A DNA stretch of 64,000 bases from assembly GCA_044229845.1 (NCBI GenBank), contig JBGASG010000008.1:64001-128000 (forward strand), written 5' to 3'. Source of the stretch: Candidatus Obscuribacteraceae bacterium (GTDB lineage: Bacteria > Cyanobacteriota > Vampirovibrionia > Obscuribacterales > Obscuribacteraceae). This document shows positions 1 to 64,000 of the stretch, piece by piece (within the stretch, counting starts at the first letter, position 1; every line of letters begins with the position of its first letter). Both the position numbers and the translations under genes were made by a program. The notes beneath the pieces are model-generated. The model was not told where the DNA came from, did not search any database, and saw only the letters and a list, made by a program, of their open reading frames with translations.

Positions 1-42
1 TACGTGGAAGTCGCTATGCCGGTAGACTAACACAGTGTAGCA

Positions 43-879
43 ATGTTCCCGTTCAGCTTGTCTGAGAGATTGATAAAAGGCGATAGTTTTCAAGCACGGC
101 TAAACGACCATACGGCGGTCGTTACAGGCGCCAGTCGCGGCATTGGCAGGGCACTGGCCCTGGCATTCTCGAAAGCCGGCGCCCGTGTGGCTTTGCTGTC
201 TCGGAATCAAGAAGCGCTCAATGCACTGTCCCAGGAGATCCGCGACCAGGGCGGCGCCCCATCTGTTGCAATACGTTGCGACGTGTCCAGTGAAGTCGAC
301 GTCAAAAACGCCTTTGCTCGACTGGAGGAGACTTTCGGCGACCCGGACATCGTCATCAATAACGCCGGTATATACGTTACGTATCCAGTGAAAGACCATG
401 ACACAGAGAGCTGGAACCAGGTTTTGCAGACTAATCTGACCGGGGCGATGCTCGTCTCCCGAGCCGCGCTTACCCCGATGATCGAGCGCGGTTGGGGACG
501 CATCATCAACATATCGAGCATATCCGGAAGGACTGGCGAAGCATTCGGCAGCGCCTATTCAGCCAGCAAATTCGGCATGATCGGACTGACACAATCTCTG
601 GCTCTGGAAGTGGCAAAGCACAGCATCACCGTCAATGCCATCTGCCCGGGTTGGGTGAAAACTGAAATGGCGATCAGCCAGCTGGAAGATCCAAAATGGT
701 GTAATCTGAATTCCATAGAACCTTCGGAATCCCAAGCGATTGCCTGTATGTCAGTCCCGCAAGAACGCCTCATCGAGCCAGAAGAAGTGGCTGATCTGGC
801 CTTGTTTCTGGCCACCGATGCCGCACGCGGTATCACCGGACAATCGATCAATATCTGCGGAGGCATGAGTCTGCATTGA
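43..879 (+). CDS. Short-chain dehydrogenase/reductase (FabG / 3-hydroxybutyrate dehydrogenase-like)
   Basis: TGASRGIG NAD(P)-binding motif, NNAG, YSASK catalytic motif, VNAICPG. True start may lie slightly downstream. Confidence 0.9.
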   Translation: MFPFSLSERLIKGDSFQARLNDHTAVVTGASRGIGRALALAFSKAGARVALLSRNQEALNALSQEIRDQGGAPSVAIRCDVSSEVDVKNAFARLEETFGDPDIVINNAGIYVTYPVKDHDTESWNQVLQTNLTGAMLVSRAALTPMIERGWGRIINISSISGRTGEAFGSAYSASKFGMIGLTQSLALEVAKHSITVNAICPGWVKTEMAISQLEDPKWCNLNSIEPSESQAIACMSVPQERLIEPEEVADLALFLATDAARGITGQSINICGGMSLH

Positions 880-1715
880 CCACTACTCAGGGAACGCTGG
901 CTGCTAAAGCTCTGGAGAAACACCCCTGGCCGATCGAAGAAATTGGCGGTCTGTCTTTGATCCGCTCACCGCAGCTGAACGCCACCCAAAAGTTGATTCA
1001 CGCCTTCACCACCCGCCACGGCGGCAATTCGCCGGCGCCTCTCGATTCATTCAATCTGGCCAGACACTGGAACACCGAAGAATCCCGCACCGATGCCATG
1101 CACAATCGCGGCATTCTGTGCAGCGCACTGGGGCTGGACGCCGAGGCGTTGACAGTGCCCGGACAAGTGCATTCGACGAACATATTTCATTTGGAAAGCG
1201 AAAAAGATCACGGCACTCGCCTGCCGGACTACGACGGAGTAATTTCTGCTCGCGTCGGCTGGCCGATTCTCCTGCACTTCGCCGATTGCGTGCCGGTCAT
1301 GCTTTTCGACACAGAAAAACGGGTTCTGGCTGTTTTGCACGCCGGCTGGCGCGGCACTGCCGGTGGTATCGCGAGCAAAGGTATGCAGTTTCTGAAAGAA
1401 ACTTTCCAGAGCGACCCCCGCCACGTGATCGGGGCTGTCGGACCGGCGATCGGCAGTTGCTGTTACGAAACCGGCGAAAACGTGCCCAGCGCCCTGGCGG
1501 GCACAGTCAGCAACATCGAGCCATTCATTACGCGCAAAAACGGCAAACCACATCCCGATCTCAAAGCAATCAATGCCATGCAGCTTCTGGAAGCCGGCGC
1601 CGGGCAGGTAGACGTCACCCAATGGTGCACCGCCTGCCATCCGGAAATTTTCTACTCGCACCGGCAATCGGGCGGCAAGACAGGCCGGCAGGGAGCGCTC
1701 GCCTGCATTCGGTAA
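876..1715 (+). CDS. pgeF: PgeF/YfiH family purine nucleoside phosphorylase (laccase-domain protein)
   Basis: HAFTTRHGG, QVHS, ADCVPV, HAGWRG, GPAIGSCCYE, CTAC and FYSHR motifs. Confidence 0.92.
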   Translation: MTTTQGTLAAKALEKHPWPIEEIGGLSLIRSPQLNATQKLIHAFTTRHGGNSPAPLDSFNLARHWNTEESRTDAMHNRGILCSALGLDAEALTVPGQVHSTNIFHLESEKDHGTRLPDYDGVISARVGWPILLHFADCVPVMLFDTEKRVLAVLHAGWRGTAGGIASKGMQFLKETFQSDPRHVIGAVGPAIGSCCYETGENVPSALAGTVSNIEPFITRKNGKPHPDLKAINAMQLLEAGAGQVDVTQWCTACHPEIFYSHRQSGGKTGRQGALACIR

Positions 1716-1845
1716 CGCTATAAGATATTTCTGCCTACCAGCTAATTTCTTGAGCCAGATCTATCCTGTTTAATACAGAATATAGATAACCTCGACCAAT
1801 GCTGGTTTCTCTCTTAATGCCGCAGCCTGCGCGTTAACACAGGAC

Positions 1846-3729
1846 ATGACAAGTCGCATCAAGCCAAAGGGACGATCCATAGTCCGCGCCGTTCTGGCGC
1901 TGGGCTCGGTCGTGGTGTTTCTGTCGAACGCTTCAGCGGCTGCGCCCGCCACTTCCGGACAGCCGGCGCATCCCGTCCTCCAGAAGCAGCAAGCGCAAGC
2001 AGACTGGCAACCGCCGGCTGCGACAGCGCCGCCGCCCTCGCCCGAACCGAAGGGTCCATCCACAGCGCCCCATATGCGTAGTCCCGGCGGCGCCGGCAAG
2101 GCTGCCGCGTCGCCACAGACCAGCACGATGCCGCCGACGGCTCCCAGCCTCTCTCAAGACAAATATCCCGATGTGGGCGAACTGGAGAAGATGATGTTCG
2201 GACAGCCTTCGCCGGCAGTCGCCATCGAAACCCGCTTGGACAACCTGGAAAATGCCCTCTACAAGAAAACGTCGCCGGGATTGCCTGTGCCTGAGCGCAT
2301 CACCAATCTGGCACGCGATCTGACCGGCGCCGAGATTCCAGGGCTGGAGGGAGCCTCACAGCCACCCTATTCGCCGGTTCCGGGCTACAACGCAGACCCC
2401 CACGCCGGACTGCGCATGTCACGCCCGCCCGAGCAACCGCCTGCCAATGTCGGTGCCGCACCGCAACCGCCGCAAGAAGACGACAACACGCCTTTCTGGC
2501 AAGAGGCTCTCTCCCACGAACAACTCGATAAGTTTGCCCTCGAGTATCTCAATAAGCGGCGCAGCGAGCAGGGACTGAATGCGCTCAGCTGGGACCCGCT
2601 GGCAGAAAAAATCGGCAAAGAGCTGCTCAAGGACCTTTGCCAGAACAATACCGTGTCGCACAACAACTCCAAGAATGAAAACCCCGACATAAGATACACC
2701 AAATCTGGTGGCACCGACGCGATGCTGGAGAGTGTGGTCGCCGCTCGCACATCCGGAAGATTGAAACTGAACCGAGCGCTGGTACGCCAGCTCTTCGACA
2801 TTATGGAGCAGCGCCAGGACGACAAAATGTCGCTGTTTTCGCCCGATGCCACGCAGTTTGGTTTCGGCTTCGGGCAGACTCCCGAGAACGACCGGCTGAT
2901 CGGTGTCTGCGAAGTGATCACCAAACACGGTGAATTCGCGCCGATACCGGCTGAAGTGAGCGTCGGCGATAAGATCGAGGTAAAGGGCAAAATCGAAGGC
3001 GGCTACCATTTCGACAAAATCAGTTTAGCGTGGGAAGGCGGTTTGCCTGGCGGCGAGCCATTCGAAGAATCGGATGAAGCGTTGCCTTATTTCGCGCCGC
3101 TCGATTACGAAGCACACGGACAGAAAGCCGAACGAAACTGGGAAGGCCGCATCAAGTTCATGCAGATAGTTGCCATTGCCGGCATCGCCGCAGGCAGTTT
3201 CTTCATGCCGCCGGTGGCGCTGGCAGCGCCTTTAATCATGGCGGCGCCGGCAATGTCCGGTTCCAGCAAACCAAGAGCCGTATCCGACATTCCCGTCCAT
3301 GGCGGCGTCAAGGTGGACGGCTCCGGCTCGTTCGCGCATAAAGTAACCGTAAGCAAGGACGGAAAAGAAGGGATATACTACATAACGGTATGGGCAACGA
3401 CGGGAGAAGGCGCAACACCGGTTCCGCTCAGTCGCCGAGCTGTCATCGCCCGTGGTATCACGCAATCCGGCACCGATAATGACGGCGACGACAACGCTCA
3501 GCCCGAAATAAAGCTGGAGAAGACCAAGGACAAAGAGAAGGACAAAGACAAAGATCGCGACGAGAAAGAAGAGAAAGGTAAGAAGGATAAAGATAAAGAC
3601 AAGCGCGACAAGGACGAAAAACAGGCTTACGACGAAGCTCCGGCACCGCCCAGTTTGAACTCCGACGATAAGCCAGTCCCCACGGATGTGAACAAAGATC
3701 TTGATCAAGGCAGCACTGCACCAAACTAG
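1846..3729 (+). CDS. Secreted CAP/SCP-domain protein with Pro-rich N-terminus and charged D/K/E-rich C-terminus
   Basis: Signal-like N-terminus; LEYLNKRRSEQGLNALSWD...VSH resembles the CAP domain start; low-complexity tails. Confidence 0.65.
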   Translation: MTSRIKPKGRSIVRAVLALGSVVVFLSNASAAAPATSGQPAHPVLQKQQAQADWQPPAATAPPPSPEPKGPSTAPHMRSPGGAGKAAASPQTSTMPPTAPSLSQDKYPDVGELEKMMFGQPSPAVAIETRLDNLENALYKKTSPGLPVPERITNLARDLTGAEIPGLEGASQPPYSPVPGYNADPHAGLRMSRPPEQPPANVGAAPQPPQEDDNTPFWQEALSHEQLDKFALEYLNKRRSEQGLNALSWDPLAEKIGKELLKDLCQNNTVSHNNSKNENPDIRYTKSGGTDAMLESVVAARTSGRLKLNRALVRQLFDIMEQRQDDKMSLFSPDATQFGFGFGQTPENDRLIGVCEVITKHGEFAPIPAEVSVGDKIEVKGKIEGGYHFDKISLAWEGGLPGGEPFEESDEALPYFAPLDYEAHGQKAERNWEGRIKFMQIVAIAGIAAGSFFMPPVALAAPLIMAAPAMSGSSKPRAVSDIPVHGGVKVDGSGSFAHKVTVSKDGKEGIYYITVWATTGEGATPVPLSRRAVIARGITQSGTDNDGDDNAQPEIKLEKTKDKEKDKDKDRDEKEEKGKKDKDKDKRDKDEKQAYDEAPAPPSLNSDDKPVPTDVNKDLDQGSTAPN

Positions 3730-4975
3730 CCACCACGCCGGGATCGCCCTTCTGGCTGCTGTAGCGATAACGATGTCTGCTGCGCCAGTCGTTTCGGCAA
3801 AGTGCGTGGGCTGCCAGAAGAAGGCGCAAGCCGCACTGGAGGCAGCCACTAAGGGCAAGCAACTCCCTGAACACGAGCTGATGGACTTCGTGAATAAGAA
3901 GGTTGCTCCAGCAACTACAGCGCCAGCCCCGGCACCACCTTTTAAACCAACCAACTCCACGGGCACCCACGACAGTTTCTCGGCGACGCCCAGTCCCGCC
4001 CCCAGTGCGCTACAGGGCGGCACAGATTCAACCATGTTGCAGACAGGCACGCAGTCGACGCTATTGCAGTCGGGCACGCAATCAACGACGTTGCAAACCG
4101 GCACCCAGTCGACGATGCTGCAGACCGGAACCCAGAGCACCACACTGCAGGGCGGCGCGTACGGCACCATTTTGCAAGGAGGCGCAACCCGACAGGGAGG
4201 ACCTGTCAGCATTCTGGTGCTTGTCGATGCTTCTCGCAGCATGAGCGAGAAAATCAACGGCTCGCTGGTCGGCGGCATGCTCGGTCTGGGCGCCCAGGCG
4301 AAGGATCAGCAAAAAATGGACGCCGCGAAAGTGGTGCTCGAGAACACGCTGGCTCGCATTCCTCTCGATGTCAGCCTCGGCTTGCGCGTGTTCGGTCAAA
4401 CTTTCAACAATGACGGCAATGACTGCCTCCAGACGGCTCTGCTGGTGCCTATCGGCAAAAACAACCGCCGCATTATTCGCGATGCTGTGGGCACACTGAA
4501 GCCTTTTGGACTGACACCACTCACCTACGCTCTATACCAGGCCGAGAAGGATCTGGAACCGATCGAAGGCAACAAGACGATCATTCTGATTTCGGATGGC
4601 GTCGATACTTGCGGACAGGATCCGTGCGAATTGATTCGACGCCTGGAGGCCCGGGGCATCCATATCAAGATCGATATCGTTGGATTGGGGCTCGGGCACG
4701 GAATGCAGGGCATGGATGCGAAACGGCAACTCAATTGCATAAGCGAAGCATCGGGCGGCAAGTTCTATGATGCCAACACCGCGGGTGAACTTTTGGACAG
4801 CATCACGACCAGCGTCAAGCAAGCCATCCAGGGCAAAGTGATCACCCGGATGAAACCGACGACACCGCCTCAAGATGAACAACAGCAATCAGCACCGGCA
4901 GATCAAAACAACGATCAGCAGGGCGGCGAAGTGCCAATGGTCATGCCGGTTCCGGCGCAACCCGATCAGCAGTAG
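3701..4975 (+). CDS. Secreted von Willebrand factor A domain protein
   Basis: MIDAS motif DASRSMS, G-x-TPL, ILISDG, IDIVG; signal-like N-terminus. Confidence 0.85.
   Translation: MIKAALHQTSHHAGIALLAAVAITMSAAPVVSAKCVGCQKKAQAALEAATKGKQLPEHELMDFVNKKVAPATTAPAPAPPFKPTNSTGTHDSFSATPSPAPSALQGGTDSTMLQTGTQSTLLQSGTQSTTLQTGTQSTMLQTGTQSTTLQGGAYGTILQGGATRQGGPVSILVLVDASRSMSEKINGSLVGGMLGLGAQAKDQQKMDAAKVVLENTLARIPLDVSLGLRVFGQTFNNDGNDCLQTALLVPIGKNNRRIIRDAVGTLKPFGLTPLTYALYQAEKDLEPIEGNKTIILISDGVDTCGQDPCELIRRLEARGIHIKIDIVGLGLGHGMQGMDAKRQLNCISEASGGKFYDANTAGELLDSITTSVKQAIQGKVITRMKPTTPPQDEQQQSAPADQNNDQQGGEVPMVMPVPAQPDQQ
4005..4183 (+). repeat. Degenerate 27-bp coding repeat (about 6-7 units of 9 aa, TxLQ(T/S/G)GTQS)
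   Basis: SALQGGTDS TMLQTGTQS TLLQSGTQS TTLQTGTQS TMLQTGTQS TTLQGGAYG TILQGG in the translation. Confidence 0.85.
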
Positions 4976-4998
4976 ACGGAGCGGTCAGCCTCAGGTAG

Positions 4999-5328
4999 TC
5001 AGGCTTTGACCGGGCGTTTCCACTCGTGGTTCTTAGTTTCGTCCAGAGGTCCCTGGCGGTTGAAATAACTCTCCAGCATGCCCTGCATGCCGCGCTTGCG
5101 CAGGTCCATATGGAACGGGCTCTTATACCACTCACCTAAAGCTTCTTCGGTCTCCCAGATGCTGGCGACCATAAAGCGCAGTGAGTCAGCCGGGTCCTGC
5201 CAGGCTTCAATGTACTTGCATTTGGGATCGTCGCGGTTAACGCGAATCGATTCCTCGGTCAGTTTCAAAAATTCGTCTGTGTATTCAGGTCCGCCGAGGC
5301 GGAGTCCCAGCATATTGAGGATTGCCAT
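4999..5328 (-). CDS. Antibiotic biosynthesis monooxygenase (ABM/Dabb) family protein
   Basis: Size and SIWETEEALGEWYKSPFH pattern typical of ABM domains. Confidence 0.7.
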   Translation of the reverse strand: MAILNMLGLRLGGPEYTDEFLKLTEESIRVNRDDPKCKYIEAWQDPADSLRFMVASIWETEEALGEWYKSPFHMDLRKRGMQGMLESYFNRQGPLDETKNHEWKRPVKA

Positions 5329-5363
5329 GTTTCTCGCTCAAAAACGTATTTGGTTTGTACTAG

Positions 5364-6938
5364 TTAGAACGTCGGCGCCGATATGCGCGATGCAGTTTCT
5401 TTGGCGACATGATCGGAGTACGGAGTGTATGTCTTGGTCAGCATCATCGGATAGATACCCAACGCCAGAATGAAGACGCTGAGCCCATAGGCGACGATTT
5501 TTTCAGTGGGATTCATGTCACTGAGGTGACCAACCCATTTCGGTTGTTCCGGACCGTAGAAGAGTCGTTTCAATAGCCAGAGCATATAGCCGGCTGTGAG
5601 GATGACGCCTGTACAGGCGATGATCAAAGCTGTGTGCACCAGTTCCGGATCCGGTCCGATCGTCGCCATGGCACCGGTAAAGGCACCATAAAAACAAGTG
5701 ACTTCAGCCACAAATCCGGCCAGCCCCGGCAATCCGAGATTAGCCATGGCTGCCAGCATCCAGAAATAGAACACATACGGCATCTGCTTGGCCAGGCCGC
5801 CACCAATTTCAGGAATACTGCGGGTATGGGTGCGGTCGTATATCGTTCCGACCAGAAAGAACAGCGCTGCCGATATCACACCGTGCGCAATCATCTGGAA
5901 GATGGCACCGCTGAGCGCCGCCGCCGAGACGGCTCCCACGCCGATCAATATGAAGCCCATGTGGCTGACCGACGAGTACGCAATCACGCGTTTCATATCT
6001 GTCTGCACCAGGCAGGCAATCGCAGCCCAGACCACATTGAAGCAGCCCAACGCAATGATCCAGGAGCCGTATGTCGCCACCACATCCGGGAAGAAACCCA
6101 TGCAGATGCGCACCAGACCGTAAGATCCCATCTTGAGAAGCAGTCCGGCCAGAATCATTGATATCGGCGTCGGCGCTTCCACGTGTGCATCGGGCAACCA
6201 TGTGTGGAAAGGGAACGAGGGCAGTTTGATAATAAACGCCAGGAAGAAACCCATAAAAGCCAGCGACTGAATGCCGCGTGCCAATGTCGGTGTTTGTTGC
6301 GCCAGCTCGACCATATTGAAGGTAGGAACGGCGCCGCTGGATGAGAGCTGGAAATAAGTAAATAGAATGCCAGCCAGCATCAAGATGCCGCCGGTGAATG
6401 TGTAGAGCAAAAACTTCATCGCAGCGTAGTCGCGCCGCGGACCGCCCCAGATGGCGATCAAGAAGTACATGGGCACCAGTTCCAGTTCGAACATGACGAA
6501 GAACTGCACCAGATCCTGCGACATGAAGACGCCGAGGATGGAAGTCGTCAGCAGCATGACCATGCTGTAGTAAAAGCGCGGACGCATCTTATCAACGCTC
6601 TGACTGGCCAGTACCGCAGCCAGTGTGACGATTGTCGTTAAAAGAATCAGCGACAGGCTCATGCCATCGATGCCGACGTGATAGTCGACAGTCACCGACT
6701 TGTTGTTGCCCGGCAGCATCATAGTGATCCAGGGCAACTTAGTTTCGAATTGCAACGCGATCGAGTTGTAGTCGAAGCGGGCAGCCAGCACCACACTCAG
6801 TACCAGCATCACAAATGAAAGACCAATCGCCGTGGGTCGCGCTGTGCGTTCGGGAAGGATCGGCAGTCCGATGATGATCGTCCCCAGAAGCGGCACGAGA
6901 AGCAAGATTGTCAACAGTAAGTCCACGGCAGCATGCAT
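5364..6938 (-). CDS. ndhD: NADH-quinone oxidoreductase subunit M / NdhD (antiporter-like subunit)
   Basis: Polytopic membrane protein with FELELVPMYFLIAIWGG, KLPSFPFHTWLPDAHVEAP, LLKMGSYG, AYSSVSHMG. Start trimmed to ATG at 6938 (GTG at 6926 also possible). Confidence 0.93.
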   Translation of the reverse strand: MHAAVDLLLTILLLVPLLGTIIIGLPILPERTARPTAIGLSFVMLVLSVVLAARFDYNSIALQFETKLPWITMMLPGNNKSVTVDYHVGIDGMSLSLILLTTIVTLAAVLASQSVDKMRPRFYYSMVMLLTTSILGVFMSQDLVQFFVMFELELVPMYFLIAIWGGPRRDYAAMKFLLYTFTGGILMLAGILFTYFQLSSSGAVPTFNMVELAQQTPTLARGIQSLAFMGFFLAFIIKLPSFPFHTWLPDAHVEAPTPISMILAGLLLKMGSYGLVRICMGFFPDVVATYGSWIIALGCFNVVWAAIACLVQTDMKRVIAYSSVSHMGFILIGVGAVSAAALSGAIFQMIAHGVISAALFFLVGTIYDRTHTRSIPEIGGGLAKQMPYVFYFWMLAAMANLGLPGLAGFVAEVTCFYGAFTGAMATIGPDPELVHTALIIACTGVILTAGYMLWLLKRLFYGPEQPKWVGHLSDMNPTEKIVAYGLSVFILALGIYPMMLTKTYTPYSDHVAKETASRISAPTF

Positions 6939-7115
6939 CCTGAAACTAGTTGTGTGCGCAGCAAGTATATCGACATAGAGAGTCGGATGTCGCGCGGCGA
7001 GCGCCGTTGAAGATTTGTTGAAACACAAAATAATTTCAGAAATGAAAGAAGGAACCAATGGCGTACACTGTGTGGCGCACAGACTTAGATCAAAAGCGAC
7101 TGCGGAGACAAAGCC

Positions 7116-9110
7116 TTGGAAGTTTCACCCGTGCTTCAAAATGCGTACTGGATTGTGCTGGCGCCATTCATCGCCGGCGCCGTCATCATCCTCGGTGCGC
7201 GAGCGAGCAAAACTATGTCGATGCTGCTGTCAATAGCGGCAGTTGCATATGGCTTCGTGCATTCGCTGTTGATCTTCAATACCCTGCACGGCAACCCGGT
7301 TCCATATCAAGTCAACTGGGACTGGTTCGTCTCCGACAGTTTCAAGCTGTCAGTCGGACTGCTTGTCGACAACCTCGCATCCGTCATGTTGATCGTCGTC
7401 ACCGCCGTCAGCTTGCTGGTGCAGATATATACGCATGGCTACATGCGTGAAGATCCGGGCTACTCCCGCTTCTACTCATACCTGTCTTTGTTCACCGGCT
7501 CGATGCTGGGACTGGTGGTCGCCACCAACTTATTTCAGATGTATCTATTTTGGGAACTGGTGGGGGTTTGCAGTTATTTCCTGATTGGCTTCTGGTGGTA
7601 CAAGCCAAGTGCCGCTGCCGCTTGCCTTAAAGCATTTGTTGTCAACCGCGTCGGCGACTTCGGGTTTCTTGTTGGCATCTTGATGTTCCTGGCCGCCACC
7701 ATGGGATTCTGGTCGGCACACGCCGATCATGGATTGCTGATGTTCACCGACCCCACAGGTGGTGGCATCGATCTCACCGGCGCCATGCGCTGGGCATTGA
7801 CCGAAGGCTCCGGTCATCTGACCACATCACTTCTGACCGTCATTTCGCTCTTGATCTTTACGGGACCGATGGCAAAATCGGCGCAGCTACCTTTGCATGT
7901 ATGGCTGCCTGATGCGATGGAAGGTCCGACACCAATCTCCGCACTGATCCATGCCGCCACCATGGTGGCAGCCGGAGTCTACCTGGTGGCACGTGCCTAT
8001 CCTCTCTGGCTCAACTGGGCAGACCCCGCCAATCCGACCACGGTCGACTCGGCGGGACTCAATTTCGTTGCCTGGATCGGCACGTTGACGGCATTGATGG
8101 CCGCCATCATCGCTTGCAGCCAGTACGACATCAAACGCATTCTCGCCTGGTCCACAGTCTCGCAGCTCGGCTACATGTTCGCCGGTCTGGGAGTTGGTGC
8201 CTTCACCGGCGGTATGTTCCACCTCTTCAACCACGCCTTCTTCAAAGCCATGCTCTTCCTGTGCAGCGGCGCCGTCATCCATGCTCTGCACGACGAGCAG
8301 GATGTGCGCAACATGGGCGGGTTGAAGAAATATATGCCGATCACTTACTGGTGTTGTTTGATTGGCACCATATCCATCTCGGGCGTGCCGGGCTTCAGCG
8401 GTTTCTTCTCTAAAGATGAGATCATCGGCGGTGCCTGGGATGCAGGCGCCAAGGGCGTCGCGTGGATCCTTATATTCACCGCCGGACTGACGGCGTTCTA
8501 TATGTTCCGCATGCTTTTCATGGCTTTCCACGGCGAGTATCGCGGCACAGTCAAGCCTCACCACGAAAAGTTCGGCGTCGTCACGGCACCACTTTGTGCC
8601 CTGGCAGTGCCATCGATCGTCAGCGGTTTCCTGGGCACCAGCATGAACTTCTGGCAAGGTCAGCCGTACACGACACCGTTCGGCAACTTCCTCTATTTCC
8701 AGCATCCGCACTTCCCGGAGATTAACTGGACACCGGTGGCGTTATCAATCGGCGCCGCCTTTATAGGGATAGCCCTGGCCGGCCTGGTGTATGTGTCGCG
8801 CACGTTGAAGATCAACGACTGGTTTATCGAGAACGCGCGCCCACTCTACAACCTGTCGTTCAACAAATTCTACTGGGACAATATCTATCTGGGACTTGTG
8901 AACAAGCTGCTGCTGCCTTTCTTCACGCTGTCCTGGCAGTGGGTCGATATGTACATAGTCGACAACCTGGTCAATTTGAACCGCACGGTCGTGCTGGGCA
9001 CGAGCGAAACGCTTCGTCTCTCCGAAAACGGGCGTGGACAGTTCTACGCGATGATTATCTTTGCCTGCGTAGCCGGCATTACGTTGTTTGTTTACCTGAC
9101 CCACAATTAG
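7116..9110 (+). CDS. ndhF: NADH-quinone oxidoreductase subunit L / NdhF
   Basis: WELVGVCSYFLIGFW, NRVGDFG, AKSAQLPLHVWLPDAMEGPTPISALIHAATMVAAG, HAFFKAMLFL. Confidence 0.95.
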   Translation: MEVSPVLQNAYWIVLAPFIAGAVIILGARASKTMSMLLSIAAVAYGFVHSLLIFNTLHGNPVPYQVNWDWFVSDSFKLSVGLLVDNLASVMLIVVTAVSLLVQIYTHGYMREDPGYSRFYSYLSLFTGSMLGLVVATNLFQMYLFWELVGVCSYFLIGFWWYKPSAAAACLKAFVVNRVGDFGFLVGILMFLAATMGFWSAHADHGLLMFTDPTGGGIDLTGAMRWALTEGSGHLTTSLLTVISLLIFTGPMAKSAQLPLHVWLPDAMEGPTPISALIHAATMVAAGVYLVARAYPLWLNWADPANPTTVDSAGLNFVAWIGTLTALMAAIIACSQYDIKRILAWSTVSQLGYMFAGLGVGAFTGGMFHLFNHAFFKAMLFLCSGAVIHALHDEQDVRNMGGLKKYMPITYWCCLIGTISISGVPGFSGFFSKDEIIGGAWDAGAKGVAWILIFTAGLTAFYMFRMLFMAFHGEYRGTVKPHHEKFGVVTAPLCALAVPSIVSGFLGTSMNFWQGQPYTTPFGNFLYFQHPHFPEINWTPVALSIGAAFIGIALAGLVYVSRTLKINDWFIENARPLYNLSFNKFYWDNIYLGLVNKLLLPFFTLSWQWVDMYIVDNLVNLNRTVVLGTSETLRLSENGRGQFYAMIIFACVAGITLFVYLTHN

Positions 9111-9120
9111 CGAGCGAAAA

Positions 9121-9405
9121 ATGGCTGACGCACATAAAGACGACGATCACGGACACGCTCACGGTCATGGCGACGATCATGGACATGGTCACGGCGCCGC
9201 CGCCGGCGACATCATTTCGGAAGACAGCCCCCAGGACATGGTCCTGACATTAATGGCAATGTTAACGTTGGCGGGGCTGATGACTATGATGTTCTGGTTC
9301 TACCAGCCGGGCGGCGAACCGCCTGCGCACCATGCTGGCGGCGCAGAAACTCACATTCCTGCGTCCACCGATGGTGAAGGGACTCCCAGCGGTGAACACC
9401 ACTAG
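9121..9405 (+). CDS. Small His-rich single-pass membrane protein
   Basis: ATG 10 nt after the ndhF stop; HGHAHGHGDDHGHGHG N-terminus; one hydrophobic helix (MVLTLMAMLTLAGLMTMMFWFY). Confidence 0.75.
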   Translation: MADAHKDDDHGHAHGHGDDHGHGHGAAAGDIISEDSPQDMVLTLMAMLTLAGLMTMMFWFYQPGGEPPAHHAGGAETHIPASTDGEGTPSGEHH

Positions 9406-9418
9406 CGGAGCCCATCCC

Positions 9419-9587
9419 GGTCCGTGCAAGAACGGGAATTGACTTCCTCCCTGACGGGATTCCGGCTAAGCGACTGACACGGTGGGTTCCTGCTTCATCG
9501 AGCTCCGAGATTTCTCTCGAATTCATTCGCTCTCCACAGGCTCAACGGGCGAGCCCAGCCCTGATCGACCCGGTAACCACCGGATCC
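9419..9587 (-). ncRNA. Stand-alone TnpB (IS200/IS605) omega-RNA / right-end RNA-like scaffold plus putative guide
   Basis: Minus strand reads GGGCTGGGCTCGCCCGTTGAGCCTGTGGAG...TCGATGAAGCAGGAACCCACC...GGAATCCCGTCAGGGAGGAAGTCAA, the typical tnpB 3'-end/right-end pattern ending in TCAA (9442-9439). Scaffold about 149 nt with several hairpins. Confidence 0.7.
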
Positions 9588-9594
9588 ATACATA

Positions 9595-9623
9595 TGTATA
9601 GCACAGACTAGTGAGTCACGCAA
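9595..9623 (-). promoter_or_regulatory. Candidate sigma70 promoter for the omega-RNA-like element
   Basis: TTGCGT-N17-TATACA with TG extended -10 on the minus strand; implied start near 9587 coincides with the first hairpin. Confidence 0.5.
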
Positions 9624-9896
9624 GTTGATGTTTGGCTTCGCTTCGGCTCCGCGGGCGATGCCCATCGAATCGGATTGTTGATGCATTTGAGATTTACGAT
9701 CCATGCAAACAAGGGGAAGTCAGGCGGGCTTTGTGTTATTCTTTCCCTTCGTCGGTGAGTAGGGAAGCCAGCAGGCTTGAGTTTTGCCCGATTCACCGCC
9801 GCGACCACATACGGTCGGCGGATGCCCATTCGCCCCGTACACCGCGAAAAATAAGGGTTCCCCAAATTTGAGCTTGGGGATAGGAGAAAAGGATAA

Positions 9897-11897
9897 ATGC
9901 AGGAAGTCACTATCGGAATCGGAGGAGCCGCCGGCGACGGCTTGGACAAATCCGGTGACACCTTAGCGAAAACCGCTGGTAGACAAGGTCTCCACGTTTA
10001 CGCTTACAACAGCTATCAGTCGATCATCCGCGGCGGACATATTTGGCTGCGAGTGAGAATCGGCGACCAGAAGGTTCTTAACCACGGCGACCGCCTGACG
10101 GCACTGGTCGCACTCAATCAAGACACCATCGAACGGCATGCGCCCGAAGTCGATGACAACGGCTACATCATCTTCAACAGCGAAAAGCTGAAACTCGACC
10201 CGACCCTTGTTAAAGGCAAAAACGTGCAAGTGCTCGCCATGCCGATGAAGCAAGTGGTGGCTGAAGTCGAAAAAGAACACGGACCGATTCAACCGATCAT
10301 GCAGAACACTGTCATGGTCGGCGCCGTGCTCTTCTTGACCCAGATAGATTTCGAAACGGCCGCCGGTGTGTTGAAGGACACCTTCAGCCACAAAGGCGAC
10401 AAGATCATCGACCTCAACGTCGGTCTCCTGCGTGCCGGGTATGAATACGCGAAAGCTTCGTTCAAGACCGACATCAAAGGCTGGAACGTCGAGAAAGTAC
10501 GCCGCCCGTTCGTCACCGGCAACGAAGCCATCGCTATCGCTGCTGCTGCCGCCGGCTGCAAGTTCTACTCCGCGTACCCGATGACTCCCGCCTCCTCCAT
10601 CCTGCACTGGATGGCCACCCACGGCGAGAAAGCCGGCGTCTGCGTCAAGCAAGCTGAAGACGAAATCGCCGTTATGAACATGGCGGTCGGTGCCGGCATC
10701 GGCGGTGTACGCAGCATGTGCGCCACCTCCGGTGGTGGCTTCGCTCTGATGACCGAAGCAGTCGGTATGGCCGGTATCATGGAAGTGCCGGTAGTCTGCG
10801 TCGAAGTGCAGCGCGGTGGACCATCCACCGGTTTGCCCACAAAGACGGAACAGGCTGACCTCAACCAGGTCTACGGCGCCTCGCAAGGCGAATTCCCGAG
10901 ACTGATCGTGCATCCGCTGACCACGGCAGATTGTTTCAACGCCACAGTCGAAGCTTTTCACTTAGCCGACAAATATCAAATGCCCGTGCTGTTCATGTCC
11001 GACTTGCTGCTTTCCGAGCACCCTGAAACTGTCGATGCGGAAGTCTTCAAACAGAAGATCACCATCGACCGCGGCAAGATCGTCAAAGACTGGCCGGAAA
11101 CCAACGGCAAGTTCAAACGCTTCCTGTTCACCAAAGATGGTGTGTCACCGCGGACGGTGCCCGGCACCCCGAACACGATCTTCACATCGGGCAGCGACGA
11201 TCATGACGAACGCGGCATTCTTATCTCCGACATGTTCACCTCACCGCCCGTGCGCCGCATGATCATGCAAAAGCGCATGCGCAAAGTGGAGAACCTGCTC
11301 AAAGAACTGCCGGCGCCCAAACTGGAAGGACCGGCTGACGCCGATCTGACACTCGTCACCTGGGGCTCCAGCTACGGCGTCGTCAAGGAAGCGGCAGAAT
11401 TGCTCACCGCCTCCGGCACCAAGACCAACGTCCTGGCTATCAAGTACATCGCTCCTTTCCATACAAAGGAAGTGACCGAGATCCTCAGCAAGTGCAAGAA
11501 GAAGTTCTCCGTCGAACTCAACTTCACCAGCATGATGGCCCGTCATATCAAAGCCGAAACCGGCATCTCAATGGATGCGCACATCAACAAATACGATGGC
11601 GAACCAATCGAGCCCGCCTATGTCGTCGAGCACGTCAAACGCGTGCTGGGCAACAAGCCGTTTATCCTCGATGCGCATGAAGATGAAGCACGCGAAATCG
11701 CGTATCACTACCTGCGCACCCATGCCGCCGAGAAGCTGCGTCCGACGACAGTTTCCAGCGAACCGGCGAACGGCAAAGGCGAACCGATCTATAAGGTCGA
11801 ATTGATCGAGAGAGCAACCGGCAATCACGCCGGCGTCATCCGCGTCGGCGTGGAGACGGGCTCTACCTATTCGTTCGAACCCGTTGAAAGCAAGTAA
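9897..11897 (+). CDS. 2-oxoacid:ferredoxin oxidoreductase alpha subunit (gamma-alpha fusion, KorA-like)
   Basis: IGGAAGDG, SIIRGGH, YPMTPAS, QAEDEIA, TSGGGFALM, QRGGPSTGLPTKTEQAD. Substrate (2-oxoglutarate vs pyruvate) not determinable. Confidence 0.95.
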   Translation: MQEVTIGIGGAAGDGLDKSGDTLAKTAGRQGLHVYAYNSYQSIIRGGHIWLRVRIGDQKVLNHGDRLTALVALNQDTIERHAPEVDDNGYIIFNSEKLKLDPTLVKGKNVQVLAMPMKQVVAEVEKEHGPIQPIMQNTVMVGAVLFLTQIDFETAAGVLKDTFSHKGDKIIDLNVGLLRAGYEYAKASFKTDIKGWNVEKVRRPFVTGNEAIAIAAAAAGCKFYSAYPMTPASSILHWMATHGEKAGVCVKQAEDEIAVMNMAVGAGIGGVRSMCATSGGGFALMTEAVGMAGIMEVPVVCVEVQRGGPSTGLPTKTEQADLNQVYGASQGEFPRLIVHPLTTADCFNATVEAFHLADKYQMPVLFMSDLLLSEHPETVDAEVFKQKITIDRGKIVKDWPETNGKFKRFLFTKDGVSPRTVPGTPNTIFTSGSDDHDERGILISDMFTSPPVRRMIMQKRMRKVENLLKELPAPKLEGPADADLTLVTWGSSYGVVKEAAELLTASGTKTNVLAIKYIAPFHTKEVTEILSKCKKKFSVELNFTSMMARHIKAETGISMDAHINKYDGEPIEPAYVVEHVKRVLGNKPFILDAHEDEAREIAYHYLRTHAAEKLRPTTVSSEPANGKGEPIYKVELIERATGNHAGVIRVGVETGSTYSFEPVESK

Positions 11898-11915
11898 TGA
11901 GAGGTTTCCAAATCC

Positions 11916-12794
11916 ATGGCTACTACGCTTGAATTAACAGTCGAAACCTTCAAGGGTCCAGTCGATCCCGACTGGTGCCCGGGATGCGGCGACTTCGGTG
12001 TGCTGCGTTCGCTGCAAACAGCAGCCGCGCAAATCGGAGTGCAGCCCAAGGACTTGATGGTTGTATCCGGCATCGGCTGCTCGTCGAACCTACCCGGATT
12101 CATCAATGCCTACGGCATCCATAGTCTGCACGGTCGTTCGATTCCGGTCGCCACCGGTGTGCATTTCGCCAACACAGACATGAAAACGGTCGTCACCGGC
12201 GGTGACGGCGACGGCTACGGTATCGGTGTCGGTCACTTGATCCACGCCATGCGCCGCAATCTGGACCTCACCTATTTCGTGATGGACAACCAGATTTATG
12301 GTTTGACCACCGGTCAGGCCTCGCCGACCACCACCCGCGGTCACAAAACCAAATCCACTCCTAAGGGCAACGCGGAAATTCCGCTCAACCCGATTGCACT
12401 GGCAATTACAGCAGGCGCTACCTTTGTGGCTCGCGGATTCTCCGGCGAAGCCAAACAACTGGTGGACCTGATGGCTCAAGCCATGCAGCACAAAGGATTT
12501 GCTCTGATCGACATCTTCAGCCCCTGCGTCACCTACAACAAGGTGAACACCTATCCCTGGTTCAAAGAGCGCGTATATAAGTTGGAAGAGACCGACCACG
12601 ATCCGTCCGACCACAAACAAGCGTTCGCCAAAGCCTTGGAATGGGGCGACAAGATTCCGCTGGGAGTGATCTATAAAGAAGAACAGGTCACGTATGAAGA
12701 CACCGAACCGGTGCTGCAACGCGGACCGCTGGTGAAGCAGCCGCTCGGCTTGGCTCCGGACGTGCTCAATGACTTCATCGAAGAGATGATCTAG
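11916..12794 (+). CDS. 2-oxoacid:ferredoxin oxidoreductase beta subunit (TPP-binding, KorB-like)
   Basis: WCPGCGD, SGIGCS, HGR, GGDGD, DNQIYGLTTGQASPT, SPCVTYN. Confidence 0.95.
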   Translation: MATTLELTVETFKGPVDPDWCPGCGDFGVLRSLQTAAAQIGVQPKDLMVVSGIGCSSNLPGFINAYGIHSLHGRSIPVATGVHFANTDMKTVVTGGDGDGYGIGVGHLIHAMRRNLDLTYFVMDNQIYGLTTGQASPTTTRGHKTKSTPKGNAEIPLNPIALAITAGATFVARGFSGEAKQLVDLMAQAMQHKGFALIDIFSPCVTYNKVNTYPWFKERVYKLEETDHDPSDHKQAFAKALEWGDKIPLGVIYKEEQVTYEDTEPVLQRGPLVKQPLGLAPDVLNDFIEEMI

Positions 12795-12818
12795 GGAAGA
12801 AACCCTCTTATAGCCTTC

Positions 12819-12850
12819 GGGGCATGCCGTCAGGCGTGCCCCTTTGCTTT
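12819..12850 (+). terminator. Rho-independent terminator after the oxidoreductase operon
   Basis: GGGGCATGCC-GTCA-GGCGTGCCCC hairpin followed by TTTGCTTT. Confidence 0.7.
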
Positions 12851-12901
12851 GAGCCACGGGGTTTCATCAGATATGATGAAACAGGCACCACGAGCGATCG
12901 T

Positions 12902-14881
12902 ATGACCGACCAAAACTACCAGCTCGAAAACGAAGCACCCGCCCAGCACCTTCAGCCTGGCACCATCCTCGATGGCAAGTATGAAATTCTGTCCTACATC
13001 GGATGTGGTGGCATGGGTTCGATCTACAAAGCTCGCCACAGCGAGCTGGGAAATTTGGTCGCCATCAAAATAATGCACGGCCGCTTTGCCGCCAATCCGG
13101 AGGCGGTCAAGCGATTTCAAAACGAAGCCCGATTCATCGCCAGCCTGCGCCACAAAAACATCCTGACGGTTTACAGCTTCGGCTCGATCGACGGCCTTGT
13201 CTACATGGCCATGGAGTTTGTCAAAGGTCGCTCGCTGTCCGACCGGCTTTATGATGTCGGTCCGTTTACGTCTGCAGAAGCCCTGCCGATCTTCCTCCAG
13301 GTTTGCGACGCCATGATCGCGGCTCACAAAGTCGATGTTCTGCATCGAGACCTGAAACCGGCCAACGTAATGATGGTCGAGGAAAGCGACGGCAGCGTCT
13401 GCGCCAAAGTGGTCGACTTCGGTCTGGCCAAGTTGCTCGACGGCGGCGAGGGACAGCGGCTGACGCAGACGGGGGAGGTGGTCGGTGATCCGCACTACAT
13501 GAGCCCTGAGCAGGCGCAAGGCGGCAAACTGGATGCACGCTCCGATGTTTACTCTTTTGGTTGCTTGATGTACGAGATTCTCACCGGCGAGCCGCCATTC
13601 ACGGCAGACTCACCCGTCGCCGTTCTCTACAAGCAAATCTCCGAGAACCCACAATCGTTTGCGCAACGGCAAAAACTACCGGCCGCTCTGGAAGCAATCA
13701 CATTCACATGCATGTCTAAAAGTGCCGCGCAGCGCTACGATTCGTTCGCGACACTGCAGACGGTGCTGTCCGAGTTTCTTCAAAATCCCAATTTAAAAAT
13801 CACCGCTCCGGCCAGCGGTCGAGGGACAGGACGACGCCTGATGCTGGTGACAGCCTCTATGGCTATGCTGGCGATCGCGGCGGCAGTGGGTCTGAGGCTG
13901 ATTGATGAAACATCCTCTTCCGCCGACGGAACGCCCCAAGACAGCAACTCCAGTGACGATCTGGCGAGCGCCGGCAAGCCGCCTCATGTGCCAGTCAAAC
14001 CCGTGCGAATGACTGAAGAGCGAGCTATGGCGATTATTGAAACAGGCAAGCGCACCAACGATCCGCTCACCATCGCCAAGGGAAAGGCAAAACTAGTCGA
14101 AGGACTGCATGGGGCGGGCAAATACGAGCGAGCGTTGCACGCCGGCGAGAAGGCGTTGCAGGACCCCGCACTGACGGAACAGCAACGAGCCGACGTGCAA
14201 ATTCTGGTTGCGGACACTTATTCGCGCCTGGGTCAATCACAGAAGGCGCGAGCGCTTTTTGAGCAGACGCTTGCTACGGCTCCGTCCCCCGAGCAACGCG
14301 ACGCTGCTGCGCGGCCGTTGATCGGCTGGTACATCAATAGCAAAGACTGGGCTGGTGCCGAAAGACTGATCAAAGGAATCGACCTTTCTTGGATAGCCCG
14401 CAATCGCCAGTTAAATGGAAACTACATCTACAAGATCGCCGTAGTCTGCCACCACGGCAAGCCGAATGAGGCCGAGCGACTGAAAGAGAGAATGTTGGCC
14501 GCACCATTGGACGACCTGGGCAGAACTTGCGTCCTTTACAACTTTGTGACGGCATTTTCCTCCGGCGGCGATTTAGGCCGCGCTCTTGATTGCCTGCAGG
14601 AGATGCGCGGTCTGGTCAGATCGAGCCACCATCCTCAGGTCGAGCGCATGGATATACAAAGACAGATAGCCGAAATGGCGCTGCTCTATCACGCGGAAAA
14701 ATATGACCAGGTTATCTGGAACGGCAGGACTCTCTGGGAAAAGCTGACGTCGGAACCAATCCCCAATCGCGAACAGTTGCAACAGGCTGGGCAAATCTAC
14801 GCGTCGGCTCTGCGCAGAACGGGCAAAGACAAAGAAGAACAGGCTATTTTGAAACAGCTGCACACCATCTACGGGTTCTAA
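12902..14881 (+). CDS. Hanks-type Ser/Thr kinase with TM helix and TPR-like C-terminal domain (array copy 1)
   Basis: GCGGMG, VAIK, HRDLKPAN, DFG, YMSPEQ; hydrophobic helix; helical C-terminus. Start set to ATG 12902 because the longer ORF overlaps the terminator. Confidence 0.92.
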   Translation: MTDQNYQLENEAPAQHLQPGTILDGKYEILSYIGCGGMGSIYKARHSELGNLVAIKIMHGRFAANPEAVKRFQNEARFIASLRHKNILTVYSFGSIDGLVYMAMEFVKGRSLSDRLYDVGPFTSAEALPIFLQVCDAMIAAHKVDVLHRDLKPANVMMVEESDGSVCAKVVDFGLAKLLDGGEGQRLTQTGEVVGDPHYMSPEQAQGGKLDARSDVYSFGCLMYEILTGEPPFTADSPVAVLYKQISENPQSFAQRQKLPAALEAITFTCMSKSAAQRYDSFATLQTVLSEFLQNPNLKITAPASGRGTGRRLMLVTASMAMLAIAAAVGLRLIDETSSSADGTPQDSNSSDDLASAGKPPHVPVKPVRMTEERAMAIIETGKRTNDPLTIAKGKAKLVEGLHGAGKYERALHAGEKALQDPALTEQQRADVQILVADTYSRLGQSQKARALFEQTLATAPSPEQRDAAARPLIGWYINSKDWAGAERLIKGIDLSWIARNRQLNGNYIYKIAVVCHHGKPNEAERLKERMLAAPLDDLGRTCVLYNFVTAFSSGGDLGRALDCLQEMRGLVRSSHHPQVERMDIQRQIAEMALLYHAEKYDQVIWNGRTLWEKLTSEPIPNREQLQQAGQIYASALRRTGKDKEEQAILKQLHTIYGF

Positions 14882-14885
14882 TTGC

Positions 14886-16925
14886 ATGATCTGGAGCGGC
14901 GACTTCATATCAGGTCAAGGCGGCGGCGCATCTGAATCTCTCGTGCAGACGGGCGCCATCATCGACGGCAAGTATGAAGTGGTGGCATTTGTCGGCGCCG
15001 GCGGCATGGGTTCCGTTTACAAGGCTCGACACACAGAGATGGGCAACTACGTCGCCCTAAAATTCCTGCACCCGCGTTTCGCCACCGATCCCGACGCGGT
15101 CAAAAGATTTCAGCGCGAGGCGCAAATCATCTCCGCCCTGCGCCACAAGAATATTTTATCGGTCTACGCCTTCGGCAGATACCGCGGCATGCTCTACATC
15201 GCGGTCGAGTACATCGAAGGGACTTCGCTGCACTGGTTGATTTCAGATCGAGGAAAAATCGACGTATCGATTGCCATGCCTGTCTTCCTGCAAATTTGCC
15301 AGGCCATGGAATATGCACACCACAACGATGTGCTGCACCGAGACTTGAAGCCGGACAACGTGATTTTGCTGCCCGGACAGGTCGAAACCACCGGCAGCGG
15401 CACCGTCAAAGTAGTGGACTTCGGACTGGCAAAACTTCTGGACGGCAGTGATGTTCAGAAGTTGACCAAAACCGGTGAGGTCGTCGGAGACCCCAACTAC
15501 ATGAGCCCGGAGCAGTGCCAGGGGCGTCCACTGGATGCCCGTTCGGATATCTATTCGATGGGCTGCCTCATGTACGAATGCCTCTCGGGGCAAGCTCCCT
15601 TCGTTTCAGACTCGCCAGTGGCAACGCTATACAGACACGTGTCCGAGCAACCGGACAGGTTTGCGCAGCGCTCTGGTGTGCCACCGGGGCTGGAGTCGAT
15701 CACGCTCACGTGCATGGACAAGAAACCGGACAATCGCTACGAGTCGTTTGCCGCTCTCGCTGAAGCGCTGCAGAGCTTCCAGCAGAACCCTCAACTGAAG
15801 ACCAGAGCACCACGGGCAGTGGCGGCGTTCGGTCGCTTTCCCAAACGGCAGGCATTGATCGTATACACCGTCACATTCTTGATACTGGCGGGCGGTATCG
15901 GGGCAGCGCTCTACAACTCCACACTCTCCGGGCGCGACAGCGGCAATGCCGACAGCGAATTGCTGGCGGTGGCGCGCGAGCGACTGCGGCAATATGACTT
16001 CAAACTTTCCAAAGGGCGAGAGGTCAACAAACGCGACTCGATGCAAGCCATTAAACTGGCGGAAGAACTGGGCGATACTAATGCCATGGCGCGCGCCACC
16101 ATCGCGCTTGCCGACTCATATGCCACCGAGCACCAGAGTGAGCGCGCCTATCAAGTGGTTTTGAAAGCAATAAACTTGCCCCGCCTTTCCGAAGCCACTC
16201 GCCAGCATCTGGACGCAAAAGTCGCCACCTTCGCTTATGCCTCGGGTAACTGGCAGGAAGCTGAAAGACTGTACGAACCGATTCTCGCCGACTTGCGCCG
16301 GCAGAATGCCGCCAACCAGCTGGGTAGTGGACCCGTTCAGTCGGTAATGCTTTGCCTGGCCGACGCCAAGTTTCGTATCAAGAAAGATGCCGAAGCGCGT
16401 GCTTTGCTGTCTGAACTGCACGACATGCCCTACCAACAGGAAGGCAGGCTCAACTATTACTTCATCCGCCTGCTGGAGATTTATGTAGGCAACGGCATGG
16501 ACGAGCAGGCAAATGCCCTGGTGAAGGGGCTTATGAGCGCGCAGATACCCGACAACGACAAGCTGGACGGGTTAGCCAACGCCTCGTTTTTTTATGCCGT
16601 TAATCACAGATTGCCGCAGGCTGTGGCTATCAACAAAGAGATCGTGACGCTGTCCACTGAAAGCAAGCATGCCAAAGAGTTTCCGCATGCCGACGAGGTC
16701 ATTGCTATGTTTCGGGCGCGGCAAGCTGATAAATGGGACGCGGTGCTGCAAACCGGTGCGAAACTGCAATCGCCTCTGGAGAATTCGAAAAAGCCACACT
16801 GGCCGCGCGTAGTTTGGGCAATTACTTACAGCGAATCAATGACTCGAGGCAAGTTTCCTAAAGACGAAGCCAGCCGCCCCCTGGAGCTTTTGAACATCGA
16901 CCTGCACAACAATTGGAAGTGGTGA
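14886..16925 (+). CDS. Hanks-type Ser/Thr kinase with TM helix and helical-repeat domain (copy 2)
   Basis: GAGGMG, VALK, HRDLKPDN, DFG, YMSPEQ; TM helix. Confidence 0.92.
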   Translation: MIWSGDFISGQGGGASESLVQTGAIIDGKYEVVAFVGAGGMGSVYKARHTEMGNYVALKFLHPRFATDPDAVKRFQREAQIISALRHKNILSVYAFGRYRGMLYIAVEYIEGTSLHWLISDRGKIDVSIAMPVFLQICQAMEYAHHNDVLHRDLKPDNVILLPGQVETTGSGTVKVVDFGLAKLLDGSDVQKLTKTGEVVGDPNYMSPEQCQGRPLDARSDIYSMGCLMYECLSGQAPFVSDSPVATLYRHVSEQPDRFAQRSGVPPGLESITLTCMDKKPDNRYESFAALAEALQSFQQNPQLKTRAPRAVAAFGRFPKRQALIVYTVTFLILAGGIGAALYNSTLSGRDSGNADSELLAVARERLRQYDFKLSKGREVNKRDSMQAIKLAEELGDTNAMARATIALADSYATEHQSERAYQVVLKAINLPRLSEATRQHLDAKVATFAYASGNWQEAERLYEPILADLRRQNAANQLGSGPVQSVMLCLADAKFRIKKDAEARALLSELHDMPYQQEGRLNYYFIRLLEIYVGNGMDEQANALVKGLMSAQIPDNDKLDGLANASFFYAVNHRLPQAVAINKEIVTLSTESKHAKEFPHADEVIAMFRARQADKWDAVLQTGAKLQSPLENSKKPHWPRVVWAITYSESMTRGKFPKDEASRPLELLNIDLHNNWKW

Positions 16926-16999
16926 GTTCGGCATAAGTCCTTTTCAGGGAATATTATGGGGGTAGGAAAGTTCGCCGCAATTACTGACTGGACCGACCC

Positions 17000-19231
17000 T
17001 TGAGTCACGACTCCACCGACTATCATCTCGGCGGTGCCGCCAGATCCAATCTGGCGGTCGGATCGCTGCTCGATAGTAAGTACGAGATTCGGGCTTTCCT
17101 GGGCAGCGGCGGCATGGGCGCCGTCTACCAGGCGTACCACAGTGAACTGGATCACGATGTCGCGATCAAAGTTTTGCATGGTCAGGCAGCCGACGATCCT
17201 GACTCAGTGAAAAGATTTCAGCGCGAGGCGCACATCATTTCTGAATTGCGCCACAAGCGCATCCTGTCGGTTTATGCGTTCGGAGCATTGAAATCGCTGA
17301 TTTACATGGCGATGGAGTATCTACCTGGTCAGTCGCTGGCAGCCATGATCGCCGACAGGGGTCCACTCAAGGTGGAGCGGGCAGCTCCGATTTTGTTGCA
17401 AATCTGCGAAGCGATGAGCTACGCACATGCCCAACACGTCTTGCACCGCGACTTGAAACCTTCCAATGTGATCGTCCTCAACTCTCGAGACCCAGATGCC
17501 GAGCCATCCATCAAGGTGGTTGACTTCGGGTTGGCACGGCTGGTCGGAGTCGGCGAACAAAGACTGACGCAGACGGGAGATGTACTGGGCGATCCCAATT
17601 ACATGAGCCCCGAACAATGCCAGGGCAGACAGCTTGATGAGCGATCCGACATCTATTCCTTCGGATGTTTGATGTACGAAGTTCTCACCGGTAAACCGCC
17701 GTTTCTTGGAGAATCGTCTGTGGCATCGCTCTTCAAGCAAATCTCCGATGCGCCCCCGCCATTTCCACCTGAATGTGCCGTACCGTCAGCCTGGCAAGCC
17801 ATTACACTCACCTGCCTCTGCAAAGATCCGGCGCAGCGGTACCAGTCGTTTCAAGAAGTGGCTGACCTGATCAAGCAGGCAATCGCCAACCCGCGCATCA
17901 CTGTCCAATTGCCGGTCAACAAGCAACAAGCCGAAATGGGGCGCAAATGGAAGCTGATTGCAGTCCCTCTGGTGATAGCGGTGCTGGTCGGTGCCCTCAC
18001 CATCGGAATACTCTACGCAAACTACAAGCGTCAGCAGAAGGAGAGCGAGCAATCGCAACTCGAAGAGCCTATCAGGCGCCTTAACTACCGCTTGCACAAC
18101 ACGCTGGTGTCAACGCAGAACTTCGAGCCCAATACCAGAAGTGACGCCGAACAGTTGATGAAACTGGCGAAGAAACTCAAGAAAGGCGAAGATTACGCGT
18201 TCGGCGCCTACATGCTGGCCCGCTACTACTCGATCATCAAAGCCGACCAGCAGCGCGCCATGCAGCTGGTAAATGAAGCGCTCAGCACCGACGATCTCAA
18301 AGGCGAAGACAGACTGGCGGCCACATGGTTCGCCTCCACCACTGCCACCAGTCTGCACGACCATCAGACAGCTGAAAAGCGGCTGGCCGAGCTGTTCTAC
18401 CAGCCCCACGGAGAGCGCTGGATGCACGAGTATCGAGATCATATCAGGGAGGATGTGATCGCCAACAAGTTCGCTCTCGGTAAAGACAAGGAGGCGCTCG
18501 CCATTTGCCGGCAAGTCTACGCCGAAAACGCAGTGGGCAAGCCGGAGGCCAATCCACTCAACCACGCAAAGATGGCCAGAGAGCTGGCTAGTTATGCCAT
18601 GGCGAAGCAAGACTACGCAGAGGCGGATAAGTATCTGAGCACGGTCAACCCCCTGATCTGCGTGCAAGCCGACAACGTCGAACCCGTAGTCAGTTGCATG
18701 GTGACTCTGTACAGCAAGCAAGACCGCATGCAGGAACTGAAAACCCTCGTGCGCAAAATCATGAACAACGAGAAGCTGAACGATTATCGCGGTGCGATGT
18801 TCCTGTATCAGACGATATGCACCCTGATCGAAGACAATCGCCTGGCTGACGCATCACACTACGCCAATCAGATGGTGGCTCTCTCCAGCTTTACCAACGA
18901 CGTGGACAAACAATCTATGGTCGCGTACGCCGAGCTGGCTAAGCTGCGAATTGCGATAAAGGAAGGAAAGCACGATCTGGCGGTCCGGCAGGGGAAGCAA
19001 CTTTTCCAGACTTGTAAACAAAGCGGTTTGGATGGGGTAGCTGTAACCACGCTAGACCTCTTGCAGCCGCTCCTGACGCCTGAGGAAACATCACAAATGA
19101 AAGCCCAGCTCGATGTTCTACAGAAGCAGGAAGACCAAAAGCGTGACGCGGTGAAGCACAAGGAGGAAGTCCAGAGAGATGCGGCGGAGGCAGCATGGGA
19201 TAAATCTGCGGCAGCAAAAGGGGACCGGTGA
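17000..19231 (+). CDS. Hanks-type Ser/Thr kinase with TM helix and helical-repeat domain (copy 3)
   Basis: GSGGMG, VAIK, HRDLKPSN, DFG, YMSPEQ; TM helix; TTG start. Confidence 0.92.
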   Translation: MSHDSTDYHLGGAARSNLAVGSLLDSKYEIRAFLGSGGMGAVYQAYHSELDHDVAIKVLHGQAADDPDSVKRFQREAHIISELRHKRILSVYAFGALKSLIYMAMEYLPGQSLAAMIADRGPLKVERAAPILLQICEAMSYAHAQHVLHRDLKPSNVIVLNSRDPDAEPSIKVVDFGLARLVGVGEQRLTQTGDVLGDPNYMSPEQCQGRQLDERSDIYSFGCLMYEVLTGKPPFLGESSVASLFKQISDAPPPFPPECAVPSAWQAITLTCLCKDPAQRYQSFQEVADLIKQAIANPRITVQLPVNKQQAEMGRKWKLIAVPLVIAVLVGALTIGILYANYKRQQKESEQSQLEEPIRRLNYRLHNTLVSTQNFEPNTRSDAEQLMKLAKKLKKGEDYAFGAYMLARYYSIIKADQQRAMQLVNEALSTDDLKGEDRLAATWFASTTATSLHDHQTAEKRLAELFYQPHGERWMHEYRDHIREDVIANKFALGKDKEALAICRQVYAENAVGKPEANPLNHAKMARELASYAMAKQDYAEADKYLSTVNPLICVQADNVEPVVSCMVTLYSKQDRMQELKTLVRKIMNNEKLNDYRGAMFLYQTICTLIEDNRLADASHYANQMVALSSFTNDVDKQSMVAYAELAKLRIAIKEGKHDLAVRQGKQLFQTCKQSGLDGVAVTTLDLLQPLLTPEETSQMKAQLDVLQKQEDQKRDAVKHKEEVQRDAAEAAWDKSAAAKGDR

Positions 19232-19283
19232 CTACAGGAAGCAGGTAGGATAGAGAAGGTCTCAATCGTCCAGGAAACTGAGC

Positions 19284-21362
19284 ATGACTGACCAGCTAGA
19301 CAACCAGAATTACATCTCTGATGACGATGCGGACGCCACCGCCTCGACCCTGCTGGCAATCGGCACGATACTCGACGGCAAGTATCAGATCACTGCGTTC
19401 GTCGGACATGGCGGCATGGGCTCGGTGTACAAGGCTCGCCATTTGGAGATCGGCAACGACGTCGCCATCAAAATCTTGCTGCCCAAAGTAGCGATTGATC
19501 AAGAAGCGGTGCGGCGGTTTCAGATGGAAGCACGCACGATTGCCCGATTGCGACACAAGAATATTCTCACCGTTTTCGCCTTCGGCTCATTCGAAGGGTT
19601 GACGTACATGGCAATGGAATTCATCAAAGGTGAGTCTCTATCTGAGCTGATATTCGAAAATGGTCCCATGGAGCCGCGGCTCGCCATCCCGCTTTTGCTG
19701 CAAATCTGCCAGGGCATGACTTACGCGCATCATAACGGTGTGCTGCACCGCGACCTGAAACCGGCCAACGTGGTCATTCTCACGCCCGGCGTCATCGATC
19801 CTGCCGCCGTCACCACATCTGATATCGACACCATCACCGGTGGCGGTCCGTCGGTCAAAGTGGTCGACTTCGGATTAGCGAAAATTCTTGACGGCGACGA
19901 AGTGCAGAAGCTCACGCAGACCGGACAGGTGGTCGGCGATCCCAATTACATGAGTCCCGAGCAGTGTCAGGGGCACAACCTCGATAAGCGCTCGGACATC
20001 TACTCAATGGGTTGCCTGATGTATGAATTGTTCTCAGGCGAGAAACCATTCCCGGATGACAATCCAGTCACGATTCTTTTTAAGCAGGTAACGAATGATC
20101 CGCAACCCTTCGCAAATCAGAAACACCTGTCTCCGACACTGGAAGCCATCACTTTCACTTGCATGGCTAAAGACCCGGCCGACCGGTACGATTCATTCGA
20201 CGCGCTCGCCCACGTGCTGCAACAGTATCTCGAGAATCCCAGCCTCAGACTGAAGGCGCCCTCGCTCAGGCACCGCTACGGGCACCACCGCTCAAAGTTG
20301 ATCTGGGGAGCCATCTTCACTTTGATCATCGGTGCAGTCGCCACGGTGTCCTGGCTTTATTTCTACAACGCCAAGAAAGCCGAGAAAGAGCAGGCGGCAA
20401 TCGCACGCGAAGAAAAGCTGCACTTCCTGCTTTCCGAGGAGCGCAAACGCACAAAGCCACCCACCATTGACGAAGCTCAGGCACTGGTGAAACTGGCGGA
20501 ACAATCGGCAGATCGCGGAGCTTTGGCGCAATCGCGCGCGATGTTAGCGGACATTCTGGCAGCCAACACCAGGTATGACGAGGCATACGCGGTGGCAGTC
20601 GAGGCCCTGAACATGCCGGAACTACCTCAATACATCAAACCACAAACCCGCCATAACGCCGCTTATAGCGCGTTTGTCCTGCACCGTTATCCGGAAGCGT
20701 CCTACCATTACCGCCTGATCTATCAGAGCATCCGCCAGGCTCGCTACAATCCCACACCCGAACAAGGCTCGGTCGTCCACAATCTGACGACGTCCTTGCT
20801 GGCACAAAACAAGCTGGCCGAAGCTGAAGCGATCATGGCCGATCTCGATCCCAAATGGATAGAACGCAACGGCGTGCTCAACCGAGGACTGCTCTTGCAA
20901 ATCGAACTGTGGGGGAGAAAGGGCAACGCCACAGAATTGGACTCGCTGCGAAAGCAGGTCTTGGGGAGCAAACTCAACGACAAAGACAAGTCTTATGTGC
21001 TGCTCAACATTGCCACGCAACTGCTCAACTGCCGAGACATGCAGGCTGCGCGTATCGCCATCGCTGACTATCGGAGATTGGGTTCATCGCCGCAACTGGA
21101 TCAAAGCGAATCGCATAACCGATTGCGCGTTCTGGAATATAATCTTGAGCTGGTGAGCAGGACGGGTCCACAGTCGTTGCAAACAGGACAGGCTCTGTTT
21201 GCGGAGCAAGAGAAGAAGCCGACCGATCTCTGGTCCATCCAAACCTGCGGAAGTCTATACAAAGAAGACTTGCTGCGCAACGGACAAAAAGATCAAGCAG
21301 CAGCTCTGGACTCACGTATAGAAAAAAGTGTGATGACATCTCTTCACAACGCACATGGATGA
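19284..21362 (+). CDS. Hanks-type Ser/Thr kinase with TM helix and helical-repeat domain (copy 4)
   Basis: GHGGMG, VAIK, HRDLKPAN, DFG, YMSPEQ; TM helix. Confidence 0.92.
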   Translation: MTDQLDNQNYISDDDADATASTLLAIGTILDGKYQITAFVGHGGMGSVYKARHLEIGNDVAIKILLPKVAIDQEAVRRFQMEARTIARLRHKNILTVFAFGSFEGLTYMAMEFIKGESLSELIFENGPMEPRLAIPLLLQICQGMTYAHHNGVLHRDLKPANVVILTPGVIDPAAVTTSDIDTITGGGPSVKVVDFGLAKILDGDEVQKLTQTGQVVGDPNYMSPEQCQGHNLDKRSDIYSMGCLMYELFSGEKPFPDDNPVTILFKQVTNDPQPFANQKHLSPTLEAITFTCMAKDPADRYDSFDALAHVLQQYLENPSLRLKAPSLRHRYGHHRSKLIWGAIFTLIIGAVATVSWLYFYNAKKAEKEQAAIAREEKLHFLLSEERKRTKPPTIDEAQALVKLAEQSADRGALAQSRAMLADILAANTRYDEAYAVAVEALNMPELPQYIKPQTRHNAAYSAFVLHRYPEASYHYRLIYQSIRQARYNPTPEQGSVVHNLTTSLLAQNKLAEAEAIMADLDPKWIERNGVLNRGLLLQIELWGRKGNATELDSLRKQVLGSKLNDKDKSYVLLNIATQLLNCRDMQAARIAIADYRRLGSSPQLDQSESHNRLRVLEYNLELVSRTGPQSLQTGQALFAEQEKKPTDLWSIQTCGSLYKEDLLRNGQKDQAAALDSRIEKSVMTSLHNAHG

Positions 21363-23349
21363 TCACGCGGGAAATGTCCCCGACTATACAGATCAGGACG
21401 TGCCGCCGCTGCACGTTGGTACGGTGCTGGACGGTAAGTACAAACTCGTCGAATTCATCGGCATCGGCGGCATGGGCTCCGTGTACCGAGCTCGCCATCT
21501 GGACTTAGGAAATGATGTCGCCATCAAATTCTTGCACCCACGTTTCGCCGCGGATCCGGCAGCCGTCAAAAGATTTCAACGCGAAGCCCGCATCATTTCC
21601 GGACTGCGTAACAACAATATTTTGTCTGTCTTCGCATTCGGCAATTTTGAAGGGCATGTCTACATGTCGATGGAATACATCCAGGGCAAGTCGCTACGCG
21701 CACTGATCGCTGAAAACGGTCCACTGACGCCTGCGCAAGCAATTCCACTCCTGACGCAAATCTGCGACGCCATGACGCACGCCCATGCAAATGATGTCTT
21801 GCATCGTGACTTGAAACCGGACAACGCCCTTGCGGTTACCGAGGCAGATGGAAAGCAAGTTGTGAAAGTAGTGGACTTCGGACTGGCAAAACTTCTGGAC
21901 GGCACCGAAGGACAGCGTCTCACCGCCACCGGCGATGTGCTCGGTGATCCCAACTACATGAGTCCTGAACAATGTCAGGGCAAAGAACTGGACGCGCGTT
22001 CCGACATCTATTCCATGGGCTGTCTCATGTACGAAATCTTCACCGGCGAGCCGCCGTTTCTATCAGACAGTCCAGTCGCCACCATGTACAAGCATCTGGC
22101 GGACGCCCCGCCGGCTTTTGCCCAGAAGCAAAAACTGCCTGAAGCCATAGAGGCAATCACGATGCGCGCGCTAGCCAAAACACCCGAGCAGCGCTACGAC
22201 TCATTTGCCGAATTAAAAGATCAACTGCAGGATTTTTCCGCCCATCCGGAGAAGAAAGTAAAAGCACCAGGCAATACAGCGCGACAACGTTCTGCAATTT
22301 CCGCAAAGTCTGCTCTGGCAATCGTGGCAGTCACCACGTGCGCCGTCGGCATCGCTGCGGTAGCTTGGTCTTACTGGAACGGTCGCATGGGTTCGGAGCG
22401 CGAACTGCTGCGCGAACAACTGACCGAAAACCTGAAAGCTATCGACCCCGATCTGCCGGGTCCTTATCAATATCCTTCAGATGCAAAGGTAGGCGAAGCA
22501 TTGAGGATATCGGAGAAGCTCGGGGACGAAACAGCCAATCTGACCGCCAGGCTGGCACAAGCAAAAATGTGCAGTTTTAACGGGCAAATGTCGTTCGGCA
22601 TTCGGGTCGCCGAAGATGCGTTGAAGCGCCCGGACTTAACCAACAAGCGGCGAGCTCAGTTTACCGAGCTGCTGGGCAAGATGTATTTCTACAACGGCAA
22701 TTACGCCGCCTGCGACCGCGTGCTGACCCCGCTGCTGAACGACTCTTCTTTGTTTACCATGCTCGAGAGTGGACGCGATAACTTCGCCTATGTACTGGTT
22801 GCTGCACGTGTTAGATCGGGGAAGTCAGCCGAGGCAGAGAAAGTCGTTCCATTCATGCGACACCGTGCAATGCCAAGCGTATCAGCGATCAATCTGGAAG
22901 CGCTCGCCCTGGGAGAACTTTTGTGCCACCAGAAAAATTTCGTCAAAGCAGAGAAGGTGATGAATCGCACTCTCACCGATACACTTAACGACTTGAGCAC
23001 TGCCACCATTCTCGAAAGTTTCGCGCGCTGGTTTTCAGATAACGGCGATCTAGCCCGAGCACGCAGCGTTCACGAACGCATGGCGGCACTGGCATCAGCA
23101 AATGGTTCACTGTACCTGCGACAGAGGGCAGCAGCTACCGGTCTTTACGTTACCGCGCACAGCAACTCACGCGCGGAGTTGCTCAAAGATTCGCAGGCTC
23201 TTTTCGAACAAGTGAAGAAACCACCTGTCACCCTCAGTGTTCTTGGGGATGTCGCGAAGATTTATCAGCAAGCGCTGAAAGCCGACGGCAGAGTTGATGA
23301 GGCACGCAAGGTAAAATCCGAAGTCGAATCAATCGCCGAAGGATTGTGA
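21355..23349 (+). CDS. Hanks-type Ser/Thr kinase with TM helix and helical-repeat domain (copy 5)
   Basis: GIGGMG, VAIK, HRDLKPDN, DFG, YMSPEQ; TM helix. Confidence 0.92.
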   Translation: MDDHAGNVPDYTDQDVPPLHVGTVLDGKYKLVEFIGIGGMGSVYRARHLDLGNDVAIKFLHPRFAADPAAVKRFQREARIISGLRNNNILSVFAFGNFEGHVYMSMEYIQGKSLRALIAENGPLTPAQAIPLLTQICDAMTHAHANDVLHRDLKPDNALAVTEADGKQVVKVVDFGLAKLLDGTEGQRLTATGDVLGDPNYMSPEQCQGKELDARSDIYSMGCLMYEIFTGEPPFLSDSPVATMYKHLADAPPAFAQKQKLPEAIEAITMRALAKTPEQRYDSFAELKDQLQDFSAHPEKKVKAPGNTARQRSAISAKSALAIVAVTTCAVGIAAVAWSYWNGRMGSERELLREQLTENLKAIDPDLPGPYQYPSDAKVGEALRISEKLGDETANLTARLAQAKMCSFNGQMSFGIRVAEDALKRPDLTNKRRAQFTELLGKMYFYNGNYAACDRVLTPLLNDSSLFTMLESGRDNFAYVLVAARVRSGKSAEAEKVVPFMRHRAMPSVSAINLEALALGELLCHQKNFVKAEKVMNRTLTDTLNDLSTATILESFARWFSDNGDLARARSVHERMAALASANGSLYLRQRAAATGLYVTAHSNSRAELLKDSQALFEQVKKPPVTLSVLGDVAKIYQQALKADGRVDEARKVKSEVESIAEGL

Positions 23350-25038
23350 CTGCATCTGCAAGAGAAAAGCGCTATCTTCCATAGCGGCGGCTTCAGCCGG
23401 CATATCAACCGCGCGATCGATTTCGGCTGCCACCACAAAAGCATCCAGCCCGGTCGGTCTAACTTTGAAAGCATCCAAAGAATCTTTGCGAGCATTACCC
23501 CATGCCGACTGGCAAGCAAGAGCCATGGCACGAGTGGCGCGGGTCGAATGTTGTTCGTTTACTCCGGCGTGCTCCACGGCGTAGGAGAAATCATTCAACG
23601 CAGCCGGTCGATCGCCAAGCTTGAAGTAGATCATCCCACGCAGACTGTACTCGCCCGCTGAGTTGGGAAGCATTGCCAGAGCTCGATTGCAATCACTTAG
23701 CGCTTCCTGATACTTCTTCATGCGAAATAGAGCGTTTGCCCTCAACAAATACAGCATCTGATTTTTAGGATCTTCGGCAATCGCGCGCGAAGCTGCCTGA
23801 GCAGCCAGCGGAAAGTTGCCCGCCATCTGGGCAGTCTCCGATCTGACCCGCCAATAACGCGGAGAACCGCCGCTTTTCTCAGCTTCCGGATAGGCAATCC
23901 ACCGCAGAGCTTCGTCCAGGTGCGCATCCTGCACAAAAACCTCGGCGAGCGTCGCTCTCATTTCAAGATCTTGCGGATGTCGTTCCAGATAAGTCTCCAT
24001 CAGCCCCTCGGCAGAACTGACATTACGCTGAAGACGGTAAGCAACAACCATTTGGTTGACTGCCCCGGCGTTAAACTGGTAATCACGGATTTGTTTGATA
24101 TACCTCATAGCCTCAGCGGTCTCGTTGAGGTTGGAGCTTACATCGGCCGCTTCGATCAGCCATTCCGGATCCGATTGTGTCGCTCGCAACAACCATTGCA
24201 CGCAGTCGCGCGCACGTTTGTTGTCTTTCACCTGTCGAAACGAACGGTACAACTGTTGCATCGTGTACGCAAAGTCCTCCGGTGGATGTCCCTGCAAATA
24301 CAGCCGCTCTGTTCGGCTGAAGTGATCATCCAGCATCCGCAGACACTTGCCCGGCTCTCGCTTTTGGTATAGGTTGGCATGCTCGACATGATACCAACCG
24401 GGACAATCGGCGAGTTTTTCCGCAGCCGAAAACTGTTCGTCCGCCTTTTCTATGTCACCCATGTCCGCGTAAACGCGAGCAAGTTCCATGTGCATGTTTG
24501 GGAAGACGAACTTAGGCTCGCGCAGCTTTTCAGTGGCCAGTCGAGCCGCCTCCTGATACCGGCGCATGCCACGCAGGACGCCGACTTTAGCCGCATACGC
24601 GTCGCGCTGCCCAGTAGAGCCAGCCGTTTTGATTGCCAGGTTTACATCGGCTAGCGCTCCGTCCTGGTCGCCGAGACTGCAACGCATGTTGGCGCGGTGT
24701 AGATATGCAGACCAGAACTTAGGATTGTGGGCCAACAACCGCGAAAGACTGTCGATGCCATCTTTGGAATTCCCTGACCAAAATATGCACAGCGCCCGGC
24801 GTTCGAGAGCGTCGTCGTCCCTGGGATTGCGCTTCAAATACTGGTCATAGTGCTGAACGGCGAGAGCGTTTTGCAGTGCAAGCCGTTCCTTTTCAGCTTG
24901 CTTCCAGACCGAGTCATTGTTTCTTCTTTGCACGAAATTTGCAGTGGCACCATCCCCGGTGCTGATCGCCGGCGCCGCAAAAAGGCAAGTTGCTGATGCA
25001 ACAATGAAAGCCGAACGAATTAACCGTGTGCCGTTCAT
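23329..25038 (-). CDS. Secreted tetratricopeptide-repeat protein
   Basis: Signal-like N-terminus; TPR-like units such as YLLRANALFRMKKYQEALSDCNRALAMLP. Confidence 0.85.
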   Translation of the reverse strand: MNGTRLIRSAFIVASATCLFAAPAISTGDGATANFVQRRNNDSVWKQAEKERLALQNALAVQHYDQYLKRNPRDDDALERRALCIFWSGNSKDGIDSLSRLLAHNPKFWSAYLHRANMRCSLGDQDGALADVNLAIKTAGSTGQRDAYAAKVGVLRGMRRYQEAARLATEKLREPKFVFPNMHMELARVYADMGDIEKADEQFSAAEKLADCPGWYHVEHANLYQKREPGKCLRMLDDHFSRTERLYLQGHPPEDFAYTMQQLYRSFRQVKDNKRARDCVQWLLRATQSDPEWLIEAADVSSNLNETAEAMRYIKQIRDYQFNAGAVNQMVVAYRLQRNVSSAEGLMETYLERHPQDLEMRATLAEVFVQDAHLDEALRWIAYPEAEKSGGSPRYWRVRSETAQMAGNFPLAAQAASRAIAEDPKNQMLYLLRANALFRMKKYQEALSDCNRALAMLPNSAGEYSLRGMIYFKLGDRPAALNDFSYAVEHAGVNEQHSTRATRAMALACQSAWGNARKDSLDAFKVRPTGLDAFVVAAEIDRAVDMPAEAAAMEDSAFLLQMQSQSFGD

Positions 25039-25083
25039 GGGAGAGATATGCCCGGCTGAACAGCGTTCTACCCGGCTACGACT

Positions 25084-25695
25084 TCAGTTTCGGGCAGCCA
25101 CACCGGACTTCAACTCGCGCTCGCAGAGGCGAGCCGCTGATGTCGCCAGGGCGGCGCCGATCTTTTTCACCTTATCCTGTTGTTTTGCATCTTTGAGGCT
25201 GCCGTCTTCGGCAAAAGCGTCGGAAGCAGAGCTGATGGCAATTTGATCAGGAATTACGGTCACCTGGATGTTGCCGAGAATAGAGCGCACGGTGACCAGT
25301 CCTCGCAAGCCGCCCAGTGCCCCGGGGCTGGCTGCCATAATCGCCGCGACTTTGCCCGTATAACAAGCCAGCATCGGCTCGCCCTTCTCGGAACGAGACA
25401 CCCAATCGATGGCATTCTTGAGAGCAGCACTGATGGAACTGTTGTATTCGGGCGAAGCAATCAACAATCCCTGATGCTCACGAAAGATTTGTTTCAACTT
25501 GAGCGCATTCTCCGGAATGCCATCCGCAGCCTCCAGATCGCCATCATAGATAGGCATCGGATAGTCGCGCAGGTCGATGTAAGTAACTTCAGCTCCGGCC
25601 TCTTCAGCGCCCTGTGCGGCTATCTTCACGAGCTTCTTGTTGAAAGAGTCTTTTCGCAGACTGCCGGCAAAAGCCAGAATCTTAGTCACTGCCAT
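25084..25695 (-). CDS. NADPH-dependent FMN reductase (flavodoxin-like, ChrR/SsuE family)
   Basis: FAGSLRKDSFN, SPEYN, LKNAIDWVSR, SPGALGGLRG. Start at ATG 25695 (or 25701) with GAGG RBS. Confidence 0.92.
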   Translation of the reverse strand: MAVTKILAFAGSLRKDSFNKKLVKIAAQGAEEAGAEVTYIDLRDYPMPIYDGDLEAADGIPENALKLKQIFREHQGLLIASPEYNSSISAALKNAIDWVSRSEKGEPMLACYTGKVAAIMAASPGALGGLRGLVTVRSILGNIQVTVIPDQIAISSASDAFAEDGSLKDAKQQDKVKKIGAALATSAARLCERELKSGVAARN

Positions 25696-25834
25696 CGTCA
25701 TATCCTCAAGCAAAGTTTGCAGGTCGACGAGTTTAACATGTCCAACCCCGCCCAAATGCGTATAGACATTGAAACACCACGTCCATCTCCCTGGAACAAC
25801 CGGATCAGGCTCCACCGAGCCGGAGGAACTTGCT

Positions 25835-26530
25835 ATGGGCACAGCAGCACGGTTCGACAGCGGCAGCGAGCAACGGCTCGCAGATGTCGAGTCATCAGTC
25901 AAGGTTCTGCACCCGGACATCAGACTCGAGATCAGGCAAGCGCAACTGGCGGCAGCCGACGATCCGGTGCAGCGCGGACTGAAGGCGTTCGAAAAAGTCG
26001 GTGCAGAAAACAAACTCAATCTGTCCGTCGAACAAATGGCAACTCTGAAAGTTCTGGAAACTGCTCTTTTGAAGGGCGACCTCGACACCATGGCTGCCAC
26101 CATCAAAAAGCTGAATGAGAATACAAAAGCAGCTTATCCGTTGTTGCAAGCCTTTCGTGATGATCTGTTCGCCGCCGGATTTGCCAACAGCGTCAGCGGC
26201 AACTACTCCGGATTGCAGCTCAACATATTTCGCCCGCTGTCTGATCCCCGCTCGGCAGGGATGGACTTCCTTGGCAGTTCTCGCTACGAGCAAATGCTTT
26301 CCATCGACCAGAATGGCGTCGCCACTGTTGATGCATACAGAAGGAGCCAAGAGCCGGGAGAGAAGGAGGAAGACGACTTCTCGGACCAACGATATTTCGA
26401 CTCGCTGCGCGACCGTCAAAGACTGCGCAATCCACACGCAGAGTTTAAGTCAATCGGACAGGATGCACTCTATTACCTGGAGAACAAGCGGCACAAGCCT
26501 CACGCACCGTTCGGCGAATTTGAAGCTTAG
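25835..26530 (+). CDS. Hypothetical protein
   Basis: Open frame filling the gap between genes; ATG 25835 preceded by GGAGG; no recognised motif. Confidence 0.65.
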   Translation: MGTAARFDSGSEQRLADVESSVKVLHPDIRLEIRQAQLAAADDPVQRGLKAFEKVGAENKLNLSVEQMATLKVLETALLKGDLDTMAATIKKLNENTKAAYPLLQAFRDDLFAAGFANSVSGNYSGLQLNIFRPLSDPRSAGMDFLGSSRYEQMLSIDQNGVATVDAYRRSQEPGEKEEDDFSDQRYFDSLRDRQRLRNPHAEFKSIGQDALYYLENKRHKPHAPFGEFEA

Positions 26531-27942
26531 ATACTGGGCTCTTGCTTGCGCGGACCAATAAACTCGGCGGCACTGGCGGCATGCAGGAAAGTCGAACGCG
26601 GCGTGATCACCAGAGTGAAGTCACATGCCGGTCTGGCTTCCAGAGCGAGCACACTGGGCCAGCCCGTCAGGTCAGGCACCTTGCTGCGCATAGTGCCGCA
26701 CGAATACTCGTCGGCGCGTGCACTGTGCATCAAAATTTCTTCGTGCTGGCAATCGGTATCGGCAGCCGACCACTTGTAGCGCACCCAGTAGCCTTTGGCT
26801 TCCAACTCCTGAGCAATGGTCTCAGCTGCGTGCTCGCAGCCCCGCGGATAACGCAATGCCACCGACAGCTTGTGCGCGTTGGGACCGCGCCGCTGCGGTT
26901 TGACCGACGGTCCTGGATCGCTGCCGTCATCGACGACTGCAACTTGTGTGTACTCCGGCGGTGCGGTGCCGTCCACGAACGCGCCACCACCACTGATACC
27001 AAGAATCCGGCGAAACACAGCCTTGGACTGGTCGATATCAGGCGTCCAATAACTGATGCCCGAGATCATCTCCGGTGTGCCCGGCAAAGTCGCTGTCGTC
27101 ACCTGACTCGGTTCGATGTCCTTGCCGAATACGGCAATCTTCAACATGTCTTCGGGCGAGAGGTCTGTGCGCACGTATTCTTGCGAGAGCTTGATCATCT
27201 CCGGCAACTTCAGAACTATTTGCGGATCTTTGAGTTTGCGAGCGGCCTGGCGCAAGAACCACTGTTGACGCTCCATGCGACCGATATCGCCGGTGGCGTC
27301 ATGACGAAAGCGAATGTATTGCTCAACTTGTGCCGGTGTCAGTGTCTGCAGTCCGGGCTGCAAGTCGACATTCAGTTTGGCGCTGTGGTCGACGTAATGC
27401 ATTTCCTTCTCGACCAGCACTTCCACCGGTCCGATCAGTTCGCACAATCCTTTCAATCCCTGCGTATCAACACAGATGTAGTGATCGATCGGTACACCGA
27501 ACATTTCCACGAGAGTTTGCTTTGTCAGTTCGGGACCGCCGATGCTGTGGGCGGAATTGATTTTGTCGACGCCGTGAGAACCGGCGATCGGCACGTGCGT
27601 GTCACGGGGCACCGACACCAGTCCGACTTTTTTCTCAAAAGGATCCAGGCTGACCAGGATGATGGTGTCTGAACGTGTGCCAGTGAAACGCTCTGTATTG
27701 CGTCCGTTTGAATCGACGCCCAAAACAAGCAGCGTCATGCGCTCCGAGAGCGAAGGAAATATCTGCATCGAACCAAATGGCTGAGCCGGTGCGGAGGCTG
27801 ATTGGGTCGAGTCCTGATTGATGCCTGTGGCATGCGCCGTGTTCTTGTGTGTAACCGACAAGATGCCCACGCCGATCGCCACGCCAAGCATGATTGCCAA
27901 CGCGGTTTGCAAAATAAACAGCGGGCCTTGAGTACGCTTCAA
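26527..27942 (-). CDS. LCP (LytR-CpsA-Psr) family cell-envelope phosphotransferase with probable LytR_C tail
   Basis: N-terminal TM, LVLGVD, RSDTIIL, SVPRD, KINSA, RFRHD..GDIGRMERQQ. Confidence 0.92.
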   Translation of the reverse strand: MKRTQGPLFILQTALAIMLGVAIGVGILSVTHKNTAHATGINQDSTQSASAPAQPFGSMQIFPSLSERMTLLVLGVDSNGRNTERFTGTRSDTIILVSLDPFEKKVGLVSVPRDTHVPIAGSHGVDKINSAHSIGGPELTKQTLVEMFGVPIDHYICVDTQGLKGLCELIGPVEVLVEKEMHYVDHSAKLNVDLQPGLQTLTPAQVEQYIRFRHDATGDIGRMERQQWFLRQAARKLKDPQIVLKLPEMIKLSQEYVRTDLSPEDMLKIAVFGKDIEPSQVTTATLPGTPEMISGISYWTPDIDQSKAVFRRILGISGGGAFVDGTAPPEYTQVAVVDDGSDPGPSVKPQRRGPNAHKLSVALRYPRGCEHAAETIAQELEAKGYWVRYKWSAADTDCQHEEILMHSARADEYSCGTMRSKVPDLTGWPSVLALEARPACDFTLVITPRSTFLHAASAAEFIGPRKQEPSI

Positions 27943-28504
27943 AAGAGAGATTTCCTGGGAGATGACTGACAGTCATCTTAACTGCCAAGGTGTATCTGGA
28001 CTTGCGTTCAGGCGAAAATTTACGGAGATCTTACGTATTAAAAGGAGATCTCTAGAGGAGCTTTTTCGGACGCTGCAAATCTTGATTACGCCAGAGAAAT
28101 AGCCAAGTGGTGCGGTTCGTCGGACGCGGTCACCAACCACTGACCGGCACAAACACAGGCATAGATTCCAAGCACCGTGTAAAGGATATTTGCGCTGCTT
28201 GTCGACGGTCAAATGAACTCTCTGTGCAGCCTCCCAACCTGCCACCCACGCATCGTCGTCAAATGTCCCCTTACTAGCTTCTGTCGCATGTGCCCACGCC
28301 TTCTGCCGGACCTGCAATTTACCTGTTCGCAGGAGGATTTATCTGCCGCGCTCTCTGAGGCGTTATCTGCCGCCAGCGGCTGAACCTCCGGGGCGATACA
28401 ATCAAATGTGCTTGCCGGTTTACAAACTCCTTGGAAGCGGTAAGAATTCAGTGGGAGCGCGGTTTTGCCGCCTCTTTCCGCCAGCCCAACTTACTAAGAG
28501 CGCC

Positions 28505-29788
28505 ATGACGACTGACAGTCTCTTTGGAACGCAGCAAAGCAACATGCAGCAGGGCAATACACACCAGGGTCCCAGCGGGTTCCTCAATTGGAATCAGAAT
28601 TCCCTGGTGGTTGATTTCGGCAAAATCACCAGCGCCGACGGCAGCGTGATTGGGTTTCTCTATGAAAACGGGCTGCTGCTCGGCCAAGCTCAGCCTCTGG
28701 GCACATGGGAAGGGCTGCGCGCCATAGAGGAATTGCCTGGCTGTGTATTCTCGGGAATCGACCGCTACGGCAACCCACTGGAATTGCCCGGCAACACAAG
28801 CGGTCCCACTGGTGGGCTGGTCTTCAACGACCGTCCATTCAACGTCATCACCGGGCGCATCTCAGACCAGGAACACCGCCTGGTCGGGCGACTGGACAAT
28901 GAAGGTGTCATACACGCCCGTCACCACAAAAATCCATCCGTGCTGCGCCCGCTCGATGAGAACACCCAACTGGCTATGGTGTTTCAGGGCATCAAGACCG
29001 ACGGCAGCCCACTGATGCTCGATTTCAAAAGACCGCTGCATATCTCCGGCAAAACCTACGCCGAAAACGAAATCATTCGCTATTTCGAACAGTACGACAA
29101 TCTCGGGCAAGCTCAACAGCGTTATGTGATGGATAGCATGATGCTCTGGGCTCAGTGCGGCATCCTGCAAGTGGTGCGCAAGAGCGAAGGCACCGCCGGG
29201 TTGGGCAACGTCAAACACGGAGCCTCCGGCGTCACCAGCGTGCGCCGCGGCGTGGTAACACTCGACCGCGACGAGTTCGAGACTGAAATCAAACTGTTCA
29301 AACAGTGGGGCGCGTTGGCATCTGCAAAAACGCGTTTCGGTCCTTACTATGAAGTGCGCCTGAACATGGTGGTGGCGCACGAGTTCGGGCACCAGTTGCA
29401 CTTTTGCTTGTCGCAAGCGACCCAAGATCGCATCAGAAAGATGTACGAAACCAAAAGACTAGAGTGCGATCAAAAGCATGCTCTGCCACCCGAGATCGAA
29501 AGCTATTCAGAGCTTCTGCAAGCGCATCAAATTCCCAATCGCGTTTTCATATCGGGTTACGCGCGTTCAAGCGAACATGAGTACTGGGCTGAGGCAGTCG
29601 GAGCATTCTCCTGCCTGGAAAGCCGGCTGCAGTTGCTGGAATTGGATCCGGACATTCACAATTTGCTCGTCGACATCGTGTTCAGACCTGAAGAAGTAAT
29701 GCGTCCGGTGGTACAGGAAATGATCGGCGATCTGCAAACCAGCCTGGTTCTGGGTGGCGAGTTTCCTGACGACCTGCTTAAGAAGTGA
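28505..29788 (+). CDS. Putative zinc metallopeptidase (zincin; lethal-factor/ATLF- or MtfA-like catalytic motifs)
   Basis: VAHEFGHQLH plus downstream SGYARSSEHEYWAE; start uncertain (28406 or 28505). Confidence 0.65.
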   Translation: MTTDSLFGTQQSNMQQGNTHQGPSGFLNWNQNSLVVDFGKITSADGSVIGFLYENGLLLGQAQPLGTWEGLRAIEELPGCVFSGIDRYGNPLELPGNTSGPTGGLVFNDRPFNVITGRISDQEHRLVGRLDNEGVIHARHHKNPSVLRPLDENTQLAMVFQGIKTDGSPLMLDFKRPLHISGKTYAENEIIRYFEQYDNLGQAQQRYVMDSMMLWAQCGILQVVRKSEGTAGLGNVKHGASGVTSVRRGVVTLDRDEFETEIKLFKQWGALASAKTRFGPYYEVRLNMVVAHEFGHQLHFCLSQATQDRIRKMYETKRLECDQKHALPPEIESYSELLQAHQIPNRVFISGYARSSEHEYWAEAVGAFSCLESRLQLLELDPDIHNLLVDIVFRPEEVMRPVVQEMIGDLQTSLVLGGEFPDDLLKK

Positions 29789-31962
29789 GGAAGAAACCCG
29801 CCGTGCGACGTCCTGGCACAGCCCAATATCTGGTTGTAATGATGGCTCTCAGTGTCACCATCGGTGCTACCGCCCCGGTGGGCTGGGCCGCATCACAGCA
29901 AATGAAACCCGCATTGAAGGCCATCGATCCGTCGCAAGTCAAAATGGATCCTGGTGATGGCTCCGGGGGCAGCTCCGACACAGCTCCCGCGCCCAGCCCC
30001 GAGCCGGTCGCCAAACCGCCGCTCGGCAAAATCAATGGTGCGCCTCTATCTAAAAAAGGTGCGGCTGCTGTGCCGCCGCCACCATCACCGGCACCAGCCG
30101 AGCCTGCCACCACCGTCGATGGCAGCGGCGCATCCGCCTATACGCCGGACAACAACGGTTACGGCACCTACGGCGACGCACCCGACAGCAGTGGCTCCAG
30201 TTCCGGTCCGGCGGCATCCTACGGCAGCGCTCCCTATTCCGGCGCTCCGTCCACTCCCGGCTCATACGGGACAGGCAAACCAGCCGGTTCAGTTGGTGGG
30301 CGTCCGCCGACCAGCAAATTGCCCATGCCGCCCGCTGGCACTAAAGCCGGTGGCAAACCCACTTCCAGACCAGCAGCCACCGCCGCAGGAAACCCTGCCG
30401 GGGGCGGCCTAAGCAGCATGATTCCGGAATTCGGACAGCCACTGCCGGCAGTGCAGGGCGGTGCGCCATCATCCGGGGCCGGCTGGTCTACAAATCAGTA
30501 TGCCCCCGCCGGCGGTGGCGGGAGCAGTGTCGCCCCCGGGCAGCTGGAAAGCCGCATCGTTCGCCTCGAACAACAGGCCTTCGGCTCGACGTATCCTGAG
30601 CACGAAATCGAAGATCGCGTCGACCACCTTGAGCAAGAGGTCTTAGGCAAGAAGTCAACAGATCCGCTCGACCAGCGAGTGTCCCGTATCGAGTCCAAAC
30701 TGGGCATACAGGCGACGTCATTCGGCGGACCACCGCCCCAACAGCGCACTCAAAGGCCTCCAGCACTCACGCAGCCGGTCTCAAAACCACCGGTGGTGGC
30801 ATCCAGACCACCTGAGACCGCCAACCCCATGGGAAGTGGCGGCGGCTTCCCGGCACAGGGTGGCGGCTTCCCGGCACAGGGCGGCGGCTTCCCGGCACAG
30901 GGCGGCGGCTTCCCGGCACAGGGCGGCGGCTTCCCGGCACAGGGCGGCGGCTTCCCGGCACAGGGCGGCGGCTTCCCGGCACAGGGCGGCGGCTTCCCGG
31001 CACAGGGCGGCGGCTTCCCGGCACAGGGCGGCGGCTTCCCGGCACAGGGCGGCGGCTTCCCGGCACAGGGCGGCGGTTTCCCGGCACAGGGCGGCGGTTT
31101 CCCGGCACAGGGCGGCGGTTTCCCGGCACAGGGCGGCGGTTTCCCGGCACAGGGCGGGACCTATCAGACCCAGGGCGGTTACCCGCAACAGGGCGGCTAT
31201 CCCGCGCAGCAACCGGCTGCCAAGCCGCCGGCTAAACCGGCTACGTCCGCAAAACCTGCCGCAAAACCAAAGCTTCCAGCCGGCATCGCCGTTCCGCAAG
31301 CGCCACCGCAGGTAGTGCCCGGCTCCGGACCGGCGGAAGAAGCACCGTTGCGCGACTTCGCTGCCAATGTGGACCTGGACAACTTCTACGACGTCGTCGG
31401 CAAGATGCCCTTTGATTTCGCAAAAGGCGAGTACTTCAGCCAGGTGCGCAAGTTTGAAGGCAATTATGCGCGCTGGGCGTCGTTCCCGATCAAGGTGCAC
31501 CTGCCGCAAGGTTCACCGCCTAACTGGAACCTGGTGCTGCAAAAATCAGTGAAACGCTGGGGGCAGTACATACCGATCAAAGAAGTGCCGCCGGCACAGG
31601 CAGCCGACATCGAAGTGGCATGGATCAATCGCTTGCCGCCGAAGCAACTTGGCTTGACGAACCTGGAAATCTTCAACGGCCGCATGCGCGTCACCATCTA
31701 TCTGTTGCGCCCGAATCTCTATCCGCAGGGTGTAAGCGATCAGATGCTCGGCGAGGTGGTTCTGCACCAGCTCGGGCACTCGCTGGGCATCTTCGGACAC
31801 AGCACATTCCCCACCGACGCCATGACGCCGCTTCCCGAGGGCACCAATCGTGCTAAAGCGAACGGCATCACAGTGCATGACGTCAACACATTGAAGAAGA
31901 TCTACGAATCCAATGGCTTGCCCGATGGCTACCAGAGCGGTCAGCCGGTGGTGTTCCCCTAG
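29785..31962 (+). CDS. Secreted Pro/Gly-rich protein with C-terminal matrixin-like (metzincin) domain
   Basis: Signal peptide; C-terminal HQLGHSLGIFGHS..PTDAM (three His plus Met-turn). Confidence 0.75.
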   Translation: MRKKPAVRRPGTAQYLVVMMALSVTIGATAPVGWAASQQMKPALKAIDPSQVKMDPGDGSGGSSDTAPAPSPEPVAKPPLGKINGAPLSKKGAAAVPPPPSPAPAEPATTVDGSGASAYTPDNNGYGTYGDAPDSSGSSSGPAASYGSAPYSGAPSTPGSYGTGKPAGSVGGRPPTSKLPMPPAGTKAGGKPTSRPAATAAGNPAGGGLSSMIPEFGQPLPAVQGGAPSSGAGWSTNQYAPAGGGGSSVAPGQLESRIVRLEQQAFGSTYPEHEIEDRVDHLEQEVLGKKSTDPLDQRVSRIESKLGIQATSFGGPPPQQRTQRPPALTQPVSKPPVVASRPPETANPMGSGGGFPAQGGGFPAQGGGFPAQGGGFPAQGGGFPAQGGGFPAQGGGFPAQGGGFPAQGGGFPAQGGGFPAQGGGFPAQGGGFPAQGGGFPAQGGGFPAQGGGFPAQGGTYQTQGGYPQQGGYPAQQPAAKPPAKPATSAKPAAKPKLPAGIAVPQAPPQVVPGSGPAEEAPLRDFAANVDLDNFYDVVGKMPFDFAKGEYFSQVRKFEGNYARWASFPIKVHLPQGSPPNWNLVLQKSVKRWGQYIPIKEVPPAQAADIEVAWINRLPPKQLGLTNLEIFNGRMRVTIYLLRPNLYPQGVSDQMLGEVVLHQLGHSLGIFGHSTFPTDAMTPLPEGTNRAKANGITVHDVNTLKKIYESNGLPDGYQSGQPVVFP
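30838..31152 (+). repeat. 15 x 21-bp near-perfect tandem repeat (GGCGGCGGYTTCCCGGCACAG; GGGFPAQ)
   Basis: Directly visible; 315 bp = 15 units. Confidence 0.97.
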
Positions 31963-32696
31963 TTCTTCCGTGCTACTAAGAAAAGCCGTTCCGCACCGAT
32001 CTCAAACGGATCGCCGTCGGTCGTGCTGTAGGTTTCTTCCGCAGTCAAACCAGCCGCAGCGAGCATGCGCACGATCTCGCCGATTGTGTGGATGTAGTGT
32101 GATGCAGATCGTTTCTCGACCTGACCTTTTTGCAAATAAGTAAGTTCACTGTCCAGCCGCGATTCGAGCGGCACGTATTCGTTTTTGATCAGCATGATGA
32201 TGTCGTCTGCTTGCACCCATTCTTTGACGCCGCCCGTGACGAGATAGGTCTCAGCCGCCATGGCTGTATCGATCAAGAAACGTCCGCCGGGTTTGAGGGC
32301 TCTGGCAATGCCGTCGAGAAACCGCTGAGTGTCTGCCGGAACGAAGTATCCGAAACTGTTTCCTGCGCAGAAAGCGGCATCGAATTGCGCCTGGTACGGC
32401 AGGGCGCGCATGTCATGACTTTCGAACCGCAGCCGATCCCAGATGTGTTGACGGCAGAGCGCCAGCATCTCCTCCGAGATGTCCACACCGGTGACGTCAA
32501 AACCGCAATGGGACATAGCAATGGCGTGGCGTCCGTTGCCAGCAGGAACGTCAAGAATGCGTTGCCCCTCCTCCAGATGTAGCGCTTCGACGAAGAAACT
32601 TACTTCGGCAGCGGTTATTTCAGGGGTGGTGAAGCGTCGCCAGAGGTCGGTGGCGACCCCCTGGAAGAACTGAGTAAACCATTCCTCTGTGGGCAT
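31959..32696 (-). CDS. Class I SAM-dependent methyltransferase
   Basis: ILDVPAGNGRH motif I, GVDIS, DMR, NSFGY, LKPGGRFLID. Start trimmed to MPTEEW. Confidence 0.9.
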   Translation of the reverse strand: MPTEEWFTQFFQGVATDLWRRFTTPEITAAEVSFFVEALHLEEGQRILDVPAGNGRHAIAMSHCGFDVTGVDISEEMLALCRQHIWDRLRFESHDMRALPYQAQFDAAFCAGNSFGYFVPADTQRFLDGIARALKPGGRFLIDTAMAAETYLVTGGVKEWVQADDIIMLIKNEYVPLESRLDSELTYLQKGQVEKRSASHYIHTIGEIVRMLAAAGLTAEETYSTTDGDPFEIGAERLFLVARKN

Positions 32697-32824
32697 TTGA
32701 GCGTCCTTTGCTGCGCCAATGATAATAATCGGTCCGCCCGGCGTAACAATGACCATCAGCTAAGGTTTTCGAGGCGAACTCAAGAGACAATGGCACCTTC
32801 AACCAGTCGCCTGAGGATACTCAC

Positions 32825-33670
32825 ATGGTCGTTGCCACGCAGCAAATCACCATTGCGCACAGCCCGGACTCCGATGATGCCTTCATGTTCTACGCGCTCG
32901 CCGCGGAAAAAATCGACACGCACGGATTGCAAGTCAAGCAAGTTTTGAAAGACATTCAATCGCTGAACGTCGATGCCAAGAACGGCGTCTACGAAGTTTC
33001 CGCAATTTCGTTCGCGGTCTTTCCGCAGATCGATGAAAAGTATTCGCTGATGCCCTGTGGTGCCAGCATGGGTCTTAACTATGGCCCGACCATCGTCTCC
33101 AAACGCCCTCTCACCAGGCTGGAACTGCGTAAAAGCAAACTGGCCATTCCCGGCAAACTGACCACCGCCTATCTGGTCGCCCGTCTCTACGAGCCAGACC
33201 TGAATGTCGTCGAAGTGCCGTTCGACAAAATTATCGACGCCGTCCAGGCTGGAGAAGTAGATGCCGGTTTACTGATTCACGAAGGTCAACTGACCTATGC
33301 CGACCTCGGCTTGACCAAAGTAGTCGACCTGGGTGAATGGTGGTACGAGAAATTCAAGCTGCCTCTGCCGCTGGGCGGCAACGTCATCCGCAAGGACCTC
33401 GGCGACAAAGTCATTCGTGATGCCACTTTGATGTTGCAAGAGTCCATCAAGTACTCACTTGCCCACCGCGAACAAGCACTCGAGTACGCCATGCAATTCG
33501 CCCGCGAGTTGAACAAACCGCAAGCGGACAAGTTCGTCGGCATGTACGTCAACGACCTGACAGTCGACTACGGCGACGATGGCCGCAAGGCGCTGCGCAA
33601 ACTATTCGAGCTGGCTTTCGAGAATCGTTTGATCGACAAGCCCGTCAAAGTGGAATTCGTCGAAATCTAA
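32825..33670 (+). CDS. mqnD: 1,4-dihydroxy-6-naphthoate synthase (futalosine menaquinone pathway)
   Basis: HSPDSDDAFMFYAL, DIQSLN, G..YGP, PGKLTTA, LIHEGQLTY, DLGEWW, LPLPLG, MYVN. Confidence 0.88.
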   Translation: MVVATQQITIAHSPDSDDAFMFYALAAEKIDTHGLQVKQVLKDIQSLNVDAKNGVYEVSAISFAVFPQIDEKYSLMPCGASMGLNYGPTIVSKRPLTRLELRKSKLAIPGKLTTAYLVARLYEPDLNVVEVPFDKIIDAVQAGEVDAGLLIHEGQLTYADLGLTKVVDLGEWWYEKFKLPLPLGGNVIRKDLGDKVIRDATLMLQESIKYSLAHREQALEYAMQFARELNKPQADKFVGMYVNDLTVDYGDDGRKALRKLFELAFENRLIDKPVKVEFVEI

Positions 33671-33679
33671 CGGCCACCC

Positions 33680-33982
33680 GTGCAAGAAGATCAAAACCTG
33701 CGAACCACCGGCGAGATCTACAAACCTCGCCCGTGGTTTTTGCGCACCGCCATAATCGGTTTGATCACAGGATTTGTTCTGGGAATCATCGGCACCATCG
33801 TCCTCGGGCTGTGCATGTCCGCGTACGGCAACACCAGTGTCACCGATGTCTTCACGGGCGAGAAGTTCATGAATTACCTGCCCGCCATCGGACTGGTGGG
33901 ACCAATATTTTCGGTATTTGCAGTGATTCTGGTCAGCTTTACCAAACTGCTGGAGCGCATCAAGCCGCCAGAAGATTTCTAG
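33680..33982 (+). CDS. Small two-TM membrane protein
   Basis: Follows mqnD by 9 nt; two hydrophobic helices. Confidence 0.7.
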   Translation: MQEDQNLRTTGEIYKPRPWFLRTAIIGLITGFVLGIIGTIVLGLCMSAYGNTSVTDVFTGEKFMNYLPAIGLVGPIFSVFAVILVSFTKLLERIKPPEDF

Positions 33983-33987
33983 CCTGA

Positions 33988-35394
33988 CTAGACACCAGGA
34001 GTGGTGCGAATTTTTCCCGCCTCGACCGCTTTCATCAAAGCGTCGTAATCGCGCTCATTTTGTTTTCGGTAAGCAAACGCGAACTTAGTCAGCGCTTCGT
34101 CGAAGGTATCACTGTTGCCCAGATAGCCGTAGAGAAGGGCCGGATCCCCAGTGCGGGCATGAGCGCGGGACAGCACGTATGCACACACTTCGGCGTAATC
34201 TTCGATGCCATCGGCGTCGAGTTCCGAGACGGCGACCGAACCCTTCATGTCCATCAGCTGGCGGAAGTAGAACTGCCTTTTGGGGCCGCTGCCCCAACCG
34301 AGAAACAAATCGAAGGCCGCCTGGATCAAACGCTGTCCGTTGACGATGCGTTCGCCGTTGTGCGCAAACTGACTCTTGCCCAGGTAGCGCTCCAGCACTG
34401 AACGATTCGCTTCCTTAACTTGCAAGAATATATAGTCGTCGACCTCTCCTTCACCCTGAAAAAGAGCGATACCGGCCGCGGTGCCAACGCTGCCGATGCC
34501 GACCACTTTGGCAGCCACGTCCACGAGATGATACCGCTGCATGAGTCTTTGACGGGATGGCCATAACGACTGCACGTAATGGATGAATACTTCTCGGGAA
34601 CTTTCCACGTCGGCTAAGCCGGAATGATAAACGAGTGGTGGCACGTCCTTGATACGCCGCTTGCCGTCGACCACTTCAGTCAGCTTGGCCAGTGCTCCGG
34701 CATGGCTGCGTTTCTCCAGCATGCGAATCATGGTCGATGTTTTGTGCTTAGACTTCAAACGCTTGATCAGATAGTCGAGGTTAATGCGCTCATACCAGAC
34801 ATCGAGCGAGCGAATCCGCGAAAACTCCTGCATCTTTTGCCGATAGGTTTTAGCCAGGGTGTATACACACCGCTCTACGGTGGCGTCGGAAAGCCCGTTG
34901 TCCGCACAGGCGATGGCAAAACTGGCCGCCAGGCGCTTTAAGTCCCACTCAAACGGACCGGGCAAGGTTTCATCGAAGTCATTGAGGTCGAAGATTACAT
35001 TGCGCTCCGGAGTTGCGAAGACGCCAAAGTTGGAGAGGTGACAGTCGCCGCATAGTTGCACTGGAGACTTCGTTCGCGGCATTTCGGACAGATCGCTTGC
35101 CATAATCAGCGCGGCGCCGCGGAAAAACGCAAACGGCGATTGCGCCATGCGCCCGTAGCGCAGAGGAATCAAATGCGCGCTGCGCGCATCATCTTGAGAA
35201 GCGAGCAGGCTGAGCGGGTCGACGCGATGCGCGGGCGGCTTCCACTGCCCGTTCGATCGTCTCGAGCATTGAGCACGCATTTCCTTGCCCTGTGCGACGC
35301 GCACTTTGTAGGACTGCCGGGGCTCGCGCAGATATGACCAGTCTTTGAGCAGACTGCTGGTGGTCATTTCGCGGGAATTGGTTCTGCGCTTCAT
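33988..35394 (-). CDS. DUF2252 family protein (kinase-like fold)
   Basis: RYGRMAQSPFAFFRG, CGDCHLSNFG, FDLNDFDE, WDLKRLA, KVVGIGSVG, LQVKEA, RAHART. Start set to MKRRT. Confidence 0.88.
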   Translation of the reverse strand: MKRRTNSREMTTSSLLKDWSYLREPRQSYKVRVAQGKEMRAQCSRRSNGQWKPPAHRVDPLSLLASQDDARSAHLIPLRYGRMAQSPFAFFRGAALIMASDLSEMPRTKSPVQLCGDCHLSNFGVFATPERNVIFDLNDFDETLPGPFEWDLKRLAASFAIACADNGLSDATVERCVYTLAKTYRQKMQEFSRIRSLDVWYERINLDYLIKRLKSKHKTSTMIRMLEKRSHAGALAKLTEVVDGKRRIKDVPPLVYHSGLADVESSREVFIHYVQSLWPSRQRLMQRYHLVDVAAKVVGIGSVGTAAGIALFQGEGEVDDYIFLQVKEANRSVLERYLGKSQFAHNGERIVNGQRLIQAAFDLFLGWGSGPKRQFYFRQLMDMKGSVAVSELDADGIEDYAEVCAYVLSRAHARTGDPALLYGYLGNSDTFDEALTKFAFAYRKQNERDYDALMKAVEAGKIRTTPGV

Positions 35395-35507
35395 GATTGA
35401 GACCCGATCAGTGAGTGGGGGTTGGGCTTTGAAAACTGCTGCGACGGCATAATAAGGTACCACCGTCTACGCATGCACTGATGATTTTTCGTGGCCGAGC
35501 AATTAAC

Positions 35508-35535
35508 TTGACAACCGCACCATAATTGGTAGCAT
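35508..35535 (+). promoter_or_regulatory. Sigma70-type promoter
   Basis: TTGACA-N16-TAGCAT with TG extended -10. Confidence 0.6.
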
Positions 35536-35541
35536 CGTACA

Positions 35542-35751
35542 TTGAAGGAACCTACGCGCAATTTGTCCTTTTAAATCAATCGCGGCGCACGCAGCACGCT
35601 GTAGATTTGGCGCGTGCCTTCACACCCGAAAAGGGTTACACAGGTAGAGGAAGGCTCGGATTAACCAACGGGGAACCAAGCAGGGAAATCCAAATCAGGT
35701 TTGCAAAACAGCTCAATGCACGCGCCCGCACGAGGGCGCGTGCATGTTTCG
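35542..35751 (+). ncRNA. Candidate structured sRNA or regulatory leader
   Basis: Starts after the promoter; TGAAGG/CCTTCA and TACGCGC/GCGCGTG stems, ACCC-GAAA-AGGGT hairpin, ends in a 12-bp perfect hairpin. Confidence 0.4.
35717..35751 (+). terminator. Strong hairpin, terminator-like
   Basis: ATGCACGCGCCC-GCACGA-GGGCGCGTGCAT then GTTTC (weak U-tract). Confidence 0.5.
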
Positions 35752-36088
35752 CACCAAGGCGTGACTATCGCGAGTTTGTGGTTAGACACGCGACTGCTAC
35801 GTCTTAGCAGCGAAACCGTCAACTTATAACGGAACTGCGCTTCGTCGTGCGCGCCGTATTTCGGTGCGCAGTCGTGATGCTCGGCGCCGCAGAGCGTTTG
35901 TTGGCACCAATTATGGTGGCAACATGTCCCAGCGCGAATGCGATGCCGGACGCGGGTGCAGGGCGAGGATACCCCTCGTCCTCTACCCTGCGTACGATCA
36001 GTGCGGCTCCGGAGAGGAACATCGATAGAGCGCGCTCCTGACACCGGGGGCGGTACCAGTTCGCGCACCAAAGCGGGAGGGCGCTATA

Positions 36089-38914
36089 GTGACGCAAGGC
36101 ACATTCGCCAAACGGCCATCGGAAAATTCATCGCTAAATGGTAAAAATGTTCCTCCGACCTTGGGGACGAGGTTGAAGCGCCTGGTCAGGGATGTCTCAG
36201 GTGGAGCCAGGCGCTTCTTCCCTCAAATCGCTGATGGCGCCACTGCCGGCAGTGCCGTATGTCCGGCGCAGGAACCGTCCGTTTCTCACCAATCGTTGGT
36301 CTCGCCCGGCTGGCCGACACCGGCCGAAACGCTGCAGCCGGTGCCTCCGCAGCAGGCATCCGGCCGGCAGCAGTCGTCCGAGTCGTCGCACCACGCCTCC
36401 GGTTCGCCCCCTACCGACTCCGAGAGGTTCAACTCGTGGGCCGATGTCTGTTTCTTGCACGCCCTGCCCGGCGGCGATGAGGATCAAGAAGCAATTGCCG
36501 TTCTGCGCGACGGTTCACTGAGACGTTTCATTTCCTGCAAAGGTATAAATGCACTACTCTCCGATCACCACGACCAGGAGTTTTTGGCACGCCAGTTCGC
36601 CAACCTGGCGAACATAGCCGACTGCGACATGCAAATCATCGTCACGTCGCGCAACCTGCCGGTCGAAGAATACCTGAGCAAATACCAGCAACTGATCAAA
36701 ACCGACGACACGTACCTCAAATGGTATTCATCGTATACAGACACGTGGTTCCGGCTTATGCAGGAAGTTTCGTTCGTGCCTCAGCGCGAGTTCTACGTGA
36801 TCGTTTCGTACACACCGCCCGATGCTCTGGCAGGCTCTCAGTGGAAGAAACGCAGCAAAGCTCAGCATGAGGAATTCGTCGCGCGTCTCGACCGCATCAC
36901 CAAAACTGTCGGCGAGCAATTGCGTCAGTCGGGACTTCGTCCTTCCATCATGTCGATACGCGAGGTGCGGCAACTCATTTATCACCACCTCAATCCCAAT
37001 TTGAGTAAGCGCGATCCGGTACCACCGCCGCGCTCGGCACACAACAGCGAAGCGTCGTCGCTAGCGCGCTCCGCCCTGTCTATCAACTGGAACCACATCA
37101 AGCTCGACAACTCGTATATCGGCTCACTCTACATGGCGGAACCACCTCATGAAACATGGTTTGGATGGATGTCTGATCTGCTCACGCTTGGCGTGGAATA
37201 CACACTGTCAATCTTTATCCATAAGTGCGATCAGGAGCAGGTTAGAAAACAACTTGCGCACAAGCACCGGGTCAGCTACGCCTGCAATGCCGGACTCTTT
37301 GTACCAGACGTTGAGGGACTTGAAGCCACCCACACCGCTGCGACAGCAATTCAGGAATTCCTGCGCTCGTCAAATAAAGCTTTCGATGTAAGCATGTACA
37401 TACGCACGCATGCGTCATCGCTGCAGCAGCTGCGCTCGAACGCGGATGAAATTCGGCGCGTCTTCAACAATCGCGGCGCCCGCATGGAAATTGCGGACGG
37501 TATGCAATTCGCCACCTGGCAGGCAACGCTGCCGGTGGGCGTTGATACCATCGCCATTACTCATCGCCTCATGTCCCCGATTGTGGGCACCATGTGGCCC
37601 TTCTTCACCGCCAGTTGCGGCACACCGGACGGAGTGCCGTTCGGCTTTGCCCTGGCATCGCGCGAGCCGGTGCTGCTCAATCCGTTTTTCCGCGGCTCGG
37701 GCAAGGACGCCAATAATATGTTTGTGGTCGGGACGACGGGCGCCGGCAAGTCGTTCGCCATGTCGATGCTGATGCTGCGCCTGCTCCCCATGGGCATGAA
37801 ATTTGTTTTGATCGACAAGACCATCGATAAGAATGGGTCATACAGATTTATCACCGATTTGCTGGGACCGGAGATGTGCGCTTACATCGACCTGGGACCC
37901 AGTTGCGGTCAGGTGATCAATCCCTTCGATCTGGGACCGGATGACAAAATCGGCGCACCATCAGCCAGCAAGCTGGAGTTCTTGCTGATGCTGCTGGACA
38001 TTATGTTAGCGCCGCAAGACCAAGAAGAAATGAATGTCGAAGACAAGGCTTTACTGGACGAGCTGCTGCGCGAAGCCTATCGCGAAGCAGGGACGCGCGA
38101 CACGATTCCGACTATGACCGACTTGATGCGCGTCACAGAAGCGGCGGCGAAGGCAGATTCGGAACCTGCACAGAGAGACCGTTATCTCTGCCTTTCGCGC
38201 GCCCTCAAATTGTTCACCAACGGCAGTTCGTATGGTGGCTTTATCGACGGCATGACCAACGTAGACACCGACAAGATGTTCATCGTGTTTGACACGCGCG
38301 AGGTGAATGACCCGCGCCTGGAACGCATGGCAGCGTTCTTGCTGGCGGAATTCGTGCGCCGCAAAGCGCAGGAAAACAAGGCCCGCAAAATCAAGTTTGC
38401 GGCGATCATTGATGAGGCGGCGACGCTGATGCGGTTTAAGGCTGGTGCCAGGTTGCTGGATGATCTGTCCCGGCGCGGGCGTCAATACGGGATGATGCTG
38501 GTGACGATTACACAGCAGTTGAAGGACTTTTTCCGGCAGGCGGAGATTGCCGACAGCGTGGTGAAGAATGCGCATATGAAGATATTGCTTCGTCAGGATG
38601 CGAGCGACTTGCAATTGTTGCGCGACGTTTTGCGATTGAACGACCCAGAGATTGCCGCCATCGCGAACTTTTCGCGCGACGAAGAAAAGCGCAAGGACAG
38701 CCAGTGTCTATTGATAGTTGGCGGTGTGAGGGGCACGTTGCGCTTGATTCCGTCACCGATGGATTATTGGGTGTGCACGTCCGAACCAATCAACGACATT
38801 CCGAAACGCAAAGAAATCATCGTCGAGTTGCGCGAACAATTTCCGGAGATGGATGAGTTGTCCCTGGTGCGGCGCGCCGTCTACGAACTCGGCATGCGCA
38901 CCGCCAATCAGTAA
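36089..38914 (+). CDS. VirB4/TrsE-like type IV secretion ATPase
   Basis: NMFVVGTTGAGKS (Walker A), INPFD, IIDEAA (Walker B), RRGRQYG, ITQQ, VVKNA; GTG start after GGGAGG. Confidence 0.85.
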   Translation: MTQGTFAKRPSENSSLNGKNVPPTLGTRLKRLVRDVSGGARRFFPQIADGATAGSAVCPAQEPSVSHQSLVSPGWPTPAETLQPVPPQQASGRQQSSESSHHASGSPPTDSERFNSWADVCFLHALPGGDEDQEAIAVLRDGSLRRFISCKGINALLSDHHDQEFLARQFANLANIADCDMQIIVTSRNLPVEEYLSKYQQLIKTDDTYLKWYSSYTDTWFRLMQEVSFVPQREFYVIVSYTPPDALAGSQWKKRSKAQHEEFVARLDRITKTVGEQLRQSGLRPSIMSIREVRQLIYHHLNPNLSKRDPVPPPRSAHNSEASSLARSALSINWNHIKLDNSYIGSLYMAEPPHETWFGWMSDLLTLGVEYTLSIFIHKCDQEQVRKQLAHKHRVSYACNAGLFVPDVEGLEATHTAATAIQEFLRSSNKAFDVSMYIRTHASSLQQLRSNADEIRRVFNNRGARMEIADGMQFATWQATLPVGVDTIAITHRLMSPIVGTMWPFFTASCGTPDGVPFGFALASREPVLLNPFFRGSGKDANNMFVVGTTGAGKSFAMSMLMLRLLPMGMKFVLIDKTIDKNGSYRFITDLLGPEMCAYIDLGPSCGQVINPFDLGPDDKIGAPSASKLEFLLMLLDIMLAPQDQEEMNVEDKALLDELLREAYREAGTRDTIPTMTDLMRVTEAAAKADSEPAQRDRYLCLSRALKLFTNGSSYGGFIDGMTNVDTDKMFIVFDTREVNDPRLERMAAFLLAEFVRRKAQENKARKIKFAAIIDEAATLMRFKAGARLLDDLSRRGRQYGMMLVTITQQLKDFFRQAEIADSVVKNAHMKILLRQDASDLQLLRDVLRLNDPEIAAIANFSRDEEKRKDSQCLLIVGGVRGTLRLIPSPMDYWVCTSEPINDIPKRKEIIVELREQFPEMDELSLVRRAVYELGMRTANQ

Positions 38915-39000
38915 TTCGATCAAGCAGCTCCGCGACGGACGGCGAATATCAGTGCGCGAATACTTGCGCGCGCTCTGCATGCATGTCTCCTGACGACCGG

Positions 39001-39013
39001 GTGATTTAATCAC
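39001..39013. promoter_or_regulatory. Palindrome, possible operator upstream of the PLD-HTH gene
   Basis: GTGATT-T-AATCAC just upstream of a TTGAAC -35-like hexamer. Confidence 0.3.
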
Positions 39014-39124
39014 TTGGCTTGAACTTTTTCGCGGGTCGCAACGTACTAGTGAACAGACCTAAGTAGTCCGTCTTTCACATCACCCGCTGCTGGCATTCAC
39101 CAGCGGTTAAAGAGGCTCGTCTTT

Positions 39125-39922
39125 ATGACTATGAGAATCGATCACAACTTGATCAATTGGAATGCGCCGCTCGACGATATCCGCGACCACACGGAATTCG
39201 ATGCTGTTTTCACTCAAGATCTTTTGAATGCGAGGTTTAGTGTTCAGGCAAAGAGCCCATTCATCGGGCTGCCTCGCCTTCAGCGGCTAGGGGAGCCACT
39301 GCTTGGTTTGCCAGAACGCGGAGTCCGCTTGTGCATTTTCATTCGCGTTCCCGATGCTTGGGAAGTTCGCAACTCAATCAACACAATCGATGCAGCTAAG
39401 GCCAGAAGGATAGAAGATGCGATCAACCTGCTAGAAGCTGCTGGCGCTCACATCAATCTTATCCAGGGAATTCATCAAAAAGTCTGTGTCATGGATGGCT
39501 GCGTTGTGTACCGCGGCAGCCTCAATATCTTGAGTTTCTACAACAGTGAGGAAGAGATGATGCGCAAGGTCAACGCAAAAGAAGCACTACAGGCAATGAC
39601 TTACAGCGGTATCGATAGATGCTTTTGCGCCGGTCCACCCGCCGTAGAGTTGCTTGCAAATCCAGACATCATCGGACAGCAGTTGCTTCGGATTCGCGAA
39701 AGTCTAAATCTGACACAAGAACAGGTGTGTGAAACTCTCAACAAAATTGACCCTTCGCTATTGAGTAGGATCGAAAGCCAAAAACGGGAGCCGTCGTTCA
39801 GGCAAGTTGCGCAAATTGGTGAAGCTCTTGGTCGCGGAGTAGGTCTGCTCCTTCCCAGCCAAATTCATTATCTCGACCAAATCGAATGCGTGATGCGAGA
39901 AAATGCAACACGCTCACGATAG
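39125..39922 (+). CDS. PLD (HKD) nuclease-like domain fused to C-terminal XRE-family HTH
   Basis: SPFI, HQKVCVMD (HxKxxxxD), GSLNILS; C-terminal IRESLNLTQEQV..LSRIESQKREPS. Confidence 0.78.
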   Translation: MTMRIDHNLINWNAPLDDIRDHTEFDAVFTQDLLNARFSVQAKSPFIGLPRLQRLGEPLLGLPERGVRLCIFIRVPDAWEVRNSINTIDAAKARRIEDAINLLEAAGAHINLIQGIHQKVCVMDGCVVYRGSLNILSFYNSEEEMMRKVNAKEALQAMTYSGIDRCFCAGPPAVELLANPDIIGQQLLRIRESLNLTQEQVCETLNKIDPSLLSRIESQKREPSFRQVAQIGEALGRGVGLLLPSQIHYLDQIECVMRENATRSR

Positions 39923-39964
39923 GAGTTGACTTGCTCAGATGAACCCTTGGATCGGAGCTGGGTT

Positions 39965-40101
39965 TTTGTCAAGTTTTTCGGCAGTTTGGTTGACAAATCA
40001 GTGTTCCAGACTCGATTTTGTCAAGTTTTCCGGCGGTTTGGTTGACAAATTCGTGCGCATGCATCAGTTTTGTCAACTTATCCAGCACGTTTGTTGACAA
40101 A
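39965..40101. repeat. Three palindromic TTTGTCAA-N17-TTGACAAA units at 52-bp period with 19-nt unique linkers
   Basis: Units at 39965-39997, 40017-40049, 40069-40101; flanking 8-mers identical in all three. Confidence 0.92.
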
Positions 40102-40257
40102 CGAGTCGAACGGCTCTGTGAACAGCGAGCCTTTCGCTTCGCATCACCCTGCGGAGAATTTTCCGAGAACATTTGTACGACATGGGCTAGGAACTTGCTC
40201 ACTTGATCGTCGTCACCCTCAACGACGTTAGATCTAACTGGAGGCCGTGAGTCAATA

Positions 40258-40875
40258 ATGCCCGAAGGAAAGAAATCCTCTACTACGAAGAAGTCGGCGA
40301 GCAGCGCGAAGAAAGCAAGTTCTGCTCGAAAGCCGACGAAGAAATCTGCGGCATCAAAACCAGCTGCCGCAAGGAAGAAACCAGCCGCGAAGAAACCGGC
40401 CGCCACTAAAAAATCGGCCGCCAAGTCTACCGCCGCCAAAAAGCCGGCTGCGAAGAAAGGAGCATCGCCGCGTAAGAGTGTGACCGCAACGAAGAAATCA
40501 ACCGCGATGGCGACGAAGAAGGGCGCCGCGGCGAAGAAGGGTGCAACCGCGAAGAAACCTTCTGCCAAGAAGGCACCAGCCAAGAAAGGCGCTGCCACTA
40601 AATCTGCGCCGAAGAAGTCGGCTGCGAAATCTACTGCGAAAAAATCCGCGCCGAGGAAAGCGGCGACCGGCTCCACAAAAGCCAAAGGCGCGACAAAACG
40701 GAAGACCAGCGGCACACGCAAGTCGGCTCCTAAAGGACCGATCGAAACCGTGAAGGCAGTGCTCAGCACTATCGTCGAAAACATCACCGGCGGCGAAAGC
40801 ACCAATTCCAATAGCGAAGGCGAAGCGAAAAACGCCGAATCCGAGGAAAAGGCAACCGACCATCAAGGTCAGTAG
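40258..40875 (+). CDS. Histone H1-like Lys/Ala-rich protein
   Basis: AAKKP/KKSAA low-complexity repeats; GGAGG upstream. Confidence 0.8.
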   Translation: MPEGKKSSTTKKSASSAKKASSARKPTKKSAASKPAAARKKPAAKKPAATKKSAAKSTAAKKPAAKKGASPRKSVTATKKSTAMATKKGAAAKKGATAKKPSAKKAPAKKGAATKSAPKKSAAKSTAKKSAPRKAATGSTKAKGATKRKTSGTRKSAPKGPIETVKAVLSTIVENITGGESTNSNSEGEAKNAESEEKATDHQGQ

Positions 40876-40902
40876 GAGCGCAACGCGGACGATTAAGCAA
40901 AA

Positions 40903-40930
40903 AGAAACCGCCCCGAACGGGGCGGTTTCT
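40903..40930. terminator. Hairpin terminator between convergent genes (probably bidirectional)
   Basis: AGAAACCGCCCC-GAAC-GGGGCGGTTTCT, preceded by an A-run. Confidence 0.85.
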
Positions 40931-40952
40931 CGCATTCTCTATTACATTCGAC

Positions 40953-41738
40953 CTAGTCGCGGCTGCGCAGTTTGGCGAGCAGGCGCAAGATTTCCAGATA
41001 CAACCAGACCAGGGTCACCAGGAGTCCGAACCCGGCGTACCACTCCATATATTTGGGAGCGCGCATTGCGGCGCCTGTCTCGATGAAGTCGAAGTCGAGC
41101 ACCAGATTAAGCGCGGCAATCACAACTACAAAAAGGCTGAAGCCGATGCCAATGGGTCCACTGCTGTGGATGAACGGCACCGTGACATGGAAGAATCCAA
41201 GCACTATGCTCACCAGATAAACCAGGGCTATGCCGCCGGTAGCGGCCACAATGCCGAGTTTAAAGTTTTCGGTCGGCTTGATGACACGAGTCACATAGGC
41301 GGTGAGCAACGTTCCGAACACACCGATGGTGAGGGCGACTGCCTGGATAACAATGAATTTGTATTCGGCGTCGAAAGCACCCGAAATACCGCCCAGGAAT
41401 AGACCTTCGCAAATTGCGTAAAGCGGCGCCGTGATGGGCGAGGCTTTCTTGTTGAAAATGGTTACCAACGCCACAACAAATCCGGCGATGGCGCCGCCGA
41501 TCATCAAAAGACCAGCCAGAGCGCTGCCGGTCGCGACCAGATGCCAGGTCACTCCCGCCGCGGCCAGCAAAAGCGCCAAAAGAACGAACGACTTTGCGAC
41601 CGTCCCGTCCAACGTCATCGCGTCGCCGGAAACGATAGCGCTGCCGCCTTGCATCGGCGAAACGCCGCCGCCGCCGTCTTCTATCGCATCGCGGAACGTC
41701 TTGTCATTGAGAGCAGGATTGCCTGTACGGAAAGCCAT
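40953..41738 (-). CDS. Bax inhibitor-1/YccA family membrane protein
   Basis: Multiple TMs; NPAL, LVLDFDFIE, APKYMEWYAGFGLLVTLVWLYLEILRLL. Confidence 0.9.
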   Translation of the reverse strand: MAFRTGNPALNDKTFRDAIEDGGGGVSPMQGGSAIVSGDAMTLDGTVAKSFVLLALLLAAAGVTWHLVATGSALAGLLMIGGAIAGFVVALVTIFNKKASPITAPLYAICEGLFLGGISGAFDAEYKFIVIQAVALTIGVFGTLLTAYVTRVIKPTENFKLGIVAATGGIALVYLVSIVLGFFHVTVPFIHSSGPIGIGFSLFVVVIAALNLVLDFDFIETGAAMRAPKYMEWYAGFGLLVTLVWLYLEILRLLAKLRSRD

Positions 41739-41936
41739 GGTTATTACCTCGACTTAAACTGGTGATTTGAGTATAGCAAGGAAATCTCCAATTTAACGCT
41801 CTGTTTATATTTCAGCGATTTCCAACCGACCTCGCCACCATATTCGGTGTCGTGGCAAAAGCAGAACGGGAACTCTCAGCAGCAAATCGAATTCATTTCT
41901 GGTAGAAACATAGAGGATGCGATTGGAGGGCGACAC

Positions 41937-42188
41937 ATGCGCGGCTTTTGGGGACTTTTGATAGGTAGTGTCGCTGGATTTGTCGTGGGTCAGCTGTATG
42001 CGCCCAAATCCGGCAGAGAATTGCGCCGCGAATTAATGGATGCAACCGACGAAGTCTATCGACGCGTCGCGTTCGAAATCGAAGACATTCGCACCAGCCC
42101 TGGCGGCGTTGCTGGCTTCATCGAAAGACTGACCGCAGCGGATGAGCCACGCAAGCTCGTCGATATGGAATCGGCAGCCAACCAATAA
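41937..42188 (+). CDS. YtxH-domain protein
   Basis: GLLIGSVAGFVVGQLYAPKSGRELR; ATG 41937 after GGAGG. Confidence 0.85.
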   Translation: MRGFWGLLIGSVAGFVVGQLYAPKSGRELRRELMDATDEVYRRVAFEIEDIRTSPGGVAGFIERLTAADEPRKLVDMESAANQ

Positions 42189-42206
42189 GGTGGGCAACGA
42201 AATAGG

Positions 42207-43637
42207 TCAGGCGGTTACTTTGTGCACTTCGCGGGTTTCGCGGACGCGCTCGCGCACACCCTCGCCCGCCAGCATACCGCTGGTCGCCGCTTGTCCCACA
42301 CCACGCGTCCAACTACTCGAGTCGCCGATGATATAAAGGTTGGCGACGTTTGTTTCCATATTTTTGGAGACTGTAATCGAATCCGGATAGCTCTTGCATT
42401 CAGGTGCGTACAGCAGAGTCGACTCGTGCGCCACGCCCGGACAAATCTTGTCGAGCGCATCGAGGTATTCGATGATGCCCTCGAGAATGCGATGCGGATA
42501 CGCCAGCGAAATATCGCCGGGTTCAGCTTCGAGGGTCGGCTTGATCAAATTGTTGGCGAGCGATTTCGTGCGCCGTCCCGCCTTCAGATCACCGAGCCTC
42601 TGAATCAGCGGACCGCCTCCCGCCAACATGTTGACGATCTTGGCGATGTTCTGCGAATACATTTGCGGATTCTTGAAGGGTCGAGTAAACGTCTTCGACA
42701 CCAGCACCGCGAAGTTGTTGTTTTCGGACTTCTCGAACATCTTGGAGTGCCCGTTCACCAGCACGTATTCGCGGTGGTTTTCGGGCGTGACGAAACCCTT
42801 CGGGTTCGAGCAGAAATTGCGCACCACATCGTTGTGGCGACGGCTGCGGTAGTACAGCTTTGGCTCGTAAAAACGTTTGTCCACTTCTTCGGTGAAGTAG
42901 CTGCTGGTTTCCACGCGCACGCCGATATCGACTTGCCCGGGTTGCGTATCCAGCGTCTTGTAGAACTCTTGCTGCGTCAGCCAGTTGGCACCACCGCGCC
43001 CGACAGACAGGATGCAGATGTCGAAAACTTCTTCCTCTTCGACTCCGGGCTTGCGGTAGTGATCGTGCTTGATGACGAACTTGTCACCACGACGCGACAC
43101 CGACATGACCTTGGTGTCCCAGTGGAAATTGATATTCGGGCCAGCTTCTTTTATCTCACTGAGAATACTGGTGTTAATCGCAGGCGCATTGTCCGAGCCG
43201 CAATGCAGCAGTTCTTGGAAGTGATAGACCATACCGGCCATGGTGGCACGTTTCTTGATCCACTCGAGGTCATCCTCATCCGGCTTGACCACCGGAATCT
43301 CAACGGGCGAATGCTGCAGAATCATGCCTTTCAACTTATCGAGGCGCTTCTGCAACTCAGCCTCGCCAATCAAGTCATACAAGCGTCCGCCGATCACGGG
43401 CGACGCCGAGAGAATTACTTTGAAGTCGTTCCAACTGCCGGCTGATTGACCTGGTGCGCAATAGCTGCAGGCTTTCGGCGGACAAACTTCCAGTTTGCCT
43501 TGATCAATCGGGCACGCATATCTTTTTTCGTAGGTGGGTCCGACGTCGAATACGTGTACTTCAACGTTCGCTCCGGCCAATTCCTTTAAACAGAATAGTC
43601 CTGAAGCTCCGAGACCTACGAGTGCAAGCTTTTTCAA
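42207..43637 (-). CDS. FAD/NAD(P)-dependent oxidoreductase (uncharacterised FAD-dependent dehydrogenase family)
   Basis: VGLGASG dinucleotide-binding motif, DIGVRVE, FCSNPKG, VNGHS, IGDSSSWTRG. Confidence 0.82.
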   Translation of the reverse strand: MKKLALVGLGASGLFCLKELAGANVEVHVFDVGPTYEKRYACPIDQGKLEVCPPKACSYCAPGQSAGSWNDFKVILSASPVIGGRLYDLIGEAELQKRLDKLKGMILQHSPVEIPVVKPDEDDLEWIKKRATMAGMVYHFQELLHCGSDNAPAINTSILSEIKEAGPNINFHWDTKVMSVSRRGDKFVIKHDHYRKPGVEEEEVFDICILSVGRGGANWLTQQEFYKTLDTQPGQVDIGVRVETSSYFTEEVDKRFYEPKLYYRSRRHNDVVRNFCSNPKGFVTPENHREYVLVNGHSKMFEKSENNNFAVLVSKTFTRPFKNPQMYSQNIAKIVNMLAGGGPLIQRLGDLKAGRRTKSLANNLIKPTLEAEPGDISLAYPHRILEGIIEYLDALDKICPGVAHESTLLYAPECKSYPDSITVSKNMETNVANLYIIGDSSSWTRGVGQAATSGMLAGEGVRERVRETREVHKVTA

Positions 43638-43784
43638 ACCACACCTTCAATGGGACTTTGCGCAATCAACAGTTACCCGCGCAAGCCCAACGTTCAATTT
43701 TACCACTTCCAGCAGTTGCAAAGACCGAAAAATCGCTAATCTTGGGCATATAACGCATGTTCTTGGCAAGGCGGTCAATCATCC

Positions 43785-44912
43785 ATGCCGAATCATCCGC
43801 AATCCAAAACACCCGAATACCAGTTCAACGACGGCAAGCTCTACGTCATGACCCGCAACGGGTTGGTCACTTACGACGGGCGCAGCGCAACAATATCTGA
43901 CGCTTTCAGTCCCAAGACCCTGCTGATTCTGGGTGTCGTCATCGGTTACATTCCGTTGCTCGTTTGTCTGAATATCGCGGCCTCGATTATCGAAAGCCGC
44001 GGAGGAATGTTCGACCTCATCTTCCTGGGGTTCATGACGCTGCTCTTCGCCGGCGGCGCCGCTCGTTTTGCCCGAACCGGGCGCCAGGTCTTGCAGACGG
44101 TTTCCTCCGCCGATCTGCCGCCCAGTGCAGACTTGAACGACCCGGCATACAAAGCTCATCTGCATGCCATATACCAGCGCGAGTCGCGCAAAAGCGCCAA
44201 TCTACCGGTGGGCATGTCGTGGATCCGCAAGCTGGTCGGCTGGCTGGTGCTCCTCGCCTTCGGAGGCATGGCTCTGGCAGGGCTGGCTTTCAGCGTCATG
44301 CATGTGATGAACGCGGTGGAAAAAGCGAAGGTCCGCGAAGAGCGCCGAGCAGAGAAGAAACTCGACCCGGCGACGCGAGAGAAGCACCTGGCGAAACTGG
44401 CGAAAGTCCCGGACCGCCCCGAGACTGCCGAGAAACGTGCCGACATCATGGAAGACCTGGGAGCAGTCAGCGTTGAGCAGGGCAATACTTCATCCGGTGC
44501 CCGGTACTACCAGGCGGCGCTGGACCTGCGCTTCGGAGAGATGGACACGATCGCCACTTCCAAAGACTTCGAAAATCTGGTCACCAAACTCGGTCACAAT
44601 GCCATCTGGCTCGTCGAAGCGCAGGTAGCGCTCGATCCGAAGACCAATTTGACGCCCCTGGAAAAACAGCTTCTGGACTCGGTGGCCGGCGGCAGTCACC
44701 GTCTCAATCTCAAGACTTACAACGAGCAGCGCGGGCTGGTGCGCCAGATCTCCAAGACTCTCAAGCGACGCGATTACAAAGACCTGACGGCATATACGCA
44801 CGATCGCATCGCGGTGCTCAATAATGCCTCGGAGGGCGAACGCCGAGCGGGACTGGAAAGCCTGCTGCACGAACTGTTCCAGACAATCGTCCAGTCAAGA
44901 AACGGCGCCTAG
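43785..44912 (+). CDS. Hypothetical membrane protein (3 TM plus helical C-terminus)
   Basis: Long ORF with three hydrophobic segments. Confidence 0.7.
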   Translation: MPNHPQSKTPEYQFNDGKLYVMTRNGLVTYDGRSATISDAFSPKTLLILGVVIGYIPLLVCLNIAASIIESRGGMFDLIFLGFMTLLFAGGAARFARTGRQVLQTVSSADLPPSADLNDPAYKAHLHAIYQRESRKSANLPVGMSWIRKLVGWLVLLAFGGMALAGLAFSVMHVMNAVEKAKVREERRAEKKLDPATREKHLAKLAKVPDRPETAEKRADIMEDLGAVSVEQGNTSSGARYYQAALDLRFGEMDTIATSKDFENLVTKLGHNAIWLVEAQVALDPKTNLTPLEKQLLDSVAGGSHRLNLKTYNEQRGLVRQISKTLKRRDYKDLTAYTHDRIAVLNNASEGERRAGLESLLHELFQTIVQSRNGA

Positions 44913-46150
44913 TTGACGAACACGATCTCGCGCGACTTATCGATGGTGGCGAGCATACCTGAGATCTGCTGCGACAGATTGAGCGTCACTTCCTCGATCA
45001 CGCCCTTCTTGTTTTTCTTGTAGTCGGCATAGCGGGTGAGCAGATCGATCGGCTCACCGATATTGATGTAGATCAGTCGCGGACCTTTGACCGAAACTTC
45101 GCCGAAGACCTCGCTTTCGAAAAGCTCAACGACGTTGGACAAACGCTCTTGCGTAGTCGGCGGCGTCAGATACCCTTCGTAGATGGCAATGAATGCCACC
45201 ACGCGATCGAGATCGCGATAGAAGCGGCGGACTTTGGACGCCTTCTCTTCCCAGATTTTCCGCTGGTACGGAGGCAAATCGTCAGTATCGCCGTAGATAA
45301 AGTCATCCATGTTGTTGCGCAAGACGCGCACCCAATCAAGATGCGAGCCTTTGGGCGGCAACTCCACATCGAGAAATTCCGCCATCGTCCGCAGTGCCTC
45401 GGTCTTGACACGACTCATGCGGTCGTTCAACGTATCCGTCTTGAGTTTCTTGCAGTTGTATTCGCTCTCCAGCGTGCTGAGCACCACTTCCGAGGCGCGG
45501 CGCACCCGCTTGTAGAGCGACGTCTCGCCGTCTTCTTCAATGCCGACGCGTCGCTCGATCTTGAACATGCACCAGGAGAGACGTTCGGTAATGTCGTGCT
45601 TGTAAGTATATTTAAGTGCCACCGGTTGAATAAAAACTGGCTCGTCCGGTTTCGTCTTATGCAATTCATCAAGCGCCCAGTAGGACAGCTGCACGGCGCC
45701 GGTTTCCAGCGGCAATAACACGTCGTTCTGGCGCGAGATTTCGCCTTCCGGAAAGAGCACCAGTTTCTTCTTGTTCTGCACAATGATGTTCTTGGTGGTT
45801 TTAAAAGATTCGCGATCGACGGCGCCGCGCACCACCGAGTAGCAGCCCAGCTGTTGAAGAAACCAGCCGTTGAGCCCGTTGTTCCAATCAAACACTTCGC
45901 GCGCAGCGATGAAGTTGAACTCCTCATCGGCCATGTCGGCGAGCCCGAACATTACCTCCGGGTCATGCCGGTATGAATGGTTGGGGCAGACAACCGTGCG
46001 TTTTCCCTTCAGTTTTTTGAAACGCTCCAGCCCGTCGCCGACGACTTTCAGTTCGGCACCGTGCAATTTGAATTTGAGGACGAGGGGGAAAACCAGTTTG
46101 GTGAAATTGATGACAAATTCGTTGTCTTCAGGGGGTCTGAAATCTAGCAC
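44909..46150 (-). CDS. PlsC-family acyltransferase (cyanobacterial long type)
   Basis: CPNHSYRHD (HxxxxD), YSVVRG, LFPEG. Confidence 0.88.
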   Translation of the reverse strand: MLDFRPPEDNEFVINFTKLVFPLVLKFKLHGAELKVVGDGLERFKKLKGKRTVVCPNHSYRHDPEVMFGLADMADEEFNFIAAREVFDWNNGLNGWFLQQLGCYSVVRGAVDRESFKTTKNIIVQNKKKLVLFPEGEISRQNDVLLPLETGAVQLSYWALDELHKTKPDEPVFIQPVALKYTYKHDITERLSWCMFKIERRVGIEEDGETSLYKRVRRASEVVLSTLESEYNCKKLKTDTLNDRMSRVKTEALRTMAEFLDVELPPKGSHLDWVRVLRNNMDDFIYGDTDDLPPYQRKIWEEKASKVRRFYRDLDRVVAFIAIYEGYLTPPTTQERLSNVVELFESEVFGEVSVKGPRLIYINIGEPIDLLTRYADYKKNKKGVIEEVTLNLSQQISGMLATIDKSREIVFVN

Positions 46151-46862
46151 TTGCTTTAACCTGCGCCATTTTTAGTCCGCGATCTTTCGCAGTACATATT
46201 ATTTGCTTGGCAGCAGCAATTGTCTGATCTCCTATCCCATAACCTTCGTGGAGGACCACAACCGTTCCGGGAGCCAGCTTCCAGAGCACTCGCCGTACCA
46301 CTCTTTCTGTACCCGGTGCGCTCCAGTCCTCAGGCGCCGCCCCCCAGTAGACCGGCGTCATACTGCGTTCTTTCAGACAATCGCCGGCCCGCTGGTCCAT
46401 AAACCCGTAGGGCGCCCGGAAAAACGTCGGCGCCTCGCCGGTGACGTCCTCGATGGCACGATTGGTCCGTTCAATTTCTTCTTCCAGCGCCGGTGTGGGC
46501 AGCGAGAGCAGCCACGGGTGCGAGTAGCTATGGTTGGCGACTGTGTGTCCCGCCTTTCTGATACTCTGCACCAGCTCCGGGTGCCTTTCAACATGGCGCC
46601 CGATCAGGAAAAACATCGCCTGGACACCGTTTTCCTCGAGCAATTCCAGAAGGCGCGGCGTGGTATGCGGGTCCGGACCGTCATCGAAGGTCAAATAGAT
46701 GGGTGCCTCCGCCGCAGGAGATACGCCGCAGTGCCCGCCCCAGAATCCGTCCGGCAAAAGATTGCGCCCGACGCCGGTCAGAAAGTCGATTTTTGCGACC
46801 GAATATCGGTCGAATGCGGTTTCGGAAAAGGTCTGCAGTTGGGCGAGCCAGTTTGTTGCCAT
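46128..46862 (-). CDS. Polysaccharide deacetylase (CE4/NodB)
   Basis: TFDDGP, NHSYSH, FRAPYG, DW, VVLHE. Confidence 0.92.
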   Translation of the reverse strand: MATNWLAQLQTFSETAFDRYSVAKIDFLTGVGRNLLPDGFWGGHCGVSPAAEAPIYLTFDDGPDPHTTPRLLELLEENGVQAMFFLIGRHVERHPELVQSIRKAGHTVANHSYSHPWLLSLPTPALEEEIERTNRAIEDVTGEAPTFFRAPYGFMDQRAGDCLKERSMTPVYWGAAPEDWSAPGTERVVRRVLWKLAPGTVVVLHEGYGIGDQTIAAAKQIICTAKDRGLKMAQVKASARFQTP

Positions 46863-46986
46863 ATCAATTCAAGTCGATGTCGTAGCCTCACTTAACCGTT
46901 TTAGCACAGGGCACAGTCTGCCCACAGCCCAACCGAACATTCCGGCAAGTGTACGGAGGATACGGAGGCGTGCGAAAACCGACCCT

Positions 46987-47814
46987 TTAAGGCTGGGGAG
47001 CGAGGGCTGGCGTTGACAGGTGGGTGGTCGATTGAATCAGTCGATATATGATGCGGCGGGCTTCATCGCCCGGTTCGGTGCCGCGACGGTAGGCAATGGC
47101 TTCAATGGCGCTGGCGAAGGCATAGAAGCGCTCGAGCGGCATGTGGGTGGCTCGCGGATGCGGCAGCAGACTGCGCATATAGCCGCGCAGGTTCTCGGCT
47201 TCCGGTTCTTCCAGGGGCTGAATCAGCTCCAGAAGCGGGCGCATGGACTTGAGCGAGATCAGCGCCGTCTGGTAGACGAGGACATCGTGTGCCAGGGCAC
47301 GGTGCAGCAGCACGCATTCTTTGAGCGGCGCTTCCTTGTCGCCCGGAGCCGGCTTAATAGAATCGAGAAACGGCTCGTAAGCGTCGAATTCGTACCAGAT
47401 ATGACACAAAGAATCGACAGTCCCGGCTTCCGGGAAGGCAACCGGCAACAGCCCGAATATGTACGGGCGGGCGGCGCATTTGTCCACGTCTTTGGACGCG
47501 TTGAGCATGGCTCCAGACAGGCTGGGAGTCTGGATGACCGCAGTTTCTTTGAAATTGGTCGAACGGGTGGGGGTGAAGTTGACTTCTTTGACTGCGTACT
47601 CCTGGCAGAGGAGCACATCAAAAACCTTTTCGCCTTGCAGGTAGCCAAACTCAGCGGCAGCGGCGGCTCCGGCCACAAAGTGCACCAGAACCTCAGGGAT
47701 ATTTTTGCCCCACGAAACGTTGAGTATGCCTGTCACCTTCTCCAGGTTCAGGAACTGCATCACGTTGAATAGGGTGCCTTCCCGTACGGAAGTAATGTGG
47801 AAACTAATGCCCAC
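46987..47814 (-). CDS. Hypothetical protein with N-terminal DUF4388/PATAN-like domain
   Basis: LFNVMQFLNLEKVTGILNV...VHFVAG...AEFG.LQGEK resembles DUF4388. Confidence 0.55.
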   Translation of the reverse strand: MGISFHITSVREGTLFNVMQFLNLEKVTGILNVSWGKNIPEVLVHFVAGAAAAAEFGYLQGEKVFDVLLCQEYAVKEVNFTPTRSTNFKETAVIQTPSLSGAMLNASKDVDKCAARPYIFGLLPVAFPEAGTVDSLCHIWYEFDAYEPFLDSIKPAPGDKEAPLKECVLLHRALAHDVLVYQTALISLKSMRPLLELIQPLEEPEAENLRGYMRSLLPHPRATHMPLERFYAFASAIEAIAYRRGTEPGDEARRIIYRLIQSTTHLSTPALAPQP

Positions 47815-47972
47815 TTACGTTGATCCCTCAACCGCGCACGTAATTAACCAGCCTGCGTGCGTTGATTAAATTATACCCAGAGGCATGCGCCATAACCGTC
47901 CACGTCGCGTGTTTGGACATTTGGGTATGCGAAATACCCGCTTGGGAACCGACCGACTCGCCGGATCATCGA

Positions 47973-49508
47973 CTAGGGGCGGGATTTGAGCGCCTTGGCC
48001 ACTTCTTTGCGATCATCGAAATCGATCGTGCGGTCTGCAAGTATCTGATAATCTTCGTGCCCTTTACCTGCCACCACCACCACATCGACCGGTCGCGCGT
48101 TGCCGACCGCCAGCGCTATTGCTGAGGCTCGATCCGGTTCGACCGTGACAACCTTCATGCGGCTGATGCCGGCCAGGATGTTGGCAATAATTTGCTGCGG
48201 ATCTTCACTCCTGGGATTATCGGAAGTGACGATCACTTCGTCGGCGTGTGTTTCGGCTATCTGGGCCATCTGGGGGCGTTTGGAAGCGTCGCGATCGCCA
48301 CCACATCCGAAGACACAGATCAGCTTGCCGCCTTGAGGAACCAGTCCAGCTGCGGTTTTCAATACATTGTCCAGTCCATCCGGGGTATGGGCGTAGTCCA
48401 CGACCACCAGCGGCTCCGCTTCCCGTCCCGATGACACCACTTCGAAGCGTCCCGCCACACCGGAAAAGTTTTCCATCGCTTCTTTGATGACAGCGAGCGG
48501 CACGCCTTCGTGCAAGCAAATGGCAGCGGCAGCCATCGTGTTGTACATGTTGAAACGTCCGGTAAGCCTGAGCCGCATATCCAGCGGTCCGGCAGGCGTA
48601 TTGAGCGAAAGTTCGGTAATGCCCTGCCAGTACTTCATCGACTTCACGTGCAGGTCGGCAGGCGCGTTCCAACCGTAGGTAAGCAACTTGACGCCGCCAT
48701 CGCCGGCGGTACCATTAGCAGCTTTGATTGTCTGGCTGAACTCGCCTACCAGCGGTTCGTCGGCATTGAGAACGGCGGCGCGATTTTTCTGATGCCCGCC
48801 GGCGATATCTTCGAAGAGCAGCCGCTTGGCGCGCCAGTAATTCTCCATGGTCTTGTGAAAGTCGAGGTGATCCTGCGTGACGTTGGTCAGACAGGCGACC
48901 GCAAAGTCGCAGCCGGCAACGCGCTTCTGCACGAGCGCATGGCTCGATACTTCCATTGAGACGTGCGTGCATGTCGCATCAGCCATCTCGCCCAACAACC
49001 GTTGCAGGTCGGAGGAGAAAGGCGTCGTGTGCTTGACGTCCGTATAACTCTCGTTGGCGGTGGAACGGGCACCGAGCGTGCCAATGAGCCCACAGCGCTG
49101 ACCGGCATGATTGAGAATGTGCTGGACCAGATGGGTGGTCGTCGTCTTGCCGTTAGTGCCGGTGACGGCAATCAGCCGCAGGCGCTGGCTGGGATTGCCG
49201 TAGAATTGAGCCGCCACCACCCCCAGTGCCAGGCGCACATCCGACACAATCACTTGCGGCACCGAAGCGTCTTCAAACGGCTTTTCGGTGATCACGACCG
49301 CAGCCCCACTGGCAACGGCATCGCGGATGAATTGATTGCCGTCGAAGTTCTGTCCAGGCATGCAGAAAAAAGCATCTCCGGAATGCACCTTTCGCGAATC
49401 GAAGGAAATTCCGGAGATTGATAGCTTAGTTTCGTCGATGCCGATATATCTCGGCTTGAGCTGGGCCAGCGAATCTGCCATAAAAACGGAAACGGGAGTT
49501 TGCGTCAT
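47973..49508 (-). CDS. murE: UDP-MurNAc-dipeptide--meso-DAP ligase
   Basis: VTGTNGKTT, MEVSSH, TQDHLDFH, DYAHTPD, GCGGDRD, TSDNPR (DAP specificity), AGKGHE. Confidence 0.97.
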   Translation of the reverse strand: MTQTPVSVFMADSLAQLKPRYIGIDETKLSISGISFDSRKVHSGDAFFCMPGQNFDGNQFIRDAVASGAAVVITEKPFEDASVPQVIVSDVRLALGVVAAQFYGNPSQRLRLIAVTGTNGKTTTTHLVQHILNHAGQRCGLIGTLGARSTANESYTDVKHTTPFSSDLQRLLGEMADATCTHVSMEVSSHALVQKRVAGCDFAVACLTNVTQDHLDFHKTMENYWRAKRLLFEDIAGGHQKNRAAVLNADEPLVGEFSQTIKAANGTAGDGGVKLLTYGWNAPADLHVKSMKYWQGITELSLNTPAGPLDMRLRLTGRFNMYNTMAAAAICLHEGVPLAVIKEAMENFSGVAGRFEVVSSGREAEPLVVVDYAHTPDGLDNVLKTAAGLVPQGGKLICVFGCGGDRDASKRPQMAQIAETHADEVIVTSDNPRSEDPQQIIANILAGISRMKVVTVEPDRASAIALAVGNARPVDVVVVAGKGHEDYQILADRTIDFDDRKEVAKALKSRP

Positions 49509-49798
49509 TAACCTTTGGCCGGCGCGGCAGCTGCTTCATCAGCATCGGGGAGCAGATCGATAGTAACCATCTTGTGACCGCGCGATTCGTAGAAACGCAC
49601 CAGTCCATGAGCCACGGCGTACAGCGAATCATCGCCGGCGCGACGGACGTTTGGACCCGGATGAATCTTGGTTCCGCGCTGGCGAACGATGATGCCGCCT
49701 GAGAGAACGAATTCACCGCCGTAGCGTTTCACGCCGAGACGCTTCGGGTTGGAGTCTCTGCCGTTTCTTGTAGAACCTGCGCCTTTCTTATGTGCCAT
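49508..49798 (-). CDS. rpmA: 50S ribosomal protein L27
   Basis: [24 protein letters not shown]. Confidence 0.98.
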
Positions 49799-49843
49799 AA
49801 GAACATCACATCCTTTGTATAAGCAGCGAACTTAGCTTTGCAG

Positions 49844-50356
49844 CTATTCGCCCTTCTTCTTAGCGGGGGCCTTTTTGTCTTTGGCTTCGCCTTTGGCGGG
49901 AGCCTTGGTTTCAGCTTTCTTAGCTGATGCCTTTTCTTCAGACTTAGGAGCGGCATCTTTCTCTTTCTTCGGAGCGGCAGGAGCCGACTCTTTGTGCGAG
50001 GTCGCCGATTTGCCTTTGTCAGTCGCTTCGCTCACGACTTTGTCGTTGAGCTTGATCGAATTGATGAAGATGCGGGTGTAACCCTGGCGGTGACCGGTGC
50101 GCTTACGAGTACCTTTCTTGGGGCGATACTTATAAACGACCAGCTTCGGTCCTTTGCCGTGCGAGATGATTTTGCCGGTTACTTTGGCGCCATCAACGAA
50201 CGGTGCACCGATAGTGGAATCCTTGCCGTTTACGATGGCGAGGACTTTGTCGAACACAAACTCTTGGTCAGGTTCAGCGGAAACCAGCTCTACGTCCACG
50301 TAACGACCGGACTCTAACTGGTATTGTCTGCCACCTGCTTCTACAACAGCGTACAT
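49844..50356 (-). CDS. rplU: 50S ribosomal protein L21 with Lys/Ala-rich C-terminal extension
   Basis: MYAVVEAGGRQY, GAPFVDGAKV, GHRQGYT; adjacent to rpmA. Confidence 0.97.
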   Translation of the reverse strand: MYAVVEAGGRQYQLESGRYVDVELVSAEPDQEFVFDKVLAIVNGKDSTIGAPFVDGAKVTGKIISHGKGPKLVVYKYRPKKGTRKRTGHRQGYTRIFINSIKLNDKVVSEATDKGKSATSHKESAPAAPKKEKDAAPKSEEKASAKKAETKAPAKGEAKDKKAPAKKKGE

Positions 50357-50658
50357 AATCACTCCGACTCAGCAATGCGGGAGGACGAAAAATCGCGCCC
50401 TCGATCAATAGGCGTCCACATATAGGACAAGCAAACGGTGATGGTACCAATTTACGTTGTCGAGGTCAAATGGGCAGGCGTTCTCGGGAGCTTTTGCCGC
50501 AATGTAAGTTACATTATAAAAACAGTAGCAAAGTCGAAGGTCGTCGAACGCCAGCCGATCCTGACAATGACAGCTAGAATTTCACTGTCGAGCCCGAAGA
50601 AAATTCGCTCGGCACAACTAAGAAAACATCGCTTGACTACCGGAATAAACGAAGCACC

Positions 50659-50841
50659 ATGGCAGCTGATGCGGTTAAAGAAGACGAATTAGGGCGCAGC
50701 AAACATGCGGCAACGCCGCGCGAGCATCTGCAGCACCTGATCAACATCGGCTGGGACCCGCGCAGCCCCTTAATCTACAAGTACGTCACGCAGCACGGAC
50801 TGCAGCGCGAACTGGAAGAACTCGTTCGGGCATTGAGATAA
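50659..50841 (+). CDS. Small hypothetical protein
   Basis: ATG-start 60-aa ORF with protein-like composition upstream of the peroxiredoxin gene. Confidence 0.55.
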   Translation: MAADAVKEDELGRSKHAATPREHLQHLINIGWDPRSPLIYKYVTQHGLQRELEELVRALR

Positions 50842-50929
50842 AAACATTAAAGCTGCCTGATTGGATGCGCCGCCGGGATAGAATGCCCGGCGTAGATATT
50901 CTTTTTCTCGCTGTTTGGAGTACGTGTAG

Positions 50930-51469
50930 ATGTTGCAAGTAGGCAAGAAAGCTCCTGATTTTGATATGCCTTCGACCAAAGATATGAAAGGTCTGAAGGA
51001 AAACGTCCGCTTGGCCGATTACAAAGGCAAATGGCTGGTTCTTTTCTTCTATCCGCTGGATTTCACTTTCGTCTGCCCGACGGAAATCAAAGCCTTCAGC
51101 GACAGAATGGAAGAGTTCAAGAAAGCCGGTGCTGAAATCGTCGCAGTCTCCACAGACAGCGCATACAGCCACCGTGCATGGATCCAAACCGCTCCCGATA
51201 AGGGCGGTCTGGGCGACATCAAATACCCGCTCGCTTCCGACATCACCAAAGATGTCAGCCGCGATTACGGCGTTCTGATCGAAGACAAAGGCATCGCCCT
51301 GCGCGGTCTGTTCGTCATCGACCAAGAAGGCATCCTGCAATATCAAGTCGTGCATGCGCTCAACATCGGACGCAGCGTCGACGAAACATTGCGCGTACTG
51401 GAAGCCTTGAAACAAGGCGGACTGTGCGGAGCTGACTGGAAACCGGGCCAAAAGCCGCTCCAAGTCTAA
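50930..51469 (+). CDS. ahpC: 2-Cys peroxiredoxin (AhpC/TSA family)
   Basis: [29 protein letters not shown], resolving Cys in LCGADW. Confidence 0.93.
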
Positions 51470-51494
51470 GACCTCAAGTTCATACAAGGGAAAA

Positions 51495-51537
51495 GCGAAC
51501 ATTCGCAGAGTTTAGGCTTTGCGAATGTCGCATTTTT
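51495..51537 (+). terminator. Terminator-like hairpin after the peroxiredoxin gene
   Basis: ACATTCGCA...TGCGAATGT stem followed by CGCATTTTT. Confidence 0.6.
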
Positions 51538-51649
51538 CGGGACATGATCTAGTTCATCCCGCGCGGGATCGCGTACAATTTCTCATCACGTTCATACGCA
51601 GGATTGAGCCCCCAGCATCTTTCCGTAAGCCGCTCCCCAGGAGGTCGTC

Positions 51650-52120
51650 ATGCCACTTCGAATGGACACACCATTGCCGTCACTGGAAGGTGGAACCGAC
51701 TGGTTCAATTCCGAACCGATCACCAACGACCAGTTGAAGGGGCACACCGTGCTCATCCACTTCTGGTCGATCAGCTGCGGCATCTGCAAGGAATCGCTGC
51801 CCGACATCACTCGCTGGATCGAAGAGTACGGTCCAAAGGGTTTGAAAGTTGTCTCTATTCATATGCCGAGACAAGAATCAGACACCAATGTCGAAGCCGT
51901 CAAAGAAGCCATCGAGTACTACGAAGTCAAACAACCCTGCGTAGTCGACAACTGGCATACGATCACCGATGCCTTTGAAAACAAGTTCGTCCCAGCATTC
52001 TATGTTTTCGACAATGAAGGCAAGATGCGTGATTTCAAAGCCGGCGAGAAAGCCATCAAGATGGTAGAGCCGGTTCTCGAGCGCTTGCTCAATGCTAAGC
52101 AAGAGCAGCCCGCCACTTAA
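51650..52120 (+). CDS. Thiol-disulfide oxidoreductase (YkuV/TlpA-like redoxin)
   Basis: HFWSISCGIC CxxC motif, HMPR, VPAFYVFD; GGAGG RBS. Confidence 0.9.
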   Translation: MPLRMDTPLPSLEGGTDWFNSEPITNDQLKGHTVLIHFWSISCGICKESLPDITRWIEEYGPKGLKVVSIHMPRQESDTNVEAVKEAIEYYEVKQPCVVDNWHTITDAFENKFVPAFYVFDNEGKMRDFKAGEKAIKMVEPVLERLLNAKQEQPAT

Positions 52121-52167
52121 ATACCTATACCGACCCCAGTTAAATACCTCGCCGGGAGAGAAGCAAA

Positions 52168-53484
<1,317 letters not shown>

Positions 53485-53513
53485 ACCTCAGCCGTCACGG
53501 GTATGTTCCATAC

Positions 53514-55421
53514 ATGACGGACAGCGACTCGATTACCGACCGGCTGTTTGACGGCAAATATGTCTTACTCGGCCGAGCGGGAGAAGGCGGGCACGGCGAA
53601 GTTATGCGCGCCCTCGACCGCGACCTCGACCGCATCGTGGCCATCAAAATGCTCACCAGAGGGCATGCTCAAAAGCCTCATGCCATCAACCGCCTGCAAC
53701 GGGAGGCGCTGCTCCTCAGCAAGCTGGATCACCCCAATATCGCCCGCGTTTACTCCTTCGCAGTGACACCAGAAGGGACGCCCTATCTGGTCATGGAGTA
53801 TCTGCAAGCAAATACACTCTCGCAGCGTATTGCATCAAGCGGCACCTTTTCCATTGAGGACTGGAGCGTGGTGGCAAGACAGCTGTGCGATGCAATTTCA
53901 TACGCGCATGCACAAAACGTCATCCACCGCGACATCAAACCGCAAAACATATTACTCGTGCAGGCAGAAGGTCCGGGCGGAGCCGCCGCCGGTGGATTTT
54001 TCGTCAAGCTGGTCGACTTCGGCATGGCCAAACCCGCCGACTCCGAACCGACTTCACTGATCACCACAGGCAGCAACCCCAATATCGGCACGCCGATTTA
54101 CGCCAGCCCCGAGCAATATGGTGCCGGTCACATCGATCACCGCACAGACATCTATTCTCTGTCTTGCGTTTTTTATGAAATGCTGGCCGGCAAACCGCCT
54201 TACGTTGGCGGCACAGTCTTTGAAACCATGATGTACAAACTGGAGACGACCGCTCCGTTGATCCCGGCACTCGTGTACTATCCGGCTCTGGAAGCGGCGC
54301 TCTTGAAAGGACTCTCTCCAAAGTCGGAGGATCGTTTTCAGACCATCAATGAATATCGCGAAGCGATCGAAGCGGCATTGCAGGCTCCGGCATCTTCACG
54401 GCAGCAGTCCAATAATAAGGCAAAGCTGCGTCTGCCACGCGTTTCAAAGCTGAGCACCGTCACTTTCGCAGTCATCCTGTCTGCCCTCGTCGCCATCGGA
54501 TGTCTGGCCTATTTGCAAACTCGTCCCGGCAGTGACACCACCGGCGACGGCGAAGTACACTACGCCACCTGGAAGGATGCCCTCAAAGAGGCGCAAGCCG
54601 TCTCCGACCTGTATGTCGTCAGCAGGCTCCCCGAGGACGGCTTTCGAGCTGGTAAGACATTCGAGCAGGCAATTCTTGTCGCCGATCGCACGGCACGCGA
54701 GGTCGATCCGCAACTGCGGTTCGCATCGCCGTCCGATCAGCAACTGCATCTCGACCGCATCGATGCACGCCTGCACGCGGCCCGTTTCTATCTGAGAAGC
54801 AGTAACTTTGTAGAAAATCGAGTAGTCATGGCGAAACGCTTTTTGCGAGAAGCCGGCAACATCATTGACGAGTTGCAGTCCAACCAGTTTCCGCTGACAG
54901 CAGATTTGATGCGGCGCAACTGGATTTTGCTGGACGCCCTCTCCTTCGGCTATCTGGAGCACGAAGAAGCGGAGAAAGCGCAGCCATACGCTGAGAATTC
55001 GCTGCAGTTGAGAATAGATGGTGGCGGCACAGAAACCGATTTGTTTTGGGGACGCCAGAGGTTGGCTGAAACAATGCTCGGACAGTCCAACTTTGACGGT
55101 GCACTACCGCTGGTGACAACCAATCTGGAAGACCTCCGCAAGGGCGGCATCATTACTAAAGATGTGGAAGCAGTCTGGGCGCAAAACCTGATCTTGTGGA
55201 ATCAGGCCAAATATCACCAGATCGGCGCCACGAAAGTGCTGAGTTCCTGCGAAGAGTGGCTTCCCCCCGGCTGCGTCGACAAGGAAGCAATACACCTGGT
55301 CATGACGGGCACGCTAGTGGGCCGCAAAGCTAATGCAGAACTGTGTAAGCAGTGGGGCTTCCAACTGCCTACAGGCAATCAGGTGCGCATATTCATTTCT
55401 CCGCCACGAGACCAGATTTGA
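53514..55421 (+). CDS. Hanks-type Ser/Thr kinase with TM helix and TPR-like domain
   Basis: GEGGHG, VAIK, HRDIKPQN, DFG, GTPIYASPEQ; TM helix. Confidence 0.92.
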   Translation: MTDSDSITDRLFDGKYVLLGRAGEGGHGEVMRALDRDLDRIVAIKMLTRGHAQKPHAINRLQREALLLSKLDHPNIARVYSFAVTPEGTPYLVMEYLQANTLSQRIASSGTFSIEDWSVVARQLCDAISYAHAQNVIHRDIKPQNILLVQAEGPGGAAAGGFFVKLVDFGMAKPADSEPTSLITTGSNPNIGTPIYASPEQYGAGHIDHRTDIYSLSCVFYEMLAGKPPYVGGTVFETMMYKLETTAPLIPALVYYPALEAALLKGLSPKSEDRFQTINEYREAIEAALQAPASSRQQSNNKAKLRLPRVSKLSTVTFAVILSALVAIGCLAYLQTRPGSDTTGDGEVHYATWKDALKEAQAVSDLYVVSRLPEDGFRAGKTFEQAILVADRTAREVDPQLRFASPSDQQLHLDRIDARLHAARFYLRSSNFVENRVVMAKRFLREAGNIIDELQSNQFPLTADLMRRNWILLDALSFGYLEHEEAEKAQPYAENSLQLRIDGGGTETDLFWGRQRLAETMLGQSNFDGALPLVTTNLEDLRKGGIITKDVEAVWAQNLILWNQAKYHQIGATKVLSSCEEWLPPGCVDKEAIHLVMTGTLVGRKANAELCKQWGFQLPTGNQVRIFISPPRDQI

Positions 55422-56163
55422 GTTCGCATCTGAGCACCGCTCGCGCAACGGAAAGTCCCGCGACTCGTTTGGCTCCGGCTTTCATAAGGGTGCGTGCCGC
55501 CTCCGACATGGTGGCACCGGATGTGTAAATGTCGTCGACGATCACGACCGTGCAGTCTGCAAGAGTTTCTCCCTGACGCAGCACCTTGCCGATACCGTCG
55601 TCAACTGAAAACGCCGCCTCCATATTGACTCGCCGCTCTTCTCTCGACAAAAGGTGATGGGCGTTGGTGGCGCGCGAGCGCTTCAGCAATCCGCGCACCA
55701 GCCTGGGAGGGCTCAGCACTGGCGATTGGCGACCGGTTTCAGTCCGCCGCAGTCGGCGCAGCATCTCTTGCGACAGAAGTTCCGCCTGGTTGAAACGACG
55801 TCGATACTGGCGTCGCCAGTGGAGCGGCACCGGCACTATCAAACAAGCCGAATCCGTCATTTCTCCCGCCAGTTGCTCGAAAGCTCGGCACAGCGGCTGC
55901 GACAGGTCTCGTGCGATCAAGCGATCGTTGTCGTACTTCAAGTGATACAACAGTTTCTTTGCCAGTCCATCATAGGCGGTGCCCGACGCCAGCGGGAACG
56001 CCCGCGAGTCATCCAGCGGCACCCATTCATATGAGGGCGCATCCGCGCTCAATTCGCTCCAGCAGCTTTCGCAAACAGTCAGTGTATGCGAGCGCGATGA
56101 TATGGGGCGATGGCAGCCGCGACAGTTTTCGCAGCAGAGAAAACCAAACAGAGTTTCCAGCAT
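55393..56163 (-). CDS. comF: ComF family phosphoribosyltransferase-like competence protein
   Basis: N-terminal CxxC..CxxC, LKY, VPVPLH, FNQAELL, VDDIYTSGAT. Start trimmed to MLETL. Confidence 0.9.
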   Translation of the reverse strand: MLETLFGFLCCENCRGCHRPISSRSHTLTVCESCWSELSADAPSYEWVPLDDSRAFPLASGTAYDGLAKKLLYHLKYDNDRLIARDLSQPLCRAFEQLAGEMTDSACLIVPVPLHWRRQYRRRFNQAELLSQEMLRRLRRTETGRQSPVLSPPRLVRGLLKRSRATNAHHLLSREERRVNMEAAFSVDDGIGKVLRQGETLADCTVVIVDDIYTSGATMSEAARTLMKAGAKRVAGLSVARAVLRCELKSGLVAEK

Positions 56164-56266
56164 CTCAGTACCCCGTCTTCGCTCAGACCAGATTAAAGCC
56201 TTATCTGTATACGACGGAGCCGGCAAAATAGTTCAATTCAAATAGTTCAGGAGGGTGCTGTTTCCT

Positions 56267-56379
56267 CTTAGGGCAAATCAACACTAGTGTTTAAAAACTG
56301 GTAGCACGGCGGATGCGAGAAAGCCCACGAAAACACATTCGTTCGACAGATTTAAACAGAAGTGTTGATTTGCCCTAAG
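56267..56379. mobile_element. MITE-like element with 19-bp perfect terminal inverted repeats
   Basis: CTTAGGGCAAATCAACACT (56267-56285) / AGTGTTGATTTGCCCTAAG (56361-56379); inner TGTTTAAA/TTTAAACA; no ORF. Confidence 0.55.
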
Positions 56380-56407
56380 GAGCAAATGACACCCCTGCCT
56401 CCAGAGA

Positions 56408-56659
56408 CTACGAACCGATGATGTGCTGCAAAACCCGCCCCATCAAATAGATGCCGCCGGAAGCGATGCCGGCCATCACCCACAAGGTCAACAATCCGAG
56501 CAGGAAGAATGCCACGCGATTGAACTTCTGATTAGGTCGGGGCGGACTGTAGTCGATTTCAGGGAGAGGCTCGTGCTCGGCGGGTTCCAAGGCTGAATCA
56601 GGCGCGGGCTCTATCAGAGCCTCATCTACTGTTTCTTCTTTGTCCTGATCCGGGTTCAC
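56408..56659 (-). CDS. Small protein with acidic N-terminus and C-terminal TM helix
   Basis: 83-aa ORF with one hydrophobic segment. Confidence 0.6.
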   Translation of the reverse strand: MNPDQDKEETVDEALIEPAPDSALEPAEHEPLPEIDYSPPRPNQKFNRVAFFLLGLLTLWVMAGIASGGIYLMGRVLQHIIGS

Positions 56660-56818
56660 AAGATTTTCACGATAGCCGACTATTATCGATCAGTACTTTC
56701 GCGCCCAACTTCAACAGCTTACCAACAAGTTATAGCAGCGAGTGCTTTTTGCTGCGCGTCGATACGGCTCGCTGCTTTCGTTTCATGCCCTGCAATGAGA
56801 ATGCCTTGCCAGGTGGAA

Positions 56819-58252
56819 ATGGGACAAGACTTTCATCCCAATTCTGAAGCGGAAATCGCCACCACAGTAGCGAAATCCATCCCGATTGAAAGTGGTGATC
56901 CATCACCCTTGAGTTTTGGCGCGGTCATGGCGGATCAAGGCACTCAGGTTGCCGATTCGCGAGTGCCAGGCGGCACCCGCAACAACGGCGACGCCGGCAA
57001 CCTCATCGACATAACCCGCTGGCTACCAAAGTACGACATCGCCAACCCGGGACTGGTGCGCGCTATCTCGGGTTTCGGCGACCAGCGACAGCCGTCCGCC
57101 GTGACACAGGTCGGCGACCGCACGACACAGACGGCCGCCGTGCCGGGAGACGGCGGCAAACCCAAAGACATATACATCAAGCCAGGTGGCGACCCGCGCC
57201 GGGACGCCCAGCAGATTCAAGATGCTATCGATGCTGCAGCTCGCGCTGGAGAACAGGTCAACATCAATGTTCCGCCAGGAATTTATAGAGGAAACATCGT
57301 CTTCCCCCCCGGAGCGCGCAACATCTCACTGAAGGCGCAAGAAGTAAACGGACGGCGCGCGGTGTTCGACATGACCGGCATGCCGACCAGTGATGATACG
57401 CAAGCGGTGTTCAAGCTGCAGAACAACCAGAACATCACCATCGAAGGATTCGAAATCAAAAACTACAAAGGTTCGTCGCGTGACAATCCGCCGGTAGGCA
57501 TCATGGTCACCGGCGTCAACAAAGACATTACGCTGCGCGGCAACGATATCCATCATCTCGGACTTGACGCCCAGGGGCAGCCGGACAGAATCGGCTCACA
57601 GCCAATCATCGTGTTTGGCAAAGGATCGACCGAAGCAACGGCAACTCGCAATATCAACATTACCAACAACCATGTCCACGATTCAAACCTCGGTCAACAC
57701 GAGGGCATCACGCTGAACGGCAATGTGGATGGCTTCCAGATCTCGATCAATCGCTTGACCAATCTGAACAACATCGGCATCGATATCGTCGGCGGTGAGA
57801 CTACTTCGTCCAATCGCGCCCTTGATGCAGCCCGCAATGGTCTGATTCGCGGCAATTTCGTGAGCGGCATCGACAGCGACAAGAATCCCACTTATCCGAA
57901 AGGCGACCGTTCAGCCGGGGGCATCTATATCGATGGCGGACGGGACGTGCGCATTGAAAACAACGTGGTCGAAAATACCAACCGCGGCATCGAGATCGGC
58001 AGCGAGCATGCCGGTACTTCGGCGCAAAACATCACAGTCAGCAACAACTGGCTGAAAAGAAACCACCTGGCGGCGATTACAGTGGGCGCCGGCGAGCGAA
58101 ACCAGGGCAGCACCGTCAACGTGTCCCTTATCAATAATATCTTCCAGGCAAACGGTCCGGATGCCAAAACCGGCGTCGTCGAGCAATACAATGTCAGTCG
58201 GCTGTTTCAATCCGGCAACAAATTCGTCGATCCCTTCTGGATTCCTCGCTAG
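56819..58252 (+). CDS. Right-handed parallel beta-helix repeat protein (pectin-lyase-like fold)
   Basis: Repeated NITIEG/ITLRGN/NITNN/IRGNFV/VRIENN units, GIYIDGG; start uncertain (56795 or 56819). Confidence 0.8.
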   Translation: MGQDFHPNSEAEIATTVAKSIPIESGDPSPLSFGAVMADQGTQVADSRVPGGTRNNGDAGNLIDITRWLPKYDIANPGLVRAISGFGDQRQPSAVTQVGDRTTQTAAVPGDGGKPKDIYIKPGGDPRRDAQQIQDAIDAAARAGEQVNINVPPGIYRGNIVFPPGARNISLKAQEVNGRRAVFDMTGMPTSDDTQAVFKLQNNQNITIEGFEIKNYKGSSRDNPPVGIMVTGVNKDITLRGNDIHHLGLDAQGQPDRIGSQPIIVFGKGSTEATATRNINITNNHVHDSNLGQHEGITLNGNVDGFQISINRLTNLNNIGIDIVGGETTSSNRALDAARNGLIRGNFVSGIDSDKNPTYPKGDRSAGGIYIDGGRDVRIENNVVENTNRGIEIGSEHAGTSAQNITVSNNWLKRNHLAAITVGAGERNQGSTVNVSLINNIFQANGPDAKTGVVEQYNVSRLFQSGNKFVDPFWIPR

Positions 58253-58269
58253 GCTATAATGTGCTCAGC

Positions 58270-59532
58270 ATGTCCACTACTTACATTGATGCACAGCGAC
58301 TGGTTGTCGATTGTGAGAAAGAACTTTTGCCGACTTTCGCGCGCGTCGATGACATCGCTCTGGCAAACCAGAAGCGGGTGCTGGACGCCTTCAAAGACCA
58401 TCGCCTGACCGAAGAATTTTTTGCCGAGCGCACCGGCTACGGCATCGACGACATCGGTCGAGAAACGATCGACAAGATATTCGCCACCGTATTCGGTGCG
58501 GAGGCGGCAGCCGCACGCATGCAATTCGTTTCCGGAACTCATGCGCTGGCCTGTGCTTTATTCGGCAACTTGATGCCCGGCGAGCGCATGGCCTGCCTGA
58601 CGGGGCGCCCCTACGACACCATGGAAAAGGTGATCGGCATCAACGGCAATGAGCCCGGCTCGCTGAAGAGTCTGGGCGTCGAATACTTGCAGATCGACTT
58701 CGTGGCGGAAGCGACTGTAGCTGATCTGGAGGCGGCGCTGCAGCCACCGACAGCGGTGGCGTACATACAAAAGTCCTGCGGCTACACCTACGGTCGGCGG
58801 TCGCTCTCAACACGCGAAGTGCAGGCACTCTGCCAGCGAGTGCGCATGTTGCGCCCTGACTGCAAGATCATCGTCGACAACTGCTATGGCGAGTTTGTCG
58901 AAACGCGTGAGCCGACTATGGGTGGAGCCGACCTCATAGCGGGGTCGTTGATCAAAAATCCCGGCGGCGGCTTGGCGCTGACCGGCGGTTATATCGCGGG
59001 CACCCGGCAGTGCGTCGATGCTGCTCTCAATCGGCTGACGGCGCCCGGAGTCGGCGGGCATCTGGGTCTTACTTTCAATCAAAACCGGCTGCTTCTGCAG
59101 GGTCTTTTCACCGCGCCCTCAGTCGTGGCTAATGCTCTGAAAGGAGCCGCGTTGTTTGCTCTCGTTTTCAATAAGCTGGGTTTCGACACATCGCCCGATC
59201 CCACAGATGAGCGGGCCGACATCATCCAGAGCATTCGCTTTGGAGACCCTAAGCTGTTGACCAACTTCTTGCGCTGCATGCAGATGTTTTCCCCCGTTAA
59301 CTCGCATGTACAGCCGGAACCGTCAGAGATGCCGGGATACGAAGACAAAGTGATCATGGCGGGAGGCAGTTTTATCGAGGGTTCGACCATCGAATTGTCC
59401 GCGGATGGACCATTGCGTCCGCCGTATGCCGCATTTGTTCAGGGCGGGCTTACTTACTATCACGTCAAATGCGCGCTGGTTGGCATCGTCGAGCAAGGAC
59501 AGCTGGAGCCGACGCGTTTTCTGCGCAGCTGA
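58270..59532 (+). CDS. Methionine gamma-lyase-like / aluminium-resistance family protein (YnbB-like, PLP-dependent)
   Basis: TGYGIDDIGR, VSGTHA, PYDT, VDNCYGEFVE, GSLIKNPGGG, MPGYED, GSTIELSADGP. Confidence 0.9.
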   Translation: MSTTYIDAQRLVVDCEKELLPTFARVDDIALANQKRVLDAFKDHRLTEEFFAERTGYGIDDIGRETIDKIFATVFGAEAAAARMQFVSGTHALACALFGNLMPGERMACLTGRPYDTMEKVIGINGNEPGSLKSLGVEYLQIDFVAEATVADLEAALQPPTAVAYIQKSCGYTYGRRSLSTREVQALCQRVRMLRPDCKIIVDNCYGEFVETREPTMGGADLIAGSLIKNPGGGLALTGGYIAGTRQCVDAALNRLTAPGVGGHLGLTFNQNRLLLQGLFTAPSVVANALKGAALFALVFNKLGFDTSPDPTDERADIIQSIRFGDPKLLTNFLRCMQMFSPVNSHVQPEPSEMPGYEDKVIMAGGSFIEGSTIELSADGPLRPPYAAFVQGGLTYYHVKCALVGIVEQGQLEPTRFLRS

Positions 59533-59640
59533 GCCGCACCTGAGCGGAAACTCACCCGAACGCAGCACTAAACATTTGTTCATTCCTCAGCCCTGGCGCG
59601 AAATTCTTCTCTAAAATGACCCAAGGGCTGCGAGGATCAC

Positions 59641-60651
59641 ATGCGCGAGGGCAGACAGTTGGTTGCACAGATGCCATTACGTCAAAAGACTCAGCCAGGC
59701 AGCAATGTGACATTTAAAGTCTTTTCGGGGACTGCTAATCCCGAACTGGCTAAAGAAGTGGCTGACTACGTCGGCACAGACCTCGGACACATCAAAATCA
59801 CGCCCTTCTCGGACGGCGAAATCTACGTCCAGATTCAGGAGAGCGTACGCGGCGTCGATTGTTTCTTGATTCAACCCACTTGCAGCCCCGTCAACGAAAA
59901 CTTGATGGAGCTTTTGATTTTGCTCGATGCGTTCAAACGCGCATCTGCCGGGCGTATCACGGTAGTCATGCCCTATTACGGCTATGCCAGACAAGACCGG
60001 AAAGCCGCCGGACGGGAGGCAATCACAGCCAAACTGGTCGCCGACCTTCTGACTACGGCCGGCGCCAATCGCGTCGTGGCGCTGGATTTGCACGCACCGC
60101 AGATTATGGGTTTCTTCAATATCCTGGTCGATCACTTGTATGCAAGCCCAGTGCTGCTCGACCATATCGCCAACTCCAGCGACTTCCCCAAAGAAGACCT
60201 GGTAGTCGTCAGCCCCGACGTGGGCGGTGTGGGTCGCGCTCGCGCCTTCGCCAAGAAACTGAACGACTCGCCAATCGCCATCATCGATAAAAGACGCAGC
60301 GCCGCCAACGTCGCCGAAGTTCTGTCGGTTGTCGGCGATGTCAAAAACAAAACCGCAATCATGGTCGACGACATGGTCGACACTGCCGGCACACTGGTCA
60401 AAGGCGCCGAGCTCTTGAAGCGCGAGGGTGCCAAAGCCGTCTATGCCTGTGCCACGCACGGAGTCCTCTCCGGACCGGCTTTCGAGCGCCTCGAGCACTC
60501 ACCCATCGAGCAACTGATCGTCACCAACTCGATCCCGGTTGAGCAATCGAAGCTGAGCAAGAAGATTCAGCAAGTCAGCGTCGCCAGATTGCTGGGCGAA
60601 GCGATTGCTCGCATTCACGAAGATTGCTCCGTCAGCGAGCTATTCGAGTAG
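59641..60651 (+). CDS. prs: Ribose-phosphate pyrophosphokinase
   Basis: FSDGE, PYYGYARQDRK, DLHA, VSPDVGG, VDDMVDTAGT. Confidence 0.97.
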   Translation: MREGRQLVAQMPLRQKTQPGSNVTFKVFSGTANPELAKEVADYVGTDLGHIKITPFSDGEIYVQIQESVRGVDCFLIQPTCSPVNENLMELLILLDAFKRASAGRITVVMPYYGYARQDRKAAGREAITAKLVADLLTTAGANRVVALDLHAPQIMGFFNILVDHLYASPVLLDHIANSSDFPKEDLVVVSPDVGGVGRARAFAKKLNDSPIAIIDKRRSAANVAEVLSVVGDVKNKTAIMVDDMVDTAGTLVKGAELLKREGAKAVYACATHGVLSGPAFERLEHSPIEQLIVTNSIPVEQSKLSKKIQQVSVARLLGEAIARIHEDCSVSELFE

Positions 60652-60652
60652 T

Positions 60653-61285
60653 ATGCACGTTATCACTTTTCCAGCCGGCCCGTTGCAGTGCAACTGCTCG
60701 ATCATCGCGTGTCCGGAAACTAAAGAAGCCGCTGTCATCGACCCGGGCGGCGACGTGGACGAGATTTTGAAACTGCTGCAGGACAACGGCTTGACCGTCA
60801 AATACTTGCTGCACACGCACGCACACTTCGACCACATTCTCGGTTCTCGCGAACTGAAGGAAAAGACGGGCGCCAAGATCTGCCTGCACGAAGGCGACGA
60901 CTGGCTCTACGAGAACCTCGGCATGCAATGCGGCTTGTTCGGATTTAAATCGGACGAACCGCTGCCCGTCGACGTACATTTGAACGACGAAGAAGAATTG
61001 AAGATAGGCAACATCAAAACCAAAGTCATTCACACTCCAGGGCATACGCCAGGCAGTTTGTGTTTTGAGATGTCCGCCAAAGACAACTTGCTCTACTCAG
61101 GCGATACGCTGTTCCAGCACAGCATCGGGCGCACGGATTTGTGGGGCGGCAGCATGGACGACATAATCAAATCGATTCGCGGCAAACTGTTCCGGCTGGA
61201 TGATTCGACAACGGTGGTGCCTGGGCACGGACCGAACACCACAATTCATCAAGAGAAGAAACTCAACCCGTTCGTCGGCGCCTGA
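60653..61285 (+). CDS. MBL-fold metallo-hydrolase (glyoxalase II-like)
   Basis: THAHFDH, HTPGHTPG, SGDTLF, GRTD, PGHG. Confidence 0.92.
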   Translation: MHVITFPAGPLQCNCSIIACPETKEAAVIDPGGDVDEILKLLQDNGLTVKYLLHTHAHFDHILGSRELKEKTGAKICLHEGDDWLYENLGMQCGLFGFKSDEPLPVDVHLNDEEELKIGNIKTKVIHTPGHTPGSLCFEMSAKDNLLYSGDTLFQHSIGRTDLWGGSMDDIIKSIRGKLFRLDDSTTVVPGHGPNTTIHQEKKLNPFVGA

Positions 61286-61288
61286 ATT

Positions 61289-62827
61289 CTACTTAGCTTT
61301 GCCACCATTGGCGATGGCGAGAAACTTGGGCGAGTATTCGATCTTCGTCGTCTTGCGCTTGTCTTGCAACCACTTCTCCAAGACCAACTGAGTTTTCAGC
61401 TGCTGCACTTGCAGCGCCACAAGCGGCTTGACGTCATTGAAGGCGAGATAGCCCGGCTTTTCGTGTCCGGTGACTTTAATGATCTGGTAGCCGAGTTCGG
61501 TCTTGATCAGGCGCGGCAACACGGTGCCCGTCGGCAAGGTCCAGACGGCGTCCGCCACTGCGGGCGTCAGCGATTCTTTGTCGAGCCAGCCCAGTTCACC
61601 GCCGGTGCCGCGCATTTTTGCTTGCATGTCATCGGTGCTTTCGTTGGCGAGTTTGCCGAAATCTTTGGTCGCCTGAGCTTTTCCAAGGATCACCAGCGCC
61701 TTCTGCTCAAGCTCTTTATTGACCAGAGCTACGCGCGCATCGACTTCCGCATCGGTGAGTTTGGGGTTCTGGTTTTTGATCTCGGTCTTGATGCTGCGGA
61801 TTGCCGGCGGCACATCAGCGCTGGGCGCCAGAATCAGAATCGATGAAAGCCGCACGCGCTCGCCGTGCTTGAACAGTTCTTTGTTCTTCGCGTACACAGC
61901 CTTGAGTTCGGCATCTGTGACTTTGGAACCTTTGGTCACCTTTTCGGCTTGCAACTTAGCCAATTCGGTTTTGACAATCTCGTCCTTAAGAGCATCCTGC
62001 GGCAACCCGCTTTGTTGCAGCACCAGCGGATAGCTTCGTGAATGCTTGAACAGGAAATATTTGTTCATAGCGTCCTTCTCAAGCCCGCCTGCCTTGGCGG
62101 CGTTGCAGAGAATTTCGCGATTAACCAGTTCAGGCAGCAGCCCTTGTTGCAAAAGCACGCTGGACATTTTGTAAGCCAGCCCGATGTTGTAGATTTCTTC
62201 GGCGTATTGCGCTTCGGTCAATCCTCTGTCTTTGAGAAACTTTTCGAAGCCGCCCGGTTCTTTGGACTGCCCTTCCTTGGCGGTCTTGAGCAGCTTTTCC
62301 TTGTCGCCGGGTGAGAGGGTCAAATTGCGCGCTTTGGCTTCCGCCAGCAGCTTAGCCCTCACCGTGGGGTCAGCCCCGATGCCGGAACTTGCCTGTACTT
62401 GTTGCAACACCAACATGCTCTTATACGTGCTGATGCGCAGGGGAGTGCCGCCGACGGTGCAGATCACCGTTTCGTTCGGCAGGTCTTTCATGCTGATGCT
62501 GATTTCTTTTTGCCCGTCGGGCAAGGTGCGGGTCTCCACGTCCGGCTTGCCTGTGGTGGTCGCCGTGGCGCTGTCCGTCGCGGCACCTGTACCTGTCGCC
62601 GCAGTGCCATCAGTAGCAGTGGCTGTTCCGGTTGCCGTCGCGCTGTCGGTGGCGGTACCGGCGGCGGTGGCATCAGTGGCAGTCGCGGTGCCGGTGGCAG
62701 TCGCAGCCGGCTGTTTGGGATCGGGCGTCTGGGCAGGGTTGAGGTTAGACTGCATGTTGGCGCCGTTGCAGCCCGCCAGCAAAGCTACGCTGAAGGCGAC
62801 CAACAGAGTTTGAGATTGCTTGTTCAT
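61289..62827 (-). CDS. Parvulin-type peptidyl-prolyl isomerase lipoprotein (PrsA/SurA-like)
   Basis: Lipobox LLAGC; Thr/Ala-rich linker; FGKLANESTD, GGELGW, TELGYQIIKV. Confidence 0.85.
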   Translation of the reverse strand: MNKQSQTLLVAFSVALLAGCNGANMQSNLNPAQTPDPKQPAATATGTATATDATAAGTATDSATATGTATATDGTAATGTGAATDSATATTTGKPDVETRTLPDGQKEISISMKDLPNETVICTVGGTPLRISTYKSMLVLQQVQASSGIGADPTVRAKLLAEAKARNLTLSPGDKEKLLKTAKEGQSKEPGGFEKFLKDRGLTEAQYAEEIYNIGLAYKMSSVLLQQGLLPELVNREILCNAAKAGGLEKDAMNKYFLFKHSRSYPLVLQQSGLPQDALKDEIVKTELAKLQAEKVTKGSKVTDAELKAVYAKNKELFKHGERVRLSSILILAPSADVPPAIRSIKTEIKNQNPKLTDAEVDARVALVNKELEQKALVILGKAQATKDFGKLANESTDDMQAKMRGTGGELGWLDKESLTPAVADAVWTLPTGTVLPRLIKTELGYQIIKVTGHEKPGYLAFNDVKPLVALQVQQLKTQLVLEKWLQDKRKTTKIEYSPKFLAIANGGKAK

Positions 62828-62846
62828 TTAAAAGACGTTCCCCGCC

Positions 62847-64000
62847 CTAACCGGCTTTGGTGGCTGCTTGATAGGTGACCATGCTATTTAGAAGTTCTTC
62901 CAAAAGATTGAGCTGCTCGACTGGATCTAGCCCTTCAGAGCGGACGAGCACATAAGGTGACGGACCGACGGCTCCAGCCGAGCCAGGTTTGTAGGTGGTG
63001 CGACTGCCAAGATGCTTGGGCAAGCGCTGCTGAATGGGCAGCCATGTCTGTAGGCGGTAATTGACGAGCAGGCGCAACCCCACCATATCAGGTTTGATCG
63101 CCGACACGCCCACCGAGCTGGCCAACAGGCGCAGTTTGACGATCTGGCAAAGCTGCTTCACTTCCACAGGCAATGGACCGAAACGATCGCGCCATTCTTC
63201 AGTGAGCATGATCAACTCGCGCTCGGACTTCACATCAGCAAGACGCTTGTACTCGATGATGCGATGCTGCGAATCTTCCACGTAGCTATCCGGGATGAAG
63301 GCCGTAACGTTGATATCTATCTGCGTGTCGTAGTCGCTGGAGACAGCCTGACCCTTCAGTTCGGCAACCGACTCTTCGAGCAGTTTGCAATAGAGGTCGA
63401 AGCCGACCGCCACCATGTGGCCGTGCTGTTCGGCACCAAGAATGTTGCCGACGCCGCGGATTTCCATATCACGCAAGGCGATTTGATAACCCGATCCCAG
63501 ACTTGTAAACTCGCGGATTGCCTTCAACCTGTTTTGCGCGGTATCGCTCAAGACACGCTCCGGACGGTAGAAGCAGTATGCATAAGCCTGCACATCCGAA
63601 CGCCCGACACGTCCGCGCAATTGATAGAGTTGCGCCAATCCCAATTTGTCGGCCGAGTCGACAATGATCGTGTTGCAGTTGGGAATGTCCAGACCCGATT
63701 CAATAATGGTTGTGCAGACGAGAATATCGGCTTCGTGATTGGCAAACGCCAGCATCACGTTTTCCAGATCTCGCTCATTCATCTGACCGTGTCCGACCAG
63801 GATCTTGGTGCCCGGCATCAGCTCTTGCAGTTCAAAAGCAATACCTTCGATGGTCTCCACTCGGTTATGGACGAAGAAAACCTGTCCGCCGCGTTCCAGT
63901 TCGTGCAATATGGCGGTGCGCACCACTTGCGGACGATATTCGCCGACGTAGGTCTTAATCGGTGCTCTGTTAATCGGCGGAGTGTTGATCAAAGACATAT
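62847..64000 (-). CDS. mfd: Transcription-repair coupling factor, C-terminal part (5' end lies outside the window)
   Basis: RGGQVFFVHNRVE, HGQM, TTIIESGLDIPN, GLAQLYQLRGRVGRS, RDMEIRGVGNILG. Confidence 0.97.
   Translation of the reverse strand, partial: MSLINTPPINRAPIKTYVGEYRPQVVRTAILHELERGGQVFFVHNRVETIEGIAFELQELMPGTKILVGHGQMNERDLENVMLAFANHEADILVCTTIIESGLDIPNCNTIIVDSADKLGLAQLYQLRGRVGRSDVQAYAYCFYRPERVLSDTAQNRLKAIREFTSLGSGYQIALRDMEIRGVGNILGAEQHGHMVAVGFDLYCKLLEESVAELKGQAVSSDYDTQIDINVTAFIPDSYVEDSQHRIIEYKRLADVKSERELIMLTEEWRDRFGPLPVEVKQLCQIVKLRLLASSVGVSAIKPDMVGLRLLVNYRLQTWLPIQQRLPKHLGSRTTYKPGSAGAVGPSPYVLVRSEGLDPVEQLNLLEELLNSMVTYQAATKAG

Follow-up and report, generated by a model that had tools for sequence, protein, structure and literature searches.

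PATE-like elements often encode omegaRNAs that need TnpB in trans, as described for Geobacillus stearothermophilus in the accessible portion of Meers et al. (bioRxiv 10.1101/2023.03.14.532601). Standalone omegaRNAs also act in trans (PMC10691335, summarising Altae-Tran et al. 2021), and bioRxiv 10.1101/2023.11.20.567912 refers to an IStron PATE that encodes no protein; here and below, comparisons with published systems extend to the accessible parts of these sources. Protein-less omegaRNA elements (PATEs) are already published, and the locus described here is a real omegaRNA gene of this known kind. Our literature search found no paper joining TnpB and Obscuribacter. We regard the locus, with a probability of about 0.68, as an immobilized copy of a PATE-like, omegaRNA-only IS200/IS605 mini-element.

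The window, by which we mean the whole 64,000-nucleotide stretch that was analyzed, carries the TnpB omegaRNA gene on its minus strand (9587-9419), behind a conserved promoter. The gene lies between a small host ORF encoding a His-rich product (9121-9405, plus strand), with which it is convergent, and korAB (9897-12794, plus strand), and it is oriented away from korA. korAB encodes the alpha and beta subunits of a 2-oxoacid:ferredoxin oxidoreductase (NCBIfam TIGR03710 and NF008820, above cut-off), and the small ORF, which has no NCBIfam match, lies 3' of a host nuoL/ndhF-type gene (7116-9110). Direct reading recovered on the minus strand every motif named in an earlier sequence-only reading: the RAGLAR*ACGE and SMKQEPT stretches, the GAAA-capped hairpin (9521-9504), the right-end hairpin CCC-GTCA-GGG (9459-9448; 4 bp, including a U-A pair) and the TCAA at 9439 that ends the 149-nt scaffold (9587-9439). 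The boundary between scaffold and guide (9438-9419) was also borne out. Identification of the stretch as an omegaRNA is supported by matches to the 3' ends of the tnpB genes in the same genome and to four further loci that lack tnpB. The element holds no tnpA or tnpB ORF, as judged from the ORF list and from a TnpB HMM run over six frames of the genome, and the HMM detected nothing at the locus, in agreement with the claim that no upstream tnpB remnant is present. Comparison with Rfam covariance models gave a divided answer: RAGATH-18 matched with an E value of 4.3e-5, at 35.9 bits and thus below its gathering score of 44.9, and at gathering level no Rfam family matched in the 64-kb stretch.

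Three other features of the neighborhood deserve mention. Directly after korB, at 12824-23349, the ORF list shows five Ser/Thr-kinase-like genes in tandem, with long C-terminal helical regions. A minus-strand terminator-like hairpin (9859-9880) lies in the korA leader, inside about 160 bases of well-conserved 5' sequence common to a congeneric genome (G001). Four stacked hairpins (9340-9438, minus strand; z -2.9) lie 3' of the scaffold, in antisense orientation to the last part of the small ORF. Until it is trimmed, the first of these hairpins would hide the guide seed; the stretch is poorly conserved in the congener.

The predicted promoter (9595-9623, minus strand) consists of a -35 box, TTGCGT (9623-9618), a 17-nt spacer and a -10 box, TATACA (9600-9595), extended by a TG at 9603-9602. 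A consensus promoter scanner did not list it because the -10 box lacks the final T. Over 11 tnpB-less copies, pairwise identity is 0.86 in the -35 box, 0.37 in the spacer and 0.88 from the -10 box to the start, and we take the promoter to be real because both boxes are conserved across these copies while the spacer is not. A matching block (TTGC-16 nt-TACCRT-GTATGG) is found between the left end and tnpB in four tnpB-only elements of relatives. Most simply, what had been called the RNA gene's own promoter would be a tnpB promoter that was moved next to the omegaRNA by deletion of tnpB; the earlier claim therefore stands as to the promoter itself, and its origin would lie in tnpB-only parents. 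An ATG after the -10 box was considered as a leaderless tnpB start and rejected, since the parents carry the same block followed by a 5' UTR. A conserved 12-bp palindrome, ATAC-R-TA-Y-GTAT (9588-9599, no strand), covers the -10/start region and is partly present in the tnpB-only parents; it might serve as the binding site of a repressor, Arc for example (bioRxiv 10.64898/2026.09.24.754181, accessible part). At the predicted transcript start lies an 8-bp hairpin (pairing 9586-9567, within 9567-9587, minus strand; z -2.83), and in several siblings a hairpin of other sequence begins at the same GG. Among the 11 copies, three have a 5' hairpin that is matched in folding by at most 3 of 300 shuffles, and the others have a weak hairpin or none.

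The structure of the RNA was obtained by placing the ISDra2 architecture (PMC10097598, accessible part) on our alignments and was fitted on these same sequences. It comprises stem 1 (9547-9561), with a loop whose bases 9555-9552 pair with 9444-9441 in a pseudoknot; stems 2, 3a and 3b, the last with the GAAA tetraloop, which form a RAGATH-18-like core (9489-9540) with two-sided changes in 3a and 3b; and a 3' scaffold overlapping the right end (9439-9488), in which, according to the alignments, a variable hairpin is deleted and stem 4, which is also the TnpA hairpin, is 4 bp long (all minus strand). With the parent elements included, 99.0% of cells pair and seven pairs show two-sided change (equaled in 1 of 500 shuffles; slid controls at most 46.2%). 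For the tnpB-less copies alone the values are 94.5% and six pairs (2 of 500 shuffles; slid controls at most 47.6%), and in both sets the relatedness of the sequences means that the covariation counts overstate significance. In this copy, all 25 tested core pairs are intact, the pseudoknot included, five of them by two-sided changes, three of which sit in stem 3b, where a register shift could look alike. At -6 the pseudoknot has a U-A pair (16/149) in this copy, where the IS605 copies have G-C. Compared with the consensus of the other ten sequences, 11 of 50 paired positions differ and none of the 25 pairs is broken, a result not reached in 100000 random placements. The folding energy of the whole RNA is no better than that of shuffles (z -0.48), and the support for the structure is therefore covariation, not energy.

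TnpA reads the subterminal hairpin of such elements, and the conserved helices lie 50-120 bases inside the end, beyond that hairpin; the constraint therefore acts on the RNA. The scaffold of this copy, counted as its core, is streamlined to 125 nt versus 134-149 nt in ten other copies. Its right-end hairpin was rightly described as shrunk to CCC-GTCA-GGG, having been cut from 9 bp to 4 bp, with a DNA fold of -3.1 versus -8.0 and -6.6 kcal/mol; the TCAA and the core sequence of the right end are present.

The locus had been presented as a lone orphan. It proved to be one of five tnpB-less IS200/IS605 mini-elements in its genome, which holds ten related right ends in all: three IS605 copies with tnpA and tnpB, one tnpB-only element, one internally deleted IS605 (on contig C1) and the five tnpB-less loci (this copy and those on C18, C19, C7 and C3), which have the promoter block in common. 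The four full-length tnpB-less copies are 69-87% alike, and this copy is the most divergent, at 69-70% to its siblings. On C7 and C3 the left end, with its hairpin, follows TTGAC or CTGAC, and the C18 copy has a shortened left end. The congener has empty sites for the C18, C7 and C3 copies, in which the TAM abuts the guide sequence and the target is not duplicated; the C19 copy is present there and identical, by eye, over 655 bases. Judged from their sequences, the siblings are mobile, non-autonomous IS200/IS605 mini-elements of 220-294 bases. Comparison gives the family a common anatomy, namely a left end, the tnpB promoter, a 5' hairpin and the omegaRNA overlapping the right end, with tnpB deleted, and comparison with the congener shows that it inserts 3' of NTGAC without target duplication. 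The sequence-only reading had set against itself the picture of a simple non-autonomous PATE with many identical copies and a matching left end; siblings with left ends and precise empty sites come close to that picture, although the copies are 69-87% alike and not identical.

Individual members of this set show further peculiarities. The C3 sibling (C3:318685-318827, L041) has lost stems 1 to 3 by internal deletion and has kept both ends and the promoter; it is a natural control for a mobile but guide-dead copy. The tnpB-only element (C14:120080-121342; L001, L061) has a TTAC-type TAM, intact catalytic residues and a frameshift near its start, at about codon 13, and may be a pseudogene or reflect an assembly error. 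The elements at C19:309 kb and C14:121 kb (L035, L037) look identical, flanks included, in this genome and the congener, which suggests recent exchange between the two species or mixing of bins. At C7:43445-43453 (L040, L047) three differences between the filled and the empty site fall in the first nine guide bases, in flanks that are 98% identical. A search for faster divergence in guide windows gave p 0.26 for three loci pooled (C7, post hoc, p 0.003).

The family extends beyond the two genomes. A covariance model, R1, found matches in 15 of 107 genomes of the order, all belonging to one family; its structure was partly out of register (51% of cells paired), and the search worked mainly as a sequence profile. 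Outside this genome and the congener there were 45 matches, and 41 were inspected, four at contig starts being left out. By tblastn, 16 of the 41 inspected loci, in eight genomes, have no upstream tnpB. By eye, 11 of these 16 carry the same promoter block, three belong to a second, shorter family and two have no block. Several loci (L081, L102, L104) have also lost end features, so that degenerate copies recur. The second tnpB-less omegaRNA family (L089, L070 and L101, in G090 and G061) has a related promoter block and a TTAC-type left end, and suggests independent origins of such cassettes. Model R2, with a corrected structure, was run on 151 genomes of the class and matched one other genome, the hits being tnpB 3' ends by eye; it had no match in the 30 family genomes among the 151, which, given its strict filters, is weak evidence on range. 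A metagenome scan with the scaffold returned 0 matches, and the same IS family occurs in five of six public records labeled Candidatus Obscuribacterales.

The effector that such RNAs would need is available. An unfiltered six-frame search with the TnpB HMM found four TnpBs in the genome, all with the D-E-D residues, and three intact IS605 copies have a full tnpA and a D-E-D TnpB; the expectation that a TnpB encoded elsewhere is available in trans is thus supported. The proposal of a nuclease-dead, TldR-like partner fared otherwise, as all four TnpBs keep D-E-D and the TnpB HMM found no RuvC-dead homologue in an assembly that is 88% complete. PF18516 had no match.

The origin of the guide is apparent from the congener, which has no element at the orthologous site; the interval measures 384 bases here and 154 there. 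The sequence that follows CTGAC in the congener is identical to the guide (9419-9438, minus strand) at 16 of 21 positions (0 of 5000 shuffles), and for this reason we identify the guide as the DNA that flanks the insertion on its right. Beyond the guide, the sequence agrees with the last part of the congener's empty interval (14 of 5000 shuffles). By analogy with ISDra2, the guide is probably trimmed to about 16 nt. Among 103 genomes of the family, no other one matched the locus beyond short pieces, and a metagenome scan with a korA upstream anchor gave 0 matches; no third allele of the locus was found in these searches. Genome-wide there is no guide match within three mismatches, and the sole site with four mismatches has no TAM. 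Among viral contigs, TAM plus guide had 0 exact matches, and the four matches to 17 guide bases are all without a TAM. These results run counter to the idea of a foreign or selected target, as the guide is flanking DNA of the insertion and has no TAM-flanked viral match, and to that of a conserved locus whose guide is aimed at a distant promoter, as the locus is absent from the congener.

The left side of this copy is rearranged. A CTGAC (9719-9723, minus strand) probably marks the original insertion point, since the same TAM precedes the empty site in the congener and CTGAC or TTGAC flanks the sibling insertions. The left-end hairpin, which lies directly 3' of the TAM on C7, on C3 and in the relatives' copies and is partly kept on C18, is absent here, and 57 bases stand in its place. 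First comes a degenerate copy of the target (9698-9718), which agrees with the guide in 17 of 22 columns (0 of 5000 shuffles); its first five bases are identical and its mismatches fall at guide positions 6, 9/10 (with a bulge), 14 and 18. It is followed by a filler (9662-9697), delimited by side-by-side comparison with six sibling left ends, and by a remnant of the inner IS605-type left end (9647-9661), which matches the GCACCGCCGGCGGAG block that follows the siblings' left-end hairpin (all minus strand). Significant alignment of the upstream segment is confined to its first 21-22 bases, which resemble the guide more than they do the empty site (84 of 5000 shuffles for the congener); the 36-base filler shows no significant alignment with the middle of that site (1589 of 5000 shuffles). 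The empty site of this copy starts with guide-like sequence. Seven bases that recur at 9666-9660 and 9416-9410 may be the trace of a recombination junction. Because the left-end test fails for this copy, it is a derivative of the PATE-like family and not an intact member. The replacement of its left end by a target copy is most likely a rearrangement scar, and no such replacement was named in the literature titles surveyed. The sequence-only reading mentions neither the left-end remnant nor the target copy. The loss of the left-end hairpin and the reduction of the right-end hairpin from 9 to 4 bp bear out the description of this copy as non-mobile.

The target copy also overlaps the predicted -35 zone of korAB. 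A TGTGYTATYYT-like box, a predicted extended -10 of this host operon, lies at 9734-9742 (plus strand), and by eye such a box precedes korA in all eight genomes compared, the congener and six of six more distant relatives included. On this basis the korAB -10 is placed at 9737-9742 and its -35 zone at about 9714-9719, on the target copy. The target copy lies 285 nt from the guide and has, narrowly, the best gapped score (14.5 vs 14.0) of the TAM-plus-seed sites in the genome; in a shuffle test on the 21 TAM-like sites that lie within 600 bases, 10 of 20000 shuffled guides scored as high. A local near-target is not a rule of the family: in 28 guides scored, such a match is credible only for this copy and for that on C1, two other rows with low null values being artefacts of self-overlap or a palindrome. 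On C1 the guide of the internally deleted IS605 (C1:561995 and 561804; L042, L123) has a TTGAC-flanked match of 16 of 20 bases 191 bases downstream, and a full copy stands at the same flank in another genome (L062).

These observations can be accommodated as follows. The TnpA of the genome's IS605 copies would mobilize the family, as in the known pathway, and the RNA of each element would be loaded in trans by IS605 TnpB, which would cut the empty site and so lead to retention by recombination; such selfish use of TnpB in trans would account for the persistence of the RNA fold despite the loss of tnpB. At the present locus, insertion at CTGAC would have interrupted the korAB promoter on the upstream side of its -10. 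In our reconstruction, the element later recombined with an empty allele and its left end was replaced by flank sequence, which would have frozen the element and recreated a target that then drifted or escaped, gaining seed mismatches. The RNA is probably still made and loadable, with neither a cleavable target nor a job for the host. A selfish model does not foresee that the most divergent copy (69-70%) has kept every core pair, and selection may have continued after immobilization, although comparing a single filled with a single empty genome gives no timing. Our searches did not recover the exact parent of the element.

Expression bears on the alternative that this copy is an inert relic, barely transcribed or unloadable, its fold dating from a mobile past and its stem 4 too short for the WED domain. 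In two of three RNA runs, which come from different studies, an unstranded contig lies over the element (9376-9572 and 9270-9565; depth 3.4). Each ends 15-22 bases inside the predicted start, at 9572 and 9565, whereas a DNA contig continues past this point. We see in this a weak hint that the omegaRNA is expressed, as RNA cover is patchy over the whole stretch and the same pattern could arise from DNA carry-over or from plus-strand transcripts that read through from the upstream operon. A third RNA run (X20) has no contig here, which would suit a silent copy and is uninformative in that contigs drop small RNAs. The stretch or part of it occurs in 20 of 24 listed runs, from 13 studies, and the DNA run X14 shows no variant. 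A relic would also be in keeping with the non-canonical -10, with guide bases 2-6 that can pair with bases 20-24 downstream, and with a stem 4 of 4 bp versus about 9 bp, the stem that contacts WED in ISDra2 (PMC10097598, accessible part). No core pair is broken, however, and the promoter boxes are intact, and we consider a relic unlikely.

The position of the target copy raises instead the question of an incipient exaptation, in which the RNA would guide nuclease-active IS605 TnpB to bind, and not cut, the mismatched CTGAC site over the korAB -35 zone and thereby adjust korAB expression, a repression of the TldR kind with no TldR involved. The rank of this site, its nearness to the guide and its predicted promoter position speak for such a role, as do distal helices that are trimmed around an intact core. 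Published precedents point the same way, in that off-targets in dTnpB ChIP require the TAM but only slight pairing of the seed (bioRxiv 2023.03.14.532601) and TldRs tolerate five mismatches to the promoter targets that they bind (bioRxiv 2023.11.30.569447), as far as the accessible parts of both preprints show. On the other hand, the guide is fully explained as flank and is about equally near the congener's empty site (16/21) and this site (17/22), the cassette is absent from the congener and unmatched in the 103 family genomes, no TldR was found in the 88%-complete genome, and the pair at the deleted IS605 on C1 shows that near-targets arise without regulation. We therefore judge exaptation quite unlikely. 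The corresponding general proposition, that a guide RNA was domesticated without change to the protein because the RNA of a frozen element steers IS605 TnpB to bind without cutting at the korAB promoter, is very unlikely in our estimation.

The first proposal, of a domesticated guide RNA that serves a TldR or TnpB in trans against a distant gene or phage, would fit an immobile, promoter-bearing and structurally intact copy with TnpB available in trans, and a TldR could be missing from the 88%-complete assembly, but this is highly improbable, as the insertion is lineage-specific, has mobile siblings and is absent from the congener's orthologous site, its guide is insertion flank with no genomic site within three mismatches and no TAM-flanked viral match, and no RuvC-dead homologue was found.

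An immobilized PATE-like mini-element thus remains our preferred reading. The family to which it belongs is a well-documented, omegaRNA-only one: its empty sites are precise, its promoter is inherited, and coding constraint plays no part in its covariation. It provides a test set for loading of TnpB in trans and a source of naturally minimized scaffolds (125-nt core, 4-bp stem 4). Of the features described, only the target copy at the korAB promoter seems to merit experimental work, a regulatory role being a long shot. If such a role were true, korAB, a central operon of anaerobic metabolism, would respond to the levels of a transposon's TnpB, and the passage from selfish guide to gene regulator would need guide-target mismatches only and not RuvC inactivation.

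In the terms of the published systems, and within the accessible parts of the sources, this element is closest to the PATEs of G. stearothermophilus, with which it has in common the absence of an ORF, IS605-type ends, an omegaRNA over the right end and a guide derived from the flank; by analogy, it would likewise need TnpA and TnpB in trans. It differs from them in that its element family, traced over 10 genomes from a single bacterial family, has an inherited promoter and also a 5' hairpin, and in that this copy has lost its left-end hairpin to a target-like segment and kept a shrunken right end. Like standalone omegaRNAs, it is effector-less in a genome with effector loci, and action in trans would be expected; whereas those are described as evidently mobilized, this copy looks immobile (PMC10691335). 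As in ISDra2 (PMC10097598), the loop of stem 1 pairs with positions -3 to -6, and stems 2, 3a, 3b and 4 are followed by the guide, but there is no overlap with coding sequence, a 5' hairpin is added, stem 4 has only 4 bp, and the TAM, inferred to be NTGAC, is TTGAT in ISDra2. TldR-gRNA systems (Wiegand et al., bioRxiv 10.1101/2023.11.30.569447) resemble the locus in a TAM-flanked, mismatched promoter match and in the lack of complete transposon ends; in contrast to them, it has no RuvC-dead protein found in its genome and no adjacent tldR, its target is a copy of its own insertion site, and the locus is not conserved. Finally, the stem 2-3 core scores 35.9 bits on RF03064 and so resembles the RAGATH-18/IS607 reRNA (PMC11061315), although this is below the gathering score, and the ends, the TAM and the Y1 TnpA are of the IS605 type.
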